DNA from: Actinomycetota bacterium
GTDB lineage: Bacteria > Actinomycetota > Actinomycetes > S36-B12
Length of the DNA stretch: 64,000 bases
Assembly: GCA_016870195.1 (NCBI GenBank)
Contig: VGCC01000004.1
Location: 36,843-100,842 of the forward strand
Reading direction: 5' to 3'
In this document: in pieces, positions 1-64,000 of the stretch
How positions within the stretch are numbered: the first letter of the stretch is position 1
Layout of the letters: each line of letters begins with the position of its first letter
Made by a program: the position numbers and the translations under genes
The notes under the pieces: generated by a model
Databases searched by the model: none
Told to the model about the DNA's origin: nothing
Seen by the model: only the letters and a program-made list of their open reading frames with translations

Positions 1-82
1 GGATCCCTTCACGATTTCGCCTCCGACGACCTCACCGCAGACTACATTTATCAAGTATTAGATTTCTAGGAAAGGACCGGAT

Positions 83-1414
83 GTGACCCGCACCTGGGCA
101 GACGTCGCCCGCCTGTGCGAGGAGAACGACGTCCACACCGTGGAGTGCCTCTTCGTCGACACCTGGGGTATCCCGCGCGGCAAGCGAATCCCCACCCGGC
201 AATTCCTGCGCGGCGCCGGATACGCGATCGCCAACGTCGTCTACACCTGGGATCCGACCTGCTTCATCTTCGGCACTCCGTGGGTCGACGAGACGGATGG
301 CTTCCCGGACATGCACGCGATGCCCGATCTCGACTCCTTCCGCATCGCCGGATGGACCGACGGAGTCGCCGTCGTCATCTGCGACACCTTCCATCCGAAT
401 TCGCACACCCCGATCGAGATGGATGCGCGCGCCATGCTGAAGCGACAAATCGCTCGCTTCTCCGACCAGGGATTCGAGGTCAATGCAGCCACGGAGCTCG
501 AGTGTCACTTCTTCACATCGGACTGGCAACCGTTGTATTCGGACATCAACTGCTACTCCATCGCACGCGGTGCGGAGATGGAGTACTTCATGCTCGATAT
601 CCGTGAGTCATTGCGCAAGACAGGGATCGAAGTCGAAGCGTCGAACGTCGAATACGGCCCGGGTCAGACCGAGATCAATCTCCGTTACGGACCGATCATG
701 GAGATGGCCGACGCCACGGTGCTCTTCAAATACATCGTGCGTCTCGTCGCCAAGCGTCACGGCATCAACACCACGTTCATGGCGAAGCCGTACCTCACCG
801 AGGCCGGTAACGGCATGCACGTGCACCAATCCCTGTCCCGCGACGGAGTCAATGTCTTCGCCGAGCGGGATGAGGACACCGTGGTGGGCAACGTGGTGAT
901 GCGCAAGTACCTCACCGGGCTTCTTGCACATCACCGGGAGCTGCAACTGGTCATGACGCCCACGGTCAGCGGCTACAAGCGGGTGGAGGATTACTCGTTC
1001 TCGCCGACCCAGGTGACCTGGGGACTCGACCACCGGTTGGTGGGCGTCCGCTCGATCGTGGGAGCCGGCGATGCCAACCGACTCGAGGTGCGGTGGGCGG
1101 CCGCTGACGCCAATCCGTACCTGGTGCTCGCCGGATGCCTCGCCGCGGGGATGGATGGCCTGATGAGCGAGTACCCGCTCCTCCCGCAGGTGATGGGCGA
1201 TCCGCATGCGGATGAGTCCTGGGATCGACTCCCGACAAGCCTGCGGGGCGCCATCGAAAACTTCGACACCCCGTTCACGAGGGCGACATTCGGTGACACC
1301 TTCGTGGAGAACTTCCTGATCATGCAGAATCGCGAAGCGGATGAGTTCGACCACAACGCCGCCGGCGAGGGCGTGACGGAGTGGGAGATCGCGCGGTATC
1401 GAGCAGTGATCTGA
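83..1414 (+). CDS. Glutamine synthetase-family gamma-glutamyl ligase (PuuA/GlnA3-like)
   Basis: DTWGIPRGK, ELE, EYGPGQTEINL, TFMAKP, GNGMHVHQSL, RLEVR..ADANPYL motifs; SD AAAGGA upstream of GTG. Confidence 0.85.
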   Translation: MTRTWADVARLCEENDVHTVECLFVDTWGIPRGKRIPTRQFLRGAGYAIANVVYTWDPTCFIFGTPWVDETDGFPDMHAMPDLDSFRIAGWTDGVAVVICDTFHPNSHTPIEMDARAMLKRQIARFSDQGFEVNAATELECHFFTSDWQPLYSDINCYSIARGAEMEYFMLDIRESLRKTGIEVEASNVEYGPGQTEINLRYGPIMEMADATVLFKYIVRLVAKRHGINTTFMAKPYLTEAGNGMHVHQSLSRDGVNVFAERDEDTVVGNVVMRKYLTGLLAHHRELQLVMTPTVSGYKRVEDYSFSPTQVTWGLDHRLVGVRSIVGAGDANRLEVRWAAADANPYLVLAGCLAAGMDGLMSEYPLLPQVMGDPHADESWDRLPTSLRGAIENFDTPFTRATFGDTFVENFLIMQNREADEFDHNAAGEGVTEWEIARYRAVI

Positions 1415-1416
1415 CC

Positions 1417-2106
1417 ATGCGGGTTCTGCTCATCAGCCATGAACCCCAGGCCTCACCGGGTGTCATCGGCCGCCTCCTGTACGAGCGTAGGATCGAGACA
1501 GAGACGCACATCGTCCTGGAGGATCCAGTGAATCCAAACACCGCGTTCCCCGATCCCGGAGACTTCGACGCGGTGATCTCGTTCGGTTCGTTCTGCAACG
1601 CGTACGACCCTGCTGTTCGCGACTGGGTCGAGCCCGAGGTGTCACTGATCTCGGACATGGTGGAGCGAGATATCCCGTACCTCGGCGTTTGTTTCGGTGG
1701 CCAGCTCCTGGCCGAGGCCCTCGGTGGGTCGGTGGAGCGCGCCCCTGCGGGATCCGACGAGATCGGTCTGATCGACATCGACTCTGACGTGGCGGAGATT
1801 CCGAGTGGGCCCTGGTTCAGTTGGCATGAGGATCGCACCACTCTTCCCGACCACGTCACCGTCCTCGCTCACAACGGAAACGCTCCACAGTTGTTCCGCT
1901 ACGGCCGTGCCGTGGGCACGCAGTTCCACCCGGAGGCAGAGATCCCGCTCGTGCGCACCTGGACCGAGATCGGTGGGGACCACATTCCAGCCCGGACGTC
2001 GGCGACGGAAATTCTCCACGACCTCCAAGTCCGACGTGAGGATCTCGAAGCGAACTGCGCACGCCTCGTCGACTGGTTCCTGGAGGATGTGGCGCGTGAG
2101 CGCTGA
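1417..2106 (+). CDS. Type 1 glutamine amidotransferase (probable gamma-glutamyl hydrolase)
   Basis: LGVCFGGQ nucleophile motif, QFHPE; ATG at 1417 just after the GS stop. Confidence 0.85.
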   Translation: MRVLLISHEPQASPGVIGRLLYERRIETETHIVLEDPVNPNTAFPDPGDFDAVISFGSFCNAYDPAVRDWVEPEVSLISDMVERDIPYLGVCFGGQLLAEALGGSVERAPAGSDEIGLIDIDSDVAEIPSGPWFSWHEDRTTLPDHVTVLAHNGNAPQLFRYGRAVGTQFHPEAEIPLVRTWTEIGGDHIPARTSATEILHDLQVRREDLEANCARLVDWFLEDVARER

Positions 2107-3262
2107 CACCCCCCTCGCCGGCGTCGTGGTGGTCTCGATGGAGCAGGCGATCTCCGCGCCATTCGCCAGCCGCCAACTGGCCGACCTCGGTGCCACGGTC
2201 ATCAAGGTCGAGCGAGCCGAGGGTGACTTCGCCCGGCACTATGACTCCATCGTGTCGGGATCGTCCGCATTCTTCGTCTGGGCGAACCGCGGGAAGCACT
2301 CGGTGGCAATCGACATAGATGCGCCCGGGGCGGCCCGCATTCTGGAGGAGTTGATCGCCGGGGCGGACGTTTTCCTGCACAACCTCTCGCCGGATGCAGC
2401 GGCACGTCGACACCTCGATGTCACCTCGCTCCACGCTCGCTTCCCGCATCTGATCGCCTGCGAGATCTCCGGATATGGGCTCGGTGGCCCGCGCACGGCC
2501 GATAAGGCATACGACCTCGCGATCCAAGCCGAGGCCGGGGTGTTCTCGGTGACGGGCGATGACGGGATGAGCAAGGTCGGCTTCTCCGTGGCCGATATCT
2601 CGTCGGGCATGTATGCGCTGAGTTCGATCCTCGCGGCTCTGGTCAAGCGGGATCGCACGGGCGAAGGTTCGGCGATCTCGATCTCCATGCTCGACTGTCT
2701 CGCCGAGTGGGTCTCGGCACCGATGTATGCGGCTGTCTACGGCGGAACCCAAGCGCCACGCACCGGTCGCCGACACCATGCCATCGCTCCGTATGGAACG
2801 TTCACGCTCAGCGACGAGAGCACTCTGCTGATCGCGGTGCAGTCCGATCGCGAATGGCAGGACATGGCTGTCCACCTGTTGCAGTCTCCCGATCTCGGTA
2901 CCGATCCTCGGTTTGCGACGAATGCCGATCGCATTCGCAATGTCGATGACCTCGAAGCCATTGTCAATGCGACCTTGGCATCTCTGTCACCCGATGAGGC
3001 GCGCGCGCGTCTCGCCGCCGGGAGAATCGCGGTGGCCCACGTCAACGATCTACATGGCGTGTGGGAGCACCCACAACTGCGGGCACGCCATCACTTCCAC
3101 AGTGTGCTCACCGCTCATGGCGACATCGAGATGATCGACGCCCCCTTCGGATTCCTCGAGGAGTTTCCAACACCCGACTGGATTCCGGCACTCGACCAAC
3201 ATGACCCGAATGTGCTGGCGCGGGTACGCGCGCGCGGTGCTGAGGTGCTGGGAGATCAGTAG
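2096..3262 (+). CDS. Class III CoA-transferase (CaiB/BaiF family, itaconate CoA-transferase-like)
   Basis: PLAGVVVVSMEQAISAPFASRQLADLGATVIKVE, NRGKHS, AYDLAIQAEAG; GTG start overlaps the upstream gene. Confidence 0.85.
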   Translation: MSADTPLAGVVVVSMEQAISAPFASRQLADLGATVIKVERAEGDFARHYDSIVSGSSAFFVWANRGKHSVAIDIDAPGAARILEELIAGADVFLHNLSPDAAARRHLDVTSLHARFPHLIACEISGYGLGGPRTADKAYDLAIQAEAGVFSVTGDDGMSKVGFSVADISSGMYALSSILAALVKRDRTGEGSAISISMLDCLAEWVSAPMYAAVYGGTQAPRTGRRHHAIAPYGTFTLSDESTLLIAVQSDREWQDMAVHLLQSPDLGTDPRFATNADRIRNVDDLEAIVNATLASLSPDEARARLAAGRIAVAHVNDLHGVWEHPQLRARHHFHSVLTAHGDIEMIDAPFGFLEEFPTPDWIPALDQHDPNVLARVRARGAEVLGDQ

Positions 3263-4404
3263 GACTTGGGAAGGCCCAGCACATGCTGGCCCAGGTAGGC
3301 GAGCACCAGGTTGTTGTTGATCGGCGCCACCTGGTAGAGCCGCGTCTCCCGGAACTTGCGCTCGATGTCATATTCCACTGCGAACCCGAAGCCTCCGTGC
3401 GTATCTAGTGCCGCATTGACGGCTGCCCACGAGGCCTCCGATGCCAGGAACTTCGCCATGTTCGCTTCCTCGGCACACTTCTCGCCCGCGTCGTAGAGCC
3501 GCGCGGCCTCGAACCGCACGAGGTCTGCGGCGCGCAGCTGGGCGTACGCGCGAGCGAGGGGGAATTGCACGCCCTGGTTGGCACCGATCGGGCGACCGAA
3601 GACCTCACGTTCATTCGCGTAGGCGATCGCCCTCTCCAGCACGAAGCGTCCATCTCCGATGCACTCCGACGCGATGAGGATCCGCTCGGCATTCATGCCG
3701 TCCAGGATGTAGCGGAAACCGCGCCCCTCCTCGCCGACGAGGGCAGCGGGAGGGATCACCACATCGTCGAAGAAGACTTCGGTCGTGTTGTGGTTCATCA
3801 TCGTCGGGATGGGCTTTATGGTCAGACCGGGAAGATCGCGCATGTCGAAGAGGAATGTCGACAACCCATCCGTGGGCTTGGCGCACTGCTCGTACGGGGT
3901 GGTGCGCGCCAGGAGCAGCATGAGATCGGAGTGCATTGCGCGCGATGTCCAGATCTTCTGCCCGTTGATGCGCCATCCGTCAGCGGTGCGTTCCGCACGT
4001 GTGCGGATGCGGGTGGTCTCCGATCCCGCACCGGGTTCGGTCACCCCGAAGGCCTGAAGGCGCAACTCCCCGGAAGCGATGCGAGGGAGGTAGTCCCGCT
4101 TCTGCGGCTCGCTCCCGTGACGCAGCAGGGTCCCCATGATGTACATCTGCGCATGGCAGGCGGAGGGGTTGCCACCCGACGCCGCGATTTCCTCGAGGAT
4201 CACCGACGCCTCGGTGAGCGTTGCGCCCCCGCCGCCGTACTCCTCCGGGATGAGCGCGGCCAGGTAACCGGCGGCGGTGAGGGCATCGACGAAGTCGGTG
4301 GGGTAGCCGTCGGGCTCGAGTCCCCGCCAGTACGGGCCGTCGAACTTCTCGCAGACGGCTCGGACGCCGTCGCGCAGCTCGTCGTGCATCGACTCAAAGC
4401 GCAT
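3256..4404 (-). CDS. Acyl-CoA dehydrogenase
   Basis: IPEEYGGGG, FGVTEPGAGS, NGQKIWTS, THGGFGF motifs. Confidence 0.9.
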   Translation of the reverse strand: MRFESMHDELRDGVRAVCEKFDGPYWRGLEPDGYPTDFVDALTAAGYLAALIPEEYGGGGATLTEASVILEEIAASGGNPSACHAQMYIMGTLLRHGSEPQKRDYLPRIASGELRLQAFGVTEPGAGSETTRIRTRAERTADGWRINGQKIWTSRAMHSDLMLLLARTTPYEQCAKPTDGLSTFLFDMRDLPGLTIKPIPTMMNHNTTEVFFDDVVIPPAALVGEEGRGFRYILDGMNAERILIASECIGDGRFVLERAIAYANEREVFGRPIGANQGVQFPLARAYAQLRAADLVRFEAARLYDAGEKCAEEANMAKFLASEASWAAVNAALDTHGGFGFAVEYDIERKFRETRLYQVAPINNNLVLAYLGQHVLGLPKSY

Positions 4405-4411
4405 AGGCAAT

Positions 4412-4435
4412 TTGTATCATTGATAAGAAATACAA
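4412..4435. promoter_or_regulatory. Candidate GntR/FadR operator between divergent ACAD and ALDH genes
   Basis: AT-rich TTGTAT-N12-ATACAA with internal palindrome TATCATTGATA; GntR gene in the same cluster. Confidence 0.5.
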
Positions 4436-4459
4436 GCCAGGGGCGGCAAGAATGAACCC

Positions 4460-5932
4460 ATGACCGACTGGCGCTCCCTCACCACGTCCTTCCGGTTCCC
4501 CACGGGGCTGCTCATCGACGGAACCTGGTTCGAGGGATCGGACTCCTTCGAGGTGATCAGCCCCATCGACGGAGCGGTGCTGGGGAGGGTTTCGTCGGCC
4601 GATGTCGCCGACGTCGATCGGGCGGTGCGTGCGGCCCGACGCGCATTCGAGGACGGGCGTTGGTCGGGAAAGACACCGGCAGAGCGCAAGGAGGTTCTCC
4701 TCCGCTGGGCGCAGTTGTGCGAGGAGCATCGCGAGCGGCTCGCCCTCGCGCACGCGCTGGAGATGGGCAAACCGGCCCGTGAAGCACACGGTGTGGACAT
4801 GCGCGCCGTCATCCGAACCCTGCAGTGGTTCGGCGAGGCCGTCGACAAGATCGTCGACGAACTGCCACACGTGTCACCCGATGCATTGGCGATGGTGCAA
4901 CGCGAGCCCGCCGGAGTGGTGGGCGCCGTTGTGCCGTGGAACTTCCCGTTGACGATGGCGGCCTGGAAGCTCGCCCCCGCACTCGCCTCGGGATGCACCG
5001 TGGTGCTCAAACCCGCGGAGCAGTCACCCATATCGGCACTGCTCCTCGCCGAACTCGGCATGGAGGCCGGACTCCCCGATGGGGTGTTGAACGTGGTGAA
5101 CGGTCCCGGGCATGTCACCGGTCAGGCACTAGGACGTCATCCTGATGTCGACGTGCTGACTTTCACCGGGTCGACCGAGGTCGGACGCAGGTTCATGGAG
5201 TACTCGGCGTCATCGAATCTCAAGCGGGTGTGGCTCGAACTCGGTGGTAAGGGTGCGAATGTGGTCTTCCCCGATGCGGACCTGGACAAGGCTGCGCGCA
5301 CCGCGGCCTGGTCGATCTTCTACAACGCCGGCCAGATGTGCTCGGCCGGTTCCCGCCTCCTCGTTCACGAATCGGTGCACGACGACGTGGTTCGCACCGT
5401 CCTCGATGTCGCTGCGACCATGCAACCGGGTGATCCCCTCGACCACGACGTACCCATGGGAAGTGTGGTGACCCACGAGCATCGCGATCGAATCCACTCG
5501 ATGGTCGTCGAGGGTCTGCGTGCGTCCGGGGAAACGTTGACCGGCGGCAGTCCGGTGCTCGTGGACAGCGGTGGCGCCTACTACCCACCGACTGTGATCG
5601 ACTCCGTGGCGTCGGACACCCTCCTGGCGCAGCAGGAGGTCTTCGGCCCCGTGCTCGCGGTCACCTCCTTCCGGACGGAGGAGGAAGCACTCGCGCTCGC
5701 GAATGGCACGCCGTACGGGCTGGCATCGGCAGTGTGGACCAACGATCTCAACCGCGCGCATCGCTTCTCCCGGGCACTGAAGTTCGGCGTAGTCTGGGTG
5801 AACTGTTACGAGGAAGGTGATCTGACGGTGCCGTTCGGCGGTGTGAAACTCTCGGGATTCGGGCGCGACAAATCTCTGCACGCGTTGGACAAGTTCTACG
5901 ACCTCAAGACCACCTGGATCGACCTGACATGA
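4460..5932 (+). CDS. Aldehyde dehydrogenase (PuuC-like)
   Basis: VPWNFP, KPAEQSP, FTGST, LELGGK, GQMCSAGS, EVFGPV, GRDKSLHALDK. Confidence 0.9.
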   Translation: MTDWRSLTTSFRFPTGLLIDGTWFEGSDSFEVISPIDGAVLGRVSSADVADVDRAVRAARRAFEDGRWSGKTPAERKEVLLRWAQLCEEHRERLALAHALEMGKPAREAHGVDMRAVIRTLQWFGEAVDKIVDELPHVSPDALAMVQREPAGVVGAVVPWNFPLTMAAWKLAPALASGCTVVLKPAEQSPISALLLAELGMEAGLPDGVLNVVNGPGHVTGQALGRHPDVDVLTFTGSTEVGRRFMEYSASSNLKRVWLELGGKGANVVFPDADLDKAARTAAWSIFYNAGQMCSAGSRLLVHESVHDDVVRTVLDVAATMQPGDPLDHDVPMGSVVTHEHRDRIHSMVVEGLRASGETLTGGSPVLVDSGGAYYPPTVIDSVASDTLLAQQEVFGPVLAVTSFRTEEEALALANGTPYGLASAVWTNDLNRAHRFSRALKFGVVWVNCYEEGDLTVPFGGVKLSGFGRDKSLHALDKFYDLKTTWIDLT

Positions 5933-6597
5933 GTGAGACCAGGCGTGTTCCCCGACGCCGGAACCTGTCCGAGGATGTCTCCGAGTACATCCGTGACGGG
6001 ATCATGTCCGGGGCGCTCCGCCCGGGGACGCGGATCGATCAGGACGCCATCGCGGCGGAACTCGGGGTAAGCCGGCTGCCCGTGCGCGAGGCGTTGATCA
6101 GCCTGGACAAGGAAGGCTTGATCAACACCATTCCCCGGCGCGGCGCCTTCGTGGCGCAGATGGAGCGCGAGGACGTCCTCGACCACTATCAACTCTTCGG
6201 GCAGGTCGCCGGCCTGGCTGCTGCTCGTGCGGCTGCGCGGTTGTTGGATTCCGACATCGAGCGACTCGTCGACGTGCACTCTCGGATGCACGGAACGTCC
6301 AACCGAGACGAGCAGCGCAAACTCAATGACGAGTTCCACCGCATCATTAACAAGGCGGCCGGGAGTGCGCGGATCACGAGCATGGTGGGTCTGCTCTCCC
6401 GGTCACTCCCGATGCCCTACGTGGATTTCCCCGACACCTGGTTGGACGAAGCCGACCGCCAACACCAGGAGATCATCGACGCGTTGAGGAAGCGTGACAC
6501 CCTGGCGGCGCAACGCGCCATGGAGCAACACATCAATCTCAGCGGCCGTCACGCCGTTAACGTGCTGGAAGGAATGGGCTTCTTCTCTCCCGAATAA
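5929..6597 (+). CDS. GntR-family (FCD) transcriptional regulator
   Basis: N-terminal HTH LGVSRLPVREAL; FCD domain with FH and H..I motifs. Confidence 0.9.
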   Translation: MSETRRVPRRRNLSEDVSEYIRDGIMSGALRPGTRIDQDAIAAELGVSRLPVREALISLDKEGLINTIPRRGAFVAQMEREDVLDHYQLFGQVAGLAAARAAARLLDSDIERLVDVHSRMHGTSNRDEQRKLNDEFHRIINKAAGSARITSMVGLLSRSLPMPYVDFPDTWLDEADRQHQEIIDALRKRDTLAAQRAMEQHINLSGRHAVNVLEGMGFFSPE

Positions 6598-6598
6598 C

Positions 6599-7549
6599 TC
6601 AGCGGGAGCGTTCTGCAATCACCACGCCACTCAGAATCAACGCACCACCGATGATCTGGATCCAGGTGAGGGATTCACCCAGGACAACCCACGCGATGAG
6701 GATCGCCAGCAAGGGTTCGGTCAGTCCGACCGTGGAGGCTTGCGAAGCGCGCAGGTACTTCAGCGCCACGACGACGAGCCAGAACGGGACGATCGTCCCC
6801 AGCACGACCAGCCAGGTGGCCATCACCCAAATGTGAAGGGATGATCCGGCGAGTTGTGCATCACCACCGAATGTGGCCCAGGGGTACGACCACCATGGTT
6901 GGGCGACGACCCAGAAGAGGGACGCGAATCCGAAACCCCACATCGTGAGCGACACCGGATCGCGTGGTTCCGGTTCGCGCACCTCGCGGTCACCGAGCAC
7001 GTAGTAGATGGCCAGTGCCACAGCGGCACCTGCTGCGGCGAGGACGCCGATGGGATTCAGGGTGAATCCCTGCCACACCTGGGCGACCAGACTCAGGCCG
7101 AGGAGTGCGATGACGAGTGCGAGCCACACGGTGGCGCGGGTGGGCTCCCGGTAGCCAAACCGGAACCACAGCGCAACCAGGATCGGCGCGGTGAACTCAA
7201 TGAGCAGGGCCACACCCACCGGCAGGTACTGCAGTGCGACGAAGTAGAGGTACTGGGTCATTGCCACGCCGGCGATGCCGTAGACGAGCAAGGGCACGAT
7301 GTCCCGGCGCCGGAGTCGCAATGCTCCGGGTTTCGTGATGGCGACGAACACCGCCAGGATCAGGAAGGCGCCGGTGACGCGCAGCTGCGACAACCGCGCG
7401 GGATCGAGCCCATCGAGCAGGAGGGTCTTGGAGACCGTGCCGTTGATCGCGAAGAAGAGGGCGGCTGTCACGTAGAGGACGTATCCACGTGCCGGGTGTG
7501 CTTGGTGCGAGGGGCGTACGCCGGGGACCGGTTCGACGAGGTCGCTCAC
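6599..7549 (-). CDS. EamA/DMT-family transporter
   Basis: About ten hydrophobic helices, two EamA repeats, LTEPLLAILIAWVVLGE; start trimmed to GTG 7549. Confidence 0.85.
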   Translation of the reverse strand: MSDLVEPVPGVRPSHQAHPARGYVLYVTAALFFAINGTVSKTLLLDGLDPARLSQLRVTGAFLILAVFVAITKPGALRLRRRDIVPLLVYGIAGVAMTQYLYFVALQYLPVGVALLIEFTAPILVALWFRFGYREPTRATVWLALVIALLGLSLVAQVWQGFTLNPIGVLAAAGAAVALAIYYVLGDREVREPEPRDPVSLTMWGFGFASLFWVVAQPWWSYPWATFGGDAQLAGSSLHIWVMATWLVVLGTIVPFWLVVVALKYLRASQASTVGLTEPLLAILIAWVVLGESLTWIQIIGGALILSGVVIAERSR

Positions 7550-7607
7550 GATCTCCCAACCTCGCGCACGGGCTGAGCCTAGGCCCCCACGCAGGTAGGC
7601 TCCGAGC

Positions 7608-8831
7608 GTGAGTGCGGATCCGCACGTGCTGTGCATGGTCCTTGCTGGTGGCGAGGGCAAACGCCTCATGCCCCTGACGGCCGATCGCGCGAAGCCCGCG
7701 GTTCCCTTCGGTGGCTCCTATCGACTCATAGACTTCGTCCTGTCCAATCTCATCAATGCCGGATTACGTCGCGTGTGTGTCCTGACGCAGTACAAGTCCC
7801 ACTCGCTGGATCGTCACGTCACGCAAACCTGGCGCATGCCGACCCTCCTCGGCGACTACGTCACCCCGGTGCCAGCCCAGCAGCGACTTGGCCCGCGATG
7901 GTTCACCGGCAGCGCGGATGCGATCTATCAGAGCCTCAACCTAGTCTTCGACGAAGCACCTACTCACGTAGCCGTCTTCGGCGCAGATCACGTGTATCGC
8001 ATGGATCCGATGCAGATGATCGAGGCGCATATCGAGGGAGGCGCCGGTGTCACGGTCGCCGGAATCCGCATGCCACGGGCCATCGCGCATGACTTCGGTG
8101 TGATCCAGGTCGGACCGGACGGCCGGACGATCGAGAATTTCCTGGAGAAGCCCGCCGACCCGCCTGCAATCCCCGGGCACGCCGATGAATCGTTCATCTC
8201 GATGGGCAACTACATCTTCAGCACGGATGTTCTGCTCGAGGCTCTGCGCGAAGATGCTGCCGATCCATCGTCGGTGCACGACATGGGCGGCAACATCATC
8301 CAGATGCTGACTGCTCGGGGCGCGGCACAGGTCTATGACTTCGCCGACAACATCGTCCCCGGTGCCACGGAGCGCGATCGGGGCTACTGGAGGGATGTCG
8401 GAACACTCGACAGCTATCACGACGCACACATGGATCTCGTGTCCGTGCACCCGATCTTCAACCTCTACAACCGCAGGTGGCCCATCCTCAGTTACATCAC
8501 CCCGCTCCCCCCCGCGAAGTTCGTCGAGGGCGGGAATGCACACGAGTCCATGGTCGGTGCTGGCAGCATCATCAGCGGTGCGCACGTGCGCACATCGGTG
8601 ATCTCGTCCAACGTCAGCATCGATTCGGGTGCCTACATTGAGGGCAGTGTGCTGATGCCCGGTGTCCATGTGGGCCGCAATGCCGTGGTGCGGCGCGCAA
8701 TCCTCGACAAGAACGTGACCATCCCAGACAACGCCCAGATCGGCGTCGATCTCGAGCGTGATCGAGGCATCTACACGGTCAGCGACGGTGGGGTCGTGGT
8801 GCTCGGCAAGGGCGTGACCGCCGTCTCGTGA
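7608..8831 (+). CDS. glgC: Glucose-1-phosphate adenylyltransferase
   Basis: [36 protein letters not shown]; TAGGCT -10 box 6 nt before GTG. Confidence 0.97.
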
Positions 8832-10156
8832 AATCACGGATCACGGGGATCTGGACGACCAGCATCCTGTGCGGAGCACTCCTGGTGGGTGCTTTTCCTG
8901 CATCTGCCCACCCCACTCTCCATCCGCGCGTTGTCGGCGGCGCACCGGTACCGATCACATCCGCCCCGTGGCAGGTTGCCCTCTTCATCGGGAACAACTC
9001 GTTCTGCGGCGGATCGCTGATTGCATCGACCTGGGTGCTGACCGCGGCACATTGCCTCGCAGGCGCACCCTCGCCACGGGTCTTCATCGGTGAGTCGAAT
9101 CTGAGTCAACGTTCGGAGACCGACGAGTATCCGGTGATCCGGACGATCATCCATCCGAGCTACGACTCGCGCCGGTATACCGCGGATCTGGCCTTGATCG
9201 AGCTCGGGAGGCCGATCACTCCCGGCGCGGCGATCGGCGTCATTCCACTTCCGACGTCACCGGATCCGGCGAGTTGGCCTGCCGTCGGCACACCCGCGAA
9301 GGTCACCGGGTGGGGTGCAACGTCGTTCGGTGGGGGTGCGGTCACCGATCTCCGGGAGGCGACGGTGCAGGTGCTCGTCGGTCCCACGGGAGGAACATGT
9401 GGCGACTACGGCACCGGATACGACGTGCGCGCGACCATCTGCGCGGGTGTTCCCCAGGGTGGGATCGACACCTGCCAAGGGGATAGTGGTGGCCCCTTCG
9501 TCATCGATGTCGCCGGCGTGCCAACCCTCGCGGGGGTGACGAGCATCGGGAACGATTGCGGGCAGGCGACCTTCCCCGGCATCTACACCCGGGTCACCAC
9601 GTACCTCGACTGGATTCGATCGGCGGTTCCCGTTCCCGCCGCCGCCCCGAGCCCACCGGCGGGCGTCGGAGTCAGCACCGAGTCCCTGGGTCGCGTGGCA
9701 GTTCGCTGGACAACGCCCACGGCGAACGGCTCGCCGATCACGGGGTACACGGCGACCGCTGGTGAACGTTCCTGCGCGACGACTGACGTGACCTGTGTCA
9801 TCGACGGCGTTCCCACGGGAGTACCGGTCTCGGTGACGGTGACGGCCAACAACGCGGTCGGCACGAGTGCTGTGTCGTCACCGATCGAGGTCGTCCCTGT
9901 CGATGGTGTCACCAGCGTCGGAACCAGGGTCAGCGATACCCGTCTGGAGACCTGGGCAGGCATTCCACGCAGGTCCGGTGACCGCATCGCACTGCGCGTG
10001 GCGCCCGAATCTCGACGCATCTGCGAGGTGAGTGGGGATCGTGTGCGCATGCGAGCACCGGGTCTGTGCGCCGTGCGCCTCGTAGTGACGCGAGCAGATG
10101 GCTCCCGTCTCCGGGCCACCACGTACGTGGACGTCCGATCAGCCAAATCTCCCTGA
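8828..10156 (+). CDS. Secreted trypsin-like (S1) serine protease with FN3 domain
   Basis: Signal peptide, RVVGG activation site, [18 protein letters not shown]; FN3 W...GSPITGY. Confidence 0.9.
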
Positions 10157-10918
10157 CACGTAGTCCTCTGTCTGCTTGACACGGGGATTCGAGAAAATCT
10201 GCGATGTCTCACCGATCTCGATCAATCTCCCGGGTTCTCCGACGGCATTGACATTGAAGAAGGCAGTCGTGCTTGACACGCGAGCGGCCTGTTGCATGTT
10301 GTGTGTCACGATCACGATGGTGTATGTGTCCTTAAGTTCGTGGATGAGATCCTCGATGGCCAAAGTGGAGATCGGGTCGAGAGCCGAGCATGGTTCATCC
10401 ATGAGGAGGACCTCAGGTTCGATGGCTATGGCACGTGCGATGCACAGGCGCTGCTGTTGGCCACCCGAAAGACCCGCGCCGGGTCGATCCACTCGATCCT
10501 TGACCTCGGCCCAAAGATTCGCGCTACGTAGTGATCGCTCCACGACGTCGTCAAGGTCCTTCGAGCGCCGCCGCCGCTTGCTTAGCCGGAGTCCGGCGAC
10601 GACATTGTCGTAGATCGACATGGTCGGAAATGGATTGGGCCGTTGGAAAACCATGCCGATCGTTCGACGCACGAGGACCGGATCCACGTCGACCCCGTAG
10701 ACGTCCTCGTTGTCCAGGAGAACTTCCCCGGTGACATAGGCCCCTGGAACGAGTTCATGCATGCGGTTGATGCTCCTGAGCACGCTGGATTTTCCGCATC
10801 CGGATGGACCAATGAAAGCTGTCACGGATCGCGGGTTCACCGTGAGTGTCACCTGTTCCACCGCGAGGAAGTCACCGTAGAAGATATCCAGGTCGACGAG
10901 GTCGATTCTCTTGCTCAT
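10139..10918 (-). CDS. pstB: Phosphate ABC transporter ATPase
   Basis: [34 protein letters not shown]-terminal YVSGRFG. Confidence 0.97.
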
Positions 10919-10925
10919 GGTTCTC

Positions 10926-11963
10926 CTACTCCCGGGCCGGGGCGAAGACGGCCGCGATCACGCGTGCTGCCGCGTAGAGGACAAGTACGAACAGGATCAG
11001 CGCATATGCGCCTCCCCATGCTCGATCAATTGCTGGTGCGGTACCCCGTGAAATCTGATCCCAGATGAACGTGGGAAGAGCGGTCTGGGACCCATCGAAG
11101 GCATTGAAGTTGACATCCTGGGCGAGAAATGTTGTGAGGAGCAAAGGCGCCGTTTCGCCCGCGACACGTGCGATGGCGAGCATTGCGCCGGTGATGATGC
11201 CCGAAATTGCGGTGGGGAGCACGACGAATGTAATGACTCGCCACTTTGGGATGCCCAGTGCCAACGCACCTTCGCGGAGGGAGTTGGGAACTATTCGCAA
11301 CATCTCCTCGGTGGAACGCACGACAACCGGGATCATCAAGATCGTGAGAGCCAGCCCGGCGGCGAATCCCGATTGCGAGAATCCGAAAGTCAGGATGACC
11401 GCTGTGTAGATGAAGAGTCCTGCAACGATGGAGGGAACGCCCGTCATCACATCCACGAAGAAGCTGATCCAGCGCGAAAGAGTCTTCCCGCGCCCGTACT
11501 CGACGAGCTGTATCGCTGTCATGATGCCGATGGGCAATGAGATCAGAGCAGCGATACCCACCTGCTGAAGCGTTCCCACGAATGCATGTCCGATCCCACC
11601 GCCTTCGACGCGAGGACCAATGTTGCGCATCGTTCCGGTGATGAACTCCGTGTTCATGACCGAGTAACCCCGGATCGCGACCGTGATGAGGATCCAGACG
11701 AGCGGAACGAGTGCGAGGAGGAGTGCACCAACGACCAGTGAACCCATCAGCCTGTCCGTTGCGTGCCGACGGCCTTCGAGAATCCACGACCACGTGGAAC
11801 GGGCGACGATGAAGCCGATGGCGGCGAAGAGGGCCGGGGCCAGGCCGAGAGGGCTGATCCCGCCGAACTGGAGAACCAGGCCGACAAGGATTGCGGCAGC
11901 TGCCACCACAGGTGTGGACCACCGGGGTAAGCGTCGTCCGGTCAGGATCGGCACAGTGGTCAC
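10926..11963 (-). CDS. pstA: Phosphate ABC transporter permease
   Basis: [29 protein letters not shown]. Confidence 0.95.
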
Positions 11964-12898
11964 GTGTATTCCTCGTGGCGTGCGATGATCCAGCGCGCGA
12001 TCATGTTGACCGCGAGCGTGATGAGAAAGAGGACGAGTCCGGCGGCGATCAGGGCTGATCGACCGTTATCCGCCGCCTCACCCCACTTCAATGCGATGTT
12101 TGCAGCGAAGGTGTTGCCACCGGGTTCCGTAATCGCCCAGTTGATCTCAAAGATCGCGGATAGGAGAAGTGCCACCGCGATCGTTTCTCCGAGCGCCCGT
12201 CCCAAGCCCAACATCGCGGCCGACACCATCCCGGGACGACTGAATGGGAAAACCGACATCCGGATCATCTCCCAGCGTGTAGCGCCGAGAGCAAGGGCTG
12301 CTTCCGTCTGAGCCCGGGGAACTTGCAGGAACACCTCACGGCTAATGGCCGAGACTGTTGGAAGAATCATGATTGCCAGGACTACCCCGGCCATCAGGAT
12401 GCTCTTGGTGTAGATCTCGAGGTCGTTGCGAAATAGGGGAATCCAGCCGAGATACGTGCTGAGCCACTCTGCAAACGGAACTATGCGCGGCATGAAGTAG
12501 TAGAGGCCCCAGAGACCGAAGATGATTGAGGGGACTGCAGCAAGGAGGTCGACCGTGAAGCCAAGAGCGGTCGAGACTCGTCGGTTGCCGTAGAAGGCGA
12601 TGAAGAGAGCCACCCCGAACCCGATGGGAACCGCGATTCCCATAGCGATTAAAGATGTCAAGACCGTGCCGAATGCGAGGACTGCGATTCCGAACACCGG
12701 AGGGTCTCGATCGGGTAGCCACTGTTGCTCGGTGAAGAAGTTCGCGCTATCGGTGGTCAGCGACGGAATCGCTTTCCAGACGAGAAACACAGCGATGGCC
12801 GCCATGACCACGAGGACGAGCACCCCTGCTGCCAAGGACAGTCCGCTGAATACTCGGTCGCCGGGGCGAACCGCCTGCCCGGACAGCACGGCTGTCAC
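11960..12898 (-). CDS. pstC: Phosphate ABC transporter permease
   Basis: DLLAAVPSIIFGLWG, EAALALGATRWE, GRALGETIAV. Confidence 0.95.
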   Translation of the reverse strand: MTAVLSGQAVRPGDRVFSGLSLAAGVLVLVVMAAIAVFLVWKAIPSLTTDSANFFTEQQWLPDRDPPVFGIAVLAFGTVLTSLIAMGIAVPIGFGVALFIAFYGNRRVSTALGFTVDLLAAVPSIIFGLWGLYYFMPRIVPFAEWLSTYLGWIPLFRNDLEIYTKSILMAGVVLAIMILPTVSAISREVFLQVPRAQTEAALALGATRWEMIRMSVFPFSRPGMVSAAMLGLGRALGETIAVALLLSAIFEINWAITEPGGNTFAANIALKWGEAADNGRSALIAAGLVLFLITLAVNMIARWIIARHEEYT

Positions 12899-13971
12899 GG
12901 TGACATCCGTGTGATGATGTCCCGAATTCGTTGTAGGAGCGCGCCGGTGATGGGTGCGTATCCGCCTGCTGCCAAGGTTGCCTGACCGGGATCGGACGCC
13001 GCGTATCTCAGGAACGAGGCAACCAGTTCAGGATTGAATGAGTCGGCGAGCCCTGATGAGCAGACCAGCTCGTAAGTGACCAGGACTATGGGGTAAGCGC
13101 CTGCGGGAGGATCGGCGTAGTCGAAGGTGAGTTCCGTGTTCCCGTCCTCACCCGATACCTCGGCCGCGGCAATCATGGCGCTTGCATTTGCGGGTGTGGG
13201 AGCGACGGGTCCTGCGCCGGTATCCAGGAGTGCTCCACGTGCATTGACCGCGACATCCACGTAGGAGAGATCGACGTACCCGATCGAGTTCGGTGTGACA
13301 TCAACGGATGCGATGACCTGGTCAGACCCCTTCGCGCCCTGACCTCCAGGAGCGATCCACTCCTTACCGGGCTCGAAGGGCCATGCCTCGGATGCTGCGT
13401 CCGCGAGGTACGTGGTGAAGTTTGCTGTGGTCCCACTGGCATCAGAGCGATGGAATTGCGCGATAGCCGCATCGGGCAATACGCCACGCGGATTCAATCG
13501 AACAATTTCCGGGTCGTTCCAGCGGGTGATCTCGTTTGCGAAGATTCCAGCCACAGTGGGCGGATCCAGGATGAGCTGCTCGACCCCCTCCAGGTTGTAC
13601 ACGACACCGATCCCGCCTCCGACGAGCGGGATGTTGATCGCCGAACCACCTTCGCAGCGCTCACCTGCAGCCGCCCTCTCCTCGTCATCGGCTGCCGAGT
13701 CCGTGCCGGCGAAAGATGTCTGCCCGGCGACGAACTGCTCCACGCCTGCACCCGAGCCGACCGCCTGATAGTCGATCGTGGCATCGGGACAGGCGGTTTG
13801 GTACACGACGATCCAGTCCGTGATCGCATTCGCCTGGGCGGTGGAGCCCGCGGCCTTGATCGTCCCGCTCGCACATTCCAGCCCCGGGGGCACCTCGATG
13901 GATACCGGCGGGGGTGCCGGTGCGCAACCGGCGAGGCTGATGGTGGCCACAGCGGCCGCGAGGCGTTTCAG
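12895..13971 (-). CDS. pstS: Phosphate-binding lipoprotein (start probably CTG at 13971)
   Basis: GSTAQ, GSGAG, FAGTDS, HRSDASGTT; lipobox LAGC; SD AAGGAGG 4 nt before CTG. Confidence 0.92.
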   Translation of the reverse strand: MKRLAAAVATISLAGCAPAPPPVSIEVPPGLECASGTIKAAGSTAQANAITDWIVVYQTACPDATIDYQAVGSGAGVEQFVAGQTSFAGTDSAADDEERAAAGERCEGGSAINIPLVGGGIGVVYNLEGVEQLILDPPTVAGIFANEITRWNDPEIVRLNPRGVLPDAAIAQFHRSDASGTTANFTTYLADAASEAWPFEPGKEWIAPGGQGAKGSDQVIASVDVTPNSIGYVDLSYVDVAVNARGALLDTGAGPVAPTPANASAMIAAAEVSGEDGNTELTFDYADPPAGAYPIVLVTYELVCSSGLADSFNPELVASFLRYAASDPGQATLAAGGYAPITGALLQRIRDIITRMSP

Positions 13972-13983
13972 GGACCCTCCTTG

Positions 13984-14063
13984 GTGAACCGCACGTGAAC
14001 CTAGGAAGGCGCGGTGACGAATAAGCGTGCCCATAATGAACACAAGGTGAACACCAAGTGAAC
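13984..14063 (-). promoter_or_regulatory. PHO boxes (PhoP/RegX3-type GTTCAY direct repeats) upstream of pstS
   Basis: Plus-strand (A/G)TGAAC at 14036, 14047, 14058 and at 13984, 13995, 11-bp period. Confidence 0.8.
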
Positions 14064-14071
14064 GATGGGGG

Positions 14072-14974
14072 TCAGGACCGCTCGGGAGCCGGGTATCTCT
14101 CCACCCCGACAACTCCGCCACGGGAGTCACGGTGGATCACCACGAAGGCCGCAGGGGAGAGTCGGGGATCCCAACTCTCGTCTTCGGGCACTCCGGTGTG
14201 GGCGGCCAGAGCATCGAGAAGCGTGGGGAGCACCGGCCTGTGACTGACCACGACGGTCGGTTCGCACCTCGCATACAACTCGACGATGCGCCGGGCAGCC
14301 TCCTCGGCATCCGCGTCATGCGCGTGTTCGGTAAGGGCTTTCTCCGGCACCGTCTCCACGTCGATGCGACGGGCGAAAGGACGCACGGTTGCGGTGCACC
14401 GTTTTGCCGATGAGGAGTGAATGCTCCGAACACCGAATGCCTCGAGCAGGGGGGCGAGGGCTTTCGCCTCACCGCGACCGCGGCCGGAGAGTGGGCGATC
14501 GTCATCATCGCTGCCCGTGAAGTCCGAGCGTTTGATCGCCTTGGCATGACGCAGGACCACGAAGGGCGTGGTGGGTGGGATGGCTGCAGCCCGCTGCACC
14601 AGTTCGACATCCGCCGCATAGGTGAGGTGCGACCCCGCATCCTTGATCGGCACCCAGGCGATCGAATCCACTTCATCGTCGGGGGCGAAACCCTCATCGC
14701 CGACAACTTCGGCGAGCCAGTAGTCGACTCGTTTAGGGCGCCCGGCAGCGATGTACTCCATGGTTCCGACGCAGGGGCCGAGCGTCACCTGGTACCCCGT
14801 TTCCTCATCACATTCGCGGATCGCGGCAGCAAGAATGTGTTCGCCGAACTCGACTTTGCCCTTTGGTAATGACCAGTCGGCGCGATGTGGACGATGCACG
14901 GTGAGGACCTCGCGCTTACGGGATTTGCGGCGCAGAACCACCACCCCCGCTGCGCGGAGGATGTCCTCGACCAC
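14072..14974 (-). CDS. NUDIX hydrolase fused to histidine phosphatase domain (MutT1-like)
   Basis: DWSLPKGK...AAIRECDEETG Nudix box; C-terminal LRHAKA. Confidence 0.9.
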   Translation of the reverse strand: MVEDILRAAGVVVLRRKSRKREVLTVHRPHRADWSLPKGKVEFGEHILAAAIRECDEETGYQVTLGPCVGTMEYIAAGRPKRVDYWLAEVVGDEGFAPDDEVDSIAWVPIKDAGSHLTYAADVELVQRAAAIPPTTPFVVLRHAKAIKRSDFTGSDDDDRPLSGRGRGEAKALAPLLEAFGVRSIHSSSAKRCTATVRPFARRIDVETVPEKALTEHAHDADAEEAARRIVELYARCEPTVVVSHRPVLPTLLDALAAHTGVPEDESWDPRLSPAAFVVIHRDSRGGVVGVERYPAPERS

Positions 14975-14976
14975 GT

Positions 14977-16476
14977 CTACTCCAGTCCCGCCTTGTGAGC
15001 CGCGTGCACGACATGCGGCCAGAGGTGCCGGAATTCCTTCCGGAAATCCTGTTGCCGTTCTGCCTCGTGCTGGCTCATCATGCCAAGGGCGAAGGCTTCG
15101 TGGGGATCAGATCCGGTGGCAAGGGTGCGCAGCACCGTGCGGGCCACGTGCGCGTCTTGATGCGTTCCGAGAAGGTCGGTGACCTTGGCCAATGCCCCCG
15201 CGCACGTCATCATGTGCTTGCCCATCACCGGGCCCAGACCCTCGGCGGCGTATCGGGCCTTCTTGGCCAGGATTCGCACCTCATGCCACTGTTCATCTGG
15301 CGCAGATGAATTGAGTGCGTCGACCCGATGGGCGAGCCGACGCCAGGTCCGCCGCACCCGGGGGAGCAGTACGTCCTCGACCGGCCGAAATGCATCGTCG
15401 GTGACGGGTGGCTCGGTGACAAAGGCGATCAGATCCTCGAGGAGCTGATCGTGGCGATCAGTGCGGAGCGCTGCCATCACACTCGCGCGCGCTGCGGGCA
15501 TGCGTTTGTCGTACCAGCGATCCACCGTGGCGAGGGCCGCAGCTCGATCCTCGTCCTGTCCGAGCTCGGAACTGAGGTCGACGAGGAGGTCGTGGATGAC
15601 TTCGGTATCCCGGACAGCACCCAATTCGCGTGCCAGCCACGATAGGTCCTCCCGCACCGGTGCCACCGCTTCCTTGTCCAGAAGCGAGCGATAGGTGCTG
15701 AATGTGCTGCGCAATCTGCGTGCTGCAACCCGCATCTGATGGACCGAGTCAGGGAGGTCTCGGCGCACTGCAACATCCGACATCACGAGATGGCGCACGT
15801 GACGTGCCAGCACCGAGCGCAGTGCGTCGACCGCGAGCCCGTCGGGTCCCACGGGCGGGAACTCGGGCACATCCGGCGGGCCGAGATCGCCCAGCGCTGA
15901 TGCAGCCTTGCTCACCGAGCTGGGAACGGCACCGTTGTCGCGGAGGCGATCACCGATCCGGGTGACCGCTGCGCGGGCAGCAGGCGAATCGGCCACAAGC
16001 TCGAGCTCGAGTTCCCGGAACGTGCTTCGAGTGCCCGCACCGGAGACCTCCACGTGGTCATCGACGAGTTCGATGAGCGCCTCATCGGACGTCGATGAGA
16101 TCAGGTACGGCGTTCGGTGGGTGGTGACGTGGGCACGATGCTCGACGTCCTGCCCGCGCAGGAACGGAGTCAGGATCTGTACGAGTTCGACTGGCACGGT
16201 GTCACCCATCGCCGACACTCGAATCTCGTCTCGGGTGGTGACTTCGGCTCCAACGACGGGAACCTTGGCATGCCATCCATCATCGGATCCACCGGACCGA
16301 CGCCGGAGTGTGATCCCCCAGCGCAGCAGTGTCGTGCGCTCCGTGTCGTAGTAGTCCGCGTCCAGGATCAGCGGTGGCTGGGGGTCGATCCGGAAGTCAA
16401 GAGTCGTGAGGTCTGGAAGGTCGAATTCCGGGTTCACCCGGAACTTGAACTCTGTCTCGCGGAACTCCTCGGTCAC
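14977..16476 (-). CDS. CYTH + CHAD domain protein
   Basis: [22 protein letters not shown] (CYTH); [31 protein letters not shown] (CHAD); GTGA overlap with ppk1. Confidence 0.9.
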
Positions 16477-18584
16477 AGCAACGTTCCGCGCTTGCTCGTC
16501 ACCTCGATGAGGGTCTCCTGATAGTCCCTCAGATGACGGCCCTCGGAATCGAGGAGATAACGGGTCCAGGTCCCATCGGGGTTGAGTTCCCAACGGGCAG
16601 TGCCAGGATCGAAAGCGAAATCGAGCATCGACTCAACCTCGGCGATCTGCTCAGGATCAGCCAGGCTGACCAGGGTCTCGACTCGGCGGTCAAGGTTGCG
16701 GTGCATGAGATCCGCGGAACCGATCCAGACGGACGGGTTTCCACCATTGGCGAAGCAGTAGGCCCGTGAGTGTTCGAGGAATCGTCCCAGGATGCTGATC
16801 ACGCGGATGTTCTCACTGAGTCCGGGAATCCCGGGTCGGAGAGCACAGATGCCCCGCACGAAGATCTCCACCGGAACGCCCTGGGTCGACGCTCGATAGA
16901 GGGCGTCAATGATGGTCTCGTCCACGATCGAATTGCACTTGAATCGGATACCTGCTGGTCGTCCCTCGCGGTGGTGCTCGATTTCCCGCTCGATTCTCAT
17001 GACGAGCCCATTGCGGACCGAGTGCGGGGCGACGAGGAGTCGTTTGTAGTCGGTGTTCATGGAATAGCCGGAGAGAACGTTGAAGAGATTCGACACGTCT
17101 TCGCCGACATCCGGATTGCACGTCAACAACCCGAAGTCCTCGTAGAGGCGGGCTGTCTTGGGATGGTAATTGCCCGTGCCGATGTGGCAGTAGCGCCGTA
17201 GTTGATCACCATCGTTGCGAACGACCATCGACAACTTGCTATGGGTCTTGAGCCCGACGAGGCCGTAGACGACATGGACACCGGCCTGCTCGAGCTTGCG
17301 TGCCCACTCGATGTTGTTCTGTTCGTCGAAGCGCGCCTTGATCTCCACCAGAGCCAGCACCTGCTTGCCGCTCTCCGCCGCCCGGATCAGCGCGTCGACG
17401 ATCGGTGAATCGCCGGAGGTGCGGTAGAGCGTCTGCTTGATGGCGAGGACGTGGGGATCGGCGGCTGCTTGCTCGAGGAAGAGCTGCACGCTCGTCGAGA
17501 AGGCGTCATAGGGGTGGTGCAGCAGGACATCGTGCTCGCGAACGGTCGCGATGACGTCGGGAGCGGTCGACGTCTCAACTCCGGCGAGCTGCCGTGAAGT
17601 TCGGGGAACGAACTTCGCCTGCTTGAGTTCCGGCCGGTCGAGATTGACCAACGTCCACAGCCCCGTGAGGTCGAGTGGCCCGGGAAGGCGGTAGACCTCC
17701 TGCTCGGTCACGTCGAGTTCGCTGACCAGGAGTTCCAATACGTGGTGCGGAATGTCCTCGACCACTTCTAGTCGGACCGCAGGACCAAAGCGCCGGCGCA
17801 CAAGTTCCCGTTCGAGTGCTTTCAAGAGATTCTCGGCATCGTCCTCTTCGACCTCGACATCCTCATTGCGGGTCACTCGGAAGGCGTGGTTCTCCACGAT
17901 CTCCATGCCTGGGAAGAGGTCACGGAGGTGGGCCGCGATGACGTCCTCCAGTGCGACGTACCGCTGGGGCCCCACCTCATAGAAGCGCGGCAGCAGCGGT
18001 GGAACCTTGACGCGCGCGAAGAGGGTGTTTCCCGTCTGGGGATTGCGCACGACCACCGCGAGGTTGAGGGACAGGCCGCTGATGTAGGGGAACGGATGGG
18101 AGGGGTCCACGGCAAGCGGCGTTAACACGGGGAACACGGTGGAGTCGAAGAGGACGTCCATCTCCTTCTTTTCCGCCGGGGTCAACTCCTCCCATCCCAG
18201 GAGTGCGATCCCGTTCCGGTCCAATTCGGGGCGGATGACGCGCGCGAAGAGGTCGGCCTGCGTTTGCTGCAATTCGTAAGCCCGACGCCAGATTCCCTCG
18301 AGCACCTCCTTGGGCCCCCGCCCACTGGCCGAGGGTCGCGCGATTCCCGTCGCGATCCGCCGCTTCAGGCCCGCCACGCGCACCATGAAGAACTCGTCCA
18401 TATTGCTTGCGAAGATGGCGACGAACTTGGCCCGGTCGAGCAGGGGGAGTTGTTCATCCTCGGCGAGTTCGAGTACCCGCTTGTTGAACGCCAGCCACGA
18501 CAACTCTCGGTCGAGGAAGCGCCGGTCCTTGGCCTGATCCGGATCCTCGGCCGCGGTGAGGGTCGCGGTGTCCTGCAGGGTCAC
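16473..18584 (-). CDS. ppk1: Polyphosphate kinase 1
   Basis: [58 protein letters not shown]; start trimmed to GTG. Confidence 0.96.
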
Positions 18585-18618
18585 CCGGGGATGGTCCCAC
18601 AGCAAGGTGAACGAGTTA

Positions 18619-19560
18619 TCAGGTGGAGCGGCGGTAGAGGACGTCGGTATCCCAGCGCACGAATCCAAGGTGGGAGTAGAGCGAGATCGCCGCCTCATTT
18701 GTGTGGTCGACGTAGAGCATCACCTGGTCCAGTCCGCGCTCACGCAGGTACCGCAGGCCCGCGACGGTCAGTGCCTGTCCCAGGCCGTGGCCGTGCATGC
18801 TGGGATCGACCCCCAGCACGTACACCTCACCGATGGGTTGGTGACGGTGGTGGTCCTCCCCGTGCACCTTGGTCCAGTGGAAACCGACCAGCGTCGATCC
18901 CGACCACGCCATCAGGAAGCCCTGGGGGTCGAACCACGGCTCGGCCATCCGGGTCGCGAGGTCCTCTCGGGTCCACGAGCCCTGGTCGGGGAGGGATGCG
19001 AATGCACGTGCGTTCAGTGCGAGTAAGGCATCGTCATCGACGCCGGGGCGAAATGGAGCGACGGTGACCCCTGCAGGGAACGTGGCGTGCGGCAGGGGTG
19101 CACGCAGGGAGCGACGCATCTGCCAGAGGACACGGAGGGTGTCGAAGCCCATGCTCGCGGCGAGTGCCGATGCGGCGTCTCCTTCGCTGTGGGACCACAA
19201 CCGAAGTCGGCCATCGGGAGTCGCTGCGATGAGGTGTTCGACGAGTAAGCGTCCGAGTCCACGACGACGTGACTCGGGTGAGATCACCAATTCCGCGGAG
19301 GATCCGGCAACGGCGTCCGTGGTGTCCAGGTGTGCGTATCCGACCACCTCTCCCTGTGCCGTTCGAACGAGAAAGTGGTGATCATGGTCATCACCGCCAT
19401 GGCGGAGATGTAGCCACACGTGTTCACTGAGGGGTGACACACCGTCGGAGGTTGTCGCGGAATTCACCAATTCGGTGACGGCGGCCACTTCGGAGGAGTC
19501 GAGGTGTTCGTGCACCTCGATCAGCGCATCGTTCTCGCTACTGGGTGAAGGCGGATTCAT
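18619..19560 (-). CDS. mshD: Mycothiol synthase (tandem GNAT)
   Basis: [30 protein letters not shown]; adjacent to glnR. Confidence 0.93.
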
Positions 19561-20269
19561 CGACGTCGAGCGTTGCGATGGTTGCCGCATCCGGACGCTC
19601 GGGAACGAAGCGATAGCCAACGTTGCGCACCGTACCGATGAGTGATTCGTACTCCACGCCGAGCTTCGCGCGGAGCCGCCGAACATGGACGTCGACCGTG
19701 CGGGTTCCACCGAAGTAGTCGTATCCCCAGACCTCTTGGAGCAGAACTGCCCGGGTGAAGACCCGCCCCGGGTGTTGGGCGAGGAACTTCAGCAGCTCGA
19801 ATTCCTTGAAGGTGAGGTCGAGTGGACGCCCACGAAGGGTTGCGCTGAACGCGCCCTCGTCCACGTGGAGGTCACCGCTGCGGATCTCCTCCGTTCCCTC
19901 ACCGGCGGGCGATCCCGGCGCAGCACTCCGCGCCACGCTCAACCGAAGTCGTGCCTCCAACTCCGCAGGAGAGCAGGTATCCAGGATCACCTCGTCCATG
20001 CCCCAGTCCCACTGGATCGCGGGGAGGCCGCCCTCGGTTGCGATGAGGATCACCGCTTGGGTCACCCCGCCTTGGCGGAGGAGACGGGTGAAACTGCGCA
20101 CCGAGGGGAGATCGCGTCGGCCGTCCACGAGGAGTGCGTCGGCATCCGGGGTGCTCAGGAGGGCAGTGGGCTCCGCGGCCATGGTGCGCACGTGGTGGGC
20201 GAGCAACGCGAGCGACGGGAGTACTTCCGCGCTGGATTCCATGCCGCGCGTCAGGAGGATCAAGCGCAT
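19538..20269 (-). CDS. glnR: GlnR-type orphan OmpR response regulator
   Basis: [56 protein letters not shown]; glnR-mshD synteny. Confidence 0.85.
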
Positions 20270-20329
20270 TGAACCTCCCACCACGAATGAAGTCGTCAGG
20301 ATAGTGGACTCCTGAGAGACAATCACCCC

Positions 20330-21094
20330 GTGGTCGACGTGCACCTGACAACCACCGATGGCGTCCGCATCGGGGCTACCTGGCTCCCGCGTTCCCAGGA
20401 CACCGCGTTCGTGGTGGTCCACGGGCTCACGGGTAGTCGAAGCACCCCGCGGATGGCGGCGATCGTTGATGTCCTCCAGAGGCATGGATCGGTGTGCGCG
20501 ATCGACATGCGCGGTCATGGGACGTCGGCGGGTGAGACGACGCTCGGAATGGACGAGGTCCTGGACGTGGACGCTGCCGTGGCGTACGCGCGCAAGCAGG
20601 GAATCGATCGCGTTGTCACCATCGGTTTCTCCATGGGCGGTGCTGTCGTAGTGCGGCACGCGGCAGGGGCCGCGGCCGAGCGCGATACCCCCCACCACCG
20701 AGTCGATGCCGTCGCCAGTGTGAGCGCTCCCGCGTTCTGGTTCTATCGCGGTACGCGCATCATGCGGGTCGTGCATTCCATCGTGGAAAGCCCAGCCGGG
20801 CGACTCGCGATGCGCGCCCGCGGTACCGCCATCACGCACCGGCCGTGGCCGACACCACCGCCCATGTCACCCGAGGAGGCGGCACGACTCATTGATACCC
20901 CGTTTCTCATCGTGCACGGGGATGCGGATCACTACTTCCCGATGGAACATCCGCGGGCCTTGGAGCGTGCGTCGGAGGCGAATCCCCAGCGGTCGGTGGT
21001 AATTGTCCCGGGGCTCCGTCATGCGGAATCCGGGATCTCCCCCGAGTCGGTGGACCTCATCGCGCGCTGGGGCTGCGCACCCGCCCGGCTGTAA
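20330..21094 (+). CDS. Alpha/beta hydrolase
   Basis: [29 protein letters not shown]. Confidence 0.85.
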
Positions 21095-21103
21095 TGTGGC
21101 GAC

Positions 21104-21205
21104 GTGCTCGAAGTGTTCACCACGGGACTTCTCATCGTCGCGATCGCGGGGGTTGCGTGGTTCGCCTTCCGCAGGGTCCTCACACTCTTCAAGGGTGAGG
21201 GATAG
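21104..21205 (+). CDS. 33-aa single-TM microprotein (MLEVFTTGLLIVAIAGVAWFAFRRVLTLFKGEG)
   Basis: TAATGT -10 box 6 nt before GTG; fills the gap and ends 2 nt before the next start; hydrophobic helix followed by basic residues. Confidence 0.7.
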   Translation: MLEVFTTGLLIVAIAGVAWFAFRRVLTLFKGEG

Positions 21206-21207
21206 GC

Positions 21208-21738
21208 GTGGCGTCGGGCGAGCTCCCCGAGCCGATCATCCCCATCTCGTGGTTGATCGGCACCTGGGTGGGAGTGGGAACGGGCCACTACCCGACGATC
21301 GAGGACTTCCGGTTCGGTCAGGAGGTCGCCTTCCAGTGCGACGGGCGGCCTTTCCTCAGTTACTTCTCCCGGAGTTGGTTGCTCGACGACGACGGGAACC
21401 GCGTTCGCCCTTTGGCGACGGAGTCGGGATTCTGGCGGCCTCAGCCCGATAAGCGAGTCGAGGTCACCCTCGCGCACCCCACCGGATACGCGGAGATCTA
21501 CCTCGGTTCAGTCGAGGTCACCGGTATCGAGAGCGCGGTGATCACAGGCGCCCGCGCGACCCTGCGCACGGATGTCGTGACGCGCACCGATTCCGCCAAG
21601 GACTACAGCGCGGGTGAGCGGCTCTACGGTCTGGTCAACGGGCGGCTGATGTGGACCTACGACATGGCGGCCATGGGACAACAGATGACGAATCACCTTG
21701 CCGCCACGCTCCTCCCCGCAGGTGGCTCGGATGAGTGA
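21208..21738 (+). CDS. FABP/nitrobindin-like (THAP4) beta-barrel protein
   Basis: LIGTWVGVG.G.YPTI, ESGFWRP, RLYGLV, C-terminal HL. Confidence 0.85.
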   Translation: MASGELPEPIIPISWLIGTWVGVGTGHYPTIEDFRFGQEVAFQCDGRPFLSYFSRSWLLDDDGNRVRPLATESGFWRPQPDKRVEVTLAHPTGYAEIYLGSVEVTGIESAVITGARATLRTDVVTRTDSAKDYSAGERLYGLVNGRLMWTYDMAAMGQQMTNHLAATLLPAGGSDE

Positions 21739-22177
21739 CGGCTGGGAGGTTCGCCTACGCGAGCGTGGGTATCGCGTCACGCCGCAACGCCAGCTCGTCC
21801 TCGAAGCCGTTGACCGGCTCCGGCACGTGACACCGGAGGAGATCCTGCTCGAGGTGCAGTCCACGGCGAGCGGTGTGAATCTCTCGACCGTCTATCGCAC
21901 CCTGGAGGTTCTCGAGGCCGTCGGATTGGTCACGCACGCGCATATCGGTCACGGAGCACCGACGTATCACGCCGTCGACGAGCATGTGCATATCCATCTC
22001 GTCTGCGACATGTGCGGATCGGTGAGCAGCATCCCGGCAGCAGTCGCGGACCCTTTCATTGGTGAGCTCGATTCCTCGTATGGATTCTCGACGGACATCT
22101 CCCACGTGTCGATCCATGGACGCTGTCTGTCCTGCCGTGATCGCATGCCGGAGGACATTGAGGAGGACCCCCTGTGA
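21731..22177 (+). CDS. Fur-family transcriptional regulator
   Basis: GYRVTPQRQLVL, STVYRTL, HIHLVCDMCG, GRCLSC. Confidence 0.9.
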   Translation: MSDGWEVRLRERGYRVTPQRQLVLEAVDRLRHVTPEEILLEVQSTASGVNLSTVYRTLEVLEAVGLVTHAHIGHGAPTYHAVDEHVHIHLVCDMCGSVSSIPAAVADPFIGELDSSYGFSTDISHVSIHGRCLSCRDRMPEDIEEDPL

Positions 22178-23193
22178 CACGCGGTGTTCCGGCCCCGGCC
22201 GGAGACATCGACGAAGGGGTCGCCTGGCATTACGGAGATCCGCATGCGGAGCAACGACTCCTCGCGTCCGGGCGCGGTGTGGTCGATCTCTCCCACTTCG
22301 ACGTCGTAACAGTGTCGGGGCCCGATCGGCTCACCTGGCTGCATGCCCTCACCACGCAGCACCTCGAAGGTCTCAGTGCGGGTTCGAGTTCCTTGGCTCT
22401 GATCCTCAGCCCGCATGGGCATGTGGAGTTCGAGCTGCATCTCGTCGATGACGGAGCCACTACCTGGATCATCACGCAACCAGGCACCGCGTCCGCACTT
22501 GTCGCCCACCTCGAATCGATGAAGTTCATGACGCGAGTGGAGATTGCCGATCGCACTCCGGATTTCGCGGTCGTCTGGGAACCCACCATGGAGCGCGACC
22601 TCAAACACCCGACGTGGATCGAGCCGGCGGACTTCGCCGGCACCGGTCGTGTCGATGCCGGCAGTGACCGGGGTGGGAGTGCGGATAAGTACGTCCCGTC
22701 TCGTCCACATGGCTTCCCGGGGCGTGAGGTGATCCTGCCCAGATCGGACTTCGCCGATCGCGTCGTCCGAGAGCCTGCCGGAACGTGGGCATGGAACGCC
22801 ATGCGCGTTGCTGCCGCGGTGCCCCGGGTGGGTCAGGAGACCGACCACCGCACGCTCCCTCATGAAGTGGGATGGATCGGACCCGCAGTTCACCTGGCGA
22901 AGGGCTGTTACCGAGGTCAGGAAACCGTTGCGCGCGTGCACAATCTCGGGCGCCCGCCGCGACGCCTCGCACTCGCACTTCTCGACGGCAGCGACGAAGT
23001 ACTGCCCGCGCACGGGGATCCCGTCTTCTTCGAGGGCGCGGACGTCGGCTGGTTAGGCAGTGCTGCACGACACTACGAACTCGGGCCGATCGCCACCGTC
23101 GTGGTGAAACGCAGCGTTCCCGAGAACGCGACCATCATGGTTCATCACGGCGACGCGCAGATCGCGGGCGCGCTCGAACCGGTCGTGGTCTAG
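22174..23193 (+). CDS. YgfZ/GcvT-like folate-binding protein
   Basis: VSGPDRLTWLH, KGCYRGQETVAR. Confidence 0.9.
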   Translation: MTRGVPAPAGDIDEGVAWHYGDPHAEQRLLASGRGVVDLSHFDVVTVSGPDRLTWLHALTTQHLEGLSAGSSSLALILSPHGHVEFELHLVDDGATTWIITQPGTASALVAHLESMKFMTRVEIADRTPDFAVVWEPTMERDLKHPTWIEPADFAGTGRVDAGSDRGGSADKYVPSRPHGFPGREVILPRSDFADRVVREPAGTWAWNAMRVAAAVPRVGQETDHRTLPHEVGWIGPAVHLAKGCYRGQETVARVHNLGRPPRRLALALLDGSDEVLPAHGDPVFFEGADVGWLGSAARHYELGPIATVVVKRSVPENATIMVHHGDAQIAGALEPVVV

Positions 23194-23669
23194 TCCGCGC
23201 TATCCATGACGAGCGTCATGGGTCCGTCGTTCGTGAAGTGGACCTGCATATCCGCCCCGAATCGACCGGTGCTCACCGGCGCGCCCTCGGCGCGAAGTGC
23301 CTCGACGAAGGCCTCGAAGAGTGGTTCCGCGATCGGACCCGGCGCGGCCGCGTCCCAGGTGGGTCGCCGGCCCTTCCGCGTGCTGCCGTAGAGGGTGAAC
23401 TGACTGATGGCCAGCACCGGCAAGCTGCCATCGCGGGCTGAGACCTCGCGTCCGGCATCCGCGGGAATGCGCCCTCCCACCTCCTGCAGGTGCGCCTGCT
23501 CGAAGATGCGCAGGCCGTAGACCCGAGACGCGAGGGCGGCCGCCTCGGCAGCGGTGTCGGTGTGGGTGACCCCGACCAGGACGACCAGGCCTGGCCCCGG
23601 GAACGACCCCACGACCGTCCCGTCGACGCTGACCGAGGCATCCCGGGCCCGCTGCACCACCACGCGCAC
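23190..23669 (-). CDS. dtd: D-aminoacyl-tRNA deacylase
   Basis: RVVVQR, SQFTLY, KGRRP, GRFGADM, NDGPMT. Confidence 0.93.
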   Translation of the reverse strand: MRVVVQRARDASVSVDGTVVGSFPGPGLVVLVGVTHTDTAAEAAALASRVYGLRIFEQAHLQEVGGRIPADAGREVSARDGSLPVLAISQFTLYGSTRKGRRPTWDAAAPGPIAEPLFEAFVEALRAEGAPVSTGRFGADMQVHFTNDGPMTLVMDSAD

Positions 23670-23717
23670 CACCGAAGCCTGGCATGCCGCATCGCTAACT
23701 ACGGCTAGCGATTGCGT

Positions 23718-23729
23718 TTGCAATTGCAA
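23718..23729. promoter_or_regulatory. Perfect palindrome TTGCAATTGCAA, candidate operator of the adjacent XRE regulator
   Basis: 12-bp palindrome in the promoter between dtd and the HTH gene. Confidence 0.5.
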
Positions 23730-23752
23730 GCACCCTGTGGCACCCTGGAGGC

Positions 23753-24136
23753 ATGCCTCTCAACGTCGGATCCCTCGGGGACTTCATCCGCGAGCAGCGG
23801 GACCAGGCCCAGATGTCCCTGCGGCAACTCGCGAAGGCAGCCGAGATTTCGAACCCCTACTTGAGCCAGGTGGAACGGGGGCTTCGGAAGCCGAGCGCGG
23901 AGATCCTCAACCGGATCGCCCAGGGGCTCCGCATCTCCGCCGAGACCCTGTACGTCCAGGCAGGAATCCTCGACGAGCGTGCCGGGGATGCCGCCGTCAC
24001 CACCGCGATCGCGGCTGACATGACCTTGACCGAGCGGCAGCGCACAACGCTGTTGCAGATCTACGCGGCCTTCCAGGCCGAGAACACCACCCACCGTGGC
24101 GCAGAGGATTCTGCGTCGCCCGCAAAGGAGCACTGA
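23753..24136 (+). CDS. XRE-family HTH regulator (Rv0474-like)
   Basis: SLGDFIREQR, SLRQLA, SNPYLSQVERGLRKPSAEIL. Confidence 0.9.
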   Translation: MPLNVGSLGDFIREQRDQAQMSLRQLAKAAEISNPYLSQVERGLRKPSAEILNRIAQGLRISAETLYVQAGILDERAGDAAVTTAIAADMTLTERQRTTLLQIYAAFQAENTTHRGAEDSASPAKEH

Positions 24137-24137
24137 A

Positions 24138-24353
24138 ATGACGCAATACCTCAACCCCACCTTCGTGATCGGAACCGCCAAGGACGTCGCCAGCGCAGCC
24201 GCGGGCGTCGTCGCCAAGGTCCCGACCAAGCAGGTGACGCTCTCTGTTCCGGACATCACGCTGCCCAACGTCGACGTGCGCGCACTCGCCACGACCACGC
24301 GCGAGAACCTCGGCAAGACCGTTGTGCTCGTGCGCGAGGCCGTCGGGATTTGA
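24138..24353 (+). CDS. Small hypothetical protein (71 aa) in the hbhA syntenic position
   Basis: SD AAGGAG then ATG; lies between the Rv0474-like and DUF2516 genes. Confidence 0.65.
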   Translation: MTQYLNPTFVIGTAKDVASAAAGVVAKVPTKQVTLSVPDITLPNVDVRALATTTRENLGKTVVLVREAVGI

Positions 24354-24383
24354 CGGATTCGCCCGGGATTTGACGGATTCGCC
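24344..24383 (+). repeat. Perfect 20-bp tandem duplication CGGGATTTGACGGATTCGCC x2
   Basis: Read directly; spans the upstream stop codon. Confidence 0.9.
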
Positions 24384-24403
24384 GAACCCGTTAGCGTGGA
24401 AGC

Positions 24404-24685
24404 ATGTTCGATGCTGTCCAAGGTCTCGTGGTCCTCGTTCTCTGGGGACTCTTCCTCGTAGTCAAGGGATACGCCTTCGTTGACTGCATTCGACGCCCCA
24501 CCGCAGCTTTTCCGGCGGTGGGGCGTCAGTCCAAGGTGCTGTGGATGATCCTCACGGGCGCGGCACTTCTGACTGGCCTGCTTCCCGGGATGACCCTGAA
24601 CATAATCGGGATCGCCGGGACCGTCGCCTCGCTGATCTACCTGTTCGACGTGCGGCCCAAGATCCGGGAGATCACCGGACGCTGA
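24404..24685 (+). CDS. DUF2516 family membrane protein
   Basis: AFVDC..R...AFPAVG.QSK..W..IL, YLFDVRPKI; leaderless TAGCGT box. Confidence 0.85.
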   Translation: MFDAVQGLVVLVLWGLFLVVKGYAFVDCIRRPTAAFPAVGRQSKVLWMILTGAALLTGLLPGMTLNIIGIAGTVASLIYLFDVRPKIREITGR

Positions 24686-25796
24686 CCTGCTTCCGTTCCC
24701 AGCGGACCGCACTCGTGCTCAGGGCGACTCCCGCGAGAAGCACGACTCCGACCACGATCGCCATCGCCCGTTCATCTAGTTCGGTGAACGCCGCGGACGC
24801 AGCCTCGATCGCGGCGAGAACCACCGTCACGCCACCGAGGATCGCGATGATGCGTATGCGCGTCGGCCGTAGCGACAGGGCGATCACGGTGAATCCGACG
24901 TACGTCAGCATCAGCGAATTGGTCAGCTCGGTGCCGTAGAGGCTTTCCAGGATGTCACCCTCCTTGGTGATGGCGACCGAGGACAGACTCAGGCTCGCCG
25001 TCCCGATCCCGAGTATCGCGATCGCGTGGCCGAGGAGGTAGAGCAGAAGGAGCCCAGCGCCTGTCGGTGTTCCTCGATTCCACAGCACGTCGAAGTACTG
25101 CGCCCAGGTCAAGCCGAGCAGGAACACCACCAGGACGATTCCGAGGATGTTCGGCCGACCACCGAGCTGGGAGCCGACCGCGATCTCCAGGAAGGACTCA
25201 CCGACCACGATCAGGAAGAGTTGTGCAAGGCGCTCGCTGAGATGCTCGCGATTGATCGGCATCTGACGGTCCATGCGCGGGAGGAACAGCAGGAAGTACC
25301 CGCCCACGATGACGAGAAAGGAGAATGCCAGCGCGAAGATGTTGAAGGACTGTGGCGTGAAGGCGTTGACCCCAAGGATGAGCGCCGCGATGAATGCTCC
25401 CCATCCTGCGTGGCGCTGCAAATCAGCAGGTGATCCCACCTCACGTGCAACGGTCCGAGCGAGGAGCCCAAGCGTCACGAAGACGATCGCGAAGAAGAAG
25501 AGGCCGACGTTGTCGTCAACGCTGCTCGTCTGCGCGGCGATCAAGACAGTGCCGATCAGTGCACCCATCTGGGCGAAGACGAGAAAGCGCACCCAGGTGG
25601 ATTGATCGCGAAGCCGGTTGAGGGCGAACGTGGTCATCAGCCAGACGCTAAAGAGGAGGAGGACGATGAAGCTGAGCCACCATTGATTCTCGGCGGAGAA
25701 GTCCTGCTTCATCGACATGAAGATGATCAGCGTGCATGCCGCGAAGATCAGGTCGTAGAAGAGTTCCAGCCATCCGACCCGGCTCTGGCTACTCAT
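24672..25796 (-). CDS. Low temperature requirement A (LtrA)-like membrane protein
   Basis: WLELFYDLIF, HLSERLAQLFLIVVGES. Confidence 0.8.
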   Translation of the reverse strand: MSSQSRVGWLELFYDLIFAACTLIIFMSMKQDFSAENQWWLSFIVLLLFSVWLMTTFALNRLRDQSTWVRFLVFAQMGALIGTVLIAAQTSSVDDNVGLFFFAIVFVTLGLLARTVAREVGSPADLQRHAGWGAFIAALILGVNAFTPQSFNIFALAFSFLVIVGGYFLLFLPRMDRQMPINREHLSERLAQLFLIVVGESFLEIAVGSQLGGRPNILGIVLVVFLLGLTWAQYFDVLWNRGTPTGAGLLLLYLLGHAIAILGIGTASLSLSSVAITKEGDILESLYGTELTNSLMLTYVGFTVIALSLRPTRIRIIAILGGVTVVLAAIEAASAAFTELDERAMAIVVGVVLLAGVALSTSAVRWERKQVSVR

Positions 25797-26513
25797 CTAG
25801 TCCTCCAGTGCGATTCTAATGCGGCGGAACCCCTTGCCCTTGTTCTCCACCTTCAGGACCTGCATGCGCCCGATGTGAGCCGTCGACGCGACGTGCGTTC
25901 CGCCATCGGCCTGCACGTCGAGGCCCGTGATATCCACGATACGCACGATCTCGATGGTTGGAGGCAGGAGATTGGTTGCGGTCCGGATGACGTCGGGGAT
26001 CTGAAACGCCTCGTCGCGTGGCAACTCGTAGGCTTTGATCGCTCGATCGGTGACGACTTCCACATTGCAGGCTTCCTCGACGGCCTCCTTGAAGCCTTCC
26101 GGGACCGTGTCCAGGTTGAAGTCGAGCCGACCACTCAGCGGGTCCATGTTGCTGCCCGTCACCAGCGCACCGAAGTCGCGGAAGACCACACCGGAGAGCA
26201 GGTGCAGTCCGGAATGGGTGCGCATGAGTGCTGTTCGCCGTTCGTCCTCGATCGCACCCTGGACCTGGGTGCCCGCGGGAGGCAGCGGGTCACCCTCGGC
26301 AGGGATCAACCAGTAGTCGCCTAGCCGACGCACATCGATGATGCGCGTCTGCACCCCGCCCCACTGGAGCACCCCGTGATCGGGAGGCTGGCCGCCACCA
26401 CCGGGGTAGAAGGCCGAGCGGTCGAGGACGATCCCCTGCTCGGGATCGGCGGCCAGGACGGTCGCGGTCCATTCCCGCAGCGTGGAGTCAGCGAGGTCGA
26501 GACGGACCGTCAT
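25797..26513 (-). CDS. Free-standing alanyl-tRNA editing protein (AlaX)
   Basis: [31 protein letters not shown]. Confidence 0.9.
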
Positions 26514-27262
26514 CGACGGCCTTGGGCGGCAACCGCAGCCGCCGCTTCCGCCGCCGCTGCCGGATCGAGGTACTCCCCTCCGGGGACCACCGGCCGCATG
26601 TCGTCGTCGAGGCGGTAGACCAGGGGAATCCCGGTCGGGATGTTCAACGCGGCGATGTCCTCGTCGGAGATGCCATCGAGATGCTTGACCAATGCGCGGA
26701 GTGAGTTCCCGTGGGCGGCGACGAGCACGGTGTCACCCCGCCGCAGACCCTCGGCGACGATCACGTCCTGCCAGTAGGGGATGAGCCTGCGCACCACATC
26801 CGCGAGGCACTCCGTCCGGGGGCGCGCCTCAGGCGGGAGTGCCGCGTAGCGCGGGTCGTATGTCTGGGCGAACTCGCTATCCGGGTTGATGGGCGGGGGA
26901 GGAACGTCGTAGGACCTGCGCCACAGCATGAATTGCTCCTCACCGAATTCCGCGAGGGTCTGCGCCTTGTCCTTCCCTTGCAGTGCGCCGTAGTGGCGTT
27001 CGTTGAGTCGCCAGTTGCGCACCGCCGGGATCCAGAGCCGATCGCATTCGGCGAGAGCCAGGTGGGCAGTGGTGATCGCGCGTGAAAGCAAGCTCGTATG
27101 CACGACGTCGGGGAGGATCCCCGCCTCGGCAAGGAGTTGGCCACCGCGGGCAGCCTCGGCACGACCCTTGTCGGTCAAGCCGACGTCGACCCAGCCGGTG
27201 AAGAGATTGCGCGCATTCCATTCGCTCTCGCCGTGCCGGAGCAGGATGAGGGTCGAGGTCAT
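26510..27262 (-). CDS. gpmA: 2,3-BPG-dependent phosphoglycerate mutase
   Basis: [39 protein letters not shown]. Confidence 0.96.
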
Positions 27263-27279
27263 GGCCCCATCCTGCCGGA

Positions 27280-27774
27280 TCACGCATCAGGTTCGAGCGG
27301 ATGGAGCAAGTGCGCGAAGGCTGAAAGGTTGTCGACGGGGAGACCTTTCTCGGTACGCCACTCCCACTCACGGCGGATGGCGCTGGAGAAACCCAGTTCC
27401 AGGATGGTGTTGAACGAGGCATCCGAGTACTCAAGAACGCAGCCGAGGATCCGATCGAGTTCCTCCGGCGATACCGCGGTCAGAGCCACCCGGCCGGTGA
27501 GGTAGATGTCGCCGAGGTGATCCAGGCTGAAGGCGAGTGCGTAGAGGCGACGGTTCTGCTCAAGCAACCAGCGGTAGACCTCCGCGTGGTTCTCATCCGG
27601 ACGACGTGAGACGAATGCATTGACGGTGAGTGCCGATGTTCCGAGTGTCAGGCTGCAGGTGGTGCGCAGTTTGCGTTCGCCCGGGAGCGTGACGACCACG
27701 GTGGTGGCATTCGCGCGTTCCCACGGAACGCCGATCCCATCGAGGATCTGCTCGATACTGGCGACGGTGGTCAT
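27280..27774 (-). CDS. YbjN domain protein
   Basis: LPGERKL.T, FV.RRPDENH, LELGF..AIRREW.WR; mshA-ybjN-gpmA synteny. Confidence 0.85.
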
Positions 27775-27781
27775 CGATGCC

Positions 27782-29047
27782 TCACGGGGAGACGAGGCTG
27801 AGCCGCGGATGGGACTCCTGAAGTGCCGCGTGATACGTCTCAAGCAGTCCTCGGGTGGTGTTGTCCCATCCGAATCCGGCCGCATGCATGCGGGCACCCG
27901 CCTGGAGTTCCACCATCCGGGCATTGTGTGACACCAGCCGCAGGATGGTCTCGGCGTACATGCGCGGATCGTGCCCGGCGACGAGTGCACCACTCACGCC
28001 GTCGGCCACCGCTGTGCGCAAACCACCGACCGATGCAGCGACCACAGGTGTCCCACACGCCTGCGACTCCACCGCGACCAGGCCGAAGGATTCCGAATGC
28101 GATGGCACGACGGTGAGATCCGCTGCTCGGTACCAATCGGCAAGGGATGCGCGATCCCCCGGTGGTTCAAAGCGCACGATGTCCTGGATCCCGAGCGCGC
28201 GGGCCTGTTCGATCAGTGCGTTCGGACGGTCGAGGCCACTTCCCGAGGGACCTCCGCATACGACGACGCGCAAGCGTTCCCGTATCGCAGGATCCTGGGC
28301 CATCACAGCGGCTGCTCCGAGCAGCACATCGGGTGCTTTGAGCGGTTGGATTCGTCCGACGAAGAGCAAAACGATCGAATCCGACGCGAGGCCCTTGGCT
28401 CGCCGAGCCGACGCTCGATCTTCAGGGGTGAATGTTGCGAGGTCCACACCCGGATGCACGATGTCGACTCGTTGTGGGTCCGCCCCGTAGAGCTCGATGA
28501 GTTGTCGTTTCTCATCGGCAGTGTTGGCGACGAGGCGTGTCGCGGCGTCCACGACCTGTTGTTCGCCGATCACCCGCACCTCGGGTTCTGGTGTATCCCC
28601 GGCTGCGAGTTCCGCGTTCTTCACGCGCGCCATCGTGTGCATGCTGTGGACGAGGGGGACGTTCCACCGCTCGGATGCCAGCCAGCCCACCTGTCCGGAG
28701 AGCCAGTAGTGGGAATGGATGAGGTCGAACCACCCTTCGGGCCGTGAGGCCTCCGCACGCAGAAGTCCAGCGGTCACCGCACACAACTGCCCGGGGAGTT
28801 GGTCCTTCGTCAATCCTTCAAAGGGGCCGGCGGTGACGTGGCGGACGGTGACCCCCGGTGCCAACTCGACCGAGGGGGGAAGGCTCGACGACGTCGCTCG
28901 GGTGTAGATCTCCACCTCGATGCCAGCCTCGGCGATGCGCGTGCTCGTCTCGACGACGTAGACGTTCATGCCTCCGGCGTCTCCCGTCCCGGGCTGATCC
29001 AGGGGGGACGTATGAATCGAGAGGACGGCGATGCGCCGAAGGGCCAT
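27782..29047 (-). CDS. mshA: D-inositol-3-phosphate glycosyltransferase
   Basis: [46 protein letters not shown]. Confidence 0.96.
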
Positions 29048-29077
29048 GGGAGGAGTGTGACGCATACCCCGGGGGCG

Positions 29078-29740
29078 TCAGCCGTCCAGGGTGACACCCA
29101 CGTAGGGCTCGCCGGTCACGATGGTGACGACTCTCCGGGTCACGGACACGGCGTGATCGGCGTAGCGCTCGTAGTAGCGGGAGAGCAGCGTCACATCGAT
29201 CGCCGCCTCGACACCGTGGGACCAGGTGGGGGAGAGCACGATCGTGAACAGTTCCCGGTGGAGCCGATCCATCTCCTGGTCGTGACGGGCGATGTCCGTC
29301 CCCAATGTGACGTCCTTGCTCGCGATCACCTGGCCGGTCTTGGAGACGATGTCCTCGGCCAGGCGCCCCATCTGCGCGAAGGTCTCCCGAAGTTCCGTGG
29401 GTACTGCGGGTCGGGGGTGGCGCATGCGCGCCTGCTTGGCCACGTGCTCGGCGAGGTCGCCCATGCGTTCCAGGGAGCCCGCCATGCGCATGGCCCCGAG
29501 TACCACGCGGAGATCGGAGGCCACGGGCTGCTGGAGAGCGATGATCTCGAAACAGCGATCCTCGACGTCGCTGGTGAGGGCGTCCACCCGTGCGTCCGCC
29601 TCGATCACCGACTCGGCGAGGGAGAGATCGGCATCGAGGAGGGCTTGCGTGGCCTTGTTCATCGCGGACCCCACCACGCGGGTCATTTCGACGAGATCGT
29701 CGGTGACCTGCTCGAGTTGATCCTGGAATGCCGAGCGCAT
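29078..29740 (-). CDS. phoU: Phosphate signalling protein PhoU
   Basis: LQQPVASDLR, LERMGDLAEH, RYYERYADHAV. Confidence 0.95.
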   Translation of the reverse strand: MRSAFQDQLEQVTDDLVEMTRVVGSAMNKATQALLDADLSLAESVIEADARVDALTSDVEDRCFEIIALQQPVASDLRVVLGAMRMAGSLERMGDLAEHVAKQARMRHPRPAVPTELRETFAQMGRLAEDIVSKTGQVIASKDVTLGTDIARHDQEMDRLHRELFTIVLSPTWSHGVEAAIDVTLLSRYYERYADHAVSVTRRVVTIVTGEPYVGVTLDG

Positions 29741-29801
29741 AGAACCTCCCGCACCAAGAGTAGGTGCCGATGGGGACTTCGCCGGCGTTAGCGGGGCCGA
29801 T

Positions 29802-29829
29802 GTGAACGATCAGTGCACACTCGGTGAAC
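29802..29829. promoter_or_regulatory. PHO box in the phoU/senX3 divergent promoter
   Basis: GTGAAC/GTGCAC/GTGAAC at 29802, 29813, 29824 (11-bp period). Confidence 0.75.
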
Positions 29830-29901
29830 CCTGGCGGAACTTGGCTGCCATGGTCCGTTGTGTGGGGCGGAGCCGCGACGCAACCCGCCTATCCTGATCA
29901 C

Positions 29902-31035
29902 GTGGCAGCGCGGCGTCGTCCGGGTGAAGTGAGTGCATCGCGCTTTCCGGGCCGCCCCGCCGTCCCCGACGAAGTTGTGCGCGTCCTGTCGATCCTGCCC
30001 TCTGCATCGCTTGTGGTCGCCCCTGATGGGGCCGTTTTGCGAGCCAGCACCCGGGCAACTGCCCTGGGGCTCGTCAGCAAGGGAACGATCGGTATCCCGA
30101 ACATCCTCTCCCTGGTGCATCAGGTGGCCGACGATGGGAATGCGCGTGAACAGGAGATGCGGGTTCGTCGCCCACCGCTGGGACGTGAACTCCTCGAGTT
30201 GCGTGCCCGAGTCGCGCCGCTGGGAACAGGAGCGATCCTCGTTCTGATCGATGACCTCGCCGAGGAGCGCCGCGTTGAGGCGGTACGCCGGGACTTTGTC
30301 GCCAACGTCAGTCATGAGTTGAAGACGCCCGTGGGCGCCATGTCCCTTCTCGCCGAGGCGCTTCTCTCGAGTTCGGATGATCCCGAGCAGGTGCGCCACT
30401 TCGCCGAGCGGATGCAGGTGGAGGCGACGCGATTGACAGAGCTCATTCAGGACGTCATCGATCTTTCGCGCCTTCAGTCCGATGACCCGCTGATTCGTGG
30501 TGAAGTCATCGACGTCGACGAACTCGTGGCGAGGTCGATGGAGGAAGTGCGCGTCCAGGCCTCCACGCACGACATCGAAGTGATTTGCGGTGACCCCACG
30601 GGTGCCACCGTCTACGGGGATCGGGGCCAATTGCTCACCGCGTTGCGAAATCTCCTGGTCAATGCGATCCTCTATTCCCCAGTTCACACGCGGGTTTCGA
30701 TCTTCGCGCGGCGTGACGCGAGCATCGTCGAAATCTCGGTGAAGGACCAGGGTCAGGGAATCCCGCCACATGACGTGGACCGAATCTTCGAGCGCTTCTA
30801 CCGAGTTGACCCTGCGCGTTCACGGATCACCGGGGGCACGGGACTCGGTTTGGCGATCGTCAAGCATGTATGTCAAAACCACGGTGGTGAGTGCACGGTG
30901 TGGTCCGAGGTTGGTACCGGATCGACCTTCACTCTCCGGCTTCCGGCCTACGATTCAGGTGTGACAACGACGGGTGAGGTACGCGCATTGCCCATAGATC
31001 TTGTCGTTGCTCCCGAGGGTGGTCGAGGACTGTGA
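29902..31035 (+). CDS. senX3: SenX3/PhoR-type sensor histidine kinase
   Basis: RRDFVANVSHELKTPVGA, RIFERFYRVDPARSR.TGGTGLGLAIVKH; TATCCT -10 box 6 nt before GTG. Confidence 0.88.
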   Translation: MAARRRPGEVSASRFPGRPAVPDEVVRVLSILPSASLVVAPDGAVLRASTRATALGLVSKGTIGIPNILSLVHQVADDGNAREQEMRVRRPPLGRELLELRARVAPLGTGAILVLIDDLAEERRVEAVRRDFVANVSHELKTPVGAMSLLAEALLSSSDDPEQVRHFAERMQVEATRLTELIQDVIDLSRLQSDDPLIRGEVIDVDELVARSMEEVRVQASTHDIEVICGDPTGATVYGDRGQLLTALRNLLVNAILYSPVHTRVSIFARRDASIVEISVKDQGQGIPPHDVDRIFERFYRVDPARSRITGGTGLGLAIVKHVCQNHGGECTVWSEVGTGSTFTLRLPAYDSGVTTTGEVRALPIDLVVAPEGGRGL

Positions 31036-31712
31036 CGCGCGTTCTGGTGGTGGAGGACGAGGAGTCCTTCTCCGACGCTCTGTCCTTCATGCTGCGGCGG
31101 GAAGGCTACGAGGTTCTCGTCGCCTCCGATGGGAACGAGGCGCTGGCCACATTCGACAAGCATGGTGCTGATCTCGTGCTGCTCGATCTGATGCTCCCCG
31201 GTCTCGCGGGCACTGAAGTGTGTCGCCAGATTCGCACCCACTCCGCTGTCCCGATCATCATGCTCACCGCGAAGGACGGTGAGGTGGACAAGGTCGTGGG
31301 ATTGGAACTGGGTGCCGACGATTACGTCACCAAGCCGTTTTCCTCACGCGAACTGCTCGCCCGGGTGCGGGCGGTGCTGCGTCGGCACGGAGAGGTGGAG
31401 GAGATGGTTCCTCCGGCGGTGGAGTCGGGACCGGTGCGCATGGACATCGAGCGGCATGTGGTCACCGTCCGCGGCACGCAGGTCGCGATGCCGCTCAAGG
31501 AATTCGATCTCTTGGAGATCCTGGTCCGCAACTCCGGTCGCGTGCTCACGCGCGGGCAACTCATCGATCGGGTGTGGGGTTCGGATTACGTCGGAGACAC
31601 CAAGACTCTCGATGTGCACATCAAGCGCCTGCGTGCGAAGGTCGAAGAGGATCCATCGAATCCCGTGCACCTGCTGACCGTGCGAGGACTCGGCTACAAG
31701 TACGAGGCCTAA
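31032..31712 (+). CDS. regX3: RegX3/PhoP-type response regulator
   Basis: VEDEESFSDAL, LLDLMLPG, VWGSDYVGDTKTLDVH. Confidence 0.93.
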   Translation: MTRVLVVEDEESFSDALSFMLRREGYEVLVASDGNEALATFDKHGADLVLLDLMLPGLAGTEVCRQIRTHSAVPIIMLTAKDGEVDKVVGLELGADDYVTKPFSSRELLARVRAVLRRHGEVEEMVPPAVESGPVRMDIERHVVTVRGTQVAMPLKEFDLLEILVRNSGRVLTRGQLIDRVWGSDYVGDTKTLDVHIKRLRAKVEEDPSNPVHLLTVRGLGYKYEA

Positions 31713-32200
31713 GCCGCCGGGGGATTGGGCGCTATTCCTTCGTAGAAACTCAGTGGTGGTACCGACAGCACCTGGAGTTCCGCGTCGCCGGACTTCTCGA
31801 ACACGAGGGTGACGTCGACGAACGCGCTCGGCTCTGCGTCGAATCCATACGAGTTGACCCAGAGGTCTGACTCGTAGGCGAAGGGAATGGATGTCCCCGG
31901 GGGGAGATCGACTGTTTCGCCGGTGATGCTCGCGCGTACTCCGTCGATGGTGGCGGCGAGGAGTCGATCAGATTCCGTCCCCTGGTTCACGATGCGCATC
32001 ATCAAAGTCGCACTCTTGCTGCCCTCGGGGCCGGTGACCAACGTGGCGTTCTCAACGCGGATCAGTCCTGCCTGCGCCTGAACACCATTGCCAGTCGATT
32101 GCCCGGCTTGCATAGTGGTTGTGGCATTGGGGCCGCTGAAGCAGCCGGCGAGGGAGAGGGATGCGAGGAGTGCGATGGCTGCTGTGCTCTTTCGGATCAC
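31709..32200 (-). CDS. LpqE-like lipoprotein
   Basis: Lipobox LAGC; position between regX3 and carD. Confidence 0.65.
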   Translation of the reverse strand: MIRKSTAAIALLASLSLAGCFSGPNATTTMQAGQSTGNGVQAQAGLIRVENATLVTGPEGSKSATLMMRIVNQGTESDRLLAATIDGVRASITGETVDLPPGTSIPFAYESDLWVNSYGFDAEPSAFVDVTLVFEKSGDAELQVLSVPPLSFYEGIAPNPPAA

Positions 32201-32308
32201 ATGACCACATTAGCGGCCCGACTGCGTGATGCTCGATCACTCTCACGGCCACGATGGCCCCCCGGGGGGCCGTGTTAGACTCATTGGCCTGGAAAGGATT
32301 CCCCGTAC

Positions 32309-32791
32309 ATGGCCTTCAATGTTGGCGACACCGTCGTGTATCCGCATCACGGCGCCGCGGTTATCGAGTCCGTTGAGATGCGCACGATCAAGGGGGAGGA
32401 CCGCGAGTACCTCGTGCTGCGGGTCGCCCAGGGTGATCTCACAGTGCGAGTCCCCGCGGACAACGTGGACCTCGTGGGTGTGCGCGATGTCGTAAACGCC
32501 GAGGGACTTGACCGCGTGTTCAACGTGCTGCGCCAGCCCTACACGGAGGAGCCCACCAACTGGTCCCGCCGGTACAAGGCGAATCTCGAGAAGCTCGCTT
32601 CGGGCGACGTCATCAAGGTCGCCGAGGTCGTCAGGGACCTGTGGCGTCGGGAGCGTGAGCGGGGACTGTCCGCAGGAGAGAAGCGGATGCTCGCGAAGGC
32701 CCGGCAGATTCTGGTGAGCGAACTGGCCCTCGCGGAGAAGACCGACGAGGGTAAGGCGGAAGCCATCCTCGACGAGGTCCTCGCTTCCTAG
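32309..32791 (+). CDS. carD: RNA polymerase-binding factor CarD
   Basis: [33 protein letters not shown]. Confidence 0.97.
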
Positions 32792-32793
32792 CC

Positions 32794-33501
32794 ATGAGTG
32801 GGCGCACGGCGGCGCTGATCCCCGCCGCAGGCCGGGGCGAACGCCTCGGTCCTGGAGCACCCAAGGCCCTTCGCGATATCGGCGGGATCCCGATGCTCGT
32901 CCACGCGGTGAAGGCGATCTCCTCCTGTCCAGCGGTCAGCATCGTGATCGTCGCAGCGCCATCGGACAACGTCGACGAAGTCACCGCCCTCCTCGGTCAG
33001 CAAGAGTTTCCCTCGGACGTACACGTCGTCGCGGGTGGTGACACGCGGGTGGAGTCCGTCGCTCGCGCGCTTATCAATCTGCCCGACGACATCGATGTCG
33101 TCCTCGTTCATGACGCCGCGCGTCCGCTCGTTCCCGAGGAAGTCGTTGCCTCCGTTGTCTCTGCTGTGCGTGCCGGACACGACGCCGTCGTTCCCGCGCT
33201 GCCGATGACGGACACGGTGAAGCGGGTAGATACCAACGACGATGTGACCGCGACACTCGATCGATCGACGCTGCGTGCGATCCAGACACCGCAGGGCTTC
33301 CGTCGCGAGATCCTGCAGCGGGCCCACGCGATCGCCGATGACGAGGGAATCACCGACGATGCGGGAATGGTCGAAGCCCTCGGGATCACAGTGCACGTCG
33401 TGCCAGGACACGAGGAGGCGCTTAAGGTCACGCGTCCTTTCGACGTCGTTGTCGCGGAAGCAATCCTTGCCAAGCGAAGGAGCCTCGGTGCCCTCGGGTG
33501 A
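32794..33501 (+). CDS. ispD: MEP cytidylyltransferase
   Basis: [10 protein letters not shown]...PKA, VHDAARP, QTPQGF, TDDA, KVT. Confidence 0.95.
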
Positions 33502-33964
33502 CGTTCGCGTCGGCGTCGGAACGGATGTCCACGCATTTGCCGACGGTCGCGAACTCTGGCTGGCCGGCCTGCACTGGCCGGGCGAACGTGGCCTCCTCGG
33601 CCACTCTGATGCTGACGTGGCGGCACACGCCGCCTGCGATGCGGTGCTCTCCGCCGCGGGTCTCGGTGACCTCGGGTCGGTGTTCGGCACGTCGGATCCC
33701 GCATGGCAGGACGCCTCCGGCATCAGCCTGCTGGCTCACATCGCGCACCTCGTCCGCCAGGAGGGTTTCCGGATCGTCAATGTCAGCATCCAGGTCATCG
33801 GTAACTCTCCGCGGGTCGGTACCCGCCGCCAGGAGGCGCAGGACATCCTCTCTGCGGCCCTCGGTGCACCGGTCACCATCAGCGGAACCACCACCGACGG
33901 CCTCGGTCTCACCGGGCGCGGTGAAGGCATCGCGGCCATCGCCGTCGCACTCGTCACGACGTAG
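33488..33964 (+). CDS. ispF: MEcPP synthase
   Basis: [34 protein letters not shown]. Confidence 0.95.
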
Positions 33965-33992
33965 ACTCGGCCCACATCACGGGGGAGACACC

Positions 33993-34691
33993 ATGATCCG
34001 CACCGCACTGGCAACGTCCGTAGCCGTAGTGATGCTGGCCGCGGCGGCCGCTGCACCCGCATTCGCCTACGACCCCAAGGAGTACGCCTACGCGGCGGGT
34101 CACATGATCACGCCCAAGGAGATCGCCAAGCCTTTGACTGTGAAGTCCAAGGGCTACTTCAGTGCCGGTCCGGATGGCGGATCGTTCCTGTGTCGGAAGA
34201 ACGACAAGGACGTCAACTACCCCGGTGGTTCCGATCGCTACTCCATCAATTACAACGCGGAGAATGGCACGCGACCCAGCATCTCTGTCAATGTCCAGCA
34301 GTACTCCTCGAGTGTCAAAGCGATCAAGGCATTCGACACCCTGAAGAAGGCCGCAAAGACGTGTGCAGGACCCGCGAACGGCTCCGACAACTGGACCGGC
34401 GAGAACGGTGCTCCGGTGGTGCAGCAGTGGAGCCAACTGACCACCACGGGCTCCGTGCCGCTTGTGACCGTTGTGGGTGTTCCATCAATCTTTATCAACG
34501 TCAACTACGAGAACGTCGTCTCGAATGAGGAGAGCCGCTACAGCTCGGACAACTACACGGTCTACACCCTGGTCAACGACGTGATTATCAGTACCTCGTT
34601 CTTCTCGGGATCCCAGTTGAACATCACTGCGCCTCAGAAGAAGGCCGTGAATCAGACCGCATTCAACGCGGTCGGGACCTGGGTGGGCTGA
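33993..34691 (+). CDS. Secreted hypothetical protein (possible PknH-like sensor-domain fold)
   Basis: SD GGGAGA, signal peptide ending AFA, two Cys, Lys/Asn-rich. Confidence 0.7.
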   Translation: MIRTALATSVAVVMLAAAAAAPAFAYDPKEYAYAAGHMITPKEIAKPLTVKSKGYFSAGPDGGSFLCRKNDKDVNYPGGSDRYSINYNAENGTRPSISVNVQQYSSSVKAIKAFDTLKKAAKTCAGPANGSDNWTGENGAPVVQQWSQLTTTGSVPLVTVVGVPSIFINVNYENVVSNEESRYSSDNYTVYTLVNDVIISTSFFSGSQLNITAPQKKAVNQTAFNAVGTWVG

Positions 34692-34692
34692 C

Positions 34693-35091
34693 GTGGCGAC
34701 GCTTCCCGATTCCGTCAAGCCCTGGTTCGACGCGCCGGAGTTCGCCATGATCGCGACGCTCCTGCCGGACGGTGGACCACACCTGTCCGTGGTGTGGGTG
34801 GCGCGTGACGGTGACGAACTCCTTGTTTCGACTGTCAAGGGCCGACGCAAGCACCTGAACATCGAGCGGGATCCCCGGGTCAGCCTCCTGGTCTACCCGA
34901 AGGACAACCCCTATTCCTATGTCGAGGTGCGCGGAACCGCCACCATGACCGAAGAGGGCGGTCGTGACCTCATCGACCGTCTCTGTCACGAGTACACGGG
35001 TGCGGATCGCTACACCTACGACGACGGGACGGACAACGTGCGCGTCGTCGTGCGCATCACTCCCGACAAGGTCGTCACGCTACAGCGCTGA
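34693..35091 (+). CDS. PPOX-class F420-dependent oxidoreductase
   Basis: [36 protein letters not shown]. Confidence 0.88.
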
Positions 35092-35111
35092 CGCCTCGCT
35101 ACTGTTCACGG

Positions 35112-36512
35112 ATGCGCCTCTACGACACCGCCACGCGCGCTGTCCGGGACTTTGTTCCCCGGGAGCCGGGCAAGGTGGCTATCTACCTGTGTGGCGCCAC
35201 TGTCCAGGCCCCTCCGCATGTCGGTCATATCCGCAGCGGAGTGGCATTCGACGTGATCCGACGGTGGTTCACGGCGCGCGGATACGACGTCACGTTCGTG
35301 CGCAATGTGACCGACATTGACGACAAGATCCTGCACAACGCGGGCCACGAAGACGTGCCTTACTGGGTGGTGGCCATGCGCAACGAGCGCGCCTTCACCC
35401 GCGCGTACGACACCCTCGGGTGTCTTCCCCCCACCTACGAGCCGCGCGCCACGGGTCACATCCCCGAAATGGTGGCCCTCATGCAGCGCTTGATTGACGC
35501 CGGCTACGGCTACGCCGCGAACGGTGACGTCTACTTCGATGTCCGGGCGTTCACGAACTACGGATCACTGAGCGGGCAGAAGCTCGACGACATGCTCGCC
35601 GCGGATGATTCCGAGGCCCGCGCCAAGCGGGATCCACGTGACTTCGCGATGTGGAAGGGAGCCAAACCGGGGGAGCCCGCCTGGTCCACCCCCTGGGGCG
35701 ATGGACGCCCGGGCTGGCACATCGAGTGCTCGGCGATGGCGGAGAAGTACCTCGGACCGGAGTTCGACATCCACGGGGGCGGGCTCGATCTCGTTTTTCC
35801 GCATCATGAGAACGAGATCGCGCAGTCTCAGGCTGCCGGTGACGCCTTCGCTCGCTACTGGTTGCACAACGCCTGGGTCACCACGGCCGGGGAGAAGATG
35901 AGCAAGTCATTGGGCAATTCCCTGCTCGTCGATCAGGTGGTTACTCGGATCCGACCCGTGGAGCTCCGCTACTACCTGGTGAGTGCGCACTACCGCTCGA
36001 TGCTCGAGTACAGCGACGACTCGGTCAGGGAGGCGGGAGCCTCCTATCGCCGGATCGAGGGCTTCCTCGAGCGTGCGGCGGAAACGGTGGGTCGCGACGC
36101 CATAGCGATCGGGACGCGCCCCGCCGCATTCGACGACGCGATGGATGACGACTTTGCCGTCCCCCAGGCCCTCGCGGTTCTGCACGAGACCGTGCGCGCG
36201 GGCAACAGCGCCCTCGCGGCAGGAGACGTTGCCGCAGCAGCGGAGGCCGCGTCGGCAACGCGGGGGATGCTGGACGTCCTGGGACTCGACCCCTGGTCCG
36301 ACCCGTGGGTGTCCTCGAATCCCAAGGACGAGTCCGCCGCGGTCATCGATGCCCTGGTGCAGGTGGCGATCCAGCAGCGCCAGGAGGCACGCGCTCGCAA
36401 GGATTTCGCCGCCGCGGATGCGATCCGCGACGGCCTCGCGGAGATCGGCATCGTCCTGGAGGACACGCCATCCGGTGCGCGATGGTCGATGAAGGAGCGT
36501 CATGGCGGGTAA
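35112..36512 (+). CDS. cysS: Cysteinyl-tRNA synthetase
   Basis: [34 protein letters not shown]. Confidence 0.97.
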
Positions 36513-37428
36513 CTCGCAGCGCCGCGGCGCCACGCGCAAACCCGGATCGAAGAAGGGTGCCACCGTCGGATCCGGCGGCCAGCGTCGGGCGAAACTTGAA
36601 GGACGCGGTCCCACCCCCAAAGCCGAGGATCGACCGCACCACGTCGCGGCGAAGCGCAAACGTGCGGCGTCACGTGCGCGCACCACGGCCCCGCGCACGA
36701 AGCGCTCGGGCACGTATCTCTTCGGTCGTAATCCGGTGGTGGAGGCGCTGCGTGCCGGGGTGCCCGCAACCACCCTGTATGTGCAATCGAAGGGTGACGC
36801 CGACGAGCGCGTGCGCGAGGCCATTGAGCTCGCGGTGACGTCCGGGATCCCGCTGCTCGAGGCACCGCGCTCGGAGATGGACACCCTCGCCGACGGCGGC
36901 GTCCATCAGGGTCTCCTGCTCGTCGTTCCCGACTATCGCTACGCGGACCTCGACGACGTGGCGGGTGCATCGCTGCTGATCGCCCTCGACGGAGTGACGG
37001 ACACACGTAACCTCGGTGCCATCGCGCGCTCCGGTGCCGCGTTCGGCGCTGGGGGCATCGTCGTCCCGAGTCGCCGATCAGTCACGGTCACCGCTGCGTC
37101 GTGGAAGGCATCGGCGGGCGCGCTGACGCGGGTCCCGGTCGCCGAAGTCACCAACCTCACGCGGGCGCTCACCGATCTCAAGAAGCGCGGGTTCACGGCC
37201 GTCGCCCTGGATGCCGACGGTGGGACGGCGATCGCGGATGTTCCCCGAGATGTGTGGCGTGATCCCATCGTGGTGGTCATCGGGTCCGAGGGGGCGGGAG
37301 TTTCGCGTCTGGTGGGGGAGACCTGCGATTGGCGCGTCATGATCCCGATGGCCGCGGGGCAGGAGTCCCTCAACGCCTCGGTCGCGGCCGCGATCGTCCT
37401 GCAGCGAATCCACGAGGCACGCACGTAG
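36502..37428 (+). CDS. rlmB: 23S rRNA Gm2251 methyltransferase
   Basis: [35 protein letters not shown]. Confidence 0.93.
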
Positions 37429-37450
37429 TCGCAGGTGAGACACTTGCCCC

Positions 37451-38140
37451 ATGGCACCGCTGATCGGCATCACCACCTACCTGGAGCCCGCGCAATGGGG
37501 GCTCTGGGATATCACCGCACCGGTGCTTCCGCGGTGGTACATCGATCTGTTCCAGGAGGCCGGTGCCACTCCCGTCATGCTCCCGCCGGGGACATCCACC
37601 GAGGTCATCGATCGGATCGACGGCCTTGTGATCGCTGGCGGTGCCGATGTCGACTCGCGTCTCTACGGCGAGACTCCGCACGAGACCGCCGATGCCCCGC
37701 GCGAGGTACGTGATGCCTCCGAGATCGCTCTCTACCGCGCTGCACTCGACGCGGAACTGCCGGTCCTCGGTATCTGCCGTGGGGTGCAGATCATGGCCGT
37801 TGCGCATGGCGGAGCACTTCACCAACACGTACCGGAGGTGACCGAACTTCCCCACAAGGAAGCACCGCTGGTGTTCGTCGAACACGGCGCGCGTTTCGAG
37901 CCGGGATCCCGAATCCATGCGATCTACGGGGATGCGGTCACCGTGAACTCCTTCCATCACCAGGCGGTGAAGGATCCTGGGACGCTGCGCATCACCGGCA
38001 CGGCTGAGGACGGCACCGTCGAGGTGTGCGAGGTTCCCGGATCGACGTTCATCGTGGGCGTGCAGTGGCACCCCGAGCACCCCGATCGTCGAGTCGCCGA
38101 TCGTCCACTCATCGACGCATTCCTCGCCGCCACAGGCTAG
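37451..38140 (+). CDS. Peptidase C26 gamma-glutamyl-GABA hydrolase (PuuD-like)
   Basis: PLIGITTY, GGADVD, LGICRGVQ, VNSFHHQAV, GVQWHPE. Confidence 0.88.
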   Translation: MAPLIGITTYLEPAQWGLWDITAPVLPRWYIDLFQEAGATPVMLPPGTSTEVIDRIDGLVIAGGADVDSRLYGETPHETADAPREVRDASEIALYRAALDAELPVLGICRGVQIMAVAHGGALHQHVPEVTELPHKEAPLVFVEHGARFEPGSRIHAIYGDAVTVNSFHHQAVKDPGTLRITGTAEDGTVEVCEVPGSTFIVGVQWHPEHPDRRVADRPLIDAFLAATG

Positions 38141-40011
38141 CCGCGCAGGAGGGGTGTGATCGCCTCGAGCACCGCTGGATCCTCGATCGTGCTCGGTACC
38201 GCTTCGTGGCGACCTTCGGCGATACCGCGCATGGTGCGCCGCAGGATCTTCCCTGATCGCGTCTTCGGAAGCGCGGACACGATCACGACGGACTTCAATG
38301 CGGCGACGGGGCCGATCTCCTCCCGGACCGCGCGGATAATCTCCTCCGCGAGCGTGTCGGGATCCACGGTGATGCCGCTCTTCGTGACGACCAGTGCGCG
38401 TGGCACCTGACCTTTGATCTCGTCGTGGACACCGATGACGGCGCACTCAGCCACCACCGGGTGTGAGGCCACGACAGCCTCCATCGATCCGGTGGAGAGG
38501 CGGTGTCCGGCGACGTTGATCACGTCATCCGTGCGTCCCATGACGAAGACGTAGCCGTCTTCGTCGATGAAGCCACCGTCACCGGTGGAGTAGAACCCGG
38601 GAAACTCCGCGAGATATCCCGAGATGTAGCGATCGTCATCACCCCAGAGCGTCGGCAGGGTGCCCGGAGGCATGGGGAGTCGTATTGCGATCGCACCTTC
38701 GACATTCGGCGCGCACTCGCCACCTGCGTGGTCGAGGACTCGTACGTCGTATCCCGGGACAGGCTTCGTGGGTGAGCCGGGCTTGATCGGCATCGGTTCC
38801 AGGCCGCGCATATTCGCCGCGATCGGCCACCCGGTCTCGGTCTGCCACCAGTTGTCGACGACCGGAACTCCCAATCGCATGGCAGCCCAGTGGTACGTGT
38901 CCGGGTCGAGCCGTTCTCCGGCGAGAAACAGGGTGCGCAGGGATGAGAGGTCGTAATCCGCGATGCGATCGCCTTCCGGGTCTTCACGCTTGATCGCACG
39001 AAGCGCCGTGGGCGCGCAGAACAAGGCGTTTACCCGGTACTGCTCGATCACCCGCCAGAAGGCACCTGCGTCGGGCGTTCCCACGGGCTTTCCCTCGTAC
39101 AGGATGGTCGTGGCACCTGTGATCAACGGCGCGTAGACGATGTAGGAATGTCCAACCACCCAGCCGACATCCGATGCCGCCCAGAACACGTCGTCGGGAC
39201 CCATGCCGTAGACGTTCGCGAACGACCATGCCATAGCAACCGCATGGCCACCGTTGTCGCGCACGATGCCCTTGGGCTTTCCCGTGGTACCCGATGTGTA
39301 GAGGATGTAGAGCGGGTCCGTGGCCATGACCGGTACGCAGTCGCGCGGTGACGCCTTCCCTTCTTCACTGTGCCAGTCAACGTCGCGTGGGCCGAGGTCC
39401 ACGACCATCTCGGGCCGCTGCCAGACGATGGTGTGCTGCGGAGGATGGGTGCTCAGGGCTATCGCCTCGTCGACAAGGGGCTTGTAGGGAACGACCCGCG
39501 TGGGCTCGAGGCCGCAGGATGCGGTGACGATCACCGTGGGCCGTGCATCGTCGATGCGGGCAGCCAGTTCCGCGGCAGCGAATCCACCGAATACCACCGA
39601 GTGCACGGACCCGAGTCGCGCGCACGCGAGCATCGCGATCACCGCCTGCGGGATCATCGGCAGGTAGATGATCACACGATCACCGCGTGAAACACCGTGG
39701 TCGGCGAGTACCCCCGCGAAGCGTGCAACGGCATCGCGTAGCTCCCGGTACGTGAGCGTTTCCTGCGTGCCGGTCAGGGCGCTGTCGTAGTGAATCACCG
39801 GATGCTCACCGCGTCCCGCCTCGACATGACGGTCGACGGCGTTGAAGCACGTATTGAGCTCACCATCGGCGAACCACCGGAAGAGCGGGGACTGGGAGTC
39901 CTCAAGGATCCGAGTCGGAGGCGTGGACCATGCGATGGCCGTTGCCGCCTCCGCCCAGAAGCTCTGGGGATCGGTGGCCGTGCGCGCACGTGCCTTGTCG
40001 TAGGCGCCCAC
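38137..40011 (-). CDS. prpE: Propionyl-CoA synthetase-like acyl-CoA ligase
   Basis: LYTSGTTGKPKGIVRDNGGHAVA, SDVGWVVGHSY, WWQTETGW, PKTRSGKILR. Confidence 0.8.
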   Translation of the reverse strand: MGAYDKARARTATDPQSFWAEAATAIAWSTPPTRILEDSQSPLFRWFADGELNTCFNAVDRHVEAGRGEHPVIHYDSALTGTQETLTYRELRDAVARFAGVLADHGVSRGDRVIIYLPMIPQAVIAMLACARLGSVHSVVFGGFAAAELAARIDDARPTVIVTASCGLEPTRVVPYKPLVDEAIALSTHPPQHTIVWQRPEMVVDLGPRDVDWHSEEGKASPRDCVPVMATDPLYILYTSGTTGKPKGIVRDNGGHAVAMAWSFANVYGMGPDDVFWAASDVGWVVGHSYIVYAPLITGATTILYEGKPVGTPDAGAFWRVIEQYRVNALFCAPTALRAIKREDPEGDRIADYDLSSLRTLFLAGERLDPDTYHWAAMRLGVPVVDNWWQTETGWPIAANMRGLEPMPIKPGSPTKPVPGYDVRVLDHAGGECAPNVEGAIAIRLPMPPGTLPTLWGDDDRYISGYLAEFPGFYSTGDGGFIDEDGYVFVMGRTDDVINVAGHRLSTGSMEAVVASHPVVAECAVIGVHDEIKGQVPRALVVTKSGITVDPDTLAEEIIRAVREEIGPVAALKSVVIVSALPKTRSGKILRRTMRGIAEGRHEAVPSTIEDPAVLEAITPLLRG

Positions 40012-40115
40012 CGCCACCTCCCATCCCCGCGTGGGGATTCTGGCACTGGAAACATGGTCGTGGGGTTGACATCACGACGTTGGCCCCCGACGGTAGGCAT
40101 GGCGAAGGGACCCGC

Positions 40116-41411
40116 ATGGGCAACACGGTGAAGAAGGCCACTCGGGCGGCCACGGTCACCAACGACCCTGCCGTGGAAGCCACGGTGTCGGCGGTCATCG
40201 CCGATGTGCGAGAGCGCGGGGACAATGCCGTACGCCACTACTCGCGCACCTTCGATTCCTGGGACCCGGTGAGTTTCCAGCTCGGCCCCGAGGAGATCGA
40301 GCGCGTCATCGCGTCGGTTCCCACCCAGGTGAAGGAGGACATCCGGGCAGCACAGGCAAACGTCCGCAACTTCGCCGAGCATCAGCGCACGTCGCTCCAC
40401 GACTTCGAAGTGGAGACTGCACCGGGGGTGTTCCTCGGTCAACGCAATATCCCCGTCGCCGCCGCGGGTGCCTACGTGCCCGGCGGGCGCTACCCGCTTG
40501 TCGCATCGGCGCATATGACGATCATCACGGCCAAGGTTGCAGGAGTCGAGCGCGTGACCGCGTGCACTCCGCCCATGCAGGGGCAGATCCCCGCGGCCAG
40601 TGTCGCGGCCATGGCGTTCGCGGGGGCCGACGAAATCCTCATCCTCGGAGGAGTGCAAGCAGTGGCAGCGATGGCGATCGGCACCGAGTCGATCGGTCGT
40701 GTCGACATCCTCACCGGGCCGGGGAATGCCTATGTTGCCGAGGCGAAGAGGCAACTCTTCGGTGAGGTGGGCATCGACTTGTTCGCCGGACCGACGGAGA
40801 CCCTGATCATCGCCGACGAACACGCCGATCCGTTCATGGTTGCCGTGGACTTGCTCAGTCAGGCCGAGCACGGGCCAGACTCGCCCGCGATCCTGATCAC
40901 CACATCGGAGGATGTCGCGCGTCGCACGGAGGAACACATCGATCGCCTGCTTCCGGGTATGCCCACGCGACAGAAGGCCGAACCTGCATGGCGCGATCAC
41001 GGTGAGATCCACGTCGTGGACTCCCTCACGGATGCCTATGTGCTCGCCGACGACTTCGCGAGTGAGCACGTGCAGGTTCTCACAGTCAACCCGCGTGAGG
41101 CCCTCGCGGCCATGCGCAACTACGGAGCGCTGTTCCTCGGAGATGGCACGTGCGTCACCTACGGAGACAAGGTGATCGGGACCAATCACACTCTGCCGAC
41201 GCGCAAGGCCGCCCGGTACACCGGTGGCCTCTGGGTGGGCAAGTTCCTCAAGACCGTTACCTACCAGGAGGTGCCGGACCCCGCCTCAAGTGCGGCACTC
41301 GGCGAACTTGCGGCCCGCGCCAGCCGGGTCGAATCCTTCGAGGGACATGCGCGTTCCGGAGATCTGCGCGCAGCGCGCCACTTCGGAACCGAATTGCCGT
41401 GGGCGCCGTGA
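40116..41411 (+). CDS. Histidinol dehydrogenase-like paralog (HpsN-related)
   Basis: YVPGGRYPLVASAHM, GPGNAYVAEAKR, DLFAGPTE, QAEHG, YGDKVIGTNHTLPT; not in a his operon. Confidence 0.8.
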   Translation: MGNTVKKATRAATVTNDPAVEATVSAVIADVRERGDNAVRHYSRTFDSWDPVSFQLGPEEIERVIASVPTQVKEDIRAAQANVRNFAEHQRTSLHDFEVETAPGVFLGQRNIPVAAAGAYVPGGRYPLVASAHMTIITAKVAGVERVTACTPPMQGQIPAASVAAMAFAGADEILILGGVQAVAAMAIGTESIGRVDILTGPGNAYVAEAKRQLFGEVGIDLFAGPTETLIIADEHADPFMVAVDLLSQAEHGPDSPAILITTSEDVARRTEEHIDRLLPGMPTRQKAEPAWRDHGEIHVVDSLTDAYVLADDFASEHVQVLTVNPREALAAMRNYGALFLGDGTCVTYGDKVIGTNHTLPTRKAARYTGGLWVGKFLKTVTYQEVPDPASSAALGELAARASRVESFEGHARSGDLRAARHFGTELPWAP

Positions 41412-41477
41412 CTGTCCGCAGTCAGGATTGAGATGGAGCGACACCAGCCATTCTGCGATCCTTCGACCACCATTGCG

Positions 41478-41489
41478 TGTTGCGCAACA
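41478..41489. promoter_or_regulatory. Palindrome TGTTGCGCAACA, probable HigA operator next to the TACATT -10 box
   Basis: Perfect 12-bp palindrome in the TA promoter. Confidence 0.6.
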
Positions 41490-41504
41490 TGGTACATTTG
41501 AGGT

Positions 41505-41783
41505 GTCATCAAGTCCTTCAAACACAAGGGCTTGCGAACGCTCTTCGAAACAGGAAAGGCATCAGGTGTACAGCCAGCCCACGCAAGACGGCTTCGTATT
41601 CAGCTTGCTGCACTCGACACAGCCCAGGAGATCGCTGACATGGATCTTCCGGGCTACCGGCTCCACCCCCTCAAGGGTGGGAGCCTTCGGCGGTGGTCGA
41701 TCACCGTCAACGGAAATTGGAGAATGACGTTCGAGTTCCGAGACGGGAACGCGTACGTCCTGGATTATGAGGACTATCACTGA
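41505..41783 (+). CDS. higB: HigB/RelE-family toxin; start position is GTC, possibly inactivated
   Basis: (V)IKSFKHKGLRTLFETG, LPGYRLHPLKG, WSITVNGNWRMTFEF, DYEDYH. Confidence 0.85.
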   Translation, partial: VIKSFKHKGLRTLFETGKASGVQPAHARRLRIQLAALDTAQEIADMDLPGYRLHPLKGGSLRRWSITVNGNWRMTFEFRDGNAYVLDYEDYH

Positions 41784-42088
41784 TGACTGATCTCAAACCC
41801 ATGCACAATCCACCGCACCCAGGTGAATTCATCTCCGAGGTCTACCTTGAGCCCTTTCAGATCAGTGGCCGGGAGCTAGCCCAGAAGTTGGACGTATCCG
41901 CATCGACTCTGAGTCGGATTCTTTCCGGTATCAGCCGGGTGACGCCTGAGATGGCTCTGCGCCTATCCAAGGCACTCGGGCGTTCCCCAGAGAGTTGGCT
42001 CGCGATGCAGGATGCTCACGATCTTTGGCAGGCCCGCAAGCAGGTGGACCTTCGACGAGTCACTCGCCTGAAGGTCGCTTCGGCCTAG
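41783..42088 (+). CDS. higA: HigA-family antitoxin
   Basis: MHNPPHPGEFI, TPEMALRLSKALGRSPESWLAMQ. Confidence 0.92.
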   Translation: MTDLKPMHNPPHPGEFISEVYLEPFQISGRELAQKLDVSASTLSRILSGISRVTPEMALRLSKALGRSPESWLAMQDAHDLWQARKQVDLRRVTRLKVASA

Positions 42089-42102
42089 ATTCCGTGTGGT
42101 CG

Positions 42103-42174
42103 AGCCCCCGGTCAGGATTGAACTGACGACCTACCGCTTACAAGGCGGTTGCTCTACCACTGAGCTACAGGGGC
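42103..42174 (-). tRNA. tRNA-Thr (anticodon UGU), CCA not encoded
   Basis: GCCCCTGTAGCTCAGTGGTAGAGCAACCGCCTTGTAAGCGGTAGGTCGTCAGTTCAATCCTGACCGGGGGCT folds as a cloverleaf. Confidence 0.95.
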
Positions 42175-42376
42175 GCGGGAGAAAGCCTAGTTCTCTGTGG
42201 CAATCAGACGGGGCCCGCGGCTAGCGCGCACATTCGGCTGGTGGGCAGAGTTACTCGGATCTGCACGGGGCGCACCCAGGACACCGCACCAGGGATGCTC
42301 AACAGCCTGCGAGTGATCTGCGATTCTGGCACCTATCGATTCCTAGAGGGGAATCTGGTTCCCCCGAGGAGGACCA

Positions 42377-44110
42377 ATCTTTTCTCGGTTCCCGAGTGTC
42401 GTGGTGGGGTCGCTGTTGTTGGCCTCGCTGAGTGCTCCCTCCGCGCATGCCGACGACGGGTTGGCGCGTCTCCGCGCGTGCACGCCTCCAACTGCACAAT
42501 TCGTGTCGCTCGGTGCTGCGCCCGAGGTGGAGGGTCCGATTCCGATCACCGCGGGTATGCATCGACTGTGGGATCTCGGCGTCACATGGAAAGACATCAA
42601 CCCGGCACCGGGGCAGTTCACCTGGGCAACTCTCGATGCGGAAGTGCGCCAGGCCGAGGAATCCGGATCAGTACCAATGCTCGTTTTGGGGATGACGCCG
42701 TCGTGGGCAGCGGCAAATCCCGGCGCGGGGGATCCACGCTGGGGATTGGGAACGGCGAGTCCGCCCCGTGAGGTTTCGTTCTGGCGGGACTACGTCGCCG
42801 CCGTCGTCGATCGATACGGTCCCCGCATCAAGGCGTATCAGATCTGGAACGAAGCCAACCTTCAGACATTCTGGGCCGGCAACCCCGAGCAGATGGCTGA
42901 CCTCACGCAACAGGCATACACGGTGATCAAGCAACGACAGCCCGGTGCGATCGTGGTCGCACCATCTATTGGACTGCGACTCGCCGGGCCGATGCGCACG
43001 TTCACCCGGGGATTCTTCGGGGCCCTCGGTGCGCGCGGGAACCCGATTGATGTCCTCTCGATTCACACCTACCCTGCCGGCGATGGGGGCACCCAGCAAC
43101 GTGTGGCGTTGATAACGGACTGGCAGCAGACCCTGGTGGGTGCAGTAGGCGCGTCCTCACCGGTTCTCGATCTCCCGGTGTGGGACACGGAGGTTAACTT
43201 CGGCCTCGCCGGCCCTGGTGCGCGCCCGGGACGCGCATTCTCTGATGCTGAGGCCGCGAACCTCATTCGACAGACGTACGTCGACTCGCTGGCTCTGGGG
43301 ATCGACGCCACCTTCTGGTACCTCTACACCGCAGCGCCGTACCCGCTGCTCGGTGTTCAGTTGTGGAAGGGGGCACCTGAAGCCACGGCCGCATGGCAAA
43401 GCGTGAGTCGAGCATTCGCCCCAGGGTCTCCGTGCTCGGTGACCGCACCCTCGTCAGATCGTTTTGCCATCGATGCGCAACTGCAACGGGTTCCGGCGGC
43501 GCCCGCACTCGAAAGCGCGCAGGTCAATGTTGCAGGTGCAACGTCCGTGGTCCCGCTGGTGGGGGGTCGTGCCGGGGATGCTTCTTGGTCCGCTGCCTTC
43601 TCGGGTCTACCGGGCGGGGTCACGGGTCCACGGGACACCGTCGCTCTCACAGCGACGGGGTACCTTCCTTCGTCTCCGGTCTATATCTGGCGTGACGAGT
43701 CATTCGCACGATACGTTCTCGCGGACGGGTCGGGTGCAGTCTCAGCCACTGATATCCCCACGAAAGGCGCGGCCTCGTTGCAAGTTAACGGGTTCACACC
43801 CGCTGGCACCATTCGTTCCATTTCTGTGAGCCTTCAGCCTCCGCTGCGCAAGAGCCCCTCGCAGGTCACGGCTCTGGAGTTTGTTGGCGGTGACCTCACA
43901 GCCGCTTCGCAACGAAACCTGCGACGGCTCACTCAGGCTTCAGTGTCGCGCGATGTGATCGTGATTCGCGTCGTTGCATCCTCGAACGTGATCGCGTCGC
44001 GTCGGGCGCGCACCGTCGAAAGGTTCCTTCAAGCCGAAAAGTTCCCCGGAACAATCCGTATCAAATCTCGTGAAGGCACCCGCGAGCGAGCGAGGGTGCG
44101 CCTCAACTAG
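42377..44110 (+). CDS. Secreted clan-A glycoside hydrolase (GH39/GH5-like) with degenerate OmpA-like C-terminus; start at ATC 42377 or GTG 42401
   Basis: RLWD.GVTW, YQIWNEAN acid/base, SIHTYP, VWDTEVN nucleophile; signal peptide ending AHA. Confidence 0.75.
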   Translation: MFSRFPSVVVGSLLLASLSAPSAHADDGLARLRACTPPTAQFVSLGAAPEVEGPIPITAGMHRLWDLGVTWKDINPAPGQFTWATLDAEVRQAEESGSVPMLVLGMTPSWAAANPGAGDPRWGLGTASPPREVSFWRDYVAAVVDRYGPRIKAYQIWNEANLQTFWAGNPEQMADLTQQAYTVIKQRQPGAIVVAPSIGLRLAGPMRTFTRGFFGALGARGNPIDVLSIHTYPAGDGGTQQRVALITDWQQTLVGAVGASSPVLDLPVWDTEVNFGLAGPGARPGRAFSDAEAANLIRQTYVDSLALGIDATFWYLYTAAPYPLLGVQLWKGAPEATAAWQSVSRAFAPGSPCSVTAPSSDRFAIDAQLQRVPAAPALESAQVNVAGATSVVPLVGGRAGDASWSAAFSGLPGGVTGPRDTVALTATGYLPSSPVYIWRDESFARYVLADGSGAVSATDIPTKGAASLQVNGFTPAGTIRSISVSLQPPLRKSPSQVTALEFVGGDLTAASQRNLRRLTQASVSRDVIVIRVVASSNVIASRRARTVERFLQAEKFPGTIRIKSREGTRERARVRLN

Positions 44111-44164
44111 GGATCGCCGTAGTCGAGGTTCACGGATCGAAGCGAGTGCGGCTCAGCGGGGTTC

Positions 44165-45460
44165 TCACCCCTCTGCGATTCTCGGTCCCCCCAGACAGCG
44201 AGATAGCGCGTCAACGCCTCGCCACACATCCTCGAAGGTGTTGTAGAGCGGCGCAGGGGTCAATCGGATGACGTCGGGATTGCGGGCATCGCCCAGAACC
44301 CCGTGGGTGGAGTACATCGATTCGATGAGGGCAAAGGGTTCGACCGGTACGCGAATGGAGACCTGGGCGCCGTGACGGTCCGGCTCGCGCGGAGTAATGA
44401 CCTGGATGTCCACATCTCGGGCGGCGATGTCGATCAGGGCGAAGAGGTACGCGGTCAACTCGAGGCTGCGGGCATGCAACCGCTCCATCCCGATCTCGTC
44501 GAAGATGCGCAGGGATGTGAGCGCCGGACTCATGATGAAAACCGGTGAGCAGGACACCGACCACGCTTCCGCCGTAGTCCACGGGTCGAGGATCGGGTCC
44601 ATGCGAAACCGTGTCTCGGGGCGGTTGCTCCACCAGCCCGCGAGTCGAGGAATATCGGGATCATCGAGGTGGCGCTCGTGGATGAAAGCACCTGAGACGG
44701 AACCGGGGCCCGAGTTCAAGTACTTGTAGCTGCACCAGGCCGCGAAATCGACGTCCCAGTCGTGCATGCGTAGTGGCACGTTGCCGGCCGCATGCGCAAG
44801 GTCCCAGCCAGCGATCGCACCGATGTCATGGACGGTGCGGGTGATCGCAGGAACGTCCATGAACTCACCGCTGAGGTAATTCACGGCTCCCACGAGGACG
44901 GTGGCGATCGAGTCGCCATGCTCGCGGAGAGTCGCGATCACATCCTCGGTGCGCAGCGAGTCCTCACCGGCGCGTGGTCGAAGCCGGAGCACGTCGACAT
45001 CCGGGTCGAGGCCGCGTGCCGCCACGTGGGAGCGCACCGCGTAGGAGTCCGAACTGAAGGCGTAGTCCTCGATGACGATCTTCGTGCGCGACCCGTGGGG
45101 CCGATAGAAACTCGTGAGCAGGAGGTGCAGGTTGATAGTGAGGCCGTTCGTGATGACGACCTCGTCGGGCAGTGCTCCCACCACCCGCGCACTCGCGCCG
45201 CTGAGCTGCAGGGGGTATGCCATCCACGGCCGGTCCCCGTGCGCGTAGCCGCGCACCGCCAGGTTCTGCCACGCGTCGAGATCCGCGTTCATGTCTTCTC
45301 GTGTGCCGATCGGCATCAGACCGAGGGAGTTGCCCACCAGATAGGCAGTGTGGTCCTGACCCAGGATCGGGCTCGGCATGAGGTGAAAGCGATCGCGGGC
45401 GATCGGCGGGTCGAGTTCCGCATCACGGTGGGCGGCGTAGGAGCGAGAACTGTCGATCAC
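44165..45460 (-). CDS. kynU: Kynureninase
   Basis: YLVGNSLGLMP, LTINLHLL..SFYRP, WDLAHAAGN, WCSYKYLNSGPG, PLYNTFED. Confidence 0.92.
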   Translation of the reverse strand: MIDSSRSYAAHRDAELDPPIARDRFHLMPSPILGQDHTAYLVGNSLGLMPIGTREDMNADLDAWQNLAVRGYAHGDRPWMAYPLQLSGASARVVGALPDEVVITNGLTINLHLLLTSFYRPHGSRTKIVIEDYAFSSDSYAVRSHVAARGLDPDVDVLRLRPRAGEDSLRTEDVIATLREHGDSIATVLVGAVNYLSGEFMDVPAITRTVHDIGAIAGWDLAHAAGNVPLRMHDWDVDFAAWCSYKYLNSGPGSVSGAFIHERHLDDPDIPRLAGWWSNRPETRFRMDPILDPWTTAEAWSVSCSPVFIMSPALTSLRIFDEIGMERLHARSLELTAYLFALIDIAARDVDIQVITPREPDRHGAQVSIRVPVEPFALIESMYSTHGVLGDARNPDVIRLTPAPLYNTFEDVWRGVDALSRCLGGPRIAEG

Positions 45461-45506
45461 GCGCCGACCCTGCCAGATACCCTTGCCGAACGGAAGGGAG
45501 GCGGCA

Positions 45507-45968
45507 GTGAAGGTCTCCTTGGACGCGGTCGATCACGCGATCCTTCGTGAGTTGCAGTCCGATGCCCGCCTGTCCTACAGCGAGATCGGACGTCGTGTCC
45601 ACATTTCCACGCCGACCGCCGCCGATCGCATTCGACGGATGGAGCGCGACGGCGTCATCACCGGTTACTCGGCGGATATCGATCCGACCCGGCTCGGTTG
45701 GGACGTTCGTGCTTTGGTCCGCATGACCTGTTACGGACCTACCTGCATCCTCGACGACCCGGACGTAGCGATGTGGCCCGAAGTCCTCCGCATCGACCGG
45801 CTGACCGGGGATGAGTGTTGCGAATTAACCGTCGTCTGCGAGTCGATGTCGGCTTTCGGCAGGCTCATCGATCGACTTGCAACCCACGGAACGCCGGAGA
45901 GCTCCCTCGTACTGTCATCGATTTCTTCGCCTACCGTGCAGGCACCGCCCACGTCAGTGCCTGATTGA
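45507..45968 (+). CDS. Lrp/AsnC-family regulator divergent from kynU
   Basis: LDAVDHAILRELQSDARLSYSEIGR, GVITGY. Confidence 0.9.
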   Translation: MKVSLDAVDHAILRELQSDARLSYSEIGRRVHISTPTAADRIRRMERDGVITGYSADIDPTRLGWDVRALVRMTCYGPTCILDDPDVAMWPEVLRIDRLTGDECCELTVVCESMSAFGRLIDRLATHGTPESSLVLSSISSPTVQAPPTSVPD

Positions 45969-46631
45969 TGATGAGCGCGCACGCGTTCGTGCGCGGATCC
46001 ACCCACTCGAAGTGACCGACATCCTGGGTAGTCGTCTCCCCGTAGTCGTGGGACATGGTGACGGGAACACGTATGTCGCGTGCTCCGTGCATGACCACGA
46101 AGTCGATGTCCGGCCGCGGTAGTCGGGCGGGATCGAGGTCGGGGTGATCCGCGGCGGGTGAGCCCAGGAACGCGGGAACCGCGCCGTCATCTGCATCGGC
46201 GATCTCGGCGGCACGCAGGTCCGTGATCGGTGCGATCGCCAGGCAGGCGCGCATCAACTCCGGTCGGTGGATCGCGGCGAGGAGTGCCAGGTGACCTCCG
46301 GCGCAGTGCCCCAAGACGACCGGCGGGTTGCCCAGGGTTCCGATGTGAGCCAGGGCGGAGCACACATCGTCGAACTGCCAGGTCGGATGCCCGGGACCCG
46401 CCGGTATTCGATGTTGTAGACGGTCACGTGGTGCGCCAGCCGTGCCGCGAGTGGGCGCAGGTAGGTGCGGTCGATCTCCGGACGCCAGTACCCACCATGC
46501 AGGAGTGCAACCGGGTAGTCCGATGGGCGATGCTCTCCATAGGCGTCCATGACGTGATCGGGATGCCCGCCATATGCCACGGAGCTGGGAGTATCGGAGG
46601 CCTCAAGGTCGAAGACGGACCGGTCCTCCAT
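45931..46631 (-). pseudogene. Alpha/beta hydrolase (kynurenine formamidase-like), frameshifted near 46390
   Basis: N-half LHGGYW...NIEYRRVPG in one frame; C-half DDV..GHCAGGHLA..HG.RD.RVP..GHF in another. Confidence 0.75.
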
Positions 46632-46671
46632 GGCTACCTAGACTGCCAGAAACCTCGGAAGTGGAGTTGGG

Positions 46672-47418
46672 ATGTTCGGTTGGCACGTGCCCGACCTGCA
46701 GCCGGGTCTGCCATGGTGGCCGCTGCTCGTCGTCATCCTGGCCCTCGTCCTCGTCAACGTCGTCAACAATCGCCTGGCGCCCCAATCGCACTACTTCCTC
46801 TGGGCGATCGCGGGGTCCGTGCTGTTCCTCGCCATCGGCCTGCTCGACGGGAACTCCCTGCAGGACATGGGCCTTGGGTTCACGTATCTCCTCCCCGGAT
46901 TGATCTGGGCGGCCGTTTCCATCGGACTTGTGACTGCTGTCTACGTCATCGGATCCATCTTCAAGAAGACTCGACGTGCGTTCCACGACGAACGCATTCG
47001 GGAATTGTCGGCTGGGCGCCTGGTCTTCCAGGCATTGATCGAGGTGCCGTTTGGCACGGTGCTCTTTGAGGAGATTGCCTTCCGAGCGGTGTTGTTCTCG
47101 ATGCTGGCGCGCAGGTTCGGGGTGGTGACCGCGATCGTCGTGTCGGCGCTCCTGTTCGGCATCTGGCATGTGCTGCCGAGTGTCGGAACCCATGAGCAGA
47201 ATCCGGCCCTGGGATCCGTGGTCGGCGAGGGTCGACGTGGCAACGTCCTGGCGATTGCGGCGAGTGTGCTCACCACGACCATTGCCGGGGTTGTGTTTAC
47301 GCTGATGCGCATCGTGTCGGGCAGTGTGATCGCTCCGATCGGGCTCCACTGGGCAACGAACGGTCTCGGCTATGCGTTCTCGTGGGTTCTGATCCGCACC
47401 CGGAGATCGGGTGCATGA
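46672..47418 (+). CDS. CPBP/Abi-family intramembrane metalloprotease
   Basis: EEIAFRA, FGIWH, LHWATN. Confidence 0.88.
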   Translation: MFGWHVPDLQPGLPWWPLLVVILALVLVNVVNNRLAPQSHYFLWAIAGSVLFLAIGLLDGNSLQDMGLGFTYLLPGLIWAAVSIGLVTAVYVIGSIFKKTRRAFHDERIRELSAGRLVFQALIEVPFGTVLFEEIAFRAVLFSMLARRFGVVTAIVVSALLFGIWHVLPSVGTHEQNPALGSVVGEGRRGNVLAIAASVLTTTIAGVVFTLMRIVSGSVIAPIGLHWATNGLGYAFSWVLIRTRRSGA

Positions 47419-47445
47419 TGTGCCGGGACACGAGGGGAGGGGTAA

Positions 47446-47808
47446 GTGACATCAATGGAATTCACCACGTACGATGACGAGCGCTTCCCCGAGCCCGCAT
47501 CGCTCGATCCGTATTGGGAGGACCTGACCGTGGATTTGGCCCGCAGCAACGACGAGTCCTGCGGACTCAGCGATCGCGATCAGCGCATCCTGGAATTCGA
47601 ACGGCAGTGGTGGAAGTACGCCGGGGCTAAGGAACAGGCCATCCGCGACCTCTTCGACATGAGTGCCACGCGGTACTACCAGATCGTGAACACAGTCATC
47701 GACACGCAGGAGGCCTTGGCCTTCGACCCGATGCTGGTCAAGCGCCTCCGGAGGATGCGGGCGGCTCGGCAGCAGGCCCGCTCGGATAAGCGGGCAGACG
47801 CTCGCTGA
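47446..47808 (+). CDS. DUF3263 protein
   Basis: ILEFERQWWKYAGAKEQAIR, SATRYYQ, DPMLVKRLRR. Confidence 0.9.
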   Translation: MTSMEFTTYDDERFPEPASLDPYWEDLTVDLARSNDESCGLSDRDQRILEFERQWWKYAGAKEQAIRDLFDMSATRYYQIVNTVIDTQEALAFDPMLVKRLRRMRAARQQARSDKRADAR

Positions 47809-47842
47809 TCCGCCCCGCGAGACCCCGGTTCGTGGTAGCAAT

Positions 47843-49069
47843 GTGGCGATGCGAACCTCACGGGTCCTCTTAGGGGCGCTCCTCGCCCTGGCCGTGGTGG
47901 GTGGTGCGCAACCCGCCCACGCTGCCAAGAAGCCGATCGTTGTCTGGGTGGACTCCTCGATGCGCGCGGCAACCAAGACGTTGTTCGCCGCTGGGATCAA
48001 TGGGCGTGAGGTTCGGGTTCGGGCACGGGATATGTCCTCCGTGGCGGAGCAGCTGCGCACCGTCGATCCGGCGGAGGCGCCGGACATCATCCTGATCGAC
48101 AACACGCAGACGGCGGCTTTGGCCGCGGCGACGCTGATCGAGCCGTTGACAATCCCGACCCAGACGACCAGGGGGTTCGTTCCCGCGGCCATCGATGGAT
48201 TCCGGTACGGGTTCGGGAACTACGGGATCCCGATGCAGCGGAGCAATCTGGCGTTGATCACGAACGCCGACCTCGTCCCGGTAGCGCCGGAGACGTTCGC
48301 GCAGCTGTCCCGTGCCGCCCTGCAGTTGAAGGACGACGGCCGGATCACGGTGCCCTTCGCGCTGGCGCAGGGGGAGAAGGGCAATGCGGAAACCACCTAC
48401 CCGCTGTTCAGCGGCCTGGGCGGTTTCGCATTCGGGACGAATGCGGCTGGCAGCCTCGATCCGACCAAGGTCGGGATCGACAACAAGCTGTTCCGAGGGC
48501 ATTCGCAACGCATCGACTCCTGGAAAGAGTCGGGGCTCCTGGACTCGGCCGTCACGGCCGAGCGGGCGCGCGAAACCTTCATCGCAGGGCAGTCCCCCTT
48601 CTGGCTCGCGGGACCCGAGGACATCCCCACCTTGCGGGCGGTCAGCTTCCGCTACCGGGTTACTGCGCTTCCACCGATCGTGAAGCGCCTTGCACCGGCG
48701 CCGCTTCTCCGGTCGTGGGGATTCGCCGTGACCCCGTTCGCGCGCCAGCACCGGGTCCTCCCGGCGGCCATCGCCCTCGTCACGCGGGTGGCGGCCTCGG
48801 CGGAGGGTCAGGCCGCCTTCGCGGCGGCGTCCACCCGCATCGGTCTTCCCGCCAACATCGCCGCGGCGTCTCGGGTGGCGGATCGGCTGCTGGTCGCCTT
48901 CGGCGCTGCCGGATCGGCCGCGGTGGCCTATCCGAACATCCCGCAGTGGTTGGAGGCCCGGGCAGCCCTGGGCGAGGCGTGGCGGGATTCGACCCGGGGG
49001 GAGGGGGCGACCCCGGCCGCCGAGTCCTTCGCGGTCGCCCAGAAGCGGGTCCGGGCGGTCGGGGGATAG
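47843..49069 (+). CDS. Sugar ABC substrate-binding protein (MalE-like), orphan
   Basis: APDII, YGIP...SNLALITNADLV, YPLFSGLGGFAF, PNIPQW; signal peptide. Confidence 0.75.
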   Translation: MAMRTSRVLLGALLALAVVGGAQPAHAAKKPIVVWVDSSMRAATKTLFAAGINGREVRVRARDMSSVAEQLRTVDPAEAPDIILIDNTQTAALAAATLIEPLTIPTQTTRGFVPAAIDGFRYGFGNYGIPMQRSNLALITNADLVPVAPETFAQLSRAALQLKDDGRITVPFALAQGEKGNAETTYPLFSGLGGFAFGTNAAGSLDPTKVGIDNKLFRGHSQRIDSWKESGLLDSAVTAERARETFIAGQSPFWLAGPEDIPTLRAVSFRYRVTALPPIVKRLAPAPLLRSWGFAVTPFARQHRVLPAAIALVTRVAASAEGQAAFAAASTRIGLPANIAAASRVADRLLVAFGAAGSAAVAYPNIPQWLEARAALGEAWRDSTRGEGATPAAESFAVAQKRVRAVGG

Positions 49070-49072
49070 GAA

Positions 49073-50832
<1,760 letters not shown>

Positions 50833-50841
50833 ACGGTTGTT

Positions 50842-50875
50842 ACGAAGGGCGGTCCCGTTCGGGACCGCCCTTCGT
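50842..50875. terminator. Hairpin terminator between convergent groEL and TMEM175 genes
   Basis: ACGAAGGGCGGTCCC-GTTC-GGGACCGCCCTTCGT, perfect 15-bp stem. Confidence 0.85.
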
Positions 50876-51474
50876 CATTCCCGCGAATCGCCGGACGTGA
50901 GGAGCACGACGACGACCGCGACGCTCTCGACACCCCAGACCGCCAGTGTCCACGCCGGTGCGATCCCGGCGAGAATGATGGTGACCACAGCGAGGATCGG
51001 AACGACGGCGAGGTGATGCACCACGCTTTTAGACCACACTGTGGTTCCACCGTTGTCCATTTCTGCACTCCAGACGAACCAGCCGAGGATGAGGGCGTTG
51101 AGGCCTACCAGGGCGGCGAACAGTTGCAGGGCCAAGGGCTCCGCGAGCTCGTAGATCCCGACCAGGTGCGCGGTGAAGGGGATGAGCGAGATCGTGGCAA
51201 GGAAGATGAAGTTGATAAGGACGGTCCGCGACGAGCAGCGCTTGATTGTCGACGCGGTGTCATGCTGGATCATCCAGAAGCGGGCAAGCACGATGACACT
51301 GATCAGCCACCCGAAGAACGGATGCCAATCGGTCGTCAGGATTTCCTGAAGGGAGACGCCCGCCGGTGGTGGGTCGGGAAGTTTGAGTTCGAGGACCAAT
51401 AGGGTCAACGCGACCGCGAAGATCCCATCGGTCAGGGCAGCGAGACGCTCCGGTGGGTAGAAGCGGCGCGCCAT
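50875..51474 (-). CDS. TMEM175-family membrane protein (putative K+ channel)
   Basis: ERLAALTDGIFAVALTLLVLEL, FW..H, N..FL..I.LIPF. Confidence 0.85.
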   Translation of the reverse strand: MARRFYPPERLAALTDGIFAVALTLLVLELKLPDPPPAGVSLQEILTTDWHPFFGWLISVIVLARFWMIQHDTASTIKRCSSRTVLINFIFLATISLIPFTAHLVGIYELAEPLALQLFAALVGLNALILGWFVWSAEMDNGGTTVWSKSVVHHLAVVPILAVVTIILAGIAPAWTLAVWGVESVAVVVVLLTSGDSRE

Positions 51475-51521
51475 GGTGCGCATCATGCCGTCCACGGGCT
51501 GTGCTTTGGCACACTCAGCGG

Positions 51522-52004
51522 GTGAGTCCGACGAGTGGCACCTGGACCATCGGGCCGATGGACAGCGGGGATGTTCGCCTGCGCAGCGGGAGTCACGGGC
51601 TGATGAACCTCGATGTCCGGGCCCCTGTGCGCTCGGGGCGCCTCATCATCGACGCTCAGACGGCGACCCTGGATCTCGTCATCGCCCTCGATCGGATCTC
51701 GACCGGGAGTTTTTTCACGGAGCAAGCAGCCCGCGCGATGCTGGCCGGATACCGCGTCCACGACCTCGTGTACTCGGGCACGGGTCCGTGGCAGGGGAGC
51801 GCCTTTGCCATCTCAGGTCAGGCCCAGGCTGGAACCATGGACGTCACGATGGCCCTGGCCATCACTCCTCCTGTGACCGCGATGACTATCGAACTCACGG
51901 GTTCGGCCAGCTTCGGCTCCGTACACATTCCGTTCCCGGGGATCGGTGCGGTCGACGACTTCATGGTCGACGTCGACGCCCGCCTCGAAGTGACCGCGGT
52001 CTAG
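51522..52004 (+). CDS. YceI-like beta-barrel hypothetical protein
   Basis: GTWTIGP N-terminus, beta-rich, C-terminal VDVDARL; leaderless-type GTG. Confidence 0.55.
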   Translation: MSPTSGTWTIGPMDSGDVRLRSGSHGLMNLDVRAPVRSGRLIIDAQTATLDLVIALDRISTGSFFTEQAARAMLAGYRVHDLVYSGTGPWQGSAFAISGQAQAGTMDVTMALAITPPVTAMTIELTGSASFGSVHIPFPGIGAVDDFMVDVDARLEVTAV

Positions 52005-53653
52005 CGGGAGCCCCAGGCGAGTACGTCGTCCGCGTCGACGATGTGGTACGCGTAGCCCTGCTCCGCGAGGAATCGCTGCCGATGCTGGGCGAAGTCGGCG
52101 TCGTTGGTGTCACGTGTCACCACGGAGTAAAAGTGCGCGGTGCGCCCGTCGCCCTTGGGCCGCAGGATCCTCCCGAGCCGCTGCGCTTCCTCCTGGCGAG
52201 ACCCGAACGATCCGCTCACCTGGATCGCGACTGCGGCCTCGGGGAGATCGATCGAGAAGTTCGCGACCTTGCTCACCACGAGAACACGCACCTCGCCGCG
52301 GCGAAAGGCTTCGAAGAGTCGCTCACGCTCCCGAATCGAGGTGTTTCCGGTGATCACGGGTGCGCCCAGGTGTTCGCCGAGTTCGGCGAGTTGGTCCAGG
52401 AACTGCCCAATCACGAGCACCTGCTCTTGCGCATGGTGCTCGATGATCGCGTCAACCACGGCGATCTTCTGCTCGGCGGCCGCGGCGAGGCGGTACCGGT
52501 CCTCCTGCTCGGCGACGGAATAGGCCATGCGATCCGCCTCGGGGAGCGTCACGCGCACCTCGGTGCACTCGGCGGGTGCGATATAGCCCTGGGCCTCGAT
52601 GTCCTTCCATGGGGCGTCGTAGCGCTTGGGCCCGATCAGGGAGAACACGTCGGACTCGCGCCCGTCCTCACGCACGAGAGTCGCGGTGAGACCGAGCCGG
52701 CGTCGGCTCTGGATATCCGCGGTGAAGCGGAAGATGGGCGCAGGTAGAAGGTGGACCTCGTCGTAGATGATCAATCCCCAGTCACGGGTGTCGAACACAT
52801 CCAGGTGCGGATAGATCCCCTGCCGCTTGGTGGTCATCACTTGATACGTGGCGATGGTGACGGGACGGATCTCCTTCTTCGCCCCCGAGTATTCGCCGAT
52901 CTCGTCCTCGGTGAGCGTGGTGCGACGCAGGAGTTCGCTTCGCCACTGGCGCGCAGCTACGGTGTTGGTCACCAGGATCAGCGTCGTGGCCTGGGCCAGC
53001 GACATTGCCAACGCACCCACGATCGTCTTGCCTGCCCCGCAGGGAAGGACGACCACGCCGGATCCACCATGCCAGAAACCCTCGGCTGCCTCGACCTGGT
53101 AACTCCGCGGCTGCCAATCCGATGTGTCGAGTCCGATGGCATGCCGCTCACCATCCACGTAGCCCGCGATGTCCTCGGCGGGCCAGCCGAGCTTGAGCAG
53201 CGCCTGCTTCACGTGGCCGCGTTCGCTCGGGTGCACCAGGACCGTGGTCTCGTCGATGCGCGCTCCCAGCAGGGGCGCGATCTTCTTGCTGCGGAGAACT
53301 TCTTCGAGGACGGCGACGTCGATTGCCTGAAGCACGAGCCCGTGCGCGGGATCGTTGGCCAACTGCAGGCGCCCGTACCGCGCCATGGTTTCCGCGACAT
53401 CGATGAGCAGTCCGTGCGGCACTGGATAGCGCGAATAGCGCAGGAGTGTGTCGACCACCTGCTCCGCGTCGTGACCTGCAGCACGCGCATTCCACAATCC
53501 GAGCGGCGTCAACCGATAGGTGTGGATGTGTTCGGGCGCCCGTTCAAGTTCGGCAAAGGGGGCAATCGTCTTCCGGCACTCGTCGGACTTTGCGTGATCG
53601 ACTTCGAGGAGCAGTGTCTTATCGCTCTGCACGATCAGGGGGCCGTCAGCCAT
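52001..53653 (-). CDS. DNA repair helicase XPB
   Basis: GPLIVQSDKTLLLEVDH, LPCGAGKT, DEVH, GSRQEEAQRLGR. Confidence 0.95.
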   Translation of the reverse strand: MADGPLIVQSDKTLLLEVDHAKSDECRKTIAPFAELERAPEHIHTYRLTPLGLWNARAAGHDAEQVVDTLLRYSRYPVPHGLLIDVAETMARYGRLQLANDPAHGLVLQAIDVAVLEEVLRSKKIAPLLGARIDETTVLVHPSERGHVKQALLKLGWPAEDIAGYVDGERHAIGLDTSDWQPRSYQVEAAEGFWHGGSGVVVLPCGAGKTIVGALAMSLAQATTLILVTNTVAARQWRSELLRRTTLTEDEIGEYSGAKKEIRPVTIATYQVMTTKRQGIYPHLDVFDTRDWGLIIYDEVHLLPAPIFRFTADIQSRRRLGLTATLVREDGRESDVFSLIGPKRYDAPWKDIEAQGYIAPAECTEVRVTLPEADRMAYSVAEQEDRYRLAAAAEQKIAVVDAIIEHHAQEQVLVIGQFLDQLAELGEHLGAPVITGNTSIRERERLFEAFRRGEVRVLVVSKVANFSIDLPEAAVAIQVSGSFGSRQEEAQRLGRILRPKGDGRTAHFYSVVTRDTNDADFAQHRQRFLAEQGYAYHIVDADDVLAWGSR

Positions 53654-54746
53654 CGCCGTCCGCCAGTACGTCGGAGATGAGGGCGGCGATCAGCGCGGCG
53701 CGCTGTGTCATCCCCGTGACCGATGCATGTTCGTGGTCTGCATGGGCACCGTCGCCGATCGCACCCAGCCCATCGAGTGTGGGGACTCCGGCGGCTGCGG
53801 TCAGGTTCCCATCGCTGGCACCACCGACAGCGGCACCCTCTAGGATGGGGAGGCCGAGGGTCTCGGCCGCGCCGACTGCGCGTGCGAACAGATCCGCGCT
53901 CATCGACTTCTCGAGGGCGGGGCGATCGATGCCGCCGGCAATAGTCCAGTCTGCTTCGGGATGCTCCAAGGTCCACTCCCGAACCAATCGATCCACGCGT
54001 TGCTGCTCACCGGCGGTCCATGCGCGCACGTCGATGGTGAGACTGGCTTCGGCTGGGACGGTGTTGCTCGTGGTTCCGGCCGCGAGCAGGGTCGGTGTGA
54101 CGGTGGTTCCCAGCTCCGGGTCCGCCCACGCACGACAGGCGATGGTGAGTAACGCCGCCTCCACTGCGGCATTCACGCCGCGTTCGGGATCGAGTCCCGC
54201 ATGGGCAGCGCGGCCTCGAAACGTGAGCACGTACCAACTCGTTCCCTTGCGCGCGATCTTCACCGAGGAACCGAGTGCTGGTTCGAGGACGAGAACGGCA
54301 CGGGCATTGCGGATCGCATCATCGATGAGCGGGCGCGAGGTAGCCGATCCGGTCTCTTCATCCGTGGTCAGCAGCATCCCCACGCGCGAACTCTGCTCGC
54401 CCACCGATGCGAGGGCAGCCCAGCCCTGCACCACTCCCGTCTTCATGTCGAAGACTCCGGGACCACGCATGGTGTCTCCCTCGACCCGCCAGGGCAGGCG
54501 CTCCAGCGTTCCGACCGGCCAGACGGTGTCGAGGTGTCCGAGGAGCAGCACCTCCGGGTGTTCGGCGCCCCACCGAACGTAGGGCCGACCCTGATGGACG
54601 CCGAGATGCGCGGGTTCGGTCAGCCATTGACCCATCTCCTCCACGGCCACACCGCATACCTGTTCGCACGCGATGAGGTCCTCCGTCGGAGATTCGCAGC
54701 GAACGAGCGCACCGACGGACGCCACCATGCGCTCTGCGGAATCCAT
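53646..54746 (-). CDS. M20 metallopeptidase (probable N-succinyl-L-amino acid desuccinylase)
   Basis: GHLDTVW, GPGVFDMK, DEETGS, HAG, GGASDGN, GAHA. Confidence 0.85.
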   Translation of the reverse strand: MDSAERMVASVGALVRCESPTEDLIACEQVCGVAVEEMGQWLTEPAHLGVHQGRPYVRWGAEHPEVLLLGHLDTVWPVGTLERLPWRVEGDTMRGPGVFDMKTGVVQGWAALASVGEQSSRVGMLLTTDEETGSATSRPLIDDAIRNARAVLVLEPALGSSVKIARKGTSWYVLTFRGRAAHAGLDPERGVNAAVEAALLTIACRAWADPELGTTVTPTLLAAGTTSNTVPAEASLTIDVRAWTAGEQQRVDRLVREWTLEHPEADWTIAGGIDRPALEKSMSADLFARAVGAAETLGLPILEGAAVGGASDGNLTAAAGVPTLDGLGAIGDGAHADHEHASVTGMTQRAALIAALISDVLADGDG

Positions 54747-54771
54747 TGGGTCCCTTCGTTACTGTGCTGGC

Positions 54772-55551
54772 GTGTCCGAGCCCCCCAGTCTCTCAGCCGA
54801 GGCGTGGGAGGCGGTGCGCGCATCCCAATCCAGGGCTGGTGTCACGATCCGGACCGTCGAGGACCACCAGGGCATCGAGGATGCACGAGGGATCTTCGAC
54901 GAGGTATGGCCGCCGCTGGAGGGCGGGACGCAACTGCCGCCGAATCTGTTCATCGCCCTGCTGCACGCGGGCGGTTATGCCTGCGTCGCCTATGCCGGCG
55001 GTGCACCAGTTGGGGCGACCATGGGATTCCTCGGAGAGGGAAATCACATCCACTCGCACATGGCCGGAGTCGTGGAGTCGCATCGCAACCAGCACATTGG
55101 CACCGCGATGAAGATGCACCAGCGGGCCTGGTGCCTGGACCGGGGGATTGACACCGTCATCTGGACGTTCGATCCTCTCGTGAAGCGCAACGCACGTCTC
55201 AACATCACCAAGCTCGGTGTGGACGTGGAGGGGTACGAGCCGGATTACTACGGCGAGATGCCCGATGCCATCAACGCCGGGGATCCCTCCGATCGGATGT
55301 TCGCCGTATGGCATCTCGGGAGCGACACCGCACGGCATGCACTGCACGAACCCGTCCCATCGGTAAACCCCACCCCGGAGGATCGCGTCATCGAAATCCC
55401 CGACGACATCGTCGCGATACGTCAGCACAATCCGGTAGAAGCCCAGCGCTGGAGGATGGAGGTACGGACCCGGATGATGGCCGCACTCGACGAGGGTTTC
55501 GCGGTGCGTGGACTGACAGATGCGGGTAGCTACGCAATGAGGGCGTCATGA
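54772..55551 (+). CDS. GNAT-family acyltransferase (probable D-amino acid N-succinyltransferase)
   Basis: HSHMAGV, K.HQR.W, WTFDPL..RNA.LN..KLG, D.SDR; coupled to the NSAR/OSBS gene. Confidence 0.8.
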   Translation: MSEPPSLSAEAWEAVRASQSRAGVTIRTVEDHQGIEDARGIFDEVWPPLEGGTQLPPNLFIALLHAGGYACVAYAGGAPVGATMGFLGEGNHIHSHMAGVVESHRNQHIGTAMKMHQRAWCLDRGIDTVIWTFDPLVKRNARLNITKLGVDVEGYEPDYYGEMPDAINAGDPSDRMFAVWHLGSDTARHALHEPVPSVNPTPEDRVIEIPDDIVAIRQHNPVEAQRWRMEVRTRMMAALDEGFAVRGLTDAGSYAMRAS

Positions 55552-56651
55552 TCGAGAGGTTTCGACTCCATCTGGTGGAGATCCCACTCGTGCGCCCCTT
55601 CCGCACGAGTTTCGGGAGCCAGGATGTGCGCGACGTCCTACTCGTCGAGGCGGTCGACGATTCAGGTGTGTGCGGGTGGGGCGAGTGCGTCACTATGGCG
55701 TGGCCGGGCTACAGCTCGGAGTACACCGCGGCTGCTGTGGATGTGCTGCGTGATCACTTGATCCCTGCATTGACACCTTCATTCGATGCCGATCCCCTCG
55801 CGATTCGCGATCAGTTGGAGGTTCTGCGCGGGCACCCGATGGCCAAGGCCGCCCTCTCCACCGCTCTCCTGGATGTGTGGCTGCGTCTGCGCGAGGAGTC
55901 GCTCGCGGACTACCTCGGCGCCTCGCGCACCGAGGTGGAGTGTGGGGTGAGTGTGGGTATCCCCTCGGGCATCGAGGAACTCCTCGACGAGGTTGCCCAG
56001 TACGTCGACGCCGGCTACCGACGCATCAAGCTCAAGATCCAACCGGGATGGGACCTCGAGCCGGTCGCCGCAGTGCGCGAGAGGTGGCCGAGGGTCCCGC
56101 TGCAGGTGGATGCGAATCAGGCGTACACCCGTGATCACGCTCGTCATCTCGCGCGCCTCGACGAGTACGGACTGCTGCTCATTGAGCAGCCGCTGCCCGA
56201 GGATGACCTCTGGGGCCATCGGCTCATCGCGGATGCGATGAACACCCCCGTGTGTCTGGACGAGTCGATTCTCTCCGTAGCGTCGGCGGAGTCGGCGATC
56301 GAGTTCGGGTGCACGGAGATCATCAACATCAAGCCCGGACGCGTAGGCGGGTATGTGACAGCCCGTGAAATCCATGACCTCTGTCGGGAGCGCGCGATCC
56401 CCGTCTGGTGCGGAGGGATGTTGGAGACCGGAATCGGCCGCGCGGCGAACCTCGCCCTCGCCGCACTCCCGAGTTTCACGCTCCCGGGTGACACGAGCGC
56501 ATCCGATCGCTACTTCCGGGTGGACATCACCGAGCCGTTCGTCCTCGAGCATGGATGTTTGGCGGTGCCCACGGGTCCCGGCATCGGGGTTGATCCGATT
56601 GCCGAGGAGATGGATCGCCAGCGGCAGGCGACCTGGGAGATCGCGGTCTAG
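55548..56651 (+). CDS. N-succinylamino acid racemase / o-succinylbenzoate synthase (NSAR/OSBS subfamily)
   Basis: PFRTSFG, GYRRIKLKI.PGWD, QVDAN, IEQPL, CLDES, NIKPGRVGG, WCGGMLETGIGRA, GDTSASDRY. Confidence 0.88.
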   Translation: MIERFRLHLVEIPLVRPFRTSFGSQDVRDVLLVEAVDDSGVCGWGECVTMAWPGYSSEYTAAAVDVLRDHLIPALTPSFDADPLAIRDQLEVLRGHPMAKAALSTALLDVWLRLREESLADYLGASRTEVECGVSVGIPSGIEELLDEVAQYVDAGYRRIKLKIQPGWDLEPVAAVRERWPRVPLQVDANQAYTRDHARHLARLDEYGLLLIEQPLPEDDLWGHRLIADAMNTPVCLDESILSVASAESAIEFGCTEIINIKPGRVGGYVTAREIHDLCRERAIPVWCGGMLETGIGRAANLALAALPSFTLPGDTSASDRYFRVDITEPFVLEHGCLAVPTGPGIGVDPIAEEMDRQRQATWEIAV

Positions 56652-58327
56652 GCCGGGAGCACTGCGGCGATCCGCGAGATCGTCAGGTTGCGCACCTGTT
56701 CGATCCCGAAGTCGAACGCGGTCACGCTTCCCCCACCCATGCGGATCGGTTCCATGTGGATCATCACGGTTTCACCGCTCGCATCGGCGTAGCCGATGCG
56801 GATCGGTGCATGAGCCTCGATGGCATTGCGCAGTGCCGTCACGACCGCGCCGGTCGACATGGGTTCGACGTCCACCACGACATCCGCTGACTCCGTACGC
56901 GTTCCACGACGAAGCCCGGCGATGACCGCCGTGATCATTCGCTCCTGATTTCTGCGGGTCACAGTGATGGGGGGCTCGTCCCAGGTGCGCACCTGCTGCG
57001 GCACCGATTCAACGTTCGTTCGTTGCGCGTCGTCGAACAGATACGCCATAGCGCTGGGAACCGGTGTTGCACTGTGCGCGGCCAACCAGTGACGGATGTC
57101 ATCAGCCTGCATCCCTCGCCCGATACCCCGACGCACACTGGACGCTGACATCCGGAACACCGAGGCATGCCCACGAGACTCGACATCGGCGAATCGGCCG
57201 AGTGTCAGGCGAATGGACATCGGAAGGGGGCCTGGACACGTGATCGTCATATCCGCCTGCGGGATGACGCGATCGACGACGTCGGGCATGGCCTCCGCCA
57301 GTCCGCTCTCCCGATGCTCGATCCAGGACCGCCCGAAGTGCGTGAGGACACCGCGCACCATCACGCCGAGGCACTCGGCCTCCGTCAGGGTCGCCCGGAT
57401 CACCTCGTCCCGTGCTGGCCCGGAGCGTCGCGGGAATCGATAGGCGGCCGCCGCGATTATCGAGTCCGCGGACACGCTCTCCCCTACCTCGGTCTCGTTC
57501 AGCAGTCCGAGCACCATGCGACGCGCACCCGACGTGAGCGCGGAGTCCGTGGCCGGGTCGAGCGGACGTCGGTCCGCTGCGAATCCCACACGTGGCAACG
57601 ACACCCAGGTGTCGACGATCAACCTCCACTGTTCCGCCGGTGGGAGTGCACACCACGCGGTGAAGCGATCCGTTGCCATCCATTCGCGAGTATCCAGCGC
57701 GATCAGATGCGCGGCCGCGGCGCATTCGAGGAGCAGCGACGCTTCTCCAACCGAGATCCCTACCGTGTCGGCCAGTGCTGAGACATCCCTGGCCGAAATT
57801 CCATCGGAGCGCAATGCCGGCATCGGAGTGAACGAGATCTCGTCGACAAGCATCGCAACGTGGTCGAGGAGCATCAGGATCTCCGCGATACCCGCGTCGG
57901 GGCTCAGTTCGTGCACGCGGCCGGTGCCGACCGTGGGCACGACGGATGGTGGGGGAGTGATGTCGGGCACCATGCCGGCCACGGCCGTCACCACCCTCAG
58001 TGCGTCCGGATCACCCCACACCAGTCCGAGCGTCCGCAGATCGTCGATCGCCGCGCCGGCGGTGCTGGGGTCGACCGGGATCCGGGCGAGCCAGGAATCG
58101 CGGTCGGGGTGGGCGACGGTGAGGCAGTAGAGCGCCAGGGCATCCAGCGTGTCGAGGCACCGGGCGATGGAGGGCCCGGCGGTGGCGCGGGTGGTCAAGG
58201 CGGTCATGTCCGACGGCGCGGGGGTGATCAAGTCGGGCCTCCGGCGCAGCAGAGCAGCCAATTCCTCGTCTGTTCGGCGGCGCAGGTCATCGGCGAGGCT
58301 CTTGGGCCTCGTATGGGTGTCGGGCAT
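56648..58327 (-). CDS. XPB-associated helicase-domain protein (Rv0862c-like) with C-terminal WYL-like domain
   Basis: SLADDLR...L..LL..RPDL, QADMT...PGPL, ADVESRG.A.VFR, C-terminal Y.D..G...I.RI. Confidence 0.8.
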   Translation of the reverse strand: MPDTHTRPKSLADDLRRRTDEELAALLRRRPDLITPAPSDMTALTTRATAGPSIARCLDTLDALALYCLTVAHPDRDSWLARIPVDPSTAGAAIDDLRTLGLVWGDPDALRVVTAVAGMVPDITPPPSVVPTVGTGRVHELSPDAGIAEILMLLDHVAMLVDEISFTPMPALRSDGISARDVSALADTVGISVGEASLLLECAAAAHLIALDTREWMATDRFTAWCALPPAEQWRLIVDTWVSLPRVGFAADRRPLDPATDSALTSGARRMVLGLLNETEVGESVSADSIIAAAAYRFPRRSGPARDEVIRATLTEAECLGVMVRGVLTHFGRSWIEHRESGLAEAMPDVVDRVIPQADMTITCPGPLPMSIRLTLGRFADVESRGHASVFRMSASSVRRGIGRGMQADDIRHWLAAHSATPVPSAMAYLFDDAQRTNVESVPQQVRTWDEPPITVTRRNQERMITAVIAGLRRGTRTESADVVVDVEPMSTGAVVTALRNAIEAHAPIRIGYADASGETVMIHMEPIRMGGGSVTAFDFGIEQVRNLTISRIAAVLPA

Positions 58328-58464
58328 CAGCCCCGCCGCGTCCGAGCAGGCGGGCGGAGGATCACGCCACCAGGATATGCCCCGGATAGGGGCTGTTCCC
58401 GGGCCGATCGGCTGACGCTAACCTTTTGGACTCCGAGCCGACCGGCTCGACAACGGAGGTTGCG

Positions 58465-58848
58465 GTGCCCACCGGAACAGTGAAGTGGTACGACTCCACC
58501 AAGGGGTTCGGCTTCATCTCCTCGGACGACGGTGAGGACGTATTCGTGCACGTCTCCACGCTTCCCGCAGGGGTCACGGCTTTGAAGCCGGGCTCGCGTG
58601 TGGACTTCGGCGTGGTCGATGGCCGTCGGGGCAAGCAGGCGCTCAGCGTCACGGTCCTGGAGGCACCTCCGTCACTGGTCAAGGGATCTCGCAAGGATCC
58701 CGACGACATGGCCGTGATCATCGAGGATCTGATCAAGTTACTCGACAACATCAGCAACCAGATGCGCCGCGGCAAGTACCCCACGGACGCGATGGCCCAA
58801 AAGACCGCTGCGGTTCTCCGGGCAGTCGCCGACGATCTGGACGTGTAG
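58465..58848 (+). CDS. Cold-shock domain protein with C-terminal extension (CspB-like)
   Basis: PTGTVKWYDSTKGFGFI, DVFVH; SD GGAGG. Confidence 0.92.
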   Translation: MPTGTVKWYDSTKGFGFISSDDGEDVFVHVSTLPAGVTALKPGSRVDFGVVDGRRGKQALSVTVLEAPPSLVKGSRKDPDDMAVIIEDLIKLLDNISNQMRRGKYPTDAMAQKTAAVLRAVADDLDV

Positions 58849-58850
58849 TC

Positions 58851-59609
58851 GTGCCGAGCTCCGCGACCCTCAAGGAGGACTCGGTGGTTCTCGGGGCAAC
58901 CGAGGCCGCCGAGGCCGCTGCCCGCTCTGAAGCACCGACCGTGGGTGGGTTCCTCGGTGCGTATATGGAATCGGAGCATGTCGCCGTCCACCACTTCGCA
59001 TGCACCGACCCGGGATATGTGGGCTGGGTGTGGGCGGTCACCGTGGCCCGTGCACCGCGGATCACGACGCCCACGATCTGCGACGTCGTCCTCCTTCCGG
59101 GTGAGGGAGCGCTTGTGGCACCCGCGTGGGTTCCCTGGAGCGCGCGCATTCGACCCGGGGATCTCGCCGTCGGAGATGTCCTTCCGACTCCAGCCGATGA
59201 TCTGCGTCTCGTCCCGGGTTACACCGGCGAGGCGGACGTGGATGGTGCTGCCGGTGACGAACCCCTCGGTGTCATGCGTTGGGTCTGGGGGGTGGGACGG
59301 GAACGCGTTCTGTCCCCCTGGGGCCGCGATGTCGCAGCGGACCGTTGGGATGACGGCGACTTCGGCCCGCACTCGGACATGGCCCAGGCCGCTGCGATGC
59401 ACTGCGGGACCTGCGGCTTCCTTGTGACCATCGGCGGCCCACTCGGCCAGGGCTTCGGCGTCTGCGCCAACGAGATGTCACCGGCGGATGGCCGAATGGT
59501 GTCCCTGGGCTATGGGTGTGGCGCGCATTCGCAGGTGGCCATCGACGTCGTCCCCACAACCCTGACTGAGCGCGAGGAGGATGTGGCCGTCGAACTCGGT
59601 CACTCCTGA
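58851..59609 (+). CDS. DUF3027 protein
   Basis: GYVGW.WAVTVAR, LLPG..AL.AP.WVPW, C.TCGF, FGVCAN, GCGAHS. Confidence 0.9.
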   Translation: MPSSATLKEDSVVLGATEAAEAAARSEAPTVGGFLGAYMESEHVAVHHFACTDPGYVGWVWAVTVARAPRITTPTICDVVLLPGEGALVAPAWVPWSARIRPGDLAVGDVLPTPADDLRLVPGYTGEADVDGAAGDEPLGVMRWVWGVGRERVLSPWGRDVAADRWDDGDFGPHSDMAQAAAMHCGTCGFLVTIGGPLGQGFGVCANEMSPADGRMVSLGYGCGAHSQVAIDVVPTTLTEREEDVAVELGHS

Positions 59610-59803
59610 ATTCGTCGAGCCCGACGCTGGAAGTACGGCAGCGCCAGCGCACCGGTGATCGTCCCGGCCGCTGCGACCCCCCACCACCAGACACCCTCCG
59701 CGGGCGGGCTGATCGGTAGGAGGAGGGACGCGACGATCAGGGCCACTACCCACAGGATCGTCGCAACCGCCGTCGGCAGAATCGCTGTCCGGTCCGAGTT
59801 CAT
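59600..59803 (-). CDS. Small two-TM membrane protein (DUF2530-like)
   Basis: Two hydrophobic helices with basic tail; SD AGGAG; conserved position after DUF3027. Confidence 0.65.
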   Translation of the reverse strand: MNSDRTAILPTAVATILWVVALIVASLLLPISPPAEGVWWWGVAAAGTITGALALPYFQRRARRIQE

Positions 59804-59912
59804 CGACCATCTCCTGTGTCGGATGTGACGTCTGCTTCGGAGGGTACGCGCGTTGACGTGGACGTAACCGCAATTCCTTCCATTAACGCAAGTTGAACAA
59901 TAGGTTATGCGC

Positions 59913-59973
59913 GTCCCGGGTTGGCGCCCCCCGCGTATTCCCTGAGCCCGGACTCCATCGAGAGCTCAGGAGG
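59913..59973 (+). ncRNA. Candidate cis-regulatory leader with alternative SD-sequestering hairpin
   Basis: GTCCCGGGTT/AGCCCGGAC stem competes with CCTGAGC/GCTCAGG, which overlaps the SD. Confidence 0.4.
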
Positions 59974-59978
59974 TTTGC

Positions 59979-61448
59979 GTGTCCCTTACCGATTCCCGTC
60001 AGGTCACCAGTTTCGACCGCTGGTTCGAACTGACCGCGCGCGGGTCCACCTACGGCCGGGAGATCCGCGGTGGTGTCGTCACGTTCTTCACGATGGCATA
60101 CATCGTCATTCTCAATCCGCTGATCATCGGAACGGCGAAAGACGTCAACGGCCAATTCATCGGTGCCACCGATGACATCGTCAAGTCGATCACCATGGTG
60201 GGTGCCGCGACCGCGTTGGTTGCCGGCCTCATGACGATCCTCATGGGTGCCATCGGGAGATTCCCGGTCGCTATCGCGGCGGGTCTGGGCCTGAACGGCT
60301 TCGTCGCCTTCACCCTGGCACCTCAGATGACCTGGGCCGATGCCATGGGCCTGGTGGTCATCGAAGGCATCCTGATCCTGTTGTTGGTCCTCACTGGGTT
60401 CCGTGCTGCGGTCTTCAATGCGGTGCCAGAGCAGTTGAAGTACGCGATCGGCGTCGGCATCGGCCTGTTCATCACGCTCATCGGTTTGGTCGACTCGGGG
60501 ATCGTCAAGCCGGGTGTGCCGTTGATCAGTTTCGGCACGGGGGGCGTGCTCCAGGGCTGGCCGACATTCGTCTTCGTCTTCGGCCTCCTGCTCACCATCG
60601 TCCTGGTGGTGCGCAAGGTCAAGGGCGCGATTCTCATCGGCATCCTGGCGACCGCAGTCCTCGCGATCGTTCTCGAGAGTTGGTTGGGGCTCGGTCCGCG
60701 CGTGGGCGGCGATGGACAGATCGCCAACCCCGTCGGCTGGAGCTTGAACGTTCCGGCCATTCCCGAGCAGGTGATCGCATCCCCCGATCTCGGGCTGCTG
60801 GGTCAGTTCAACCTGTTGGGGTCCTGGTCCGCGATCGGCGTGATCGCGACGATCCTGGCGATCTTCTCCCTGATGTTGAGTGACTTCTTCGACACCATGG
60901 GGACCGCCTTCGGACTGGCCACGGAAGCGGACCTCATCGACAAGGATGGGAACATCCCGCACTTCCAAAGCATCCTGGTTGTGGACTCCGTGGCTGCAGC
61001 AGCGGGCGGCGCGGCATCTGTATCGACGAACACCTCCTATATCGAGTCCGCTTCAGGTATCGGTGAGGGTGCGCGTACTGGTATCGCGTCGCTGGTCACA
61101 GGTGCGCTGTTCCTGATCGCGATGTTCTTCACCCCGCTGGTGACGGTCATCCCGCATGAGGCGGCCACTCCGGCGCTCGTCGTCGTGGGCTTCTTGATGA
61201 TGACGCAGATTCGTCACATCAACTTCCTCGACTACACGATCGGCATTCCCGCGTTCCTCACGATCGCGTTGATGCCGTTCACCTACTCGATCACGGTCGG
61301 CATCGGAGCCGGCTTCGTCTCCTGGCTGGTCATCAAGATCTTCCAGGGCAAGGCCCGCGAGGTGAACTGGCTGATGTGGGTGGTCTCGATCGCCTTCATC
61401 ATCTATTTCGCCGTGTCACCCATCGAATCACTGCTCGGTCTCGGCTGA
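59979..61448 (+). CDS. NCS2/AzgA-family nucleobase (purine) permease
   Basis: EIRGGVVTFFTMAYI..LNP, GLGLN, DFFDTMGT, YIESASG..EGARTG, MPFTYSI. Confidence 0.92.
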   Translation: MSLTDSRQVTSFDRWFELTARGSTYGREIRGGVVTFFTMAYIVILNPLIIGTAKDVNGQFIGATDDIVKSITMVGAATALVAGLMTILMGAIGRFPVAIAAGLGLNGFVAFTLAPQMTWADAMGLVVIEGILILLLVLTGFRAAVFNAVPEQLKYAIGVGIGLFITLIGLVDSGIVKPGVPLISFGTGGVLQGWPTFVFVFGLLLTIVLVVRKVKGAILIGILATAVLAIVLESWLGLGPRVGGDGQIANPVGWSLNVPAIPEQVIASPDLGLLGQFNLLGSWSAIGVIATILAIFSLMLSDFFDTMGTAFGLATEADLIDKDGNIPHFQSILVVDSVAAAAGGAASVSTNTSYIESASGIGEGARTGIASLVTGALFLIAMFFTPLVTVIPHEAATPALVVVGFLMMTQIRHINFLDYTIGIPAFLTIALMPFTYSITVGIGAGFVSWLVIKIFQGKAREVNWLMWVVSIAFIIYFAVSPIESLLGLG

Positions 61449-61452
61449 TTGG

Positions 61453-61494
61453 TCGCGGGTCCACGACGCCTACGCTGGCGGCGTGGACCCGCGA
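61453..61494. terminator. 13-bp perfect inverted repeat after the NCS2 permease
   Basis: TCGCGGGTCCACG ... CGTGGACCCGCGA. Confidence 0.6.
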
Positions 61495-61563
61495 ACCCGC
61501 CGCATCATCACGCTCGCCATCCTCGGCGCGTTCATCGGTGTCGTGATTCTCGCCGCCCTCTGA
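61483..61563 (+). CDS. 26-aa single-TM microprotein (MDPRTRRIITLAILGAFIGVVILAAL)
   Basis: TACGCT -10 box 6 nt before GTG; basic N-terminus plus 19 apolar residues; GC-rich third positions; stop 4 nt before the convergent MFS stop. Confidence 0.65.
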   Translation: MDPRTRRIITLAILGAFIGVVILAAL

Positions 61564-61567
61564 CCGG

Positions 61568-62736
61568 TCAGGGTTCCCGCAGAGGCGAGATCTTCAGGAT
61601 CACGAAAGCAACCACAAGTACTACAGGGACGATCAGGAATGCCAGGTGCACGTTGAACTGATCCGCCAGGGCCCCGAGAACGAAGGGTGAGATACCGCCG
61701 GCGACGGCACCCGCTGCGGCCGCCCGTCCCGCGGCTATGTCGGTGCGACCCCCTGACGTCCGCGACGCGCGAGCCACGCCCAGTGGCCAACCGACAGCGA
61801 TCCCGACACCGGAGAAGAAGAGGCCCAGGATGATGACGACCGGGCTTATGGTGGCCCAGGCAAGTAGAAAGCCCATGAGGCCGATCAGGATCGAACCTTT
61901 GAGTATCCGATCGATGGGGACACTCTCCGCGATGCGACTTCCTACGGCGCGCCCGACGAGGACCCCGACGGTGATGGCTGCAACCGAGGTAGCGGCCGCG
62001 GCAGGCCCGAGATCTCCACGATCACGCAATAGGTCCGCACTCCACAGGAACAGGGCGAATTCCGCAGCGCAGAAACACGCGAGGGACCCGATGGACCAGT
62101 AGAACGCCCGGGGCAGGGGTCCGTGGTGCACCTCGAGGTCGTGCACAAGGGTGGGGACGCGGTACGTGTCCGAGTATCGCCGACGGAGTACCTCGCTGAT
62201 GATCAGTGCTCCGATGAGCATCCACAATCCGAAACGCCAACCGAGGATCGTCGCCGCTCCGATGCCAACGCTCAGCGGTGCCAGCAAGCCGATGAGTGCG
62301 GCAAGAGCGTTTGCCTGCGTGAGAGCGGCAGGCCCCGCCCCCTTCTGGTAATCAAGGAGGAAGGCATTGCTCGTCACGACGATCGCGCATGAGGAGAACG
62401 AGACGATCGCGATACCCGTCAGGGAGGCTCCGAGACCACCCGGTCCGGTGTACACGGCGAGTCCGAGACACATGCCGATGACCCCGAAGCGCGGAGCATC
62501 GCGTTGCGGCCGAAGCGCAAGATCAGGTTCGGCAAGACCAGGGCGCTGATGAGGTTTGCTACCGCGTAGATCGTGGCGTGCAACCCGGACACGGTGCGCG
62601 TGGTTCCCTGCTCGTCCCTCAGCAGCGCCTGGGAGGCGCCGAAGCCGTAGAAAAAGACGGCAGTGAGCGAAATCTGAACGAAACTGATCCAGGTGGGTCG
62701 ATCCCGGATGGGTCGCTGGGGCGCGACGAGGCTCAC
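61568..62736 (-). pseudogene. MFS transporter, frameshifted near 62490
   Basis: N-terminal RDRPTW...LLRDEQGTTRTVSGLH...RFGR frame switches to FGVIGMCLGL... frame at CTCCGCGCTTC; GTGA overlap with serC. Confidence 0.75.
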
Positions 62737-63845
62737 GCGAGTTGGGTGATGACGTAGTCGATGCTCCCGATGAGTTTCCGAACGTCGTCCGGCTCCACCG
62801 CGGGGAACACCGCGATACGAAGCTGGTTGCGGCCGAGCTTCCGATACGGCTCCGTGTCCACGATGCCGTTGGCGCGCAGGGCGGCGCAGATCTGCGTGGC
62901 ATCGATCGCATCGTCGATATCGATGGTGGCGACCACTCCTGAGCGGAGCGCGGGATCGGTCACGAACGGGGTGGCAACGGCGCTCGCCTCTGCCCACGAA
63001 TACAGCAGACCCGAGGACTCACTCGTGCGGTCCGCGCACCAGGACAACCCACCCTGGGCGTTGAACCAGTCCACCTGTTCGGCCATGAGGAAGATGGTGG
63101 CCAACGCGGGTGTGTTGTAGGTCTGGTCCTGCACGGAGTTCTCCACCGCGGTCTGCAGGTCGAGGAAGTCGGGAATCCAGCGTCCGGACTCCTTGATCTC
63201 CGAAACCCGGGCAAGGGCCGCGGGGGACATCAGGGCGAACCACAGTCCGCCGTCGGAGCCGAAGCTCTTCTGCGGGGCGAAGTAGTAGACGTCGAACTCC
63301 GACGCATCAACGGCGAGGCCACCGGCTGCGGATGTCGCATCGATGATTGTCAGCGCACTGTCGGCCGCCACCCGGCGCGGTGTCACCGCGACACCGGTCG
63401 AGGTCTCGTTATGCGGGGAGCAGTAGGCGTCCATGCCGGCTGTCACCTCGAAAGCCGGGGCGCCCCCTGGGTCGGCCACGCGGACATCCGGTGCTCCCAG
63501 GTGCGGGGCCTTCTTCGCGCACGAAGCGAACTTGGCGCCGAACTCCCCGAAGGACAGGAATTGGGCACGATCCCGGATCAGGCTGAAGGTGGCGACATCC
63601 CAGAACGCGGTGGACCCACCATTGCCGAGCACCACTTCGTACCCCTCGGGCAGGGAGAACAGCTCCCGCAGACCCTGACGCAGACGACCCACCTGCGACT
63701 TCACCGTCTTCTGCCGGTGCGAGGTGCCCAGGTACGTCTGCCACACCCCGGCGAGCGCATCCACCTGCGCCTTGCGGACCTTGGAGGGCCCAGACCCGAA
63801 TCGGCCGTCGGCGGGAAGAAGATCGGCGGGGATGGTGATGCTCAC
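62733..63845 (-). CDS. serC: Phosphoserine aminotransferase (actinobacterial type)
   Basis: DGRFGSGPSKVR, HNETSTGV, DATS.AGG, YYFAPQKSF, QTYNTPA, DTEPYRKLGRNQLR. Confidence 0.95.
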   Translation of the reverse strand: MSITIPADLLPADGRFGSGPSKVRKAQVDALAGVWQTYLGTSHRQKTVKSQVGRLRQGLRELFSLPEGYEVVLGNGGSTAFWDVATFSLIRDRAQFLSFGEFGAKFASCAKKAPHLGAPDVRVADPGGAPAFEVTAGMDAYCSPHNETSTGVAVTPRRVAADSALTIIDATSAAGGLAVDASEFDVYYFAPQKSFGSDGGLWFALMSPAALARVSEIKESGRWIPDFLDLQTAVENSVQDQTYNTPALATIFLMAEQVDWFNAQGGLSWCADRTSESSGLLYSWAEASAVATPFVTDPALRSGVVATIDIDDAIDATQICAALRANGIVDTEPYRKLGRNQLRIAVFPAVEPDDVRKLIGSIDYVITQLA

Positions 63846-63935
63846 GCGATTCCTTTCGGGTTTTGGAAACTGGATGCTATCTGTCTGGGCGTGGCCCGCA
63901 GCGCACGCGAGGTCGATCCGTGGTGGGATCAGGCC

Positions 63936-64000
63936 ATGGCCGACTCGATCCCACAGTCGATCGCGGACCTGCGGGTGACGTACGCGCAGGGAACATTCGA
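63936..64000 (+). CDS. pdxH: Probable 5' end of pyridoxamine 5'-phosphate oxidase (truncated by window edge)
   Basis: MADSIPQSIADLRVTY resembles the PdxH N-terminus; serC-pdxH neighbourhood. Confidence 0.5.
   Translation, partial: MADSIPQSIADLRVTYAQGTF

Follow-up and report, generated by a model that had tools for sequence, protein, structure and literature searches.

Upstream of an AzgA-type purine permease gene in an actinobacterium of the S36-B12 lineage lies a leader that is probably an undescribed translational switch. Judged by alignment, the leader is the best-conserved stretch of its neighborhood in related lake bacteria, and it can pair with its own Shine-Dalgarno (SD) sequence, a combination that makes a switch acting on translation likely. 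The compared sequences contain the complementarities, a strong conservation, a compensatory change in the helix predicted to mask the SD, and a related plan in the leaders of other genera.

Results

The permease gene and its leader

The leader occupies part of a 175-nt gap between two divergent genes in the window, the 64,000-nt stretch of DNA that was analyzed, which comes from a genome of 64.6% GC that is 99% complete. The downstream gene had been labeled an NCS2/AzgA permease by a sequence-only reading of this DNA. Its product matches the Pfam family Xan_ur_permease (E = 5.4e-20), and among solved chains AZG1 and AZG2, two adenine/guanine permeases, are nearest to it (E = 5e-43), so the label holds. 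The host genome also encodes purF and purH of de novo purine synthesis and the salvage enzyme HGPRT. In one of four lake-water runs a contig comparison revealed a second strain, with 40 differences across 59678-60039. Of the sequencing runs found to contain this DNA, none is recorded as RNA. The permease leader is 66 nt long, and an AGGAGG SD at 59968-59973 stands 5 nt ahead of the GTG start codon (59979). The features of the region are as follows.

59600-59803, minus strand: small divergent ORF; its DUF2530 match is weak and below the Pfam cut-off
59901..59906, plus strand: predicted -10 box TAGGTT (TAnnnT type), assigned from position and conservation
59913..59922, plus strand: 5' arm of helix P1, GTCCCGGGTT, with C59916 bulged, and predicted mRNA 5' end; from sequence and genus comparison
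59924..59936, plus strand: hairpin P2, GCGC-CCCCC-GCGT, the stem of which is kept in all genus variants
59937..59944, plus strand: conserved C-rich joining strand ATTCCCTG, 8 nt, on the 3' side of the internal loop; the motif occurs in orthologous leaders
59939..59947, plus strand: predicted anti-SD strand TTCCCTGAG-C; best SD partner, from the RNAalifold consensus and the genus alignment
59945..59953, plus strand: 3' arm of P1, AGCCCGGAC; from sequence and genus comparison
59954..59963, plus strand: variable linker, 10 nt, which differs in length and sequence in G003 and G002
59964..59973, plus strand: 3' strand of the predicted masking helix plus SD (GCTCAGGAGG); from complementarity and RNAalifold
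59979..61448, plus strand: AzgA-type (NCS2) purine permease gene, GTG start, 489 aa; from Pfam and solved-chain matches

Two mutually exclusive folds

Helix P1 joins 59913-59922 to 59945-59953 through nine pairs, in the order G-C, U-A, C-G, bulged C (59916), C-G, G-C, G-C, G-C, U-G and U-A. Both strands that the sequence-only reading had paired are found where it placed them, although with one bulged C and one U-G pair the duplex is not perfect. The arms enclose 59923-59944, and within them sits P2, which had escaped that reading and which consists of 4 bp between GCGC (59924-59927) and GCGT (59933-59936) closed by the loop CCCCC. A G-U pair in P1 or P2 would be C-A on the opposite strand, which points to an RNA read from the sense strand.

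The competing helix is formed by CCTGAGC (59941-59947), a perfect complement of GCTCAGG (59964-59970), as had been claimed. The anti-SD strand overlaps the C-rich strand and the first three nucleotides of the P1 3' arm, and because the masking helix and the P1 3' arm both use AGC (59945-59947), the two folds are mutually incompatible over 3 nt; on this point too the earlier claim stands. The occlusion of the SD that had been attributed to the helix is partial: the 7-bp helix covers the first three nucleotides of AGGAGG and not the whole SD, with two further pairs beyond a bulged A widening the cover. The minimum-energy fold of the full leader is the masked one, at -25.6 kcal/mol versus -17.5 kcal/mol with P1 and P2 enforced, a gap of about 8 kcal/mol, and among leader windows the anti-SD strand is the top partner of the SD region (-16.0 versus -10.5 kcal/mol).

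A consensus scan of the leader found no terminator-like site, which makes translation the likelier level of control, and a transcription terminator was dropped as a candidate for want of a U tract. The leader has no room for a leader peptide, which was likewise dropped. A Rho loading site was rejected because the C-rich tract is just 6-8 nt, and reiterative transcription of the pyrG type because the 5' GG and the base that follows are not conserved among leaders (CGGA, CGGU, CGGC, CUGA, CCAA).

On a single GC-rich sequence alone the leader helices are real yet no better than chance. For 59913-59990 the fold has a z of -0.83, and 36 of 200 shuffles fold equally well or better. For the 116 genes in this genome that have a GGAGG SD, the strongest SD complement upstream averages -13.9 kcal/mol, and 27.6% of them have one at least as good as that of the leader (-16.0 kcal/mol). 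A loose descriptor of stem, hairpin and C-rich strand fits 449 of the 4984 NTTCCC sites in the genome (9.0%). It is therefore comparative evidence alone that lifts the observation above chance.

Conservation within the genus

The genus set (g1) consisted of the window and five other species, all with a permease orthologue, and contains three leader variants. From 59913 to the SD the leader is identical in four of the six members. In G005, G004 and G001 the element at 59913-59953 is identical to the window at 41 of 41 positions, compared with 72-78 of 93 positions (77-84%) in the upstream intergenic DNA and 40-41 of the first 45 nucleotides of the ORF. The same order is seen in the more divergent G003 (37/41 in the element, 60/93 in the upstream intergenic DNA) and G002 (31/41 and 39/93). 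Conservation in orthologous leaders, on which the sequence-only reading had staked its case, thus extends to every position of the element in three sister species, and the comparison supports strong purifying selection on the leader.

Each substitution in G003 and G002 spares the P1 and P2 pairs or preserves pairing. The four element changes of G003 fall in the bulge, the P2 loop and the joining strand, and in the masking helix of this species T59943C is accompanied by A59968G, a change from U-A to C-G that turns CCUGAGC/GCUCAGG into CCCGAGC/GCUCGGG. Two paired-position changes in G002 retain their pairs (one from G-C to G-U, the other from G-U to G-C in P2), and its P1 gains a U-G pair through a U added in the 5' arm and a G inserted in the 3' arm. 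The P2 loop varies across the genus (CCCCC, CCCC, CGAT) and is replaced in G002. Across the five distinct rows of the alignment the inner six P1 pairs are always retained, inner P1 and P2 are paired in 100% of cells, and no P1 or P2 columns change on both sides. RNAalifold applied to the genus alignment favors the SD-masked fold, in which two pairs are changed on both sides. The linker at 59954-59963 has a longer counterpart in G003 and one far longer in G002, with 5/10 and 4/10 identical positions.

The stretch from the -10 box to the start is conserved at 15-16 of 16 nt in four sister species, and TAGGTT is the sole TAnnnT within 170 nt before the start in five of the six genus members; a scan of the leader for the E. 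coli-type promoter consensus found none. A metagenome scan with the g1 core pattern gave 58 matches, one of which is a true leader, identical to the G005 type, and none a new variant; the other 57 lie in unrelated DNA, unannotated and mostly coding-like by eye.

Leaders of orthologous permeases across the family

Permease orthologues at E <= 1e-100 occur in 79 of 173 family genomes, and 60 further upstream regions were fetched. An SD-led start is present in 64 of 73 upstream regions; of the nine without an acceptable SD, eight are members of an apparently leaderless class of paralogues with 64-68% identity. The motif (N)UUCCC(C)(C)UG was found about 30-70 nt ahead of the start in 40 distinct leaders from seven genera (g1, g2, g4, g7, g9, g12, g15) and is missing from 15 full-length leaders of g3, g6, g10, g11 and part of g15. 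Outside the family, in 74 upstream regions of orthologues from other actinobacterial families, it does not appear at the matching place. A single TAnnnT stands at matching distance in almost all leaders, with the element starting 5-7 nt downstream, and this TAnnnT would be the -10 box.

The leaders share a plan, that of a predicted 5'-end stem, a variable hairpin, a (C)UUCCCC(C)UG strand and then the SD, with stem sequences that differ by genus. The hairpins between the stem and the C-rich strand are group-specific (GCGC/GCGU, GCUGA/UYAGC, CGAC/GUCG, CCUG/CAGG and GCGYCGC/GCGGCGC). Two segments align gap-free in g2, g15 and both g9 subgroups, namely the 5' strand CGGNNCGUYG and the 14 nt that follow the C run. 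The alignment of 18 distinct leaders of these three genera was made with MAFFT alone, unfitted, and in it the outer stem pairs in 86.7% of 180 cells; sliding the partners by 1-3 columns lowers this to 14.4-42.2%. In this stem three pairs change on both sides, and the covariation score of the 18 leaders is equaled or exceeded in 4 of 500 shuffles. When 11 g7A leaders were added by hand, 177 of 231 cells paired, versus 20.6-42.4% when slid, and in this hand-extended alignment pair 5-10' is seen as A-U, U-A and U-G.

The architecture of stem and hairpin is present in the single-sequence folds of 22 of 40 real leaders versus a mean of 13% in shuffles; the mean fold z over the 40 leaders is -0.29. 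The geometry is not uniform, and a strict descriptor fits 3/3 leaders in g1, 3/5 in g2, 13/16 in g7, 1/10 in g9 and 0/3 in g15. RNAalifold gives a different, weak consensus for the full g7A leaders. Of two covariance models, R1, built on g7A, recovers its own 11 seeds alone, and R2, built on g2, g15 and g9, recovers three held-out g2 leaders together with a weak g7A leader match (E = 3.6). Neither recognizes the g1 leader, and the link to g1 therefore rests on architecture, the 6-8-nt motif and position before the same gene; the g1 element appears tied to the other genera in these respects without demonstrable sequence-structure homology. With regard to the covariation that the sequence-only reading had proposed to look for in orthologous leaders, the outer stem of g2, g15 and g9 has its three two-sided pairs, P1 and P2 of g1 have none, and the models do not detect one another's genera.

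The C-rich window is the top SD partner in 19 of the 40 distinct leaders (g1 2/3, g2 3/5, g7A 10/11, g15 3/3). One g7A member, L114, has CCCUGG with CCAGG, and the other g7A leaders combine CCCCGG with CCGG(G). In both g1 and g7A there is overlap between the P1 strands and the masking helix. In g9b the SD is masked by a CCUCCG/CGGAGG hairpin of its own, which runs into the 3' strand of the outer stem, and still the C-rich strand is conserved, which hints at a role for this strand beyond SD masking.

Searches for known families and for further copies

A cmscan search of 59400-60400 against Rfam (E <= 10) found no fitting family for the leader, and the same search of 18 orthologous leaders at permissive thresholds gave no riboswitch match, including to Xanthine (RF03054); the permissive matches for the window and the 18 leaders were chance eukaryotic families and two tRNAs alone. 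The earlier claim that the leader matches no known purine riboswitch is borne out by these searches. The Purine model (RF00167) found nothing in the genome and matched the control genomes of B. subtilis and L. lactis, and the ZMP-ZTP model (RF01750) found nothing in the leader or the genome and matched three control genomes. The Xanthine model (RF03054) had no match in the genome, but it had none in the control genomes either, and the genome search with this model is therefore weak. In the literature on riboswitches with azgA, NCS2 or purine permeases in Actinobacteria we found no description of such an element.

The leader is single-copy in the host genome. A search of 151 family genomes with R2 gave 25 matches in 24 of them, 19 of which are strong (E <= 3.7e-6) and all directly before the permease (17 checked against permease orthologue coordinates, two by inspection). 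None of the six weak matches (E 0.0013-0.0068) is a permease leader: four are in coding sequence, a fifth lies some 166 nt ahead of an ORF that is unrelated, and the sixth is in a region without a clear gene. The pattern CGGNACGTY..CTTCCCC, with a gap range that missed g7A, matched in 68 of 173 family genomes, the matches being by eye, and not totaled, of the same order as a reversed control, and those of leader type were the known permease leaders only. Nothing similar was seen by eye in the leaders of purH, purF and hpt. In these searches the element was found before one type of gene only, that for the AzgA-type permease.

Discussion

Proposed mechanism

We present a hypothetical model in which the RNA would begin at about 59913 and both folds would form in the cell, with something shifting the balance between them. 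In one fold the C-rich strand (UUCCCUGAGC), extended into the P1 3' arm, would pair with the SD region and block ribosome binding. In the alternative fold P1 enclosing P2 would form, the C-rich strand would be held in the internal loop, and the SD would be free. In g9 the outer P1 stem overlaps a separate SD hairpin. A translational switch by alternative pairing of this kind, whatever its trigger, may well be what the leader is; we judge the matter evenly balanced. The sequence-only reading had described a compact translational ON/OFF switch, and it gains from the conservation, from the nucleotides common to the two helices, from the masking helix's compensatory change and from the recurrence of the plan. 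The gain does not extend to the status of P1 and P2 as an aptamer, to homology across genera or to association with further genes, and the purine, nucleotide or initiating NTP proposed there as the signal is a guess.

The 5' domain is transcribed first, and a factor stabilizing it would therefore keep the SD open. It is possible, as our leading but tentative suggestion, that a purine-related small molecule binds the domain of P1, P2 and the C-rich loop and thereby turns translation ON. It is somewhat more doubtful that the leaders together represent a new, narrowly distributed riboswitch class of one freshwater actinobacterial family, in which a 40-60-nt 5' stem with a variable hairpin would present a UUCCCC(C)UG pocket, and a purine-related ligand would free the SD and switch the AzgA-type importer ON.

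Alternative explanations

Aptamers are usually tightly conserved, unlike the 5' domain found here, the geometry of which drifts between genera that the covariance models fail to unite. Several lineages manage without the element, one gene only is accompanied by it, and the masked fold has the minimum energy by the margin of about 8 kcal/mol given above. All of this would suit a leader that tunes expression without a ligand, in which the SD is masked constitutively, or by temperature or folding time, so that the permease is kept low, and P1 and P2 are a competing fold that sets the level. We nevertheless consider this explanation unlikely. Three species with changes at synonymous sites have none in the 41-nt element, which is more constraint than SD masking alone needs; g9 keeps the C-rich strand though another hairpin masks its SD; and four genera have conserved the 5' strand CGGNNCGUY.

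The conservation of a short single-stranded motif amid stems that vary is also what might be expected of a recognition site, and g9 keeps the motif even though its main anti-SD is another strand. The exposed (C)UUCCCC(C)UG could then be bound by a protein or by a small RNA rich in G, and the SD opened or closed in this way. This appears improbable, since no candidate factor was identified and no leader with the motif turned up ahead of any other gene, all 19 strong R2 matches in the 151 genomes belonging to the permease; for a single-copy leader of one gene a dedicated factor is less economical.

It is quite improbable that the conservation is exerted at the level of DNA, through a promoter, a discriminator or a repressor operator, with the RNA helices as by-products of GC-rich sequence. 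The -10 box and the GC-rich stretch that follows it are indeed conserved, helices of this size are common in the genome and the fold energies are unexceptional, but the conservation extends 40-60 nt beyond the predicted start, up to the SD, and the arms are 23 nt apart. The G-U pairs and the changes that keep a pair in RNA only (G-C to G-U) are strand-specific, and the compensatory change joins positions 25 nt apart.

Comparison with known systems

Purine riboswitches (RF00167), such as the adenine ON switch before add, control genes of purine transport and salvage, and in a translational ON switch of this type the closing stem of the aptamer competes with an SD-masking helix. The leader resembles them in its purine transport gene and in a predicted closing stem that would compete with an SD-masking helix, but it lacks a three-way junction, does not match the model and is about half the size. 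The preQ1, SAM-II and guanidine-III riboswitches are small SD-capturing elements of 35-50 nt, located immediately ahead of the SD, that act at the level of translation. If the loop strand paired with the SD while P1 was closed, the result would be a pseudoknot of their general type; the leader differs from them in having no Rfam match and in that its stem and SD helix share nucleotides, which makes a simple two-state switch as likely as a pseudoknot. In RNA thermometers of the fourU and ROSE types a leader hairpin masks the SD without a ligand, and the SD is likewise paired in the predicted fold here, but the anti-SD is C-rich rather than U-rich, and a conserved competing 5' domain would be superfluous for a thermometer.

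In plan the leader appears closest to the xanthine riboswitch (NMT1, RF03054), a likeness of plan and not of sequence. As described in PMC7373994, NMT1 RNAs are hairpins whose highly conserved nucleotides lie in an internal bulge; they are associated with genes of purine-related function, the ribosome-binding site is sequestered in their expression platforms, and they were reported from Proteobacteria only. The leader has in common with that description a stem whose internal loop is asymmetric, a strand that is conserved, a predicted masking of the SD and a position before a purine gene. It differs in failing the RF03054 model, in its actinobacterial rather than proteobacterial host, and in a conserved strand that is C-rich and doubles as the predicted anti-SD. 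Because the leader fails the known models, we file it as an SD-masking, riboswitch-like leader that is a member of no described family.

Significance

If the switch is real, it would be a regulatory RNA, so far unannotated, through which poorly studied, mostly uncultured lake actinobacteria control their uptake of purines, and as a small element with one conserved C-rich strand it would suit ligand screening and structural work. If it is instead free of a ligand, it would be a clear case of a lineage-specific SD-masking leader, the stems of which have been rebuilt from genus to genus.

Divergent upstream regions among permease orthologues

A second class of AzgA-type permease, with 64-68% identity to the window's protein, is encoded at eight loci (L152 and L155-L161) from the family genomes G051, G076, G078, G072, G168, G170, G069 and G166. 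Neither a Shine-Dalgarno (SD) sequence nor the C-rich element was found upstream of these eight genes. Because the predicted -10 box of the TAnnnT type lies only ~6-9 nt before the start codon, the second-class genes look leaderless.

The leader L007, from genome G008 of genus g4, is expanded to ~150 nt before the ATG; it carries GAUUCCC twice, the second copy ~30 nt upstream of the SD, and CCCGGG is repeated next to the SD. The g15 leaders L011, L146 and L149 retain the promoter and CGGCAC and are missing the hairpin and the C-rich strand; some members of that genus thus seem to have had the element deleted.

Orthologues of many other actinomycete genera, in records that carry names such as Kribbella, Micromonospora and Nocardioides, have in common a motif near the permease start codon:

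10-45 nt upstream of the permease start, TCTGGCA(N)GAT-like motif (upstream regions L028-L105)

It may represent either an operator or an extended -10 promoter for an mRNA that is leaderless or has a short leader.

Genomic surroundings and a co-occurring relative

Two long open reading frames (ORFs) of the window have no match in NCBIfam:

56648-58327, minus strand, long ORF
58362-59402, minus strand, long ORF

The second overlaps the DUF3027 gene at 58851-59609 on the opposite strand and is probably not a real gene. Within subgroup g9b of genus g9, the permease leader is preceded, ~60-90 nt upstream, by a tRNA gene:

226-310 of L143, minus strand, tRNA gene
97-180 of L151, plus strand, tRNA gene

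The lake-water sequencing run X18 holds a contig identical to the window over positions 59678-60039 and, alongside it, a second contig with 40 differences in the same 362 nt, which represents a co-occurring relative.
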